A DNA stretch of 64,000 nt from Lama glama (GCA_028534125.1 CM052816.1:17176001-17240000), one strand, 5' to 3'; positions 1-64,000 are shown, numbered from the stretch's first letter. The notes: generated by a model from the sequence alone, not told the origin. Numbers and translations are program-made.

Positions 1-88
1 TAATTAGTCACCAGGTCAGATAGAACTAGAGAATATTCTTCTTGGCTCAGAGGTGAATTTGAGCAGGGCGATCCTGAGGAATAATTAC

Positions 89-208
89 CTGGGGAAACAG
101 AGAGTCTTGCTGTGGAGACTGCAGTCCCAGCCTCATTTTCTGCAATACACTTAAATTCCCCAGAGTCTTCAGGAAATGCTTCTGTGATAATCAAGGTACA
201 GACTTCCT
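89..208 (-). CDS. MYOT: Internal coding exon (120 nt, phase 1-1), C-terminal half of an Ig I-set domain: EEVCTLIITEAFPEDSGEFKCIAENEAGTAVSTARLSVSP; putative upstream myotilin exon
   Basis: Acceptor tcccctttccag|AG at 209/208 and donor CCAG|gtaatt at 89/88. The frame is open and carries the D-x-G-x-F-x-C Ig motif. It closely resembles palladin Ig2 ([38 protein letters not shown], recalled). The MYOT assignment rests on synteny with NPY6R. Too short for the ORF track. Confidence 0.85.
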
Positions 209-1020
209 CTGGAAAGGGGAGAGATTCAACTTGACCAGAGTACTTGAATGCCCCATATTAACAAACAAACAGTGTGGGAGGATGTCAGGGAGAGTAGGCA
301 CTAGGAATAAATAGGGTATTCCTGAGATTTAAAAAAAAAAATCCATCTGATTAGATTTTTGTCATTGAGTGGGCTCATGAAGATAAATCTTAAAAATACA
401 ACCTAAAACAATCCCAGCATGGTGCCTATCACCTGCTTCTTAGGCACATCTGTCTTCTCTACTTGGCTATGAGTTTCTTGAAAGCAGGGATTATACTTTA
501 TTCCTCGGCTTGCATATTTCTGTAAGCTTGAGGGGTTAGCACAAAGGACCATAGAAAGATTTTTCTGAACTGACCTAAAAATTATCATTGCCATGGTAAT
601 TAGACCTAATGTTAGTACAATGATGGCCACTGTGTGATGGGCAGAACACCTACATTCAGTGTGGATGTTTGATGTCAGGACACTTCCTTACTGCCTCTGT
701 GTATAGCTCACAAGGCACCAATAATACACCAAGTGGAATTAGAGGAAGAACGCATGCCCTGAGGGCAGAGGCTTCTCAGGGCCAAGAATGGAATGTGGCC
801 GTACCCTGTCTATAGTAAATACATGTTGAATGAATGAATGAATGAACAAATACACTGATAAATTCCAATTATCTTGCTGCTTCTGTTGTGTCAGTTAAAG
901 AGTTGGCATAAGGTAGCCTCAAAACTCCTCCTGAAGGCAAAAGTAATGTAGGAGACAAAGTCTTCTAATGCTATATTTGATTTAATTATTATTATCAAGA
1001 TGCTGAAAAATTGTGCTTAC

Positions 1021-1044
1021 CAGGAATGGGTGATAAACAAGCTT
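1021..1044 (-). CDS. MYOT: 24-nt coding micro-exon (phase 1-1), (K)ACLSPIP(E), inside the Ig domain
   Basis: Long polypyrimidine acceptor ctctattctcttcttttatctttcag| and consensus donor CTG|gtaagc. It preserves the frame and sits where palladin has the short KPRSTAEP insert. Confidence 0.8.
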
Positions 1045-2324
1045 CTGAAAGATAAAAGAAGAGAATAGAGAGAGAATTTAAATGATGACAATTTAGTTGG
1101 GAGAAGCGACCATGTATATATGAGAAATAACTTGAAGCAAATACAATGTTGACTGTAATTTTGAGTCAGATGATAAATTCTGTAGAAACTCAGAAAAGGT
1201 GCATAATAGAATGAACGCTTGGCAGGGTGCTAGAAAAACTGTGTTTCAGTTCTGTTCTACCATTAAATTGCTCTGTGATTTTGTAAAAATTACTTCTCTG
1301 GGCCTTAGTTCTTCATGTCTAACACGAAGGTAAGACTATATAACATCTCTTCTCTGAGTGAGAACTGTTGCTGAAACACTAATCCTAAGGAGGTCTCTTT
1401 CTCCTGAGAAAATCCTTCTCTTTTAATCTAATTAAAATTGAATATTACATTATAAAAATACTATAGAATTGCTGTAAAAAAATACACAAAAGGTTAATAG
1501 TCTTCTCTGGGTGGTGAGAATATTAGTAATTTTATATTTATTCTTTTTTATAATATATTTTTCTAGATTTATTATAATAAATTTATATTCCTTTAGTTTC
1601 AGAAAATACAAGTAATGTAATTTTGAAAGCAAATTCATATTGTGTAATAGATATTTCTTCCTAAATGTGATGATGTGGAAATGTTCAGTTGTTTTGAATT
1701 AATATTTAAGTGGATATATTTTCTTTGCTTGGTGTAAGAACTATCTTGGTCTTGAACCTAGGCTGCAGTGTTTATTAGCTTTGTGACCTTTGGCAAGGTG
1801 AAATTTCTAATTTCAGTTTGCTTGCTTATAAAATGGAATTGATAACACATACCTCAAAATATTGATGTGAGGATGAAAAATTGTTTATATTTAAACTCAG
1901 TGTTTAGCATGAGGTAGGTCATCATACTTGTTACCCTTTTCCAAATTAATTATTTGGTAGGAAGCTGATACAACAAAGTATTTAGAAAGTTATGCATCAG
2001 TTTCATTTGTTTTACTCTTTGAAAAATATGCTTATTCTCACATTTTTCTTGTTTGTATGCCAAGAACTCATTAGGAAGATAATTAAGATTAATCTATGAA
2101 AATAATCTGGTCTTTTTACAGCTATTAAAACTATTCATCAAAACAAAACAGCTTTTTTTCTTTTTTGGTTGTTTATGTTGAGGAATCATTTAGATTTGAA
2201 ATAACAATTGTTTCACAGTAGAAATTTCTGAACCTGTAACAAATCAGCTATTAAACATTAAAACATGAATTAGATTTCGGGGTTATTCAGAGTGAAAAGT
2301 AAATTGAAAAGCTTATCACTGTAC

Positions 2325-2466
2325 TTTTCCTCAGAATTCGGAAGTCGTCTGAGTCTGCTATCTGCTCCTTCTCTCTATACCAGTGAACTTGAACTGTGGC
2401 TGTGGCCTGGACTCGACATTCAAACACGACAAACTGCCCTCTGGTTGTAGAGATGTCTTGAAGGTG
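2325..2466 (-). CDS. MYOT: Internal coding exon (142 nt, phase 0-1), N-terminal half of the Ig I-set domain: HLQDISTTRGQFVVFECRVQATATVQVHWYREKEQIADSDDFRILRK
   Basis: Lies within ORF 2287..2490(-). Acceptor gtttgttcttcag| at 2467/2466, donor AAA|gtacag at 2325/2324. Has the Ig B-strand Cys and C-strand Trp and resembles palladin ELQNTAVAEGQVVVLECRVRGAPPLQVQWFRQGSEIQDSPDFRILQK (recalled). Confidence 0.85.
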
Positions 2467-4068
2467 CTGAAGAACAAACACAGAATTCACAGAATGGAAG
2501 AAACTGTTTCACCATATACAGCGGTTTGGGATGCCAGTTGCAGGTAAGTGTGCATGCATTTTCATAGTAAGTACTGATAACCGACTATACTTTAAAACAA
2601 GGAGCTTGCTGAGCATCTTTTGTGCTTTATAGTGTACATAAGTATATAACTTTACAGTTAGGTATAAGTTATTTTCATCTTAATTTCATGGAGTTATTTA
2701 GTGAGAAAGTTGTTATTTCCCCAGGAGCCATTTTTCACAATAGAAAACAGATTAGTTGGAAAGTCTTCACTTTGTTGTATTATTTTATTGAATACCTCAT
2801 AGTCACAGATTTAATCTTTATTGTTGGTCAAGTAGCATGGGCAGTATTGTAATTTAAGAATTCCGAATCATGACTTAGAGGACTTGGGCCAAAATCTCAG
2901 CTCTGACATTAGCTGGTTAAAACCTGTCATAGGAACTTGGAAGACTCTTATACTTTGTGGAACTCAAGTTCTTTGTCTGTGCAATAGGGCTAGCAAAATG
3001 TTCAGTGTACTTGAGGGTTTGAAGGTCATGTCAGAGAAGTAATCTGGAGACTTTCTTTTAAAAATGAAGAGTTATATCGATATATAAAAAGTATTTATTA
3101 ACAATAGCTAGTGTAGTCTCATAATGCATACATGAATGGGTGGCATTTGTGGTAAATTTACCCCTTAAATCCTATTCTCCCTCCTCTCCTATTCCCAGCT
3201 CCAGGGTCCTCTAGAATGTAGAGTTAAATTTCAGATTGTAACTTGGTCCTCAGACCAGAGAGGGTCTGAGGTCCTTCTGTCAGATGAGACCTAGTTAGGA
3301 CTTAATGACCACCAGCCCAGCCTTTGAGCCTGATGCCCAGTCAGGGCTGCATATCATGGGAAAAGGAATGCAGCAAGAGAGGAGACATGGAGATAATAGA
3401 CGCATGTGCTTCATAGCATCTGCTGAAAGTGAGCTTCCAGAATTGATAGTCTTAATCTTAATGACATTGTTTCCTGTGCCTCCCATCCTGTATCTGGTAT
3501 AGTTTAAGACCCTGCCCTGCTTTTCATACCTTGGACTAGCAATGAGCAATAGTTTTGGTTCTGCAAGTTTTGGAAACTGGAGGACAGAGAGCCCAGAGAA
3601 GATAACAGCCTTGGCTTGCTTTAACCAGCTGATTGAATCCTGCTATTTCCAGTGGGAAAGAGAGAAGGCTTTTCAATCCTGCTCTCTGACTGTGACCCAA
3701 GCAGGAAATAGACATGGCTTTGCTCATAGACTTCTTCAGAAGAGCATCTTACACCAGTTAAGAGAATCTGATGAATCTTGAGGTCAGGCAGAGCATAGTC
3801 TGCTTGGAAAGGATAGTCTAAGCACTGCCTTCCAGAGCTGGAGGATTGACACAAAGCAGAAGTCTAAAGAGCATAGAAAAAACCATGAGTTGCTCTGTAA
3901 AGTTGAACAATAATTTTACCCTTCTTGGGACTTGGTTTTCTCATATATAAAATAATTATAATCTCTGAGGTCCTTTTTAGTGTCCTCTTTCCTTCTTCCT
4001 ACCTCTTTGATAATGCCTAAAATTTAACTATAAAATCTAAACCCCATCATGCAATGTGGCTAGGTTAC

Positions 4069-4131
4069 CTTGGTAAATACAGGGGCTACAATGCAAGTGG
4101 ATCCTGACAGGCTGCTGCAGGGACTCTGCAT
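4069..4131 (-). CDS. MYOT: Internal coding exon (63 nt, phase 0-0): MQSPCSSLSGSTCIVAPVFTK, supplying the Ig A strand
   Basis: Acceptor ctcttctatttcttaaaccag| and donor AAG|gtaacc. Ends in APVFTK, the start of Ig2 in myopalladin (APVFTK) and palladin (PPVFTK) as recalled. Confidence 0.85.
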
Positions 4132-4808
4132 CTGGTTTAAGAAATAGAAGAGACACTATCATCCGTATTGTCAAGGCCCTGAAACCTAGGTGCATGGTGG
4201 CTGTGGACTAACTGGATCAGTTTTAGCTGCTACCACCTACACCCTAAATTTCCTTTATGAAAAGCATGATGCTCCTAATTTAAATGTCAGCTTGGATGTC
4301 TGTTCCAGTGCCACCCTTTTTCCCCTCTCCTCTAGCATTCCATCAGCTGAGCTGGTCAAATTGCACCATCTGGCTGATTACATTTGGGAAATGAATATTG
4401 GCAGTTATTTAGAGACTATGTATTAAAGGTTTAAATAACTTCTAAATTTTACTGACTAGATTTGTTCCCTCCTCCATACAGTTGTTCTTGTATCTTTAGG
4501 TTTTTGAAAAAGCATTTCCCTTTTTTTTAATTAATAAAGAATTCATTCCTTGGATAGTTGGAATTTCTATTATGAGACTGAGCTCCTAGAAACCAACTGT
4601 CCCTTATGGTCTGTCACACAGACAAATGGCCAACCCACAGAACTACCATGGAGTTATTTCTGAGACCTATGGATTTCTTTCTTCTTCTTTCTGAGGTCAT
4701 ACTGCTGGACCATGTTTACTTTTCAAGAAAGTTAACATTGATTCCTTCCTCTCTAGACCTGTGTCTTCATTACAAGAACCCCTCAGAAGGCTTTAAAACT
4801 GTACCTAC

Positions 4809-4926
4809 CCTCTGGGGGTCAATACACAGCGGCTGAACTAATGTAGAATAACTTGATCTGATATTGGAGGTTTCGTTAACAGGGGAATTGATGGTCAGAG
4901 ATACTTTAGTGGTTTTTTTCTTTATC
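4809..4926 (-). CDS. MYOT: Internal coding exon (118 nt, phase 2-0): IKKKTTKVSLTINSPVNETSNIRSSYSTLVQPLCIDPQR, palladin-like inter-Ig linker
   Basis: Lies within ORF 4770..4952(-). Acceptor ttttttttccccacag|, donor AGG|gtaggt. KKTTxVSLTI and VQPL match the palladin linker QKKTTSVSLTIG...VIQPL (recalled). In phase with the next exon. Confidence 0.8.
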
Positions 4927-5352
4927 CTGTGGGGAAAAAAAACCAAATACAATCCAGTTAAAGAGAGATTAGCAATAGCTTTGGTAGAAATGCCTCACTG
5001 TATACATTTGAATAAATGACATTTTTACCTTTAATCCTTATTTTCTTTTGATTTGCATAATAATTTTAGTTTTTGGCCAGTTATTAGTGGATTATGGCTT
5101 CTAATAGTTTTGCTTTAAATTTCCCTTGTCTTAGTCTCATAATCAGTGGGCTATTACTAAACACTTAAATTGTGCAGAAGAAATAACTTATAAAGCAAAT
5201 AATCACTTCAAAGTTTGGGAAATTGACTGGTGTATTTTTTTTTAATTCTCCCTATATTCATATGCAACAAACGCACATTCACATTTTGTACTTACTCTGA
5301 CATTTCTGTTACATATTGCAAGCATAATCCCAGAGAGAAAACGTTTTCTTAC

Positions 5353-5368
5353 TTCCCTGTGTACCTAC
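5353..5368 (-). CDS. Candidate 16-nt micro-exon (phase 1-2), xRYTGK, or a recursive splice site
   Basis: Strong acceptor tttatttttctttcttgcag| at 5369/5368 and donor GAA|gtaaga at 5353/5352. It stays in frame with the 4926 exon, but I recognise no homology. Confidence 0.4.
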
Positions 5369-5703
5369 CTGCAAGAAAGAAAAATAAATTCTATCTTAAT
5401 CTCACTGGAATTTAATGAAATTTAGTTCAAGTATATTGCATTCACGCTAGAACCAGCAAATTAATCACAAATAGCAGGTCAATCCAGAACACCTGAATTC
5501 TTGAGTAAGGATGGAACTGCTTTAATATTCTCAGTGTAAAAATTCCAGATGTTTACCTTTACAGAGCTATAGCACTTGCACCCAGAAGAGGTGCTGAGTC
5601 ACTTTCCAAAAGTATCATTTTAGAGGGCATAAATTAGTGTCTGTGAATTTGTGTTTTGATCTGAAGTCTTCAGCATATTTGTTACAATGAGAAATCCATT
5701 GAA

Positions 5704-6793
5704 CCTAGTTAAACTTAAAAGCTTTTGCATAGCAAAGGAAACCATCAACAGAACGAAAAGATGACTTACTGAATGGGAGAAAATATTTGCAAATTATCTG
5801 ACTGATAAGGGGTGAATTGCCAAAGTATATAAACAGCTGATACAATTCAGCATCAAAAAAACAAACAACTTGATTTAAAAAAGGGCAGATTTGAATAGAC
5901 ATTTTCCAAACAGTAAATATAAATGGCCAAGAGGCACATGAAAAGATGTTCAGTATCGTTAATCATCAGGGAAATGCAAATCAAAACCACAATGAGATAT
6001 CACCTCACGCCTGTCAGAATGGTTTTATCATCAAAAAGAACATAAATAACAGATGTTGGCAAAGATGTGGAGAAGGGGGAACCTGAATATGCTTTTGGTG
6101 GGAATGTAAATAGATGCATCCACTGTGGAAAACAGTATGGAGGTTTCTCAAAAAAATTAAAAATAGAATTATCATATGACCCAGAAATTCCACTCCTGGG
6201 TGTGGAAACAAAAACACTAATTAGAAAAGATACATGCATCACAGTGTTCATAACAGCATTATTTACATTTGACAACATATAAAAGCAACCTATGTGTCTA
6301 TCAACATATGAATGGGTAAAGAAGATGTGAGAGATATATATCTCAATAATATATAAAATGGAATACTACTCAGCCATAAAAAGAAGGAAATTTTCACATT
6401 TGCAACAACATGGATGGACCTGGAAGGCATTATGCTAAGTGAAATAAGTCAGACAGAAAGACAAACACTGTATAATTTCACTTATATGTGGAATCTAAAA
6501 ACTACAACAAACTAATGAATATAACCAAAAAAAAGCAGACTCACGGCTATAGAGGACAAACTAATGGTTACCAGTGTGGAGAGGGGAGCTGGGAGGGGCA
6601 GTATAGGAGTAGAGGATTATGAGATATAAACTATTATGTATAAAATAAGCTATAAGGATATATTGTACAACACAGGGAATATAGAAAATATTTTCTAATA
6701 ACTATAAATGGAGTATAACCTTTAAAATTGTGAATCACTATATTGTACACCTGTAACATATAATATTGTACATCAACTGTAACTCGATAAAAA
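5704..6793 (+). mobile_element. 5'-truncated L1 (end of ORF2 plus 3'UTR)
   Basis: Degenerate ORF2 C-terminus (LKIELSYDPEIPLLG), L1 3'UTR, A-rich end, and 14-bp TSD agaaatccattgaa at 5690-5703 and 6794-6807. Confidence 0.9.
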
Positions 6794-7728
6794 AGAAATC
6801 CATTGAAACATATTACTATGTTTACTATAAGGAGGGATGTCAGTGTTCCTATTACCTCTGTAAGAACTTTGTAAAAAAATATGTCTCAGTTCTTAGGGTT
6901 GGGAATAATTGGGCTTCTCCTGTGCTGCTAGTTTAGTTTTTCCTTATAGGTACTGTGGATCTTAATATTGGTTGTATTCCTCTCTGCGTTAGCTACTTGA
7001 AAGTCTGACATTCACTTCATAGCCAACAATTCAACAGAGATTGGAGTCAGGATCTCCTAAATTTGCAACCTGATACCCCCCCCTCATACCTATAATAATT
7101 TATTTACTTAAAGCAACATTTAGATCACATGACTCCACAAAGAATTTTTGTTGCAAGACAGAAGAGGTAGATTAGAAGATGCAGACTAGCCTGATTAACA
7201 AAATATCGTAATTTCCAGGAATAGAAATAGGTTTATGGAAATAGAATGAAATTGTAACTAATTCCAAAAAATCCAGGCTATGCAATCACTTCATACTACA
7301 GGGCTTTAATGAAAATAAAATAATTCCCACTTTAAAAAGTCTTTTACATATTTGATACCATCAATAAGACTAGATTTATCTAATCTCCTTCTAATCTCAG
7401 TATATAATCCTGTAATGCTTGGTGTCTTTTTTCAGTCTTTAAAAACTCCTTTATCATCTTGTAATTTTATAACCATTTTAAGTTTAATTTGCATTAGACT
7501 AAAATTTCAGTGATGTTAAAGATTTACTAATACTGTTTCATGTTTCATTTCTTAAGATGCATAATGGCTACAGAGTGTAAATTTTATTATTTAAACTGTG
7601 TATATATGCTATATTTACATATTTTATTTATGTATATATAAATACAATATATTTAATTTTATATATTGTGTATATAGTATTTGCTAATAAATTTGTAAGA
7701 TTAAAATAAATCCATAAACTGGAACTTC

Positions 7729-8161
7729 TTTTTTTTTTTCAGTTTTCAGTTTTATTAGGTAAAAGTGATACAGTTCGACTATACATATACAATATATTGC
7801 ATGTAAATACATATATATAGTATACCGCACTCTAAAAAATTTACGTATATATATATACTGTTCTTTGTTTCCTAAAGTTTAGAGCTTTAACTTTTTAAAA
7901 AAATTCATGTATTTATTTTATAATATACTCCTTAAATTGAAGTGTAACATACAATATTATATGTTACAGTACACAATATAGTAATTCACAATTTTTAAAG
8001 GTTATACTCCATTTATAGTTATTATAAAATGTTAGTTATATTCCTCATGTTGTACAATACATCCTTGTAGCCTTTTTTATACCTGATAATTTGCACTTCT
8101 CAATCCTCCACCTCCATCTTGCCCCTCCCTCTTCCCCCTCTCTTCCCACTGGTAACTACAA
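7729..8161 (-). mobile_element. Short L1 3' end (~7934-8160) followed by ~190 bp of extra sequence and a poly(A) tail
   Basis: L1 3'UTR similar to the end of the 5704-6793 element. Minus-strand AATAAA at 7751-7756, poly(A) at 7729-7739, near-perfect TSD tggaact(t/g)cttttttt at 7720 and 8162. Confidence 0.7.
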
Positions 8162-8939
8162 TGGAACTGCTTTTTTTTTTAAAGGGTTAGTTGGTTGTTT
8201 TTTTTATTTACAAAGAACAGATAAAATTATTCTTTGGTTGTTCAGAAGAAGTTAGCTTTAGTTCTGTGAGTGTACGAGAGCTAAAAGGATTGCAAACATG
8301 CACAGATTACCTTTTTATCCAACATTGGGCACAAAAAGAATATATATCTACAGACTCAAACCTTGATGTATTGGCTGTATTTATTTGACGTGGATCATTT
8401 TTCTAATGAAGGAAAACTTCAGAAACACTCAAACTCTTGAATTGGTAAGTACTTCTTGATGTCTCCTATGCCAAGACCCCAGAAGCAACACAAAGTTTAG
8501 AGTTAGCTGGCACAATGCAACTATATGAAAAACTCAATAGTTCAAAAGATGCATGGTAATAAAATAGGTGCCATCTTGGTAATACCATAAGACATCAGAA
8601 ACACTAATAAGACATTAACTAGTGCTGTGACATCGCTGGACAGCATATAATCACCCCACAGGCTGTTGGAATTAAATGCTATGACTTGAGAGGAGACAGG
8701 AGCTTGACTGGTCTGGGAAATCTTCCTGCCTACAGTGGAACTTCAGCTGAATTTTGAAGAATGTTAAAATTGGAAAAGATGAAGTATGTATATGTATGAG
8801 TTAGAGATGGGAATTAGGGGGTGAATAGTGGTGAGGGATGGATAGAAAAAGGAAGTAACATTTATGGAACTGTAAACTGTGTGCCAATACTGTGCTTTTC
8901 CCTTTATGTCACATGTGGGAAAAGTATTCCATAACCATT

Positions 8940-9165
8940 CAATGGTGTAGAATGCTCTGGGATCAGATTGCCTGGATTTACCATTCATTAGGTATATTAG
9001 GTTTCTCTCTAGGCCTCCGTTTCTCAATCTGTAAAATAGGCACAATAATAGTGTTTATTTCTAGGGTTGTTTTGAGGATTAAATGAGATAGCCCACAAAA
9101 GCACGTAACTCGTATTTGTGCCACATATCAGGCACTTAATAAATATTAGCTGCTATTATTATTGT
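8940..9165 (+). mobile_element. MIR SINE; one of many MIR/L2 fossils (others near 1215-1350, 1745-1930, 2835-3040, 9600-9750, 10740-10900, 14750-14970, 34400-34800)
   Basis: MIR core: ctccgtttctcaatctgtaaaatagg...gttgttttgaggattaaatgagata. Boundaries approximate. Confidence 0.75.
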
Positions 9166-12100
9166 GATGGTGATGGTTATATGTTGATCTAGGTGAAGTT
9201 TCACCTTTCCACAGAGGTTTCTAATCTAGCTGTCTTTGGTTTTTCTTCTCTTGTGAACTTACAACCCCTGTAATAAACTTTTGTTTTTAATTATTTACTA
9301 TCGTGTACTTTCATTTGGAAGCCCCTTAAAATCAGGGTCTTTTCGTATGTCTCCCATCCCCAAAGTGTCTAGTGTGGTGTCGAGCACGTAGGTGTGGAGC
9401 TGATTGATTTTATTGATTATCACATAAGGGAATGCTCTTAATAATTGCCTTAGGATGTGCCTGTGTTGGTTTGTGCTATTTCCCTCAACTTCATCCCACA
9501 AATAAAAGCAGTTGATATAGAAAGATTCCTCCTCTTCTGACCTTGGAAGTAAGTCCTCACACCATAGCAGCCATCTTAGGTAAAGTTAATGAATCACAGA
9601 ATTGCAGACCAAGAGAAGACATGGGAAATCTTGTCTGACATCTTCAAAGAACAAAACTCTAAGGGTCAGAGAGGTTATATATTTGCTCAAGGTCATGCAG
9701 TCTGTTGGTAGAAGAGTCAGGATTAGAATCCAAATCTCCTATTTTCTAGTGTAATCCAGATAGGCTTCTAGCAAATGGACTCTGTATTACCAGATACATG
9801 TCAAACTGGAGACATTAGTCTGAGTAGCTGAGATTGTAGTGACTTTTTTCTTTTATCAGGATAGTGTTTTTATGGTTTTGAATATACTGGGTAATAGATC
9901 AGTCTTTTTACTTTGTATGTTAGCTCCTTGGGGGAGAGATGTATCTGTTTTGTTTATTCTTGGATCCCTAGTGCCTAGAATAGTGCCAGGCACCTAGGAG
10001 ATGCTCAATAAATATTTGTTGAATGAATTAATTTGCTTTGTTCGCAATATTGCTTGAGACGTCAGTTGAGAATGTTTGTGTCTCCTAGAGATTCTAACCT
10101 CTAAGTGTCAGACCCTGTAAAGAAACTTTATAAACAAAAGCAGGGAAACTCTGTCTGTGGTGGAAAGATAAAAAATGAAATGCTTCCCTTCATGGGAAGA
10201 GAAATATTAAGTGAAAGTATATATGAAGCATTTTGACCTTCTTGAAAGAAACATACCTTATAAATAAATATAAGATCAGTTGGTTCAAGAGGCTAGAATT
10301 TCCGCTAAGCCCCTTGGCATATCTCAGAGGAGAAGCTGGAAAACATCAACAGAATAGGTGGATGAGATTCAGATTTTTGCCCACCTTGACGTTGTCCTAT
10401 TTCCCCAGGCTAAAGTGAAAAAAAGAGAAAATCCAGTCCTTATGAAGGGAAGATCATACTGGCCCCCTATCATTCCAGATGTTTCCTGTTCTAGGCATTA
10501 AACAATCAAATTTCATGGAAAAGGCACCAGACAGCCCATGCTGTAATTTAATCCACAGGGTAGAGGCAGGGCTGGACTTCCCATCTTCTGTCCATGATCT
10601 TCCAACCAGTGAAATGAGACAGTGATAACTAACAGAACCATGAAATGCCCTGAATCTAACTGTGGAATATGCCACTTGTATGCATGAGTTAAATAATTTG
10701 TGTCTGAAGATCATATAGAAATGGATAAAAATATAGAGAGGCCAGGTAGTGTGGAAGAGAGAACACTAATTCAGGATTGAGGAAATCTAGATTTTGGTTC
10801 TAGATCTGTCATTAATTAGTTATATGACTTTGGGGGTCTCAGTTATCTCATGTCTAATGAGAAATGAGGAGTGAGATGGTCCCTAAAGTTTCTTCTAGAT
10901 CTGTTTATTCTTTTTAAATATTTTTAAAATTTCAGAGTCTGATCATGTTTTGAAATCTCTGATTTTCCTAATTACCAGAGTAGATGAAATTCCATCAGGA
11001 TAAGAGAAAGAAAGATGAACATTGTAGCTAAAAGCAAAAGCAGTCACCACTTAGGCCTGTGGCTTAGACTGCCACTCCAGAAAGCAGAGGTTTGAAAGAT
11101 GAGCTGAGCTTTAGGAATTACTTAAACAGTTTAAAATGTTATTTGTTTATGAAAACAAACCTTTCAGAAGTCATTTGGGTAAGTGATAAAACCAAACCAA
11201 AGAACCACCCCTCCTCCTTCCAGAAAAGGAATCATTTCTAAAAGAAAGCTGACTCTTAAATATTGAGTTCTCTTGCTAAACCCACTGTAGTCTTTGTATT
11301 TGATTCTCCTGTATTTTCCTCTAGGGGATAGAAAAGAAGGTTTTCAAAAAGAAGAAAACCTTTTGCTCAACTGCTGTGAAATAACAACACACTCTAGAGT
11401 AACAAAATGAAAATGTGGATTCAGAATATGTGTCAGCCCTGCATGTGACCTGTCCTGAAGTGTTCCTTGATTTTAGGTAGCACTGGGGATGTCCTTGAAG
11501 TAAAAAATAGCTAGGGATTTTACTTTGGTAATGAGTTATGCTAGCAGGCTTCATGTCTCACGTAAATGGTAACCTTTGCTGAGTGTAACCCTAGCTCTTT
11601 GTAAAGAGAACAGAATTAGACACCACCAAATGAAGAGTCCAAGACCGTGGCAGTCTTACCCTGGAAAGATGACAGGATACATAGAGATCATGAACAATGA
11701 TGAGGCCCTTATAACATTGCCTGAACGAGGAGGTCTGCACAGTTATACTAGCTTCATGGGTATAATGTAGGTTCAGTGGTCTAAGAAGTAGAACATTAGA
11801 CCTGCTTAAAAGTAAACAATTGAAGAATTTGATAGTAGCTACGTTAGGCAAAAATTGAGGAAAGAGAAATGAGGTAAGGCAGGGTAGGAACACACAATGT
11901 TTCGAATGTTTCAAAACATCACCTTAGTGAGGATACTTAGTGAAAATTCACACAGTAAGCTAAACTTGGTGCATTCTTTATAATGTTACTTATTTAATTT
12001 GATGGAGAAGTTTATTGTGCTGTTCCAGGTTTTTGTTGTTTGTTTGCCTATTTTTATGACTTAGTGTGTATTTTAAATATTCATATCCTATTTGATAACA

Positions 12101-13194
12101 AATGCCATACTAAGTAAACTTTATTCACAGAAAGATAATTAATTTGAAGTATCCACAAAGTCACAGGTATTGTGGAAGACATTTGTTTTTCATTTTATAT
12201 TATTCCTAACTGAGAAAGAGGAGGGAGAAAAAATAGTTGAGGAAGGGGGTACATGAGTTAAGATAGAAAAGGAGTTGTGAGTTGTGTATGTGTATGATCA
12301 TTTCCATCACTTTTTGAACTTCTACACTTTGTGGTCTACTGGTGTCAGTCCCTGCAAAAATGAATTTGACTTGTGAAGATATTTAAGCTATTTTAGAGAA
12401 GATAGTAGTTGACATTGAGTATTTTGATGATGGTTTTGAATAATTCTTAATGATGTTTTCGTAAGCAGGAAATTCTAAAAATGCGCCTTACCATTTCTTC
12501 CCCAGTTTTCCTAGACCATTTTCCAGCAACAGTGGGTTTTAATTTTTCCAAATCTCTTTATCCGTTTACCATACTGCCTTCATGTTTGGCCATTTCTTTG
12601 TCTTTTGTTCTTTTTCTCTGCTGCTTTTTAGAAAAAGAAATCACCTGTTTTAATTTTCAACACGATTAAACTAATGTCAAGAGTAAGCTGTTGTTTTCTA
12701 GGTGACTAGAAATTTTACTTGATTACATTCAATGTTTTGCCTCTTCCCAGTGTTTTGTTTAATTTCTTGATTTTATACAGTGCCACGGAGCTCTGTGCCA
12801 AGGAGATTATCAATCACGTCTCTCCATGTTAGAGTAAAATACTCACTGTCCTGGTTCTCATGGTTTCTCCAATAACTAAATGGTGTTTTGATACAACACT
12901 CTAACTAGCTTACAGATTTCTATTTGAATAACTATGGATCCAATAGATATGGATGTATTATTTGGATATATTTATTTAGATTTCTATTTGGGTATCTATC
13001 CTGTTGTTAAGGTCCACATTGTTCCTGGCCTTTCTCAGACTGCTTCTCCATCAGAAAATATGATGCCTGATCATGAGTTAGGAATGTTACTACTTCCTCC
13101 CCATGATGCTGAGATCCTAGTGGGCTTAGGAACAACTGAGACATGTCTTGAAACTCTTGCTCACTGAGGAACTCTTCTAGGGCATATGGTCTTT

Positions 13195-13473
13195 CTCCTG
13201 TGGTTGATGTTTTAGGTCAGGAATTTGAGAAGCATTAGCTGGCTAGCTCCATGTATTTTCAACTGGGGCAGCTGGGCCTAGAGAGTGCATTTTTCCAAGA
13301 TGGTTTCTTCACTCATGTATCTGGCACCCTGGTGCTACCTGGCCTCTCTTTCCGCATGATGTCTCATCCTCCAGGGCCTTTCCATATGGCTTGGGCTTTT
13401 CACAGCATGGTGACCTCAGGGTAGTTGGATTTCTCCCATGGAGGCTTTGGGTTCTAAGAGCAAGTGTTCCAAG
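13195..13473 (-). mobile_element. Old MaLR (MLT1-type) LTR fragment
   Basis: Recognisable MLT1-like motifs (ttccaagatggtttcttcactcatgtatctgg; cagcatggtgacctcagggtagttgga). Confidence 0.55.
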
Positions 13474-16349
13474 AATTATTTCTTTTAAAGAAAAACTTTC
13501 TCCACTTTATTTTGTTATGACTTCTTGGACCCTCAGTTATGACAATATAGAAACCAGTATTAAAAGATCCAATTTGTAGAATTCTCTATAAAAAATTCAG
13601 AGCTCAGGGCTCAAATACTAAGATAAATAGATATTTGGTTTGAGTTATGTGGCAGGCCACTTTTTATTTTGTTTTGTTAGAGAACTTTCAAATTTAGCTA
13701 AAGATTGGGTTTAAGGTTTTTTCCCCCTTATTTGAGGATAAAATATTGAAACTGAACCAGCCCTGTGGCAAAGGAGCAGTGGTGGTAGAGACCTGAACTC
13801 AAGGAGAAAAATCTGCAACACTTCTGGTCTCATTCTTCATTCAGCACCCTCAGTGACTGTACTGATGCGACATGTCAGGAGAAAAGCTGCCTAGAGTTAA
13901 GAGTCTTACTGTTTTGGAAGCAATCAACAATTTTCAATCCAACTTTTGGCAAATTGATGAAGTTTGTATTTTGCAGGCTTTTCTCACCCATTTTGTCTGT
14001 CCCACCCTGCCCAGAACCTTTTCTTGCACACACTTTATAGTGTTTTATTCCTTTAGACTTAGAACTCCAAAATTATCACACCCTCAAGGACACATCTATA
14101 CTGACTTGTTTTATATCAATCCTCTGATAGACTGGTTTAGACAAAGACAGAAATTTCTCCATGAAGACATTCCACTCCTCCATTTGTCATTAAACAGAAA
14201 GAGCCATTACTTGAACCCAAATGAAACCCTCTCTGGTGGTGGCATTCTGAAGCAGACAGGCCAGTTGGCAAGTCATCTTGGAGGTGGGAGAGATTAGATT
14301 TCTTGTAATGTCTTTCATATCCTGCTAAATTCAGAGGAGACTGATATTTAACCCTAAAACTTTTATTTCCTTTGATATTTAACCTAAAATAGAAAGAGGA
14401 TGTTTGTCCTTTTTTTTGCCACTGGCTTAAGTACCTAAGTTTTTGTGTTATAAGATCATGCTCGATTTTTGAAAGAGGATGTTCCATTTCTGGCTGCCCT
14501 ACACACACATGCAGAATTATTGCCAAAAGGAATGCTGTATGCACAAGGACAGCTAAGACCGACCACATACTGTCGTTAGCTGGGAGTCAGGTTACGCACC
14601 ACACGCACAGCAGCATGTGTTGGAGCTATGTGTAACCAGAAGAATCCTAGAGAGGAAAACTTGTAGCATTAAACAGGCTTTGCAAATTAAAAAAAAAGAT
14701 TATGTACACCAATCCTCTCTGTACTTGGTTTTTAACAACTTAAAAGGAGGTTAATCACCAGCACTGTACTGACGACTTTACATGCATTATCTCATTCACT
14801 CTCCACAATACACAAGATATAGAGATATTAGTATTCTCATTTTACAGATCAGGAAACATAAGCTTAGAGAGGTTACACAATTGCCCAAAGCCACATAGCT
14901 AGTAAGCAGTGAGGCCAGGAATAAAATCACAGTCCATCTCTAGGACAGAGAGCTTTGAACTTCTACCACAGGAAGTATACTTCCTTGGCTTGTGTACTTC
15001 TTGGGAAATAGGAGGAAAGGGGACTAGGTTCTAAGGAAAAGCCTAACCTTTGGGTTTAGGAGGGACCTTATAAGGCTGTGAACAGAAATATCCATTAATA
15101 ATCTTCTCATATACAGGACACCGGGTCAGAAATTTAACTTTGACAGTGGTCTGTTTACTGCTTAGCTATATAAGAAATTATATGTGGTGTTCAGATAAAT
15201 AGAATTGGACAAAGTGTAAAAAGCTGTTTCAAAGTGTGAGAGTTGTGTGGTAACTGTATTGATTCCATTTGGGGTTGTGAAATAGCTTTGGGTCAAAGCT
15301 TCAAAGACCCATAACCAGAGACTTTGGCAGAGGCAGAACTGAAAGTATGTTTGGTAAATAAAAATATTAAGAGTCCCAAATGGAACGTTCTCACTAGATC
15401 CAGCCCTGTCACTACAGAATATGATGTAGTGATAACCCATTTCAGTTTTCTCCGGAAAATTACCAAAGAATACACAAGGGGAAGAGACAATGGTGATTAG
15501 GATGGGTTAGCAGGACCTCATTCTTCTCTAACTTTCTTCTTTTAGCACAGTTTAATTTAACTCGTTGTCACCTTGGCAATGCTGAACTGTGTGAAAGTCT
15601 GAGATGCTGAGTACAGAGTAGGGGAGAAAAGTGTGACAGTGACAAACTTGTGGAGGCAAAGGGCAGTTGAAAGTGCCAGGAGATGAAAGGGTCATGATAG
15701 TAGGCACATGTGTAGAGCAGGAGATTTTCAAGGAGGTTATAGAGACGCTGGGGTTTAGAGAGAACTGAGAGAGAAAGTCAGGCTTTGCAGCTTCAGACTT
15801 AATCTCAGGACTGTCCCTGGCCCCTCCAGTCATGTTTGGGACAGTGCAAAAACGATGTCCCCCACAAGCATAGAATCTTTTACAGTTAGAGCCCCAGATG
15901 ATCTTGGAGCCCATCAGGTTAAAGGGGACTTATACTGACTGTCTAGTTCATCCCAAAACAACATTTCTATTCATGTCAGACCTTATCATCCCTTTCTTTT
16001 GCAATTTCCTTTCTTGTTAAAAACCCTATCCATAAAAGACCCGATGTGCATATATCTGTGTGTTTGTGTGGGTATGTTGTCTCTTTTGGGTCTGGTTTGT
16101 CAGATGACAGAATGAAGGATGGTGATTCTAGTTATCTTTTTAGATGCAGAACTGAAACCAAATTAGTAATCCATCGATATTTAGTGAGTATCTCCTCATT
16201 GTATGCCTTTGTTTCTGAGGGCTAGACAGCATATCTTAGGCACATAATTTGGAAAACCCTCTGCTTTCTAGGTGTTTACATGTTCTATAGGAAAATAAAT
16301 AATGATGATAACAGCCCCTTAAACACCACAGAAAAGCACTTATGGTTTT

Positions 16350-16510
16350 ACATTCTCAAAATTTATTGTGCATATGCATCACCTGAAAATCTGATTAAAT
16401 GCAGATTCTGATTTGGTAGGTCTGGGTTGAGGTCTGAGATTCTACATTTCTCACAAGCCCCCAGATAAGACAAATGCTGTTGGTCCACAGACTACGGTTT
16501 GATAGATAGC
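16350..16510. mobile_element. MER5A-like hAT-Charlie DNA transposon fossil
   Basis: Typical MER5A core: aaatgcagattctgatttggtaggtctggg...ctgagattctacatttct...ggtccacagactac. Confidence 0.75.
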
Positions 16511-17386
16511 ATGGCAAAGTGTCTTAACATTGGTTAAAATGTGAGGCATGCACCGGAAATAAAAATAAGTTAGTTTGACAGGAGACAGAAGATTGGAAAG
16601 ATTGGTTAGGATCAGATCTCAAAGAGTGTTGAATGCCAGGGTAAGGATTTAGATGATATAATGGGTTAAGAAATCACTGCAGATCTGTACTAAGTATAGA
16701 GTGACATGAGAGGACTTATAATTAAGGGAGATTTATCTGTCACCATGTATAGGACAGATGGGGTAGAAGTTTCATATTAAGTATTAAGTAGCAGAGATTC
16801 ATCTCCTGGCCCTTAATGCCAGATGAGAAAAGTTGCAGAAAAGAGAGAGGAGGAGACTGGCATAAAGGAAGCTTCCTGCTTTACAGACTAGCCCTGGACT
16901 GGGGGCTGGGGAGTTGTTCGGATTCTAAGTCTTTATAGTCTGCCCAAATTCCAAGAGATCCCTGCCAATCCCTTGTTTGTTTAAGGATGCAATAATGAAA
17001 TATGTACTTGGTAAATTTTTTAGCTTAATCCAATTCAACAAAGATGTATTAAGTGCCAGGTACAACGCTTTGCTATCTCATATATCTGTATATCTCCCGA
17101 AGTGTCTAATGCACAGTTTTCCCTTCATTGAATGTATTGTATTATTAATGTATGAATGATGGAATTCATTCTGCTTAATTCTCCTATTTTAACTTAAGAT
17201 ACAATATAAGACTATTTACAAAGCAAGGATATAATAAATACAAAATGTATGATAGTGGTTACAACTCCAGGAGTTCAGGGGGAAGACAGGTGAGGAGCAC
17301 ATAGATAGTATAAGTTATTGGTATTGTTCTCATTCTTGAGTTGGGTAAAGGATTGATAGGATTTGCTATATTATTAAAAATAAATG

Positions 17387-18459
17387 GCTTTTGCACAGCA
17401 AAGGAAACCATAAGCAAAACAAAACAACAGCCTATGGAATGGGAGAAAATTTTTGCAAATGATGAAACTGACAAAGGCTTGATCTCCAGAATATATAAGC
17501 AGCTCACATGACTTAATAAGAAAAAACAAACAACCCAATCCAAAAATGGGCAGAAGACCTAAACAAGCAATTCTCCAAGGAATAAATACAAATGATCAAT
17601 AGGCACATGAAATATGCTCAGTATCACTAATTATCAGAGAAATGCAAATCAAAACTATAATGAGGTATCACCTCACATCAGTCAGAATGGCCATCATTCA
17701 AAAGTCCACAAATGACAAATACCAGAGAGGCTGTGGAGAAAAGGGAACCCTCCTACACTGCTAGTGGGAATGCAGTTTGGTGCAGCCACTCTGGAAAATA
17801 GTATGGAGATTCCTCAAAAGACTAGGAATAGACTTACCATATGACCCAATAATCCCACTCCTGTACATACATCCAGAAGGAACCCTACTTCAAAAAGACA
17901 CCTGCACCCCGCTATTCATAGCAGCACTATTTACAATAGCCAAGACATGGAAACAGCCTAAATGTCCATCAACAGATGACTGGATAAAGAAGGTGTGGTA
18001 TATTTATACAATGGAATACTATTCAGCCATAAAAATGACAACATAATGCCATTTGCAGCAACATGGATGTCCCTGGAGAATGTCATTCTAAATGAAGTAA
18101 GTCAGAAAGAGAAATAAAAATACCATGTGAGATCTCTCATATGTGGAATTTAAAAAAAAAAAGGAAAGAAAAAGACAAATGAACATAAATACAAAACGGA
18201 AACAGATTCATAGACATAGAACACAAACTTGTGGGGAAGGGGGTGGGAAGGGACAGACTGGGAGTTCGAAATTTGTAGATACTGACAGGTATATATAGAA
18301 TAGATAAACAAGATTATACTGTATAGCACAGGGAAATGTATATAAGACCTTGTGGTAGCTCACGGTGAAAAAGTACATGACAATGAATATATGTATGTTC
18401 TACACTGGAAATTGACACAACATTGTAAACTGACCATAACTCAATAAAATAAAAATTAA
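17387..18459 (+). mobile_element. 5'-truncated, relatively young camelid-type L1
   Basis: ORF 17777..18046 is the L1 ORF2 C-terminus ([19 protein letters not shown]...MEYYSAIK), followed by 3'UTR and A-rich tail. TSD attaaaaata(a/t)atg at 17373-17386 and 18460-18473. Confidence 0.9.
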
Positions 18460-19399
18460 ATTAAAAATATATGTTTTTATCTCTCCTAAAAAAAAATGAG
18501 AGAATGACCAATATATAAAATAAAATAGAAGAGTATTACGCATGCTAGTTCATAATTTAAAATACGAATTACTATATGTGTTATGAACCTGATGTCCATT
18601 AAAAAAACTACATTCACACACACTTACATACTCAAAGTATTGTCATGGAGAATTCATCCTATCTGTAGGGTCTGCCAAAAGTAAGGAGGAAATTAAAATC
18701 ACCACCTCAGCCTACATCTGTGGAGGGGTTTTCTCTGCAGTATGTCAAAATACATAATTTGAGTAGTTATCCTATGCCCAGCCTAAGTCTTGGTGAGATA
18801 AGGTTAGGCAGCAGCCACAACAAAATATACTAATGTTCTACTATCTAAATTTCTGTTACATTTAATAATTTATGGAGTGCTTTGCCACAGCAGAATGTGC
18901 TTGCCTGCCATTTACTCAGTCTTACCCCTTGGATTCTTGAACTTGAGGTCAGAGGTCCTTTTGTGAATGTCTTGGGGGGATTTAATGTGCTCAGAGTATT
19001 GTCATACTTTAATATTCTCCTGACATTAGATTGTATGACATTGAATCTTTCCTAATCATTGAAATGGCACCAAGGTATGAAGAAATACATACTAGAGGGT
19101 CAAATCCATTTTCAAAATAAAAGGGATATATGAAAACAGCTCCGTCTTTGTTGTCTGTCCTAGTAAGCGAATGGAATTCTGGCCAGTTCTACCAAGCTAT
19201 AGAAATTACCAATTTTCAGAGAATTAGAATACAGTAAAATAGAGTTTTACTAAAACTACTCTGAGTATAATTTAATTCTTTTGATTCATAAAGTATTTTT
19301 AGAGACTTGGGATGCTCCTTTCAACTGAATTTTCCAAAAAACTGAAGCAAATCTATGAGTGGCAAAAGATTTAAGAAAGTAAAAGTAGTAGATGCTTAG

Positions 19400-20030
19400 G
19401 GCAAAAATTCTAAAAATCCAGATTACAGAAGGTATAAAGTGAAAAATATAAGTTGACCCTTTCCAGTCTCTAATTTCTACTATTAACAATTTAAAAATAT
19501 CCTTTCAGATATATAATTACATGCACATATAGCTATGTATACAGTTTTTTTATAAATGCAATTATACTATGTATAATATTCTATGCCTTGCCTTTCCACT
19601 TAATGTATCTGGGTCATCATTTGATAATATCACATAAAAATCTAATTTGTTCTTTTAAATTCCTACATAGATTTTTTTTTACGAGTTATAATAGTTAATC
19701 AGTTCCCTGTTGAAGAATACATGGGTTTAAAAAAACAATATTTAAGTGAGCATCTTTATACATATACCTTTACATGTTTTTCTATCTATAACAGAGGAAT
19801 TATAAGGGAAAAAAGCATATGCATTTTAAAGTTTAATAGTTATGGCCAAATTGTCCGTTTCTAAAATGGTACTTTCTCAATAGTTATTGGAGAATCACTT
19901 CCTTATAATCCTTATAATATGATATCTCATTGTTTTGTAGACTTGCATTTCTTTAGTCATATAAATGAGGTTGTGAATCTTTTGTGTGTTTATTGGTCAC
20001 TTTTGCTTCCTCCTCTTGTAAAATGCCTGT
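19400..20030 (-). mobile_element. Highly diverged ancient L1 (L1ME-like) fragment
   Basis: Degenerate antisense L1 3' motifs such as atatctcattgttttgtagacttgcatttcttt and tttattggtcac. Confidence 0.5.
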
Positions 20031-23000
20031 TGAGAAATCTTCCAAACTGCGCACAGAACATTAATGATGTATTTTTACAGCTATACTTTTATAGTTAAGA
20101 CTCCATTCATAGTGAATACTTAACAATCTTTTAGAATCTTGAGATTATTTTTATTATTAATTTTTTACACAATACATTGTCACGACAGATATCTGATATC
20201 AAGATGATGACATTTGGTTTTTTGGTTTGAACAGTTGTATCTTACCCAGACTTCAGTCTAATATGAGCCTCATACAAGTTTGGAAAATTCCTGAATTGGA
20301 AAGGGGGTGTGTGTGTGTGTATGATAGTTGACTTCACTCCCTGCTCTGTCAGAACAGTACATACCTTCCTCCTGCTTTGGTGAGAAATAACCTTGGGAAT
20401 AAATTTATACTCATGGGTACCATTCCATGAGTTTAGGGCTCATGCCTTTTTTTTTTTTTTTTTGGCAGCGTGCAGTTTCTACCACACTGTGGCTGCTTAA
20501 TAAATGTCCAAGAAAAACAATAATAATGCTGGTATTTGGTTTGTCACTTGTGGCTCAGGACATCAGTGGGACATAGAGCAGAATTCTTGCTGAGGAATAT
20601 GATCCTCACTTGATTCTAATTTTATCTTTCTGGTACAGCTTTTAAATATGAGAACAGCTGGTGTTGGATAAATCTGTCCTCACAAGCTGTATGAGATTGA
20701 AATAAAATTAAATATTTGGGGTTGAATCCAAATGCAAAAATTTAGAAAGTACTGATTAATCTTTTGACCTTTCACTTTCTGCATCTTGGTGAACAGGTAC
20801 TCCCTATTCATTGTGAACTCCTAGCAACAGTCCAATCTGAAGCTTAAGATAAGCAGAATGTGTGCTCTAGTTTAAGGTCTAACATTTCATAAGAGGTGAA
20901 GCACAATTCTTGCTTTTCACCCCATCCTCCACCCTGCTGATAAAAACAATAAGCTATACATACCTGTTTTTGTAAGCAACCTCTCTTTCTTTGTTTTTCT
21001 CCCTTGAGTAAAATGTTGCTACCAATGAAATAGTGAGGCCCACATTTCCACTTACCCTGTGTGGCCTCTGAAAGTTTGCAAATGATGGGACCCCAGACTC
21101 CTAGTACATTCTCCCCTGGGTGACTAAATGTCTTGCTAATTACGAAGGGATAAGTAAAGGTGGTGAGCTCAGAGAATAGTCCGGTTGCTGGCTTTTCTTT
21201 AGCTGACTGGTTTACTAAGGTAGAAAAACACTAAAAATAAATCAGGGCACAAATTCTCCTGCCAGGAGTTGAGTATTGAGATAACTTGTCTTCTCGCCTG
21301 GTGTTGACATCATCTATTCTAATGCACACTGCAGATAGGAGCCAGAATGAGACAATATTTGGCCATGAACTAGTATCAGTAAAAGTCCATAGCCTTGCAC
21401 TGATATACTTACTGTTGATTCTTGTCAGACTCAATTAATTAGTCCCTGCAGCTGCTCTAGGAGAGAGCTAAATACATCAAGGTGAGAACTCAAAACACTC
21501 AAGGCCAATCTCTGGGGAAATCACTCGATCTCTTCTAGTTTCAGATGTATCTTTGCTAGGTCTTGTCCACATCACTTGGATTTCAGTGTTTTCTCCAAGG
21601 GATCAGAGTCCACCAGAGTTGGAAAGGTGGGAAGACCTCTTGGGAGCTCAGTTCTAGACCCTGAAGATTTCACCATGTTCCAAGTCACCTGACATGGAGT
21701 AAAGATTCTTGATATTGAATTTCTGTTTCCGTTGTTGCTTCAGATATCCTGAGCAGAGTGCCTCTGGTGATCAGAATTACTCTGTGAATCTTATTTGAAC
21801 TCAAATGGGGGGGGGGAGTCCATGTAAATCACTATCTTCTTTATATTTATCCCTACCTTCTTTTAGTTTTATAGAATGTTGCCTTTAGCTGGAATAATAC
21901 TGTCTCAAGCTGATTAAGTGCTTGATACTCAACGAAACGCTTTCACTCATTTATCTTATGACCTTCAGAACAAATATCTAAGGAAAGCAGATGTTCTTAT
22001 CCCCTTGTTAACTACTAGACTCAGAAAGACCAAAAGAATCAGACGTTGGCAATGACTGGTGTTAAGACCCTGGGAGCTCTTGAAATTTCTTGGTTCTCTC
22101 AGCAATGCGCAGTCTGACCGAGGGCCTTCTCCCCAAGTCTGGAGGTTTGTTCTATTTTTATAAAATAATTTATTTAAGTGTTTCTATTAAAAATGCATTT
22201 CATTTTAGAAAACTTGGAAAATATGGCGGAGAAGTGAGAGAAAAAATCAACTGCAGACCTGGCACACAAAAACAAATTCCTTGGGTTTCCTTAGGTTTTT
22301 GACTGAATTTGTGGACTGGAAGGATAGGTGAAGTAGGTATTCATTTATGCTTATTGTGTGTCCACCCATTTCCCTGCATTTAGCATAATGTACATAATAG
22401 ATGTTTTAATCCAACTGCCTCCAGGGATCCTTTACAGGTAGGTATTGGCTCTCGACCTTCTGAGCTGAGCTCCGAAAGGTGAGCCAAAAATCCCACTGCC
22501 ATTTCTGGTAGAGTCCAGCTATTCACTGTTCTCCTTTCGTTACTCTTTTTTTCGCTCCACACAACCTTCTGCCTTTCTTTCTGGCTATTTCAGAACAACC
22601 TCTCTTCATCTTTCCTTGCTAGTTGTCATTTTTAGTCTTAAAGTCACCAGCAACACTTTTGCAAATCTTACTTCTAATTCTTCCTGGATTCCCCAGTGCA
22701 GAGTCAAGGGCCAAGTAACGTTGAAGGGAGTGAAAGGACTGCTCTTTTTCTGTTCTCCCATGTCCCCAACTTGGCACTTAGAAGGTACATCTGACCCAGA
22801 GGAGAGCTGGAAAGTGCAGGGACTTTAGCAGCTTCAGATGTTTGGAGCCTAGATATACTGAGCTCCAGTATCTCTTTGAATCCCCTCCTGCATTTTTCTT
22901 AGTGCTTTAATAATAGGCATTAGGTAAGTGTTTATTGGTGAGTGTGTGAGTGAATAAGTGAATAAGTGAATGTATTTGGTTCTGTGAGTAGAGGTGGAAA

Positions 23001-25269
23001 GTCACCATACTGACTTCCTATAAATTAAAAGTGTTGAGATTGTATTCTCTGTCCTGAGCCCCAGGAATTAGGAATATTTGATTTTCCTCATCTGTAGAAT
23101 CACTATGATATGAGAAAACCCAGCCAACCAGCAGCCTTGGTTTCAAAGGTACTCACAGCCTCCACGTTGTCTGTCTGCTTTTCTTCTCCTGTTGTCCCCA
23201 CAGAAAGAGCCCCTCGGGGCTGGGTTTGTTTGAGGTAGATCCCTGCTCTCTGGCAAGGAGGGGCATAAACTGGAATGACAGCTGTGAGCAAAGAGGCTAG
23301 GGTATCAACTGGAAGGGATGGGGAAGGGTCTCCCTATTCCACTCTGTTTAGTGCAGCCCCAGCCTTCAGTGAACCACGCTTGGGGGAGTGCTCATCCTTC
23401 CGACAGAAGACCGAGAAATATATGACCCCAAGTTGACCACTAATAACTATACATCAAATCTAAATGAAAATGAGGAGATAAAAGGCAGGGCAGAAGCCAA
23501 AGTCTCATTCGGTGAACAAAGCATTTTTAGCTGGAATGCAAAGAATTTTGGTATTGGCATTTCAGGGAAATTCAAGCTGCCCTTCCTCTCAGTCCAGAAG
23601 ACAGAAGATAGCTCACAGTTGTTTGGATCAGGATTACAATTTTACTGATTTAAGAAATGCAACATTCATATCAGCATTGGCTTTGGTGGAGGACCTAGGG
23701 TTGTAGATCTTTGTGGAGAGGTATGTGGAACAGCCCATTTTTCTTTGAAGCTTAAGACTTCTGTTTTACATCTGTTGGTTGATGTGCTTTTGATTGTGCT
23801 GGATTGATCAATACACTTAAAATATAATAAAAATAATTTAGGTCTGAGAAATAGAGAAACTTCTTGTTATCATGAGTAAGCTGAAAATTTCTGTGACACA
23901 TATAGACTTCCACTTTGTGTAACAAATTATATGATTAGACAACAAGCTTTGATTGATATCCTACTGTGCGCCTAGAACTAAGAAGCTTGAGAGTGCTTTG
24001 GAAAAACTATCAAGAGGAAGAAACATAAATGTCATACTACATTTACAGTAAGCTAAGTGTACATTAAGTGCAGTCCATAGTAATGCTTCGTTTCCCTGAG
24101 TAAGTCATTGCTTAGTAAGTGGTTCAGCATTACTACAGTACAGTAAACTAAGTGCAGCTGGTAACAACTCCATACACATGGTGTAAAAGTTTCAAAAGCC
24201 ATTCAACTCAGCCAGTATTTTTTGAGCATCTGATGTAGCCCAACTACTTTATTTTGTTTTGTTTCATAGCTCCAGACTGTTTCTCTGTCTAGTTTCAGTC
24301 ACTTGTTTAAAAATTAAATGATACTTGCTGGTCATGACAGAAGTTGGGGGAATTCAGTATAATCCTGTTTCCAGTAGTAGTGCAGAAGGCAAATTGTTTT
24401 GGAATGATTCATTAGAAATATGGTGTCCCTCATCAAGGGATAACATGTCCCATCAGAAAAGAAGTAATTTGTGTGAGGTAATCACGAGTGCTGATGGCTT
24501 AAGGGCTCTGTTAGCTGTAGGAATCTGTGACTCAGCATCTGGCCCCTGGTTTTTACCAGGCTGTCAAAGATCAAGGCAAGCTTCAGGTCATCGAAGCCAA
24601 CTCCTCCCTAAAAACTTTTTTTAAACAGACAAGGACCTCAAGTCTAAAGAAGAGAAGCCATTTACTAAGGTAGTGAATTACCTTGAATGCTGGAAGAACA
24701 TTAGGAAAAATTGTGAATTTGCAAAACAAAATGAGTTGGTATCCTTCAGAGTGCTAGGCATTGACTAGTATATCTTCCAAGTTATCTGATTCTGTAGTAA
24801 TCTGTACCTTTCAATGCCTTTGAACTATTTTGAACTTTACAAAGTTGTAAAAAACTCAGGGTAATGCAAATTATTTGTTTGCAGAAGCAAACAAATTTTA
24901 TTTTGTGGAGGTGCAGTTGATCACCCTGCCCCCCTCCCCTGCAAGAAACTAGTTTTGCATCTATTAACAAATTAATTTCAGTGTTTCTGGCTACCTCTTG
25001 AACCAGTTTTTAATATCTTCTTGTTATGTCTTTAATTAATGAGTTAAATAAAACTGCTAAGATGTGTTTGTTTTATTTTTATATGCCAGTCATAATTTTA
25101 CCTAAAAGAATTATCCTTTAACAGGAAGAAACTAGGCTAAGTAATCACTTGTAAATTTTTCCTCACATTTTTATATGTTTATAGTCTACATGGATAACAT
25201 TTTAAAACAAACCTCACTGAGATGAATTTCCTGTCTCATAAAAAACTAACTTTTCTTTTTTAGAATATT

Positions 25270-26040
25270 TGTTATAAAACTAACCATTTTAAAGGGAACA
25301 ATTCACTGGCATTTAGGACATTCACAACGTTGTACAAGCACACATCTATCTAATTCCAAAACATTTCCATCACTCCAAATCAAACTTCTTATCAGTATCT
25401 CCCTACTCTTCCCTCCCCATTACCCATGGCAACCACCAGTCTGCATTCCGTGTCTAAGAATTTATCTATTCTGGATATTTCATATAAATATAATCATATA
25501 ATATGTGACCTTTTGTATCTGGCTTCTTTAGCTTAGTGTAATATTTTGGAAATCTATTCATGTTGTAGCATTTATCTGTAATATGTTCCTTTTTATGGCT
25601 GAATAATATTCCATTGTATGTATATACCACAATTTGTTTGTCTGTCTGTCTTTTGATGGACTTTGAGTTGTTTCTACCTTTTGGCTATTGTGAATGGTAT
25701 TGCTATGAACATGCACATACATCCAATTTTTAAAGTCTCTGTTTTCAGTTCTTTTGGGTATGTATCAAGGAGTGGAATTGCAACATCATATGGTAATTCT
25801 ATGTTTAGCTTTTTGAGGAACCAGCAGACTGTTTTCCACAGAGACTGAACTATCTTACATTTCCCCAGCAATGTATGAGGGTTCCAATTTCTCCACATCT
25901 TCAACAACCCTTGTTATTTTCCATTTTTAAACTTATAGCCAGCCTACTGGGTATATTTGGGTAGTACCTCATTGTGGTTTTGATTTGCACTTCCCTAATG
26001 ACTGAAGATGTTAAGTATCTCTTCACATGCTTCTTAATCA
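25270..26040 (-). mobile_element. L1 (L1MB-like) 3' end
   Basis: ORF 25674..25907(-) is the L1 ORF2 C-terminus (WKTVCWFLKKLNIELPYDVAIPLL). Confidence 0.85.
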
Positions 26041-29000
26041 TGTGAAATTTTGAATAGTAACATCGTATTTTGAGTATGATGGGAAGGCTGGCTACTGAAA
26101 AGAAATCTTTAACTCCCACTGTAATGCAAGTAATTATCCCTTAATTTATGTTTCTTAATTTAAGATTTTATACATTAAGTTTATGAAATGATTCTATAGG
26201 GAAAGTTACCTTTTTTGGACATGAACTAGAAAGGATTTTCTCCACCCTCTACATGATGCTCTTTACAAGGTGCTTTCATAGACCATGCCTGAACCTTCCA
26301 CAGTATCAAGCAAGTGCTCTCAAGGAACTCAGAAAAATGTTGCCATGGTGATAGTAGCTGTCCTTGTGAAACACTGCTGTGTGAGCCGTTTTATGCCTTA
26401 AAATCTTGCTTGGCACCGTCTCTTTGTCAGATTTATTTGCTGATATACTTTTTAAACGTGGATACATAGTACATTTTTAATAATAATAACAACAACTAAC
26501 ATTTGTTGAACATTTATTAGGTACCAGACTCTCTGCTAGGTGTTTTATGTAGAGTATATCCTTTAATCCGAGTAGAATATTAGCTCCTAAAGGTAGATTC
26601 TTGTTTTTCATGTCCATTGTATCTTCAGCATATGAGTGCCTGCTACAGAGCAGGTATTCAGTGAATATCATTGAATGAATTAACACCCCTTTGAGGTAGT
26701 TTTTGTGATTTTCTTCATTTTGCAAATGAGGAAGGCGAGGCTAAGAAATGTAAAGCAATTTCCCCAAGATCATACAGATGGGTAGTGGTGGAGCCTAAAC
26801 TAGAACTCAGGCAACCTACTCCAGAATCTGTACCAAATTGCCTTTTAAGTCACAGTATTCAGAACAGCACTTTCACCTCTTCATTCAGGGTGGCCAGGCA
26901 GTTTTGTCAAATAATGCAGAAGCAATTAAATTCATTTCATTTCAAGAAAATATTTATTAATGGCCATCAGTGTGCTCAGACATTTGTTGTATGTAATGCT
27001 GAGAACAGGGAGTTAAGAAAATGAGATTTTGTTGTGCATCTTGACATTAGCTGGATGACCTTGAACAAATAACATACACTTTCTAGACTTTGGATTCCTC
27101 ATGTATAAAATGGAAAAGTTGGACTAGGTAAGCTAAGTGTGCTCCTACAATAAAATATGATGACTTTAATAAGTGGCACTGATAAGGCCACAGTGAACTT
27201 GTTTGCTGGGGATGGGGTGGTGGGGAGTATAAGTGGTTTATGTACTTAACCTTTAGAGGGAATGAAAAAAGAGGAAAGGGCAGCAAGATGGTAAGTATAT
27301 GATGGCAGTGGTAGAGTGTACCATCTAGAAGAGAAAATAAAGCAGCTGTCCAAATAACAAGGGAGCCTTAGCTCACCCTTAATTTTAAGAAATGAGATTC
27401 ATTTCTATTCTAGCCCTTGCCTTTGAGAAGCATAATAGCCTAAGGTTATTTAGTATTTTATAGCTTCTCAATGCTTTCCTTTCCTTTGTGCTCTATAACT
27501 TTGCTGAGACGTAGTTTGGGGATGATAGTTGGGAAAACCAAGGGCTTGGCAAAGCTTATATAATTGCCTAGTGATTCTCAACCTTGAGTTTTTGATACCA
27601 GGCTGTCTTATACTGGAACGTGAGGAAAACGTGAAATTATTATTTTTTAATGTTGTCGATTTTTCTTTTTTAAATTCACTTGATTAAAAATATATGCTGC
27701 ATGACACTTTCCCCCTTGGTTTCTAGGAGTAGAGGATATTGCCTAAGAGAACAGGTAATAATAGGGTACCAAAACTTCCCAAACAATGTGTTAACTTTTT
27801 CAGGAAAAAAGATCTTATAGACAGAACACCCTCTTTAAGGCTCACTTGTTTTATACTTTAAATTGGGTTGAATGATTGTATTACTTATTTTACAAAGTTT
27901 AGCCAGTAAGTACACTAAATGCTCATCAGGTGCCTGGTGTATACAAAGCACTAAGCCTAAGAAATTCAGAGATGACCCTTTCCCTCAACCTTGTAAAAGT
28001 TAAGAAACCTATACAATGAACCACAGTATATGATATAATATTATGAGTGCCTGATGCTAAATCTAAAGTGTCACAGGAAATCAAGAAGATACCCCTTTAA
28101 ACTACAGTGGTTGAGGAAAACTTTTTGGAAGGGAAGGTACTGGAGCCAAGTCTTGAAGGATGTATATATTAAGATAAGACAGAGAGAGAGAGAGATCAAC
28201 AGGTAGAGGGAATAGTATGAACATAAGCTTAGGAGGAAGAATATTCAGTGTATTTGATAGTTTATGGCAGAGGAGGAAAGTTAAAAAAGATGCGTAGTGC
28301 GAAATAGAGAGGAGAAATGAATGGAAGTTGTGAACAAGTTTGTACTCCCTGACAAAAACTGTTAGAAAGATTCTTCCAACGTTTGATTCTTTGCATACCT
28401 TCCAGTGTTCGTTTCCCATTCCTGCCCCACATCAAATAAAACAAAAGAATAAACAGTTAATTCCTTCATTCAGCAAATATTTATTGAGTACCTGCTCTGT
28501 CCCAGGTGCTTTACTAGGAGCGTAAGCTATAAAGATAAACTAGACACAGTCCTGACCACAAAAAGCTCACAGTCTGGTAGGAAAGAACAACTCTTGGTTA
28601 GAAAAGGGGTACACACAAAGTGCTCATTATGTTTGAAATGGGGCCACCTTGAAAAAGAATGATCTTGGCTGCACTGGGCTAATGGCCTGAGCTCTGTTTT
28701 TAGCCCTTGGGAGCAACCTCAGGATGTGTGGCATACCAGAACAACAGCTGCATACTATATTCTGAGAATGATGAAAGTGGCACCTCTGTTTTTCCAGGCC
28801 CAGAGCAATGACTCTGACTGAGAAGGAGAGGTGAGCTGTTTCGCTCCTGGCTTGTACTGTTGGGCACATTGTTGCAAAGAATTTTAGAGGGGAAGTTTCA
28901 GATTTTCCTGCCTTTGTCCTAAAGAAAGAAGATATGGAGAAGGAAGGGATAAGGGGGTAATAAACTGTAGAGTCCTTTCATAAAAAATGTATAGAATCTA

Positions 29001-29804
29001 CCTATTAGTATTTCTTAGATGCAGCAAGAGAAGGTAATAATAATGATAAACAATACTGAGTGTTCACTTTGTGCCATGCACTATAATGAAGGCTTTAACA
29101 TACAATATTCAATTTAACTCTCACAGTAGTCCTAAAAACTAGCTACTAGTTTCATCATCTTTTACAGATAAGAATACTGAGGCTTAAAAATATTAAGTAA
29201 CTTTCCCATGTCACATAGGCTCATAAATGAATATAGTGGAAAGTATATTGGAATAGGTTTTTTATTTCATATTTCATAGAGAAAACTAAAGCCCAGAGAG
29301 AAGTGATTCGTCCATAGATACAGAGCAGAATGATGTCAGAGCCAGACTGAGAACTCATATCTCAATTTTATGACTCTTAAAAATTTTAATTCTTTTGTAA
29401 CAGAAAATTTTAAGTATATATGACTCAGCTTCTTCATTTACCTAATCATGATCAATATTATTTCACTTATACTCCCACTCACCTGCCCTTTATATTAATT
29501 TAAAGCAAAAACTAAACATTATATTATTTAATCTGTAAGTATACCAGAATGTTTTTCTGAAAGATGAGTCCTTAAAAAAAATAAAAATAAAAAAGATGAA
29601 TCATTTAAAAAACATAATCATAATATCATTATCTAAATTTAACAATTTAGCTGAACTAAAATTAATAGTAATTCCTTAATACCATCAGTTATCCTGTCTG
29701 AGTTCAAATTTCCAGTTGTCTCATAAGTGTCATAATTATTTCTTACAGTTTGATTGCTTGAATCAGGATCCAGATAAGGTCTACCATTACAACAGATACA
29801 TCTT

Positions 29805-31647
29805 CTTTTTTTAATTGATGTATAGTTGATTTACAGTGTTGTGTTAGTTTCAGGTGTACAACAATGTGATGTGTATATATATGGATGTATATTCTTTTTC
29901 AGATTCTTTTCCATTATAAGTTATTACAGATATCGAATATAATTCCCTGTGCTATAGAGTAGATCCTTGTTGTTTATATATTTTATTTACAGTAATGTGT
30001 ATCTGTTAATCCCAAACTCCTAATTTTTCCCCTTTGGTAACCATAAGTTTGTTTTCTATGACTGTGGGTCTATTTCTGCTTGTAAAATAAGGTCATTTGT
30101 ATCATTTTTTTAGATTTCACATGTAAGTGATACCATGTGATACTTGTCTTTCTCTGTCTGACTTACTTCACTTAGCATGATAATCTCTAGGTATAATCTC
30201 TAGGTTCATCCACATTGCTGCAAGTGGCATTATTTCATTCTCTTTTAAGGCTGAGTAATATTCCATTAAATATATATATAACATATCTTCTTAAACCAAT
30301 CATCTGCTGATGGGCACTTGGGTTGTTTCCGTGTTTGGCTATTGTAAATAGTGCTGCTATGAATATTGGAGTGCATGTATTTTTTTGAATTAGAGTTTTT
30401 GTCTTTTCCAGATATATACCCAGGAGTGGAATCACTGAATCATGTGGTAACTCTATTTTTAGTTTTTAAAGAAACTTCCATGCTCTTCTCCATAATGGCT
30501 GCACCAATTTACATTCCCACCAACAGTGTAGAAGGGTTGCCTTTTCTCCAGACCCTCTCCAGCATTTATCATTTGTAGACTTTTTGATGATGGCCATTCA
30601 GACTGGCATGAGGTGATACCTCATTGTAGTTTTGATTTGCATTTCTCTAATAATTAGTGATGCTGAACATCATTTCATGTGTCTATTGGCCATCTGTGTA
30701 TCTTCTTTGGAGAAGAGTCTGTTTAGGTCTTCTGTCCATTTTCTGATTGAATTTTTTTTATATTGATCTGTATAAGCTGTTTGTATATTTTGAAAATTAA
30801 GCTCTTGTCAGTCTCATCATTTGCAAATATTTTCTTCTATTCCATAGGTTGTCTTTTTGTTTTGTTAATGGTTTCCTTTGTTGTGCAAAAGCTTTTAAGT
30901 TTAATTAGGTCTCATTTATTTATTCTTGCTTTTATTTCCATTACCCTAGAAGATGGATCCAAAACGACATTGCTGTGATTTATGTCGAAGAGTGTTCTGT
31001 CTATGTTTTCCTCTAGGAGTTTTATAATATCCGGTGTTACATTTAGGTCTTTAATCCATTTTGAGTTTATTTCTATATATGGTGTTAAAGAATGTAGCTT
31101 TTATATGCAGCTGTCCAGTTTCCCAGCACCACTTATTGAAGAGACTGTTTTTTATCCATTGTATATTCTTGCCTCCTTTGTCATAGATTAATTGAGCTTA
31201 GGTGCGTGGCTTTATTTCTGGGCTTTCTATCTTGTCCCATTAATCTGTGAGTATGTTTTTGTGCCAGTACCATACTTTTTTGATTACTGTAGCTTTGTAG
31301 TATAGTCTGAACCCAAGGAATACAATTCCTCTTGCTCTGTTCTACTTTCTCAAGGTTATTTTGGCTATTTGGAGTCTTTCGTGCTTCCATACAAATTTTA
31401 AGATTATTTGTTGTAGCCTTGTAAATAGTGCCATTTGAGAAGGATTGCATTAAATCTGTAGATTGCCTTGGGTAGTATGATCATTTTAATAATATTAATT
31501 TTTCCAGTCCAAGGACACAGTATATCTTTCTGTTTGTATCATCTTCGATTTCTTTCATCAGCACCCTATAGTTTTCAGAGTACAGGTCTTTTGCATCCTT
31601 ACATGGGTTTATTCCTAGGTATTTTATTCTTTTTCATGCAATGGTAG
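29805..31647 (-). mobile_element. 5'-truncated L1 (~1.8 kb) inserted in an older L1 fossil (~29390-32000)
   Basis: Antisense ORF2 remnants (ORFs 30235..30435 and 31181..31450) and a T-rich tail at ~29805. Confidence 0.85.
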
Positions 31648-33398
31648 GTATATATTTTAAGTCTCTTTTAACCTATAGCTTTCCCTCCACATTTTAAATT
31701 TCTTGTAATTTAAATTATTGAAAAATTTAGTTGTTTGTCTTCTAATGTTTACTGCAATTTTTATTTTGTTGGTTATTTAATCCCTTTGGTGCAGGTTAAT
31801 ATGTTCTTCTGTCTTATATATTTCCTGTAAATTGGTAGTTGGATTTAGAGGCTTGATCAGATTCAGGTTTGATATATACTATTTTTTTTTTGCGAAATTA
31901 CTTTATAGATACTTTATTGTATCGTCAGGAGGCACATAATGTCTAGTTACCTCTCTTTTTGTGATGCTTAATACCTAGATACATTAGTTTATTGAGGGTT
32001 GCAAGGCCTTCTATTTTTATCAATGTGATGAGTATCAAGAAGAAAATTCACTCTCTTACCTTAAACAACTAAAAAACTCAACGATGTACAGAAAAGAACA
32101 GTTTTCAGACATTGGACAACAAACATTACAGGACTGCAATCTATAAAGGAAAGGAAATGACATAGGTGTCTGGCATCCAATGAAAAATTACTGGACATTC
32201 AAAGAAATATGATCATACAGCTATAACATAAAATTTAATTAATAGAAACAGAATCCTGGAATGAGAGCTCATAGAATTAGTAGGCAAAGATATTAAAACG
32301 TATGTTATAAATATACTTCATTATTCAAGAGCTAGAGGAAGACATGAGCATAACAAGGAGAGAAAATGGAAGATATAAAAGACCCAGACCCAAACCTAGA
32401 GATTAAAAAATGCAACATTTGAGAAGAAAAGTCATTGCATGGTATTAACAGCAGATAAGACACAGTAGAAGAAAAGATTAGACACTTGAAAACATAGTAA
32501 TAGAAACTATCCAAAGTAAAGCACAGGAATGCCTATGGTGGTGGAAGGTTTAGGCACTGGGCTTTACAATTCCACATCAAAGAAAGTATGGTTGCCTTGG
32601 AGTAACTGGAAACTAAGATTAATTTTAGGCCATTCCTGTGTGCCAATTGATAAATTGTATAACCCCAGCATTGCTCCTCAGGTTTCAGTGAGCATGACGT
32701 CTTTATGGGAGAAGACAGTTGGGCTTCCCACCAAAACTTGTAAGAAGATTTTGTCTGAACCACAAATATGAGCTCTAACCATGTGCCCCTTAGTTCTTTC
32801 TGATTCCTGGATGTTGTGGCTACCTTGCCTGAGATCCATTTGGTGTTCAGCGTTTAGCTATAAATAAGTCTTGAACTCTGATGGTTGGCTGGATTTGAGG
32901 AGCAGAGGGAGGGAGAACAGCTGGAGAGGCTAGAATGTTAACCAAGAATGTGCAAACCAGGAAGGAAGGCAGGAATCCAGGCTTATTTGAATGTGTGTTT
33001 CTGTAGACATGCAGCCTGATTGTAATCTGTGGCCAGTTGTGTCTGCAGGAGAAATTGAGTTTTCCTCTTCCTAGGCCTCCCTCTCTCAAATTCCTGGGCA
33101 TAGATCATACCTAAACCTGTTTCATCCAACCCGTACATAGTAGTGAATGAATCTCCTCATTTAAAGTCAGGAGATGAGTTCAAGTTCTGACTGCCAATTA
33201 CTGTGACTATAGGTAAATCATACAATCTGTCTGGAAAAATGGAGTTATACCTCCTTCCTGTCACTCCACATAGTTGCTGGGAGAATGAACTGAGGTGATA
33301 GGCTTGAAAGTGTTTTGTGAATTATCAAGCTCTGTGTAATTTTAAGGAAGGAGGAAGATGTGATTTTTTGAGGGGATTTTACACTAAGCTGTCCAGTG

Positions 33399-33416
33399 TG
33401 CCACAAGGTGGCAGCA
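33399..33416 (+). promoter_or_regulatory. Candidate CTCF site, forward orientation
   Basis: tgCCACAAGGTGGCAGca, one mismatch to the CCASYAGRKGGCRS consensus, in apparently unique sequence. Confidence 0.5.
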
Positions 33417-36400
33417 GGAGCCTATCTTTGCTCCTGTCTTTAGCACAGGGTCAAAAATAAGAAAGGGATTTGGATGCTGTTTTATTCTGCAAAGGTGAAG
33501 GAGAGAATTTATTCCTTTACCACTGCCTACATTTCTCACTCAATCAAATCCTTTAAGTCTATATTAAGTGATTTCTCAAAGGATTTACATTCTTAAATCA
33601 GAATCCCAGGGCACTTCCCCTTGTTGAAGTAAAATGAGCCCTGGCAGTTTTCAGTTAATGATTGCAAATCTGTTCTAGGCTTTGAGCTTTCATACAACTG
33701 TTGCCTGCCCTGGAATTGCACCACTATAGACTCCAAACTCATTTTCATTTTCATTCTTGAATCAGAGCTCTAGTGGACCTGGAAAACCAGCTAATCCAAT
33801 TCTTCATCTTGCAGAAGTGGAAAGTGGACAGAGAAGGGAAATAAATTGTCCTAGATGAAACAGTTCATTCAAGAGTTAAGATTTCAATCTAGGTTTCTTC
33901 CTGTGGGTTCATTTTCTTTGCAGATGTGAATATTTTCCAGATGTGTTGGGAGGTTTGAAGCAGCTTTTGTTTCTCCCAAGTGGTGAGAATTTTGAGGGCT
34001 TTCTGAGGCCGAGGGAAATAGGAGACCACTTTGTAGCATCCATTTGAAAAATCTTTTGAAGAAGAGTTGCCAGAAGCATCTGTTTAAGAATCCCCAAGAA
34101 TCTGAAAAGTAGGCCCTAGAAACTCTCAGGTATGCATGCTTGAAGGACTGCAACACATAATGCCTTGGGAGAGATGAAGAATTATTTCAAAGGATGCATT
34201 TCAGTATATGGGCTTTCATGTTAGTCTTGCCTTCCCAATTATATTCTTCTCAGAGATGCATGTTGAAATGAGACCATTCTCAGTGTACCATGGCTTATGG
34301 CAAAAGACGGCAAGAATGAGGGAAGCCAACATTTTAAACATTTGCTACCTATAACAGGGCATTCATTCTCTGTGCACAGAAAATTCACATAAAGGTGGCA
34401 GACTGGTAGAATGAAAGAATGTGGATTGAGAATCTAACAGATATTGGGTCACAGCCTGTCCCAGTTACTTGCCTTTGTAGGCAATTTTTGTAAGTCTCAG
34501 TTTTCTTATCTGTAAAATGGGTACCATAATATCTGCCTTGGTAGTTATAACCTTGGACAAGTTATTTAACCTCTGTGTACTTCAATTATATTGTCTGTAA
34601 CATGAGAATAATAGTAAGATGAAAAATCCTACTTTATAGGTTTTATAATAATAAACTATTACCTAGAACTACACATGACACATAGTTAGCAGTTGGAAAG
34701 TATTAGCTATTGTTATTATTTTTAAACTACCACCATACAGGGTTGTTGTGAGGATTAAATAAGACATTGCATGTAAAGTTTTTAAAGAGAATCAGCACTC
34801 AATAAAATGGTATTTATTTTTATATGTAATTAATAACCAGAGTAGTGTAAACAGTATTCACAGTAAATAAACCTGCTAACTTATGTTCTAGGAACAGAAG
34901 TATTATTTTTTCATTTGTTTTATGTTTATTCTTGCTGTGTCATTTGAGATTAATTCTTGGTTTTTTGAATTGTAGATTCATCTTCTTTGTGTTAATCTAA
35001 AGGCAGTAATAATGATTAACATTTATTGAGCCCTTACTGTGTGCCAGACCCTTTATGTATATTGTCTTGGAAGGATTCAGTAACTTGCTTATGTCCATGT
35101 AACTCACAAGTGATAGAACTAGGATTTGAACGCAGGCAATCTGATTCCAGAGTCTGCTTTCTTGACTACTTACTATTCTGTCTGCCTTAAAAAATGTTTA
35201 CTATAGGAGAACTCCATTTTGTAACAGTAGAATTGTAATATTTTAGAACCAAAAAGTATTTAAAAATTTGTCATGGATTTATAATATATATCAGGCATAC
35301 TAAAAATGTTCATAACCTTTAACATGACAGATCTACTTTTAGGAATCTATCCTAAGGAAATAATCCCAAAACAGTTTTATCACAGTGTCATTTCATCACA
35401 GTGTCATTTGTAATATGGAAAACTTTAAAGCAACCTAAACATTTAACCATAGAAATGATTAGTAAAATATTCGTATCTACTTGATGAATTATTAGGCAGC
35501 TGTTTGTAATTGTAAACAGTGATTCTGTTTGGAACTTTGTAAGAAAACAGATGCTGAATGTGAATTCATAAGAAGATAAGTAAATAGTGAATATTTTCTT
35601 TTTTCTTCTTATATACTAATTTTTAAATTCCTCAAGATTAATAGGACAAATAGATTCTCAATTCTGTTATATGTTAGGATTTAAGGAATTTGGGTAATTT
35701 CTAAAGTTTGAATCTTCTCTAGCTGATAGTCTCTAGGTAGTCTTTTTCTTTACTCAGCAAGTAGATCTGGCCCCATACTGGATACTCAGGGAGAGCCAAG
35801 AGATATAAAGTCCAGATGGTGTGTGAGGTGCTACAGTTTTGTTAGGGACTGGCTGGCAGCCTGGAAGCAGAGTACTAAATGAAGAATTAGAGGAGAGTTG
35901 GGCAGGAGGAATAGGTGACTTTGTGTACAGGTGTGGAGGAGCCCAGGGACTGGAGGCACAATGTGAGTCAGGGCTGCTGAGAAGAGGCTCTTTTGGGGAG
36001 CTGAGTCTTGGGCTAGACTTTAAAGGTAATTGTGGATCAAAACTGGTTGATTTTCAGACCAGAAGAAGAGCATCATGGGCAAAGGCCCAGAGACTGCAGT
36101 GACCATATGTTGTGGACAAAATAAATGATTGTCTTAACTAAAGTAGAAGGGCTGCCTTGGGAAGATCAAGCATTTAAAAATATGAGATCTTTAAAAAGCA
36201 TGTAGTGGCTGATCATCTTGTCCAGACTTTCTGACCCAGACTCAAGGCCAGTGAATTTTATTTTCAGTTATCTTCTTGACCATTTTTAGGATTGTATGTT
36301 TGGGATGTGTGCTGGGCCAAGAAGGTAAGACTCAGAACCAAAAATATAACTTCAGGATGGGAAGAAGCCTTTACATTGTAATGGGAAGAAGTTGTAACGA

Positions 36401-36734
36401 AATGCTTTTTATAAATTAATAAGTGCTTCTATGAGCACCAAAGTAGGGATCACCTGGAGCAAACAGACATTCATGAGAAGAGTCAAAGCTTAAAGGCCAA
36501 CTAACAAACTTGTCATCCCCAGAATTTTAGAAAGTGAAAAATGGTTGAATGATAATCAGATAATGATAGAATGATAATCATTTTAATTTAGAAAATGAAG
36601 AATGATAATCAGAAGGTATTGTAAAGCCCTTCAAGATCCTTTGTAAAGTCTGTAGGCTGACCCATCTGATTCAAGATACCAATAACCCCAGATCCATTTT
36701 AGAGATTTCTGGTGTCCACCCACATTTGATTCTC

Positions 36735-37078
36735 TTCTTCAGGGCACACTGGAAGGCTATATTTCCCCATCCCTTGCCTTTGGATAGTGACATATGAATA
36801 GTTCTGGCCAATGGGCTATGAGTGGAGGTGATATGCATGTCACTTTTAGGCTAGGTTTTTTAAATGCTGGTATGAGACTCTTCATCTCTCCCTGTCCTTG
36901 CCTTAGTAACTGAAAAGGTCATGTGTTCCAGATGGTATAACTGCAGCTGTGGAACTCAATATCTTGGGTCCCTGAATGATTATATGGAACAGAAGTTCCC
37001 CACCCCCAGTCTCAGGCCCTGACCTGAGAGATTTGGTGGTGTTTGTTACCATAGCATATACAAGCCTGTCCTGACACA
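36735..37078 (+). mobile_element. MLT1-type MaLR LTR fragment
   Basis: Motifs tagttctggccaatgggctatgagtggaggtgat...ctgagagatttggtggtgtttgttaccatagcata. Confidence 0.6.
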
Positions 37079-38084
37079 TACATTCATCCTGTGCATTTCT
37101 CTCCTTATTCTTCTCTCCTTTCTTGGGACTTAGAAGAAGCTTGTATTCAGCCCCAGGGATTAGGGGGAAAGAGTTGTAGAGGTATGTTTCGGAGGGAGGG
37201 GTGAAGGAGAACGAGGAAGAAAGGATAAATGGATAGATCTGTAAAATTTGTTCATCTCTGTGGCTGTTATGCTGTCTGCACAGGTTTTCCCATGTCCACC
37301 CCTTGGCCTTTCTGAAGAAACCTTCCTCTGAGAAGGCTGTAAGTGGTGACTGAGCAGAAATAAAACTGAGCTGGAAGCTTTGACAGTTAAATCCATGGTC
37401 AGCTGTAGAGGCTGAATTTCCAGTGACTCTGACCCTGGTTGTTCACAGAATTTCTTTGAAGGCTGACTATGGAGGAATAAATCAACTCATCCAGCTCCAT
37501 TTTATGTGAAGTTTCTGTGTGAATTTGAGACTCCTCAGTCATTACTCACTAAAGTCAGCTCAGATAGAGAATAAATATTGTTATAATGCATTTATTCCAA
37601 AAATATTTCCCAGCAGAAGTCAGGAGCCAGCCTGCTCAATTTAGTTCTGCCACTGACTAGCTTTATGGTAGATAGCAAGTCACTTTCCCTCTCTGAGCTT
37701 CAGTCCTTCCTATGAATAGTTCCAGCAATGACATTCTGAAGTTCTGAGATGAGAGAGTATAGAAGAATGTTTCCAGTTTGGGGGTTGAGGATTCAAGGAG
37801 GGAGAGGGGGAAAAGAGTTAACTCTGATCCACTCTTTACCTTTTGGCTCCTCTCACTGTCAAAGGTTATCCTTGTTTCCTCCCTTCCCACAGAGGATGGT
37901 GACAGTGCAATATGTTTATGAAGTTGCTTTAAAGCTTCCTTCCTGGAGGCTTGTAAGTGCCTTGAGAGCCTGGTTATATTCGTCTCTGCCTCTCCTGGGC
38001 CTGGCATAGTTTGTGCCACAAAGTAGATGCTTAATAAATGTCTGCTGACTTGAATTGGAGTGAGTACATTGTGTTATTTTTTAA

Positions 38085-40130
38085 AATGTGTACAGCTTTA
38101 TTGAAGTATATTAACATACAATAAACTGCACATATTTTTGAATTTTTCAAAGTTTATATAAATGGGTCTTTTAAAAATTGAAGTATAGATTGTTTTTTAA
38201 CTGAAGTATAGCTTTTAAAAAATTATAATGTGTTAATTTCTAGTGTACAGCATAGTGATTTGGTTATACACACACATATATATTCCTTTTCTTTATAGGC
38301 CATTACAAGATATTAAATATAGTTCACTGTGCTGTAGAGTAGGACTTTGTTGTTTATCTATTTTATGTATAGTAGTTAGTATCGACAAATTCCGAACTCC
38401 CAATATGTCCCTCCCTACCCCCTTTCCCCATGGTAACCATAGGTTTGTTTTCTACGTCTGTGTCTCTGTTTTGTAAATAAGTTCACTTGTGTCTTTTTTT
38501 TTTTTTTTTTAGATTCCACATATAAGTAATATCATATGGTATTTTTCTTTCTCTTTCTGGCTTACTTCACTTAGTATGAGAGTCTCCAAGTCCATCCATG
38601 TTGCTGCAAATGGCATTATTTTATTCTTTTTTATGGTTGAGTAGTATCCCAGTGTATATATACCACATCTTCTTTATCCAGTCATCTGTCAATGGACATT
38701 TAGATTACTTCCATGTCTTGGCTATTGTATATAGTGCTGCTATGAACATTGCGGTACATTCTTATCAAATTAGAGATTCCTTTGGATATATGCCAGGCAT
38801 GGGATTGCTGGATCATACGGTAAGTCTATTTTCAGTTTTTAACGGAGTCTTCATACTGTTTTCCATATGGCTGTACCAAACTATATTCCCACCAACAGTG
38901 TAGGAAGGTTCCCTTTTCTCCACACCTTCTCTAGCATTTATTGTTTGAACTACACATATTTAAAGTGTGCAATTTGAGAAGTTTTGTCATGCAATACCCC
39001 TGTGAAGCCATTACCACAACAAAGATAATTAACAATCCATCACCCCCCATAGTTTTCTTGTGTTCCCATGTAATACCTCCCTTTTACCATCTATCTTCAA
39101 ACAACCACTGATTTTCTCTGTCACAATAGTTTAGTTTGTATTCTGTAGAATTTTATATAAATGGCATACAATAGGTACTGTGTTTTTTTTGATGGGGGTG
39201 TAACTTCTTTCACTCAGTGTAATTATTTTGAGATTCATCCTTATTGTAATCTGTATCAATTGTTCATTCTTCTTTATTGCCAAGTAGTAGCCATTATATA
39301 GATATACCATGTGTGTTTGTTCATTCACCTGTTGATGGACTTTGGATTGTTTTTGGGTTTTGGCTATTTCGCATAAAGCTGCTATGAACATTCATGTATG
39401 TATCTTTGCATGAACACATCCTTTTATTTCTGGATGAACACCTGGGAGTGAAATGGCTGGATCAAATGTAGTTGTCTATTTAATTTTTACGTGGTTGTTC
39501 CATTTTATTTCCCACTGACAGCTTATGAGGTTTCAGTTCCTCTACATCCTTGCCAACTCTTGGTATGTGTCAGTCTTTTAAATTTTAGCCATTCTAACAG
39601 ATGTGCAGTAGGCAATATCATGTGGTTTTCATTAGATTTCCCTGATAACTGATGAGCATGAGCATGTTTTCAAGTGCTTATTTGCCCTCTATAGATCTTC
39701 TTTGGTGAAATGTCTCTTTAGTTTTGTTGCCCACTTAAAAAATTGGGTTGTTTTCTTGTTACTGGATTTTGAGAGTTCTGTATATATTTTGGGCAGAAAG
39801 TCTTATGTGCTTTCCAAATATTTTCTCCCAGTTTGGCTTGCCTTTTCATTCTCTTATCAGTGCCTTTGAAGTGCAGAAGTTTTAAATTTTGATGAAATCC
39901 AGTTTATCAATTTGTTCTTTAAAGGAGCGTATTTTTGGTGGTGTGTCTAAGAAATCTTTGTCTAACCCAAATTCACAAAATTTTTCCCTATATTTTCTTC
40001 TATAAGTTTTATAACTTTAATTTTACATTTAGGGCTATGCTCCATTTGAGTTTTTATATGGAATGTGGTATAAATCACAGTTCTCCTTTTTTTTGCATAT
40101 GAATATCCAATTGTTCCAGCTGTTTGTTGA
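38085..40130 (-). mobile_element. L1MB-like element with a younger camelid-type L1 3' end (~38140-38947) nested inside it
   Basis: Duplicated target aact(g/a)cacatattt at ~38124 and ~38948. Antisense ORF2 remnants (ORF 39131..39391). Confidence 0.8.
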
Positions 40131-41490
40131 AGAATATTTTATGCATAGTTTTTCAGATTAAAAAAAGTCTCTATTAGGCCAGATCTTTGCATTTTACAGA
40201 TAAGAAAACAGACTTAGAGAAGTGAAGTGACTTGCCCAATACTACATAGCTGGGTAGGGTTAGATGTAGGACTAGTACCCAAGTCTTTGATTTCCAGTCC
40301 ATTAGGTTGTTAGCTGTGTTGTCTTTTTATTTTGCCCTTTCAAGTATGCTGTCCTTGAGTATTATTATTCTGACTACTTTTTAGAAGAGAGAACTGAGGC
40401 CTAAGAGAAGACTATCACTTCAGAGACTATATGTGAAGGCCCCGTACTTCTCAGACCTCATCCTCTTATTATTCTCCCCTTACTCATTCTGCTTCAGACT
40501 TCCCGCTCTTCCTTGAATCCACCTGGCTTATTGCTGCCTCAGGGCCCTGGCAGCTTGTTCTACCCTCTCCCCAGACTCTCTTCCCTCAGCTGTCTGCATA
40601 TTTTACTTCCTTACTTCCTCCAAGTCTTTTCTCAAGTGTCACCTCAGTGAAACCTTCCCAAACTACATGTTTAAAATTGCAAGCCCTTCTTCCATCAATC
40701 TGCATCCCCCTTCCCAGTATTCTGTAGTCTCTGTAGTTGGGTTGTGAAGCCAGGCCCTTTGGGTGACAATAGATTTCCTGTGAGAGTGATACCAAGGCCA
40801 TGACTGAGTGAAGGTAGAAAGTCTTTTTCTACATGATCAGCATTCAGGAAGGATGCTGAAAGTGTCTTGAAATGGCCTGCTTTTTTTCCCATCATCTTTG
40901 GGGAGTTAGATTCCTCCATAGATTTTTAGCCCAACTGTCTGATCTGTGGGCTGAGTCTGACCCATATAAATTTATAGAAGAGCAGCCTCCTCAGGGCTTA
41001 TGTAGGTGTCAGAAATTTTAATATTGCTACTATTTTTTTCAGTCTCTAACTTGTTACAGGCACCATTTATACATTATCTTCAATCCTCATAACAGTCCTG
41101 CAAGGCAGGAATTATTCTCTCTCTTGCATATAGAGCTCTAGGGTCAGAGATGTTAAAGAAGCTTGCCTCATTTCACATAGCTCGTAAGTGGCAGGGTGAG
41201 GAATTAAACCCAGGGTGAGATGACTCAGAACCTGAACATTTTATACTATGCTTTGATAATGTGTTACCACTTTCCTATCCATCTCTCCTCTCCTAGGAAT
41301 GTCATCAGATACTACTGGAGCATGGGGTGAGTAGGGAAGGCCAGTCCAGTGTCATCTCTACATCTCTTCCAGAAAGGAAGGCAGCAGAAATCCCTATCCG
41401 TAGATGTTAGAACTGAGGCACAAAAGGGGTTTAGTGACATGCTTAGGGCTGCAAAATAAGTCCTTGGAAGACTTGGGATGAGAACCCTAG

Positions 41491-42113
41491 TGTGGGTTTG
41501 TCACCAGTTGTGGGTTCTGGCCAGCAGAAGTCCCACCGAGATGGAATGAATTACTCAAGACTGTGGAAAAGTCAAGAGAGCAAGAGGGAGTCAGGAGCCA
41601 ACTCCACGAGCCTCTCAAATCCCTCATATTTATTGAGTACAGTCAAAGGAGGAATGCAGGAATTTAGGGAAGGACAGGGTGGGATCACAATTAGTACAAA
41701 GGCTTTGTTTATTGTTGGTGTTTGGCTCAAGGTCAGAAGACCCTTTTTGGTGAATCATGTTTGTGTTGAGCCTTTCAGCTTATCAGGGCAGAATGTAGGA
41801 GAATCAGCTGCTTAACAACTTGGACTCAGGCGGCTGTGCCAGTCTTAGGTTGCCCCCTTAGGGGATCTTACCCGTCATTGGCTAACCAAGCTTCTCAACC
41901 CTGAGTCTGCAGTTTTTTATAAGTTGTTTACCATTCCAGCCCAAGGCTGTTTTGGGGATAGAAGACTAACAGCAGGCACGCCCAGCCCAGCGTTTATAGC
42001 CAGGGGCCTGGGCCATTGCTAAAACCTCAAGGCAGTTCCTAAGCGCATCTTCTTTAAGGAAATAAGCAGCTAGGATCTGTTACAATTTGTTAACCCAATC
42101 ATGGGCTCCCACA
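41491..42113 (-). mobile_element. Solo ERV LTR (623 bp), probably class II/ERVK-like, inserted into a MIR
   Basis: TGTGGG...CCCACA inverted termini and a perfect 6-bp TSD ccctag (41485-41490, 42114-42119). Minus-strand AATAAA at 41629-41634 and TATA-like motifs at ~41915-41922 and ~41993-41999. Confidence 0.85.
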
Positions 42114-43274
42114 CCCTAGGACTCCTGGCTTCCAGGAGCATTATTTGACAATCCACGTCCCACCAATACCAGAGACAATTTTATTGTATGTTGGAATGTA
42201 TAAGCAAGCAGATATTCCTTGTGGCCTCTCAGAAGGATGAGAAAACGTTTGAGATCTGTGAGCTGTTTCCTATGAGGTGCTCTGTGGAGGAATTGAGGTC
42301 CTTCCACACAGTAATGTAGGTCTAGGTTCCACTAAATCATTAACTTAGGAGCCATATTTCAGACTCACTCTACCAAGCTAGATGCCCAGCATTTTTATTG
42401 GGCTCCAAAATTAGATTTAACATCTGTTTTTGAGAGCTCCTGGCTGAAGCTCTTCTAGAAGCAATTCTGAAATCCTTGTTTTGTACTTTCTTTCTCAATT
42501 CCCTGAAATCATAGAGAGAGGGTGTTTTTTCAAAGGCATGTGAGTAAGGAGGGGCTTTGTCTGAAAACTCTCGTAAAGTGTTCCACGGCAGGCATACTTT
42601 ACAAGCTAATAATTTATTACGTGATTTAGTACAATCTATCTCTCTCTAGGAGCTCACAGTGCTACTGCTGAAGTTCTTCATCTGCTGGAGGTGCTGAGAA
42701 CATAGCTTGCTCTGTGTAGTAAGATGAATAGGAAGCATCTGGATACCCATTCTCCTGAAAGATTTTCGTCTGAACAGACTAGCAGGACCCAGTGCTGTAG
42801 AAGACAGAGCTGTTGGTCAGTGCCAGTCAGGGATGCCAGGCTTCAGCTACATCTTTGCAAATTTTCCAGTTTGTATAGTCTTTGCCAGTGACCATGTATC
42901 CTCTTGGTTTCCTGGGAGAGCTAGGGAATTAGATTCTAATGAAAAGGCACAGTCCCACTCTGCCTGTTTCTAAATGCTTAACCAGGTAGTAATTGTCTGG
43001 ATTACTTAGAGTCCCCCCCCCAACCCTGCCCCACCCCACATGAAACAGTGCATTCCTCAAGAGCAGGGACCCAGTCTTTTTCTTTTCTTTATCTCCTATG
43101 TCTAGCAGAGAACTTGGCAGAGAATTTGATAGTTGAATGATGAATGAAAGATGATCAGATCTGAAGCTAGACACATCAGGGTTTACTACTGTGTGACTAC
43201 GCAACTGTTTAACTGACTGTTTCCTCATTTGTAGACTGGAGTAATATTATTTACCTTCAAGAATGTTTTTTGCT

Positions 43275-43417
43275 GGGAGAGGATATAGCTCAAGTGATAG
43301 AGCACATGCTTAGCATGCCCACGGTCCTGAGTTCAATCCCAGCATCTCCTCTAAAAGTAAATAAATTAGTAAATAAACCTAATTATCTCCCCCACCAAAA
43401 AAAAAAAAGACTAAAAA
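43275..43417 (+). mobile_element. tRNA-derived SINE, camelid Vic-1-like
   Basis: A box TAGCTCAAGTGATAG, B box GAGTTCAATCCC, A-rich tail, and 12-bp TSD aagaatgttttt at 43259-43270 and 43418-43429. Confidence 0.85.
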
Positions 43418-44189
43418 AAGAATGTTTTTAGGATTGAGTTAATGAGTAGAAAGACAAGATGGCCCTTTGGATACACAGCAGTTAAGAGCATAACCAGCCT
43501 CATCTCTGGCTAAATCCTATCATCCTTTGGATCTTAGTTTTAAAGTTGTTTCTTGAAGGAAGATTCCCTTATCTACTTCCTGTCTCCATTCTCCCAGATA
43601 AGGTTAGTTCCTTCTGCCAGGTGCCCTCATAATTTGAATTTTCTCTGCATTTCTCTGTATTTCGCTTGTCACAATTTACCTTTTTCAAAAAGCATTATCT
43701 TTGATAGACTGTAAATTCCAGAAGAGTAGGGCATTATGTCAGTCTTGCTAACTATTGTATTTAATCACGTAGTAGATGCTTGTTAAATATTTATTCAGTT
43801 AGTGATGCATTTTACAGATGAGGAAACTGAAGCTTAGGAAGGATAAGCAATTTGCCCAAACTTCAAGTTAGACCCATGTCTCCTGACTTCTTACACCACA
43901 TCTGCCTCATGGACAGACACTTTGAATTGTTGTTTTTTAAAGCTTTTACTTTTTCTCATCCACTTGGAAAAATTATACAAATAATGCATGTTCCTAGTAG
44001 ACTTTTAGAAAATGCAGATAAGCAAATAGACCAAAAGAAAGGGAGGGGAAGGGAGCCTAGAAGGTAAGATGGAACAAGGAAGAAATTAGTAAAGATAGGT
44101 CACCCCAAAGTCCTATCGCCTGGGGATAAACACTGTTAACACTTCGGAATATTTCCTTTTAGACATTTTTCTAGGTGAGACATGTGCAT

Positions 44190-44214
44190 ACACACACACA
44201 CACACACACACACA
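44190..44214. repeat. (CA)n microsatellite
   Basis: About 12 CA units read directly. Confidence 0.95.
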
Positions 44215-47150
44215 TTAAAATATTTGTCTTTGTTTTTAAATTGAGAAACTTTTCTGGAAATATAAAGGTATAACACTTGAATCTTCAGGAGACAACTGTG
44301 TGGTGACAGTGTCTAGGAGTCCTGCTGCTGTAAAGAAGCACAAGACATCTTCTAGGATTCCAGGATGAGGAAAATTTCCTCCAAATCCGTAATGCAATGA
44401 CTTTTGCTTCTAGGTTTTATGATTCCTTAGTGAGAGAAGAAGAATTTGACTCACTGAAAAAGACAAAGTTCTGTCCTGCCTTAACCTGGCTTTTCTTCCC
44501 ATGGAGTCATAATGAGGCCCTCTCTCCTGAAGGCTGATTGCCTTGGAATACTAGCCTTTCATTTCTAAAAGCTGTTTGCTTGAAGAACTTTGTCAACTTA
44601 GTTGGAAGTTAGTAGGACATTTCCTTCCACTCCAAGGACCTGCCCATTTTTTTTTCTTAGTGGGGGGAGTTTATTGTGTTCTGTACAATATTAGCTCTTG
44701 TTTTATCACTTTTTGTTAAATCTAATGCCTTGACTGACACTTCTGTTTCCATTCTGAAATAACCACTGCAGTGCAATTTGTATGAAATGAAATGCTTATT
44801 GAGTTATCAATCAGCCATTTGGACTAAGTGGAGAAAATTTAATTGTTTTTCATTATTTATGGCACTAAAGAATTTGCAGGAATCTAGTTTTGCAAATTAA
44901 AGTATATGGGTTTATGAAATTTCTTATGGAAGAAATTCTTTGAAAAACAGTATATCTACATTAAATCACCTTATTTTATAATGGTGTGTATCAGTTGTTT
45001 GTTTTGGGTGAACACACAATGGTGATACAGTGAAAATGACTACAAGTTTTTGCCTACTGTAAGAAAGTCTGTAGTCACGTTCTCAAGTTATGATCCTCTC
45101 CGCTCAGCATCTTTTGCACTAGCATTTTAAATTGTGCCCTACTTATGGGCAAGCCTGCACAGACCTGACTGATTTGCCAGACTGACAGCTGATTACTTTC
45201 AAGAAACCGCACTCTGGTTCTTGCTGTGTGTCATGTCCTTCCTGAGTACCATTAATCTTTAATTGCTTAACTCCCAACTCTGATAATTCACAGTCCTTGT
45301 CTCACAGAACAGTCTGGCTTACAAAATAAATCCTTTAGTCAATTTAATTCAATTCAATTAATAACAATTGGATGCCTACCATGAGCAAGATAAGTGCTGT
45401 GAGGTACACAAAACAAATAATCCATACTCCTTGCCATTAAGCTGCTTAGTATATGAGGAAAAATATGTACTTACATCACCATACTAAAATGCTGCTGCAC
45501 GGTCCCTTCATAATTAAAATGACCTGTACTTTTATAAAGGATTCATAGTTTTCTTCTTATCTTTCTCAGCTCAGACAACTTTTCAGATTTCTATACTTGT
45601 ATGCTCAATTGCAGATACATTTCCATGTAGATGTTTTATAGGGTCTCAAAATCAACATGCCCTTTACCAAACTCCTGATCATCTGCCTTAAAGTTGGTCT
45701 TCCTTCAGGGTCCCCTACCCTCAGTGGATCATTTATGTTATTGATTCTCTGTTAGAAATTGTCTGGGGGATCTTTAGAAATGGTCAGAGAGAAAACTTAG
45801 GGGACTCATTGCAGGATGTGTTAGTGATTTCTTATTCAGCTCTGTTTCAATAGGCAGACGCATGATTCCCACTAATAGTCATCTTTTCTGGAAACTTTTA
45901 AAGATAAGAGATGTTACTCTTAATCCAAAATGATTTGAAGTCAGGGAACAGAAGAACATATATTTGGAGCACTGGCTAGAGGGAACTGTGTTTCCATCAC
46001 TTTCTGACAAACATCAAGTTCCAATCTCAGACAGATTCCTAGTAGGGAGAATATAGGCCCATCTGGCAACTGGGAGGGAGGTAAATGAGAAAATGAGACC
46101 TTATTTCATTCACCAAGTGGCTCACTGGTAGACTAGTTGGTGTGCACCTTCCACAAATACTGCAAAAATAGAAAATAAGGTGGACTTTCCTGAAATCTTT
46201 GTTTCCTCTCAAAAATAAGTTTTACCTCCACTGGGCACCCACAATGCTGGATTTATATTCTCATTATACTATCTTAAGTAGTTATTTCTAGACCTGTGCT
46301 CTCCCAACTATCAGAATGTAAGCCTTACAGGTAAAGGCATGCTTTAAAAACTACATTTAATTCACTATTTTTTTTGAGGTAAAAATAAACACAAGAGAGA
46401 TTGTTATTGATAGTTATGTCACTAGTGACATTTGTTTAATTAAAGCTCAAGAAAAGTTTAGAAGAAAAGACAAAACAGTTTCATAGGAGAAGGAAATAGT
46501 TCTCCTGGAGCCAGAAAGAACACTATAATATTTAGTAATAGATTAGAGATTGCTTGTGAATGCTTGGGGTGGGGTGTCAGGGTTAGAGGAGCCCGGGATT
46601 ATGTGTGTGGGTGAGGGGAGAGGATGGTATCAGTTTGTTGAAAGCCCGTTCCTACTTTCACTAGCTTGGTCTGAATCTACAATCAACATATGTTTACCCT
46701 ATAAATAAAAATATCACATTGGATCTTAATTATAGGATTAACCACAATCTGTCAGAAGGTCTAGAAAAGGTTCTAGGGTGATTTGACTGCTTTCTGTGCT
46801 CAGAGGCTGCAGCTGTACCTTTAGGATTCTAAACTGACACCATTTGAGGTTGGTTTTTAGGTAAGAGCTTTTATTTGCAGCTAATACTGTGAGACAGTTA
46901 TATTTTATTTCATTTGGGCATCCTGCAGTGCTTTTGCTGTTCATTTCCCCCAAATTATATAACAGAATTGAAATCCTGTAGAGAAGGAAGAGATAATGGA
47001 CAGGAGAGTGGAGGAAGAGACAGACAGAGAGAGGTGGGAGAGAGAGATGGAGAGAGGGAAAAAATTTTTCAGGAGGGGAAAATAGGAGGCTAATGTGAAA
47101 AATAACTACACACATTAGAAAAATCACAGGTATTCAGAGAAACGTTACCT

Positions 47151-47156
47151 TTTATT
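47151..47156 (-). terminator. Candidate polyadenylation signal of NPY6R
   Basis: Minus-strand AATAAA about 1.1 kb past the ancestral stop codon, followed by a GT/T-rich tract. Confidence 0.4.
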
Positions 47157-48232
47157 CAAAAGAAAAGAAAATACAGGTACATTTTTAACATACAAATAAG
47201 CTGCAGCTCCCATTTAATAGTACATGGGAGATTTATCCAATGAGATAAAGCTAGTGATGATTTAGTAAAAGTCACTGAACAAATGGCTATTTAAACAATA
47301 GCTTAGTATCCTTTTTTAAGACAATCTAGCTGATTCTCCTACGTAAGTGACTCTGTAGTGATGAGGGATATTTTTAAAATATTTAACTCATAAGATACAC
47401 AAGAGGTTTTAAAAGATCTAGAACTAATTATAATAGTGATACTGATGAAGTCCACCAGACCCCTTACTTAATATACATAAAGAATTAGAGATAAAATGTC
47501 AATTTGTAATGAAAGTTCTATTTACGTTGGCCATTAATAAGTTAGTTGATGTTATTTCTAGTATTATTGGAGTGCTAAAGAATTTGTGGTACTATCAGAA
47601 CTGTTAGTGAAGAAAATATACTGTTTTCATGAACTAGGGGATCTGATCCAGGCATGGGAATTAAGTATAATTACAGCACTTAGCTTAAATGTTAGGTTAA
47701 AACCATTCCTTCAACTTCCATTCCAAACTCAGTTTGTTAGTTAATAAGTTATAATAGGAGTCTTTCTGACTTTGCTATTTAATTGAATAGTGGTTTTGAC
47801 ATGGTTGAAAGTTAGTTTCCATATCTGAAAGTGGAATTGCTTCAATGCTAAGGAGGTATAGCATTGTTTTTAGTGAGGATGTCATTAATAATAGCTTTTG
47901 TGGATTTCCACTGAATAACAATAGCTGGGAATTATGGTCCCCTGCCATTAATGCCCCTTGCTTCTCTTGCTTTCTTATTGTCGTTCTTTGCCACAAATGA
48001 TGGCAGCTAGTTTGTTTTAGTTATTAGAGTTATTCTTCTAACAGAAAAGGGTGGTGTGTGTGCATGTTTGTGTGTTTGTGTTGGGTCAGTATATCAGACA
48101 GGTTTGCTGGCCTAAAGCAAAACTGAGTAGTGTAAAGTTGCTCTTTTGTTTGTTCTGTATTCTTTTGCATCTTGCCTTGTCCCCAGCCATCTCCCATTCA
48201 AGAAGGGCTTTAGCAGTAAGTATAAACAATTT

Positions 48233-49343
48233 TTATATACGTGTTGATGTATGAGCTAATCTTAATGATCCCTTGGATTCATCTGTGTGCATGCTGGAGA
48301 TGGCAATATTTTCATATCTTTCCTGAGGTGTAAAGCACCAACAGTAGTGAATAAACAACACCAGGTCCTTCTGAAAATTTTTGTTGAGAAAGCCTTAGAA
48401 GAGAGGGTTTATACATGCAGAAAACATAGCAACCAAGTGGCAAACTACAAATACCAGGCTGAGGTGACAGCGCATCAGGACCTCATGATACCAGTCAGAG
48501 ATGACACTGAAGACATTCAAGGGCAGCCAGCAAGCCACAAAGGTGACCACACTGAAGAGCATCATTTTGGTCCTCTTGTTCTCCCTGAGCCGGCTCTCAC
48601 TTTCCCTCTTCTTGTCTACTTTCTGTTTCTCCTGCGGAGGCAGATAGCAATCTTCAGGTAGCAGATGAGGATGAAGCTCAGAGGGACAAATACTGGAGCA
48701 TAAACAGGGAGGTGGTAAAGAGGGGCTGGTTCATTCTGGAGGGCTAGTTCTCTGCACAGGCCACCCAGTTGGTGTAGGGGTGCGTGGGAAGAGAGAGGTT
48801 TCAGAAGGGCTCATTGGTGAGGTGGTAGGACAGGAAGAAGGGACTAGACAACAGAAGGGAAAATAGCCAAATTAGTGTAATACTGCAGTAGGCGTAAGCT
48901 ACACTGGGTTTCCAGCCCTGGGGGTTCACAGTCAGCTGATATCTTTCAACAGCAATCAACACAAGTGAGAATATGACACAAGAGATGGAGACGCTCTGTA
49001 CATAGGAAGTGAGTCTGCACATTGATATCCCCAAACATTCAGTGGTCCATCACAGTGTAAATGACAGTATTGGAATACACATGACACACACTAAGATGTC
49101 AGAGAGGGAGAGACTGGCGATCAGTATGTTGGTGACATTCTGAGCTTCTCTCTGCTTCTTATAGGTGATAATGATGAGGGAGAGGTTTCTAAAAAAGCCT
49201 ATAATTAAGACCACAGTATAGGCTATGAATGTTAGAAGCAAGACTAGGGTAGGGGCTTGACAGGACTCGAAGTAGAAAAATGCAAAGTTGTTGCTCTTTG
49301 CACTGGTTTTATTAGATGCTGGATGGTTTAGAAAAAGCTCCAT
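48233..49343 (-). pseudogene. NPY6R: Neuropeptide Y receptor Y6 pseudogene (single coding exon, full length, disabled)
   Basis: Translates across frameshifts as MELFLNHPASNKTS...FFYFESCQ...IAVERYQL.VNP.GWKP...ACWLPLNVF...CINPLF*GFLNKNFQKDL...MHTDESKGSLRLAHTSTRI*. Stops at 49039-41 (W), 48801-03 (R), 48744-46 (W) and 48395-97 (Y of NPxxY). Frameshifts at ~49069 (-1), ~49022 (+1), ~48688 (-1) and ~48620 (-1), plus a 3-nt deletion near 48560. Length 1111 nt equals a 371-aa ORF plus stop (1116 nt) minus 5. Confidence 0.95.
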
Positions 49344-49516
49344 TATGTCAAGGTTGTAAGGAGAGTTTTTCTAGACTAAGTCATGTTATGGGTAGGTATT
49401 TTGGCCATCAGTTCTTGGAAAGAACTTTGAGTCTTCCAATGAGTAATTAGTATTTAGTCTTTCTCTTTGTCTGCTTGATGGAAGTGCATGAATGACTTGA
49501 GTATGCTCTTGAGATC

Positions 49517-49545
49517 CTAAACAATTAAACAGAACCCACAAAATT
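49517..49545 (-). other. Candidate splice acceptor of the NPY6R coding exon (exon start 49516)
   Basis: ttttgtgggttctgtttaattgtttag|GATCTC, 173 nt upstream of the ATG. Confidence 0.45.
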
Positions 49546-52119
49546 AATGCAAGTTCTTAACAACCTGGACAGTTCTATCAGTGGAACAGTGTCCCTGAGA
49601 AGATAGAGAACCCACAAATCACAAATGTTAAAAAAAAAAAAAGTGTCATTTTGGAACCAGAACTCAGCACTAGCAGAGCACCACTTACAATCCAAATATT
49701 TACTCTAAAGACTTAGACCATTCAGGCCCCAGATACACCTCTCCATCAGTTGCCCCATGCCCTCGAAACAAAAGGTGATTATGTCTGAATGTCATGAAAG
49801 ATATGGGCTGTTGATGTTGGTGATGGATTCCGCTTTGGAGTATGGGGATGATTTGAGTGACAGAAGTTCTTAGGTGAGAGAAAACACGAATGAATTAATT
49901 TAGCATAAATGCAGAGTCTTGTATAATGAATTATCATTTTCTAGTACTGCTAAACATCCATTTTCTTATTTCTCTTTGTATTCCAATTTGTGGTTCTACT
50001 CACAAATTAGGGTGATATTTGTAACAGTGGTCCATGGCAGCTGAGGAATATTTTGCAATATTAAAGAATTTATATTACTCTTAAATTTTATGTATGAAAG
50101 TCAAGACATAATATATGTGATACTAGTTGTTGACGTTGACAGTGGATGAACCTTGAATGCTAGAATTGTGAGTAGTTCTATTTTTGTGAAAATACGCAAT
50201 AGGATTTAATTTGTTTTTTAAAAGATTACATAAGAGTTTCAAGTTTACTATAATAATTTTACTTAAAATTTGGTATTTGCTAATTTATATATTGCTTTTT
50301 AATTTTATAGATCATTTTGAGCAGTTTAGAAAAAAGATATGAAAATATGAAAATGATTTTAATTTTTGATTTTTTCATGTTCAGTATATATTTTTTCAAG
50401 ACAGTGTCTTCAAATTTTATACATTTTGAATAAATTACATTTTATTTTAATACTATAGATGATGAGAAAAGCTTACTTATAACAACATAACTAGTGATTT
50501 TGATGAAATTAAGGTAAGAAAAATAAATTTTATGGAATATATTGTAATTTGTGGATTATGTATGTCTTTATTTTATAATTCATTTATATATTGCCAAGTC
50601 GTCAACATTATATCCAGACATGTGCAGTAATACTTACATTCAACTGTCTTGATATTTTGTCAACTTTTAATTATATAAAAATCATAGCTTTACACTGTTT
50701 TTTAATCTTGTCAAGTTAAGTAGATTAAACATTTTATTTAATAGGTTGTTTGTTATATAACTTTCAAATTTTTGGAGGTATGGTATGAGCTTCCATTTAT
50801 GCTCTTGCCCTGGACTGTGCAAATATTAGGCATGAATCTGTCTAGAAGTATTTTATTTATTTTAAATTTTTATTATTTTATTATTTTATTTAATTATTTT
50901 AGAGTAAATGTTTTTTATTTTAAATGTAAGAACATTATTTTTTAAAAACTTGGGAAATAATATAAGGGGGAAAATAATCAATATTACCATTTTGGTGTAA
51001 TCAAATTTAGCCCTTTAGAGGATTAGCTTCTCCAAAATGTGTCTGAAATGCATCCTTTTCTCTTCATTACTGTTATATTTGTGCAGGTCATCATCATTTC
51101 TCACCAAAACTAAGGCAATAATGTAGTTACTTGTCTCTCTACATTTTCTTTTACTTCCTCCTAGTCCTTTCTCCACACTGTATCAGAGTAAATTTTGAAA
51201 AAAAATGTCATATCACTTCTTTACATAAAGACTTTCATCAATATCTAATTGCTATTGTTTGAGAAAATCCAAATTCGTTACTATTGCTTATGAAGTCTTA
51301 TACGATGTCGTTCCTGTCTATCTCTTCAACTTTATCTCATCTCTCTTCTTCCTCACAATCTAAGTCCTTTCCGAGACCAGTTTTAGGGAGAAGTTTTAAT
51401 TGGGGACAGAGTATCTTCTTCACTCTATAAGAGGAACTCTGCGAGCTGGTGGGTAGCTTGATTGTTGAATGGCAGCTAAAGTAATCCTTTATTGTTTATT
51501 TTTTTTGACAATAGCTACTTTCATACCTATCTTAGCCATAGGATCCCACCTTCTCATACCTCGCTTTGTTGATGGGTAATCAGGTTTGTAGGGGAAAGGT
51601 AGAGGTAGGGATGGGAATTGGTAACATAGATCAGGACATATTTCAAAGATACTATTCCTTTAACAATAATAGTCCATTTAATGGGTAGAGTATAATCTAA
51701 CATGTTTCCTATTGATGGTCCCCTGACCGCCCCCCCCCCATTGGAAACAACAACACATTATAAACAACGATTTAGCCCACATTCATCTCTAGGAATTATC
51801 CTAAGGAAGTAACAGTCTGGGATACAGTGATGTTTGAGCATGTTGGATATGTCCATATATCCAGACCTACTCTATGTCCTATGAAGCTATCTATGGCAGA
51901 CAAATATGTCAAAGCATGAAAACCTCCAAAGAACTTTTTACTAGTTTCATTTGTAATGTTGGGATCAGTTAAGTCCAAATATTCTTTTCATCTCTGTTAT
52001 CCTTGGGTATTCCTTAAAATGTAAGCCCCTCCAGCCAGTGTGCCCCTCCTGCACCCTCTTGCCCAATTCATTCAGAGCTTCACATGGTCCTTCTTGGAGA
52101 ATATACATATATATGTATT

Positions 52120-52732
52120 CAGTTGATCCTCAGTCAAGGATTCCATATTTATGAATTCACGTATTCTCTACAATTTATTTGTAACCCCTAAGTCCATACT
52201 CAGGGTCATTTGTAGACATGTGCAGAGTGGTAAAAAGTTTGGATCACATGAGGAGCATGTTCACTGTTAAGTTTGAATAAGGCAGTTGTTCTCCCTTCTC
52301 ATTTCATCTCTCCTACTGAAAACATATTCTTTTGGTGGTCTGTTTAATGCTATATTTTTCATATTTTTCTGCTTTTTGATGATGATTTCACTGTTAAAAT
52401 GGTTTCCCCAAGTGTAGTGCTGAAGTGCATTCTGGTGTTTTTCAGTGCAAAAATGCTGTGATGGGCCTTATAGAGAAAATACATGTGTTAGATACTAACT
52501 TTGTTCAGACATGACTTATACTGCTGTTGCCATGAGCATATTAAATAAAGTTTCTTTAAATGGAAGTACTCAAAACAAGGTTATGTGTTGATCACTTAAT
52601 GAAAATGTGACTAGAGGCTTACAGGATCCTAACCCTGTATTTCCCCATAAGAACAGTGTCTTAGTATTCACTAATTGAGTGTTCAACGTAACTTTGTAGA
52701 ACTTAACTACCACATATAATAAGAATCAGAAT
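52120..52732. mobile_element. MER82-like TcMar-Tigger DNA transposon
   Basis: Begins cagttgatcctc...ggattccatatttatgaattcac and ends aataagaatcaga. The internal sequence is colinear with the MER82 consensus as I recall it. Confidence 0.75.
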
Positions 52733-52899
52733 TATTGATTTATCCATCTTTGTATTTATTTATACCTCCCTATTGCCATTTTAGACAACTTCTTTTTCAA
52801 CTTTGTGGAATTTCAGTCCATTTGGGTGTACCCCCCTAACCTTTTACTTTGCTATCATTTTCTGATGCACTTTATTATCTTCTCTCTCACCCCTAATTT

Positions 52900-54790
52900 C
52901 AACAAAGATTAATGAAGTTAAATTGATCAATCTTCAGTGTTTTTTGCATCTTATTTAAGAAATTCTTCCCTATCCTAAGGTCATGAAGATATTCTCCTAT
53001 ATAGTCTTTTAAAAGCTTTTCAGTTTTGACTTTCACATTTAGGTTTATAATCTACTTGGAATTGATATTTTGGTGGTGTAAAGTAGTACAATTTAATTTT
53101 GTTCTCATAGATATTTGATTGTTCCAGAACCATTTATTGAAAAGACATCTTTTCCCCAGGACTTCACAATGTCATCTCTGTCATTTATCAAAGGTCTAAA
53201 TAGGTATAAGTCTATTTCTGGTTATTTTGTTCTGTTTGTCTGTTTGATCACTCGTGTCAATATCACATTGTATTAATTACTATATTTTATTAGTCTTAGA
53301 ATAAATCCTCCTACCTTGTTTTACTTTTCAAAAGTATCATGGCTAATTATGATCCTTTGTGTTTCCTTGTAAATTGTAGCATCAGCTTTTTAAATCCTAT
53401 AAATAAACTGCTAGTGACTTCTATTGGAATTGTGTTGACTCTGTACTTCATTTTGAGAGGTGAAATGTCTCCAGGGTTGTGTCTTCCAAATTCCATAAAT
53501 ATGGTATATCTGTGTCTTCAGGTCTATAAATTCTCTCAATGAAGTTTATAATTTCCATATTGCGATTGGCATCTTTAAAGATTTATTTGTAGATACTTCA
53601 TATATGTTATGCTAGCATAGCTGATATTTAAAATTGTTTTCATTTTTAAAATTGTTACTGATGTATAGCAATACAGTTGATTCTGCAAATTCATTTTGTA
53701 GTTAGCCATCTTGCTAAAATGTCTTAATAATTTATCTTTAGATAGTCTTAATTTTTCCACATTTATGATCCTATTGAGAGGAGGGAAGTGGGAGGGCACA
53801 ACCACTGAAGGAATGACAGCACAATTGAGGACAGGACAAACTGGTTAGAACCAAGACGGTGGAAGATTCGACTTCCAGTAGACCTTGAGCCTCATGGCAC
53901 ACCCATAGGTGCCATGACAGTTCCTAGGCTGACTGCAAAAGGTCAAAAAGTGGGCGGGGGCCCAGTTCCTGGAAATCCTCACCCCTTAGTTGACATAGTT
54001 GGAATAATTCTACTCGTTACCCTATGAAATTACTGAGCCCATAAAAACTAACAATCCTGTGCCATGTGGTTTCTCTCTCTTGCCTTCATCATTTGCAAAT
54101 AATGATAGTTTTATTTTTCTCTTTCTCGTCCTTATTTTAAAGTTACATATCCTTGCCTTACTGGTCTGGCTAGACCCTCCAGTACAATGTTGAATAAAAA
54201 GTAGTTTCAACAGGCATCATTTAAAGGCAAAGCTGTAAATATTTCGCCATTAAGTCTATTGTTTATTGTAAGTTTTTTGTAAATGTCTCTTTCAGGCTAA
54301 GAAAATTCTTTTCTCAGTTTACTAAGATTTATTTTAAAAAAATCTTGAATAGATATTAACTTTTATCAAATACATTTTCTGTTATTATTAGGATAATCAT
54401 ATTATTCCTCTATTCTGTTATTATGTTTAATAAGATTAATAGTCTGTTGCTAAATTGAATTTGTACTGTTTAGATAAACACAAATTAATCATGATGTGTT
54501 AGCCTCTTTATTCATTGCAGTTTTCTATGTGCTAATATTTTGTTTAGAAAGTTTGCATTTTGTTCTAAAGTGAGCTTACCTGTAAGTTCTCCTTTTTCTT
54601 ACTGTCCTTAGTGAATTTTGGTTTCAGAATTATGCTAATCTCATAAAATAAATTTGAAAAGTACTCTCTTTTTTAGTCTTTAAAAGAATTTGGATTTTAT
54701 TAAACTTATTTCTCCCTTCAATATTTGTAGACACTGATGGTGAAGTCATTGTGCCTATAGATTTCTTTGTGGGAAGATCTTTGGGAAAAA
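52900..54790 (-). mobile_element. Old L1 fragment interrupted by an ERV LTR fragment (~53774-54085)
   Basis: Antisense L1 ORF2 motifs on both sides. The GC-richer insert starts tgagaggagggaagtggg and contains the LTR-like aaccaagacggtggaag. Confidence 0.65.
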
Positions 54791-55470
54791 TAGAATGTTG
54801 TGAGAGTTAGTTACTATTGGTTGCATTTGATAGATAAGATATGACAAGAAAGAGATGGGCTCAAAAAAGAACTAGCTGATTTGCAAGTAGAAAAAGAATT
54901 TAATTCCTTAATTTTAAAGGAAATTAAGAGAGCACAGAAATTCAGAACTTGCAGGTTTGGATGAGATAAGTGATTCTCATCTCCATCTAGTAAAAGATAA
55001 ACTAAAGCCTTTGGATGATAAAATCTGGTTAAAAATGCTTAGCCTTTAAAGCAAGGATCACATCAAGGATGTGAACAGACACTTATTGTTAAAAACCTAT
55101 GAGTGGATTAAAGTGATAATTTATTAAGTCCTTTTTAGTTTGACAGAATTATCAAGGAAAAGAGACTAGACCTTGTCTATCCCAGCAGAAGCTTGATAGG
55201 CTAAAGTATCTGAATGAGGGAGGATTGTCTTAAAAAGAATTTTGGTTGTGGCTATTAGTATAGGGAGCTGATTAAAATAAAATAAATGAGTAAGTCACGC
55301 ATATTTTGAGAAAGAACTGTATGTCAAAAATATTACCAGCCTAGATTATAAGTCTGCTATGACTGTTACCGAGTTCAAACTCAGTTCTGCTCACCACAGG
55401 GCAAGCCAATAAATCAGGAGATGAGGTGTTGGGGAAAGGAATAGTGTCTTTATTTGGAAAGTGGGCAGAC

Positions 55471-56064
55471 TGTTACGGAAATGACAGGCCAGCCAAGAAA
55501 CAAGCACCACTCGGAGGGTTGGAGTACTCAGATTTATTACGCCGGTGGGCTCAGAGGGGCTTCTGCTCCGAAGCTCTGAGCACCTCCAAGACGTGCACAT
55601 GAGGTTTTAGGGTTAATTACAAGTATGGGCTACNNNNNNNNNNNNNNNNNNNNNNNNNNNNNNNNNNNNNNNNNNNNNNNNNNNNNNNNNNNNNNNNNNN
55701 NNNNNNNNNNNNNNNNNNNNNNNNNNNNNNNNNACAACAAAAAGCAAGGAATCAGTACACTGAAGCTTATCAATTCGGAACAGATCACGTTACTGACACT
55801 TGTTGAGCTTGGATTTACGAGTTAGCTTGTTAGCCCAGTAAACTGACACTAAACTTTAGATTTACAAGTTAGCCCGGCAGAACTTATATCAGTAAACCGA
55901 CACTTATCACACTTAGATTTGTGACTGAGCTCTTTAGCCCAAAAGACTGACACTAAACTTCAGATTTATGAGTTAGCCCAGCAGAACTCAGATCAGTAAT
56001 CCGACACTTGTTACATTTAGATTTGTGAGTTATCTTGTTAGCCCAGCTGGGCTTTTTCTTCACA
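55471..56064 (-). mobile_element. Nested solo ERV1-like LTR with internal tandem repeats; spans the assembly gap
   Basis: TG...CA termini and a 4-bp TSD agac (55467-55470, 56065-56068). Repeated gacact...agattt..gagttagccc units at ~55790-56045. Confidence 0.75.
55634..55733. other. Assembly gap (100 N)
   Basis: Run of N read directly. Confidence 1.
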
Positions 56065-57676
56065 AGACCACTTTATTTGGAAAGCCGCAGACCACTTTAT
56101 TTGGAAAGCCGGCAGGCCAAGAGGATGGCAGACTAATGCCTTGGAGAACCATCCTGCTCTAGTCAGAATATAAGATCCTTTTATACAAAAAATAAGGGAG
56201 GGGGAGGGAAAATAAGGGAGGGGGTATGGTTGACTGTTGTAATCTTCTTGCTGCAGGCATTCTTTGTTCTTGCAGCCATCCCTGTTGGCTAGGTCATGGT
56301 GTCCCTGTGAACCTCCAACAAAACAAAGGTTATTCTCTACTACACAACTGTTGGCCCCAATATTCTATGGGAAGGAAACACACAGAGAAAGCTGCTAAGT
56401 TCTCAAGGAGGGAATATTTTTTAGTGCCCTCTTTACAGTGACCAAGAATAACTGAAAAGGAATGTTGTGCCAAAGGGCAGGGCCATGTTGAACAATGGAT
56501 TAGGGAGTCACTGCTGGGGAGTGAAATCAGGACCTATTCAAGAAATATTCCCCTTCCCCAGAGTAGGAATCCCTTGTAATCATCTGCCCAGTGGGATTTT
56601 AGGATTGTGTCTTCCATCTTTCTTCTTTCCAAATGGAAGTATTTATTGCAGTTATCCTGACCCTGTTCCACTATTGTGTATATATTTGGGTGGGGTCAAA
56701 CAGAAGTGTTCATAGGTATCTAGGGTAAAATGAATCTCATTTAGACCTGATGTAGAGATGAACACGTATCACTCAGGGATCTTGGACTTTGAGCTCAAGG
56801 TAGTGACTTTGTAGAACTTTACTGTTTTCTCCCTTGGCAAGGAGGTAATTATATTTGTATGTGACAGAGGGTGAGAACTGAATATTTAAAGATAAAAAAG
56901 GTGGCTTGTAATAGATTTTTCTTTATTATTCATGAAATTTGGTGCACTTTCTTACAAGAGGATCGTACTTGAAAAGTGAGAAGTGACATATGTTGCTTTC
57001 TAGTAGAAGATTTAAGGGTCAGCATGTGCTTGGCCATACTCTGTTTCTCTTCTTCCATAAAAAGCATCAATATTTCAGATAATGGCTTATCTATCAGATT
57101 TGGTTCCACAGCAGAAAAGATGTGGATCAGTTCTGCATCTGACCCACAGTAACCACGGAAAAAAAAACAAATATTGGTAGTTGTAAGCCATGTGATTTTG
57201 GAGTCATTTATTACTGCCACATGACAGCCTCCCATGGCTAATACAGCTATGCTTACAATGTTAAAAGAGATAGAATACAAGCCTAAACTGTCTGCAGAGA
57301 ATTGAAAATTATTAAAAAACAAAACAAAACAAAAACAAAGTATTTGAAAAAGAGCCAAATAGAACTTCTAGAAATGATGAATAAGTCATCCAATAAAGAC
57401 TCAGTTGAAGGATTTGACAGAAGATTGAGCAAAGCTCAAAGAGAGAATTAATGAACTAGAGGATATATCAGAAGATATTATACAGAATGCCTTGAAGAGA
57501 GACAGAAAGATTGAAAATACAGAAGAGAAATTAAGATGTGTGGTGGATAGAGTAAGAGGACTTGTCATTCATTTAGTTGGGGTTTCATAAGGAAAGATGA
57601 GAAAGAATGGGGCAGAAGCAATATCTGAAGATGTGATTACTGAAAGTATTTTAGAATGAATTAAATAAGCTCAACA

Positions 57677-57941
57677 CTTAACGGTTACCAGCGGGGAAGA
57701 GGGTGGGTGGGAAGGGATAAGCTGGGAGTTGGAGATTTGCAGATACTGACTGGTCTATATAAAATAGATAAACAAGTTTATACTGTATAGCATGGGGGAT
57801 TATATTCGATATCTTGTAGTAGCTTATGGTGAAAAAGAATATGAAAACAAGTATGTGTATATTCATATATGACAAGCATTGTGCTGTACACCAGAAATTG
57901 ACACAGTATTGTAAACTGACTATATTTCAATAATAAATTAA
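57677..57941 (+). mobile_element. Short camelid-type L1 3' end inserted in an old L1 (~57260-59130)
   Basis: Same 3'UTR type as 18230-18460. TSD taaataag(c/a)tcaaca at 57662-57676 and 57942-57956. Confidence 0.85.
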
Positions 57942-59705
57942 TAAATAAGATCAACAATCCCAAGTAAATAAAAAGAAATCCACCTAAGACACGTTATAGA
58001 AACTGCAGTAAATAATAAGCAAATAGTATTAGCAGCACCAGAGGAAAAGCGTGGATTATTTTCAAAGCAGCAGCAGTTGGATTAGTAAATTCACTTCCTA
58101 ATTGCAGCAGTGGAAACCAGGTGCTAATGAAACAGCATCTTTATTTTATGTATCTATTTTTCTAAAATTTTTTTATTGAGTTGACACTGGTTTATTACAT
58201 TATGTTTCATGTGTACAGCATTATAATTCTACTTCTGTATACCTTATAGCATGCTCACCACCAAAAAATCTAGTTTCTGTCTGTTACCATACAGTTGATT
58301 CCCTTTACCCATTTTACTCTCTTCCCCACCATTCCCCACCCCTCAGCCGCTCTGCAACTCCTTGTCCCCTGGTAACCTTGACTCTGTTATCTGAATCTAT
58401 ATGTTTATTTTGGTTTGGTTTGGTTTGTTCTGGTTTGTTTGTTTATTTTGTATTTGTGTCTGTCTGCTTTTTATATTCTGTGAATGAACAAAATCCCAGA
58501 TGAGGCCCATCCATGTTATTGCAACTGGTAAGATTTTATCATTTTTTTTTAATATTGCATTTTGTTTGTGTGTGTATGTGTATTATATCTTCTTTATCCA
58601 TGCAATAGTATTTTTAAAGAGCTGACATAAAATATCTGCCAATCTGGAACTTATACTAAACAGAAATATTTTTCAAGAATGAAGGCAAAATAAAGACATT
58701 TTTCCAGACAAAAGCTAAGAGAGTTCATCTCTAGCAGATGCTCACAATGGGAAATTTTAAAAGACGTGCTTCAGAGAGAAGGAAAGTGATCCTGAGGGAA
58801 GATCTGAGATACCAGAAGGAAAGAAGAACAAAGAAGGTGGCAAATATATGGGTAAATCTAACGAACACTAATTATATAAAACAGTAGTAATAATGTCCCA
58901 GTAGGGTTAGAAAATTAAAATACACAACATTAACAATAATATAATCCAGGAGGGGGATAATGCATTTTAAATGATCCTCATATCACCTAAGGATAAGATA
59001 AAGATATTCATTAACGTTAGTTTTGATAAATTAAATATGCATACAGTAATTTCTGGGATAACTGCTAAACAATGAAAACAGTTTATAATTTCCAAACCAG
59101 TAGATGAAGAAAAAGGGATAATAAAATATTCATTCTTTACAGTGTGAGGGTTATCAAAGCAGCAAGGATGACCTGAGGGTTTCTGGCTTTGGTAAGCAGG
59201 TGGATGACAGTATTCCTAACTGAATTAGGGAACAGGAGAAGAGACAATGTGGAAGGAGAGGGTGAGTTCAGTGTGGGACAAGTTGAATTTGAGGTGCTTG
59301 AGGGACAGCCAAGTGTCAGGAGGTCAGGGCCAAGGCAGTGGGTTTTGGTTTTCTGACCTTTTAATTTTGGTTTTTGGTAGTTTTTTTCTTTTAAGCTGCA
59401 GTGATCCTTAGTTCCTTCTGAACTTACGCATTTGCCTAACTATTCTGAGGTCATCTTGGGTATAGTGTTTTGATGTACATTTTTAATCGATTATCCAAAT
59501 ACCCACTGAAGGAAAATCGCAAAGTTAATGTCTCTGGAAGCTTTTAAACATAAGGTGCTTTTCTATTCCAAGATGTTTGGATTTGCCCCCTAACCAGAGG
59601 GCTGGACTTCTCCAAGTATAAGAAAAGAAAAGGGTTGGTTGGTTTCAGGGGAGTTTTTTTGGTTTTTGTCTTTTTGATATTTAGGAATTTATTCTTTGCT
59701 CTTCT

Positions 59706-59721
59706 CTGCCATCTGGTGGCA
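59706..59721 (-). promoter_or_regulatory. Candidate CTCF site, reverse orientation
   Basis: The minus strand reads TGCCACCAGATGGCAG, a full match to CCASYAGRKGGCRS, in apparently unique sequence. Confidence 0.6.
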
Positions 59722-60168
59722 TATGAATGGAAAGTTGCATTTGGAGAGAAAATAAGGAATTTCAGCTATATATAACAAATATGTATATACAACTTATTGA
59801 ATATATAATATATTGGATATATATGCTATGTATAATATATAAAATATGTAATTTATTGAAGAGAAGCAATAAATGGTTGTGTGTGTTTGTGATTCCAAAC
59901 ATTGAAACCACCAAATCAGTTTTAAGGCACAGAAATTTGTCTGTCTGTGATATTTTTTGGCTTCTGTACCTACTCTTCTTTTGCCTCCCTTGTCTTGCTT
60001 CAGCATCTGGCATTTTCAACCTCATATGTAGTGCCGAGTAAACTAAGTAATCAAAGTTAAAATTTTCCTTAAGTGCTTCTCTTAATTAAATCAAGGTTAG
60101 TTTTTTGAACTATATGAATGTGTAGCCTACTTCTCCCTGAGCATCTTCTCTTCTGTCTCTGTAGCCTT

Positions 60169-60744
60169 GTGGAGGCAGAATAACGACCCTCCAAAGGTGT
60201 CTTCAGCCTAATCCCCAGACCCATGAATGTGTTACATTACATGGCAAAAAGTGCTTTATAGATGTGATAAGGTTAAGGACCTTGAGATAGGGAGACTCTT
60301 TTGGATTATATGGGTGGATACAATCTAATCATATGAACACCTTTGCTGGTTGTAGTCAAAAGAGCCAGAGGGAGAAAGAGAAAGGGGGAGAGAGAGAAAG
60401 AAAGAAGCAGAGAAAGAAAGAGAAAAGATAGCTAGCTAACTAGGACAATGAAAGAAGGAGCAGGAGAAATTTAAAGTATGAAAGGAAACAGACTCACTGT
60501 TGCTGGCTTTGAAGATGGAGGAAGGGGGCCATGAGCCAAGGAATGTGAACAGCCTCTAGGAGGAAACAAGTTTCTCCTCTAGAGCTTCCAGAAAGGAATG
60601 CAGCCCTGCTAATACCTTTATTTTAACCCAGTGAAATTGATATGAGATGTTTGACTCACAGAATTGTAAGATAATAAATTGTGTTATTTTAAACCACTAT
60701 TAGGTTTGAGGTAATTTGTTATGGCAATGATAGAGAACTAATTT
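60169..60744 (+). mobile_element. MLT1C/D-like MaLR LTR
   Basis: gtgttacattacatggcaaaaag...gctggctttgaagatggaggaagggggccatgagccaaggaatg...ggtaatttgttatggcaatgatagagaactaat. Confidence 0.85.
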
Positions 60745-61392
60745 CAGCCTCCATTCCATGTTTTGATTAGAATTGGGAATGAAAGCTTAGATTGGGAGGA
60801 TTGCAGAGCTAGCTTGAATTTGGGCTAGTGGCAAACCTAAGGAACTGGAAGTAGGGTAGTAATAAACTAGTTTCTTTGTCAAATTTAATGTTGCTCCTCT
60901 CTTTCCAGGTTATGTTGTGACCCTTCAAGTGCCTATTACCCTCTTATTTTTACCCTTCTCTTCCAGGTTATGTTTTGGCTTCCTTTTCAAAACTTTTTCC
61001 TCCTCTATTCTTGCCCAAAGGCAAGAGTTTGGACAGATTAAGTTATATTATGAATATTCGTTGAATACCTACACACGAGGGTAGTTCACAGTCCAACTTT
61101 GAAGAGTCATCATTTAGTGGGGGAAGCAGACAAATACTTCAGATCTTCCTGATGAAAGATATAATATAGGTAAGCATAGGTTGCTTGAGGAATGTGTGAA
61201 AGGCACCTAACCCAGCCAGTGAATTCAGGGGGCTGACTGAATATCTAAACTCATTATCTGAAATCTTACATGGGTACTCATCACTTCCTGGAAATCCTAC
61301 TTAATTTTCTGGCAATCTTATATTCATTCTCCCACACTCAGAAACAAGTATTTCTCATCTTCTCTCTCTGCAAGCCTTCTCCTTTCCTCCTT

Positions 61393-62560
61393 ATGGTGGT
61401 CTAAGATATGTCCACAAATGATTCGATTATCTTCCTTTCAAGGCGTGGAGCTTCATTCTCTTCTTGAGTATGGGCTGGACCTAGTGGCTCATTTCAAACA
61501 AATTAATATGGCAGAAGTGACTGTGTATATGTACATATATCACATCATCGCATCGTACTCTTTAACTGACAACTAAAACTGCAGTATGGTTATACCTTGG
61601 TGAAGCCTGAAAATAAAGGAAGTGACTGTATGACTTCTGAAACTAGGTCATAAGAAGCACCGTAACTTTCCTTCCTCTCCCTCTCTCTTGAATGTTCACT
61701 TCAGGAGAAGGCCAAGTACCATGTCAGAGCATCTCTGTGGAGAGAGCGACATGGCAAGGAACTGAGGCCAGCTGCCAAGAGCTATGTGAGTGAGCTCTCA
61801 TAGAAGCGAATCCCCCAGCCCTGGCTGACATCTTGATGATAACCTCTTGTGAGACCCTGACCCAAAATCACTCATCTCAATACCTCACAAATTGCTGACT
61901 CACGGAAACTATGAGATAATAAATATTTGTTGTTTTAAGCTGCTAAGTTTGAGTGATTTGTCATAGGGAACTAATATAGATCTTGGTGCTTGGAAGTGGA
62001 GTTCCTCTGCAACAAAGACCTAAAAATGTGGGAGTCGTTTAGGAACTAAACAGTAGGCAGAAGGTGGAAGGACTTTGAGGAGAATGTTAGAGAAGAGTAG
62101 AAGAAGCTTGAATAGTTTGTGAGAAGAAGTGTGATGGCCTTTCAGAAGACTGTGGGTGAAATCTTAAGGGAAGTGAGGAAAATATTAGTGGAAGCTGAAG
62201 GCAAGGTCATCCTTTATATGTAGAGGCAGAAAGTTCAGCAACACAGCTGTGTTAATGTAGAAAGTAGCAAATGTACATAAAGAACTCGGTCATTTAGCTG
62301 AGGAAATTTGCAGGCAGACTGTTGAAGATGTTACCTGGTTTCTTCTTGCTGTTTAAGATAAAATGTTGAGAGAGACGTTAAAGAAAAGATGGTGAAACAG
62401 AAAGGAGCCAGGACTTATTGGTCTTAAAATTATTTCTAGCATCTCCAAAAAGTAAATGAGCACATGATTCTAAATTTAAGAATTGGTTTCTAGGCAAAGA
62501 TCAAATCTAGGAAACTGTGAAGAACACATGATCTCATGAGCTGCTAAGGTCTGGAAAGTA
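61393..62560 (+). mobile_element. MLT1-type LTR (~61393-61980) followed by MaLR internal sequence
   Basis: LTR end aaactatgagataataaatatttgttgttttaagctgctaagttt, then an MLT-int-like tcttggtgcttggaagtggag...aaatgtgggagt. Confidence 0.7.
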
Positions 62561-63154
62561 ATTTTGTTATTCAGCAATATAATCAATACCCTTTTTCATC
62601 CTTCCCCTAATTTGATCACCTTGCTTCTGGCCCTCATGAAGAAAATGGCCACTCCCCTCTCATCTCCTGAACACTGTCTCCTGTCTACAGAGATACATGC
62701 CTCGGCTCTCTGCCTTCTGCCTCCTGAAGGGCAGTTGTGGCAGCCTCTTCATTTGTGCTTTTTCATCATCCTGTGTTCAAAGACTTGATTCAACAACATT
62801 TTCTCTTTCACTATCAGTTTCTCTCTTTATATTGACTAATTTTCATCAACAAACATGCTGTTTTATCTCCCATCTTATGAAAATAAATCCTCCCTTTATT
62901 TCATATCCCTCTGTAACATTACCCCATTTCTCTGCAACCCTTTGCAACAAAACTTCCTCGCTTCTCAAAAAAAACTTCCTCGCTTCTCATTCCCTCTCAG
63001 TCCACCCTAATTTGCCTTCTGTCTCCATCACTCCTCTAAACATGTGTTTGTCAAGGTTACAAAGGACTTTCATGCTAACCAATCCAATGGTCCCTATTCT
63101 AACCTTAGCTGATATCTCAGCAGTATTTGCTTTAGATGACCTCTCCCTTATCTT

Positions 63155-63868
63155 TTTAAACAGCTTTATTGAGGTATAACTTACATAGCAATATATTCAC
63201 TTATTTAAACTGTACAACTGTACAATGTTTTTAGTATATTCACAGTATTGTGCAACCCACTCTAACATTAGAACATTTTTGTTCCCTCTACAAGAAACCT
63301 TGTACCCATTAGCAGTCATTCCTCATTTCCCCCTCTTTCCCTGTCCCAACTATAGGCAGTCATTAATCTACTTTATATTTCTATAGATTTGCTTATTCAG
63401 GACATTTCATATAAATGGAATCATATAATATGTAGTCTTTTGTGTCTGACTGCTTTCACTTAGCAAAATGTTTTCAGGGTTCATCCTTGTTGTACCATGT
63501 ATTAGTATGACTTCATTTCTTTTTATTGCCAAATAATATTTAATTGTAAGAATATGCCACATTTTATCTGTTCATCAGTTGGTAGATATTTAGATTGCTT
63601 CCTTTTTGGGGTTCTTATGAATAATGCTCTGAACATTTGTGTTCAAGTTTTTATGTGGACATGTTTTCATTTTTCTTGGATTTTTACCTAGGAGTGGGAT
63701 TTCTGGGTCATATGGTAGCTCTGTGTTTAACCTTTTAAAGAACCACCAGATTGTTTTTACAGTGACTGCACCATTTATATTTCCATCAGCAATGAGTGAG
63801 GGTTCCAATTTTTCCACATCTTTACCAACACTTGTTATTGTCTGTCTTTTAGATTATAGCAATCCGCT
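63155..63868 (-). mobile_element. L1MB-like 3' end, followed by an MLT1A/B-like LTR start (63868-64000)
   Basis: ORF 63590..63817(-) is the L1 ORF2 C-terminus (WWFFKRLNTELPYDPEIPLLG). An LTR start, tatagactgaatatttgtgtcc, follows. Confidence 0.8.
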
Positions 63869-64000
63869 ATAGACTGAATATTTGTGTCCTCCCCCAGATT
63901 CCTACGTGGAAACCCTAATTGTGGAGGTGGGGCCTTTGGGAGATAATTAGGGTTATATAGGTCATGAAGGTGGAGACCCCATGATGTGATTGGTGCCCTC

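What the first reader, a model, noticed from the sequence alone, without database searches (positions are those of the whole stretch)
89..4926. Intact five-exon module encoding a palladin-type Ig domain upstream of myotilin: a candidate long, three-Ig myotilin isoform
Seen in sequence: five minus-strand exons (118, 63, 142, 24, 120 nt) with GT-AG sites and matching phases (2-0, 0-0, 0-1, 1-1, 1-1). They splice into 467 nt with no stop or frameshift: IKKKTTKVSLTINSPVNETSNIRSSYSTLVQPLCIDPQR|MQSPCSSLSGSTCIVAPVFTK|HLQDISTTRGQFVVFECRVQATATVQVHWYREKEQIADSDDFRILRK|KACLSPIP|EEVCTLIITEAFPEDSGEFKCIAENEAGTAVSTARLSVSP. This contains a full Ig I-set domain (PxF, Cys, Trp, DxGxFxC). Established knowledge: palladin and myopalladin have two N-terminal plus three C-terminal Ig domains, while canonical myotilin has only two C-terminal ones. 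MYOT lies downstream of NPY6R on the same strand, and NPY1R/PALLD, NPY4R/MYPN and NPY6R/MYOT sit on paralogous chromosomes. Inference: these are the retained MYOT ohnologs of the PALLD/MYPN Ig2 exons. Their intact frame, beside a neighbouring gene with 8 disablements, suggests purifying selection on a longer myotilin isoform outside the textbook model. Automated gene models in some species may already predict it.
Basis: partly seen in the sequence, partly recalled or inferred. Interest (0 to 1): 0.9.

Follow-up and report, generated by a model that had tools for sequence, protein, structure and literature searches.

The report
Conserved upstream Ig module of myotilin
These exons are a real, conserved piece of the myotilin gene that encodes an extra palladin-type Ig domain; gene-prediction pipelines already annotate it in many vertebrates, but the papers I could search do not describe it.

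Summary
Five minus-strand exons (118, 63, 142, 24, 120 nt) have AG/GT sites and splice into one open 467-nt frame that encodes an I-set Ig domain.

An ATG exon lies upstream (ATG at window 5303). A sixth exon lies 98 nt past the window start.

MYOT lies directly downstream on the same strand. Exon 6 can splice in frame into MYOT exon 2, giving an open frame through 67 codons to the canonical Met. Left unspliced, it stops at once and gives a ~240-aa one-Ig protein.

The module is the third ohnolog of the PALLD/MYPN Ig2 region:
- it has the same 142/24/120-nt exon layout, 24-nt microexon included;
- it forms its own clade from shark to camel (100/99).

Pipelines already predict it, as long "myotilin isoform X" (~760-815 aa) or as separate "palladin-like" (~240 aa). 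Nine literature searches found no paper on it.

Macaque models look degraded. No human or mouse hit was seen among the listed rows.

Verdict: real, conserved, database-known, moderately interesting.

The parts
5296..5303 (-). Coding end of the start exon: ATG TCA GA, then donor GTAAGT. It supplies Met-Ser and two bases of the Glu codon that exon 1 completes. An AG acceptor-like site at about 5369 suggests an internal exon of roughly 73 nt with further 5' UTR exon(s) upstream; this is inferred, not shown.
   Evidence: Pattern search; context sequence. Orthologous models start MSE/MSD/MSQ and shark MPQ.
4809..4926 (-). Module exon 1 (118 nt, phase 2 to 0). It encodes the linker before the Ig domain, colinear with the PALLD stretch just before Ig2.
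   Evidence: Splice sites and frame. tblastn of 5 orthologous models. BLASTP to fox PALLD 384-540.
4069..4131 (-). Module exon 2 (63 nt, phase 0 to 0). It encodes a linker ending ...PVFTK. Its Met is the start used by the ~765-aa ruminant and rodent models.
   Evidence: The camel PALLD exon ends at the same ...FTK position.
2325..2466 (-). Module exon 3 (142 nt, phase 0 to 1): first half of the I-set domain, holding the B-strand Cys and C-strand Trp.
   Evidence: Pfam I-set profile 7-50, E 3.2e-7. The paralogous exon is also 142 nt in camel PALLD and MYPN.
1021..1044 (-). Module exon 4: a 24-nt microexon (phase 1 to 1) inside the Ig domain.
   Evidence: 24-nt microexons at the same place and phase in camel PALLD and MYPN. 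Skipped in the Monodon, Panthera and Ambystoma models.
89..208 (-). Module exon 5 (120 nt, phase 1 to 1): second half of the I-set domain, with the DSGEFKC motif. Its donor at 88 leads over a 98-nt intron to exon 6 outside the window.
   Evidence: Pfam I-set profile 56-90, E 3.7e-8. Paralogous exons are 120 nt (PALLD) and 117 nt (MYPN). Exon 6.

Best explanation
The exons are the conserved 5' coding module of the MYOT locus. They are the myotilin counterpart (ohnolog) of the stretch of palladin and myopalladin that runs from just before Ig2 through Ig2.

How I think it works (inferred): transcription starts from a promoter upstream of the ATG exon at window 5303. Exons 0 to 6 encode a short disordered leader, one I-set Ig domain and a disordered tail. 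After exon 6 the transcript has two fates.

(a) It ends in the following intron. The donor G|GTAAGG then reads as TGG TAA, which gives a ~240-residue one-Ig protein.

(b) It is spliced on to MYOT exon 2, or to exon 3 with exon 2 skipped. This gives a three-Ig myotilin of roughly 805-810 residues, or ~620 residues. In that protein the textbook start Met is an internal residue (308 in the camel frame).

I think both are made, and that the three-Ig form is the ancestral one. The logic is the same as at PALLD: alternative promoters plus early termination. The long form would correspond to the 140-kDa palladin isoform, and the textbook two-Ig myotilin to the 90-kDa isoform.

Shown: anatomy, open frames, homology, conserved exon structure, phylogeny, synteny. 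Inferred: promoter use, which 3' fate dominates, tissue, and function of the extra Ig.
For: Anatomy:
- Six exons in the window have canonical sites and one open frame.
- Exon 6 and the acceptor at C1:17168928 keep the frame open for 67 codons to the canonical Met. Only 771 of 20000 shuffles of those 202 nt stay open in that frame.
- The 806-aa Heterocephalus 'myotilin isoform X2' maps colinearly, exon by exon, on C1:17156239-17180925.

Homology:
- Cervus P0011 aligns to fox PALLD residues 384-540 (linker plus Ig2) at 44.7% identity, E 3.75e-41. Its matches to PALLD residues 271-362, 1232-1323 and 996-1090, which I read as Ig1, Ig5 and Ig3, are 32%, 35% and 27%.

Exon structure:
- Exon sizes are 142/24/120 nt in the module, 142/24/120 in camel PALLD and 142/24/117 in camel MYPN, with the same phases.

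Phylogeny, 51 segments:
- MYPN clade 100/98, PALLD 92/86.
- The module clade holds 30 rows from shark to camel at 100/99, with roughly species-tree order.

Architecture elsewhere:
- Models named myotilin carry the module at their N-terminus in axolotl (786/794 aa), lungfish (826), a teleost (934), sharks (~620) and many reptiles (610-800).
- The FNYERP motif sits at residues 303-329 in Sceloporus, Albula (a 347-aa model), lungfish, axolotl and the teleost, and at 363 in gar, against 310 in camel.
- A Met precedes the motif in the lizard, lungfish, axolotl and mammals. Ala precedes it in the three ray-finned fishes (gar, Albula, teleost), where it cannot be a start.

Constraint:
- Camel against 8 long mammalian models: Ig 81-95% identical and leader 82-87%. 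That is like the canonical exon-2 part at 80-93%.
- Ig identity to camel is 79% in opossum, 74-76% in birds and 58% in shark.

RNA, weak evidence:
- Four RNA-seq runs of one study, labelled reproductive system, hold 0.72-0.76 of the sampled words of exon 5 + intron + exon 6.
- Spliced mRNA should give 0.68 (sd 0.07) and unspliced DNA about 1.0.

PALLD isoform logic is taken from passages of PMC10069870.
Against: - So neither exon 6 to exon 2 splicing nor termination after exon 6 is shown for this animal.
- The RNA runs that hold the exons are labelled reproductive system, not muscle. They come from one study, and I could not see which words they hold.
- RefSeq-type pipelines annotate the module as a separate 'palladin-like' gene next to a canonical 497-499-aa myotilin in many mammals. 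These include horse, dog, pig, cetaceans, hippo, squirrels, buffalo, oryx and macaques. That fits a split gene as well as it fits alternative 3' ends.
- All orthologues used are predicted proteins. Species whose bridge region is closed would never yield a long model, so the in-frame indels seen in the bridge are biased evidence.
- Exon 6 and the bridge are much less conserved (44-89%).
- Macaque models depart at 9-10 of 28 Ig columns that are invariant from shark to camel, and lion at 3.
- No human, ape or murid protein was among the 31 hits, the 120 listed of 461 or the 120 listed of 197.
- The AlphaFold model is poor: mean pLDDT 49, with the Ig part at 58-84.
Confidence: 0.55

Rival explanations
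1. Split gene. In camelids and most mammals the module has become an independent gene (the 'palladin-like' LOC genes, perhaps rat Palldl1). It makes only the ~240-residue one-Ig protein. Transcripts end after exon 6, and the open bridge into MYOT exon 2 is an unused relic of the ancestral three-Ig gene.
For: - Unspliced, the exon 6 donor gives an immediate stop: TGG TAA.
- Models of ~240 aa that end at that Trp exist in Cervus, Pseudorca, Chinchilla, Ictidomys, Castor and Monodelphis. Clusters add horse, hippo, whales, pig, dogs, marmots, buffalo and oryx, beside canonical 497-499-aa myotilin in the same taxa.
- Equus, Manis and Canis models add a different short 3' end.
- AATAAA signals lie 633 and 1156 nt after exon 6.
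- The RNA holders are labelled reproductive system, while myotilin is known as a muscle protein (PMC10069870 passages).
- A rat gene symbol Palldl1, 'palladin-like 1', appears in a muscle RNA-seq table (PMC6610545, passages). I did not verify that it is orthologous to this module.
- The bridge is the least conserved part, at 44-89%.
Against: - The camel bridge is open for 67 codons (3.9% of shuffles).
- Long models exist in at least 5 mammalian orders. They include 3 ruminant RefSeq models of 764-766 aa and pig and horse 'Myotilin' entries of 619-621 aa that join exon 6 to exon 3.
- In every non-mammal examined, the module is the N-terminus of the protein called myotilin.
Confidence: 0.35
2. 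Decaying relic. The module no longer has a function in this lineage and is intact only by chance, on its way to the state seen in macaques.
For: Macaque models lack the start exon and the microexon, and they change 9-10 of 28 invariant Ig columns, including the Gly of the DxGxFxC motif. Their end branch is 0.43 against a median of 0.095. Panthera models also look disturbed.
Against: - All six window exons keep their splice sites and frame.
- The camel Ig segment (residues 57-160) is 96% identical to Cervus and 95% to Pseudorca, with an end branch of 0.012.
- The exons are present in RNA-seq contigs.
- The neighbouring receptor gene shows what decay looks like here: it survives only as ORF fragments.
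Confidence: 0.05
3. Recent duplicate. The exons are a lineage-specific copy of PALLD or MYPN Ig2 exons that landed upstream of MYOT.
For: Source names such as 'Palladin', 'Myopalladin' and 'palladin-like' are given to the same peptide. Identity to the PALLD and MYPN Ig2 segments is 48-57%.
Against: - In the tree the module clade excludes all 11 PALLD and all 8 MYPN rows (100/99). It contains shark, ray-finned fish, lungfish, amphibian, reptile and bird sequences.
- The camel's own PALLD and MYPN Ig2 exons lie on other contigs and are only 52-54% identical.
Confidence: 0.01

Closest known systems
Palladin 140-kDa isoform (four Ig domains, by my reading Ig2-Ig5, from an internal promoter) and the truncated N-terminal PALLD transcripts
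   Same: - The module aligns from its first residues to the PALLD stretch that starts just before Ig2 (fox residues 384-540).
- A Latimeria 'palladin isoform X2' of 1012 aa starts 8 residues before that point.
- The Ig2 exon layout is identical: 142, 24, 120 nt.
[quoted passage not shown] The two fates proposed here follow the same logic.
   Different: - The long myotilin would have three Ig domains, not four. Nothing here shows a counterpart of PALLD Ig3.
- No Ig1 remnant lies in the window.
- The central region is myotilin's serine-rich exon 2, not palladin's proline-rich regions.
- PALLD isoforms are shown experimentally. This one exists only as gene models.
Textbook myotilin (two Ig domains, about 57 kDa)
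   Same: It is the same locus and strand. The long frame contains the whole canonical protein from its Met (residue 308 of the camel frame) onward.
   Different: - The long frame adds 307 residues upstream, including a third Ig domain.
- Passages of PMC5479843, PMC8002584 and PMC10380269 all describe myotilin as having two Ig domains. None mentions an upstream module.
Myopalladin N-terminal region (Ig1-Ig2), the CARP/Ankrd1-binding part
   Same: MYPN Ig2 is the other ohnolog, at 51-57% identity to the camel Ig with the same three-exon layout. The N-terminal region (start to Ig2) of PALLD, and the corresponding region of MYPN, bind CARP (PMC10069870 passages). This gives a testable guess for the module's partner.
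   Different: The module has no Ig1. The CARP site was not narrowed to Ig2 in the passages I read. No binding was tested or predicted here.
Automated gene models: 'myotilin isoform X1/X2...' (about 600-815 aa) and 'palladin-like' (about 230-260 aa)
   Same: They use the same exons. The Camelus dromedarius entries 'Palladin' (289 aa) and 'Myopalladin' (88 and 175 aa) are 100% identical to window exon 3.
   Different: - These are predictions, and they disagree on whether this is one gene or two.
- The 289-aa dromedary entry carries an extra stretch taken from window 3526-3642 and 2467-2505 that no other species' model has. It is probably an artefact.
- The window differs from the dromedary entries by a few residues.

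Membership tests
I-set immunoglobulin domain (Pfam PF07679) | Profile match above the curated cut-off over the whole domain | tested here: met
   Window halves score 30.8 and 33.7 bits against a cut-off of 23.7, covering profile 7-50 and 56-90. The Cervus orthologue, 96% identical in the Ig, covers profile 1-90 of 90 at 66.5 bits, E 2.2e-18.
I-set immunoglobulin domain (Pfam PF07679) | Core residues: B-strand Cys, C-strand Trp, and DxGxY/FxC with the F-strand Cys | tested here: met
   FECRV, HWYR and DSGEFKC are present in the window peptide. These columns are invariant in the 11 'palladin-like' models of alignment A1. The list of defining residues is recalled, not taken from a call.
I-set immunoglobulin domain (Pfam PF07679) | Predicted beta-sandwich fold | tested here: inconclusive
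   AlphaFold2 on the 11-row alignment gave seven strands in residues 76-155, but mean pLDDT was 49 and the Ig part only 58-84. No fold search was run on it.
Palladin/myopalladin/myotilin family, Ig2-region ohnolog | Closest to Ig2 of PALLD/MYPN rather than to other Ig domains, with colinear flanking linker | tested here: met
   Ig2 region 44.7% identity, E 3.75e-41, from residue 1 of the module. The matches I read as Ig1, Ig5 and Ig3 are 32%, 35% and 27%.
Palladin/myopalladin/myotilin family, Ig2-region ohnolog | Shared intron positions and phases | tested here: met
   142/24/120 nt (module), 142/24/120 (camel PALLD) and 142/24/117 (camel MYPN), all with AG/GT sites. The preceding exon ends at ...FTK in both the module and PALLD.
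Palladin/myopalladin/myotilin family, Ig2-region ohnolog | A separate, ancient clade rather than a nested recent copy | tested here: met
   Three clades: MYPN 100/98, PALLD 92/86, module 100/99 with 30 rows from shark to camel. The root is unsure because the two cyclostome rows do not form one side of a branch.
Palladin/myopalladin/myotilin family, Ig2-region ohnolog | Paralogon synteny: an NPY Y1-type receptor gene next to each family member | tested here: inconclusive
   An NPY1R-like 7tm remnant lies about 43 kb upstream of the module. The camel PALLD contig is only 23 kb, so the paralogous neighbourhoods could not be checked. The human map positions are recalled.
Long (three-Ig) myotilin isoform | Module upstream of MYOT, on the same strand, with a splice-compatible in-frame path | tested here: met
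   Exon 6 ends in phase 2, exon 2 starts and ends in phase 2, and exon 3 starts in phase 2. The exon 6 to exon 2 path was read open in the camel DNA. The exon 6 to exon 3 path is inferred from the pig and horse models.
Long (three-Ig) myotilin isoform | Transcripts that join module exons to MYOT exons | not testable with these tools
The share of words held by RNA runs covers exons 5-6 only.
Long (three-Ig) myotilin isoform | Protein product detected | not testable with these tools
   No proteomics tool was available. Nine paper searches found no report.

The most novel reading that the evidence does not exclude
Myotilin is ancestrally a three-Ig protein, and in most vertebrates it still is. 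Its first domain is the lost-from-the-textbook counterpart of palladin and myopalladin Ig2.

On this reading the two-Ig 57-kDa protein studied in human and mouse is a derived, internally initiated form. That form became possible when a Met appeared before the FNYERP motif in lobe-finned vertebrates.

Most mammals keep the upstream module under selection, and use it at least partly outside skeletal muscle. It serves either as a stand-alone one-Ig 'palladin-like' protein or as long myotilin. Old World monkeys, and perhaps humans, have let it decay. That decay would explain why muscle biology has not noticed it.
Probability: 0.45. Interest if true: 0.55.

Novelty: new member of a known kind. Interest (0 to 1): 0.4.

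Why it matters
If the module is used, the palladin family is more uniform than described. All three genes would share an Ig2-type domain and an upstream-promoter isoform.

Myotilin's serine-rich 'N-terminus' holds the disease-mutation cluster, according to passages of PMC5479843. In many animals it would be an internal linker rather than an N-terminus.

This would affect how myotilin models in fish, chicken, pig or horse are read. It points to possible partners of the extra Ig, such as CARP/Ankrd1-type proteins, by analogy with PALLD and MYPN. It also affects whether a MYOT 'knock-out' or antibody in a given species covers all products.

For annotation, the 'palladin-like' LOC genes next to MYOT and the long 'myotilin isoform X' models are one evolutionary unit and should be reconciled.

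The medical weight is limited if the module is indeed degraded in catarrhine primates. I could not check that in human.

Tried and rejected
No junctions, starts or ends could be seen.
- Earlier findings. The search of earlier findings by place found no notes for this genome. By words, nothing held 'myotilin' or 'palladin'.
- Ig1 counterpart. tblastn of the fox PALLD and coelacanth MYPN N-terminal parts against the window hit only the module's own Ig weakly, E 1e-4 to 6e-4. I found no Ig1 remnant.
- Structure. AlphaFold2 on the shallow 11-row alignment gave mean pLDDT 49. I did not run a fold search on it, and I left the second job unused.
- Short contig proteins. P0025 and P0029, from contigs of about 930 nt, read from intron into exon 3, so they are unspliced DNA-like contigs and not transcript evidence.
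- The PDB holds no closer relative than titin, contactin and Robo Ig domains for the two exon pieces. Palladin entries 2dm2 and 2lqr match exon 3 only at E 0.02.
- dN/dS could not be computed, because no nucleotide sequences of other vertebrates are reachable with these tools.
- The chicken myotilin paper PMC4135462 is not held.
- The supplements of PMC5479843, which list the myotilin sequences used in its evolutionary analysis, were not opened. They could show whether those authors met long forms.

Full report
**1. Observation**

Reading window 1-5400 on the minus strand and cutting it by script gives exactly the five exons claimed: 4926-4809, 4131-4069, 2466-2325, 1044-1021 and 208-89, of 118, 63, 142, 24 and 120 nt. 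Each follows a pyrimidine tract plus AG and precedes GT.

Pfam I-set matches the exon 3 piece (profile 7-50 of 90, 30.8 bits) and the exon 5 piece (profile 56-90, 33.7 bits). Both exceed the 23.7-bit cut-off. The exon 1 and 2 pieces match nothing. The Cervus orthologue covers the whole profile at E 2.2e-18.

**2.

(a) An upstream start exon. A single site in window 4927-50000 fits ATG-Ser-GA|GTR. It is ATGTCAGA|GTAAGT, with the ATG at 5303. It supplies the Met-Ser-Glu start found in orthologous models.

(b) A sixth exon. The window is G000:C1:17176001-17240000. After a 98-nt intron, a 244-nt exon lies at C1:17175747-17175990.

(c) MYOT itself. A search of the own genome with the 806-aa Heterocephalus 'myotilin isoform X2' finds all canonical MYOT exons at C1:17156239-17168930 on the same strand. 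tblastn places the whole protein colinearly.

**3. Two possible 3' fates**

Exon 6 ends ...CAATG|GTAAGG. Unspliced, the frame reads Trp then TAA. This is the end of the ~240-aa 'palladin-like' models.

Spliced to the acceptor TTTTGAAG|GAACAAT at C1:17168928, the Trp codon is completed and the frame runs on for 67 codons into the canonical Met, residue 308. The other two frames of these 202 nt hold 3 and 4 stops. Of 20000 mononucleotide shuffles, 771 keep the frame open.

Pig and horse 'Myotilin' entries of 619-621 aa instead join exon 6 to exon 3 and skip exon 2. The phases allow this.

**4. What the databases already hold**

With exon 3 alone, 31 of 34 candidates pass E 0.001:
- 13 are long (621-935 aa), mostly named myotilin. 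They come from naked and Damaraland mole-rats, guinea pig, degu, marmot, tenrec, armadillo, desman, pig, reindeer and a sheep hybrid.
- 18 are short (88-314 aa), named palladin-like, myopalladin-like, Palladin or Myopalladin. Three are Camelus dromedarius entries, 100% identical to exon 3.

A profile of 11 short models (A1) then finds further models. I list them by search:
- Longer proteins: 461 hits, 120 listed.
- Similar-length proteins: 197 hits, 120 listed.

These include three-Ig 'myotilin' models in many squamates and a gharial, and ~230-aa fragments in dozens of birds.

The exhaustive representative search and the name look-ups add axolotl (786/794 aa), lungfish (826), a teleost (934), gar (988) and sharks (~620).

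Cluster look-ups show that one taxon can carry 'palladin-like' (~240 aa), canonical myotilin (497-499 aa) and long myotilin (764-766 aa) side by side. Bovids and marmots are examples.

**5. Paralogy**

The Cervus model aligns from its first residue to fox PALLD 384-540 at 44.7% identity, E 3.75e-41. That covers the linker before Ig2 plus Ig2. The other three matches (PALLD residues 271-362, 1232-1323 and 996-1090), which I read as Ig1, Ig5 and Ig3, score 27-35%.

In the camel genome I located the PALLD Ig2 exons (contig C582367, 94% identical to fox PALLD) and the MYPN Ig2 exons (C105730). Both show the same three-exon layout with a 24-nt microexon. Sizes are 142/24/120 and 142/24/117 nt, against 142/24/120 in the module, with the same phases.

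A maximum-likelihood tree of 51 Ig2-type segments gives three clades:
- MYPN, 8 rows, 100/98.
- PALLD, 11 rows, 92/86.
- A module clade, 30 rows, 100/99. It runs from basking shark through gar, sturgeon, teleosts, lungfish, axolotl, reptiles, birds and opossum to placentals, in roughly species order.

The two cyclostome rows do not form a clean outgroup, so the root is unsure. The three-way split does not depend on the root. The 'recent duplicate' reading is therefore rejected.

**6. Ancestral architecture**

The FNYERP motif at the start of textbook myotilin lies at residues 303-329 in Sceloporus, Albula (a 347-aa model), lungfish, axolotl and the teleost, and at 363 in gar. In the camel frame it is at 310.

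A Met precedes the motif in Sceloporus, lungfish, axolotl and mammals. Ala precedes it in the three ray-finned fishes, gar, Albula and the teleost. In those fishes the motif can only be internal.

My inference is that the three-Ig form is ancestral and the two-Ig form is a later, internally started product.

**7. Constraint**

Camel against 8 long mammalian models:

| Segment | Identity |
|---|---|
| Leader | 82-87% |
| Ig | 81-95% |
| Exon 6 | 47-77% |
| Bridge | 44-89% |
| Canonical exon-2 part | 80-93% |

Ig identity to camel is 79% in opossum, 74-76% in three birds, 68-73% in five reptiles and 58% in shark. All of these are predicted proteins, so the bridge evidence in particular is biased toward open frames. 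No dN/dS could be computed.

Exceptions: macaque models lack the start exon and the microexon. They differ at 9-10 of 28 Ig columns that are invariant in 16 species from shark to camel, including the Gly of DxGxFxC, and they have a long end branch of 0.43 against a median of 0.095. Lion differs at 3 columns.

No human, ape or murid protein appeared in the listed rows. Unlisted rows were not seen.

**8. Expression**

For the stretch exon 5 + 98-nt intron + exon 6, four RNA-seq runs of one study hold 0.72-0.76 of 50 sampled words. The study is labelled reproductive system. Two other RNA runs hold about 0.4.

A spliced mRNA would hold 0.68 (sd 0.07), exon 6 alone 0.48, and genomic DNA about 1.0. 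The figures fit spliced exons 5-6.

One paper lists a rat gene Palldl1, 'palladin-like 1', among genes changed in gastrocnemius muscle (PMC6610545, passages). I could not verify that it is this module.

**9. Literature**

Nine full-text searches found no paper that describes a third Ig domain, a long isoform or upstream coding exons of myotilin. Passages of PMC5479843, PMC8002584 and PMC10380269 describe two Ig domains.

PMC10069870 (passages) states three relevant things:
[quoted passage not shown] - The N-terminal region (start to Ig2) of PALLD, and the corresponding region of MYPN, bind CARP/Ankrd1.

Subscription journals are mostly not held in the library, so absence here is not proof.

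**10. Verdict**

These are the retained myotilin ohnologs of the PALLD/MYPN Ig2 exons, intact and conserved. They have a legitimate in-frame route into MYOT and also a legitimate early stop.

The finding is not new to sequence databases, where it sits under inconsistent names. It appears unstudied in the literature I could search. Which product is made, where, and what the extra Ig does remain inferred.

Noticed in passing
window 48395-48730 and 49050-49370, minus strand: Two separate ORF pieces of a rhodopsin-type receptor (7tm_1, E 1.2e-13 and 6.5e-6). The closest solved relative is NPY1R (E 8.7e-21), then NPY4R. This fits a broken NPY6R-type gene about 43 kb upstream of the module. I did not count the number of disablements.
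   Followed up: partly
L001 = G000:C1:40537786-41850 (match at C1:40539286-40540350, plus strand): An intronless copy of the MYOT coding region (residues 438-806 of P0003, 54% identity) with 17 in-frame stops; an adjoining weaker match (C1:40539063-40539485) reaches back to residue 363. It is a 5'-truncated processed pseudogene 23 Mb away on the same contig. It does not reach the module, so it says nothing about the long isoform.
   Followed up: no
window 3526-3642 and 2467-2505, minus strand: The GenBank Camelus dromedarius entry named 'Palladin' (P0008, 289 aa) inserts about 49 residues translated from these intronic stretches between exons 2 and 3. No other species' model has this, so it looks like an ab initio prediction artefact. 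The 88- and 175-aa 'Myopalladin' entries read from exon 3 into the intron.
   Followed up: partly
proteins P0141, P0140, P0451 (macaques) and P0142 (lion, tiger): Macaque 'palladin-like' or 'uncharacterized' models use another N-terminus, lack the microexon and the next residues, and carry DSE in place of DSG. The big-cat models translate exon 2 in another frame. Both suggest lineage-specific decay or mis-modelling of the module.
   Followed up: partly
G000:C105730, 158693-162496 (minus) and 622194-625997 (plus): The camel MYPN Ig2 exons appear twice in one contig in mirror orientation with identical scores. This is probably an assembly palindrome or duplication artefact.
   Followed up: no
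window 55633-55733: A run of N in the window (an assembly gap). The script reports 100 N.
   Followed up: no
window 17765-18046, plus strand: A 93-aa open frame whose peptide looks to me like the C-terminal part of a LINE-1 ORF2 protein. The resemblance is recalled, not tested.
   Followed up: no
alignment of long models, bridge region (camel residues about 280-288): The armadillo and kangaroo-rat long models lack the same 8 residues of the bridge. The camel DNA there contains acceptor-like CAG sites. This may mark an alternative acceptor, possibly the canonical exon-2 acceptor. It remains unresolved.
   Followed up: no
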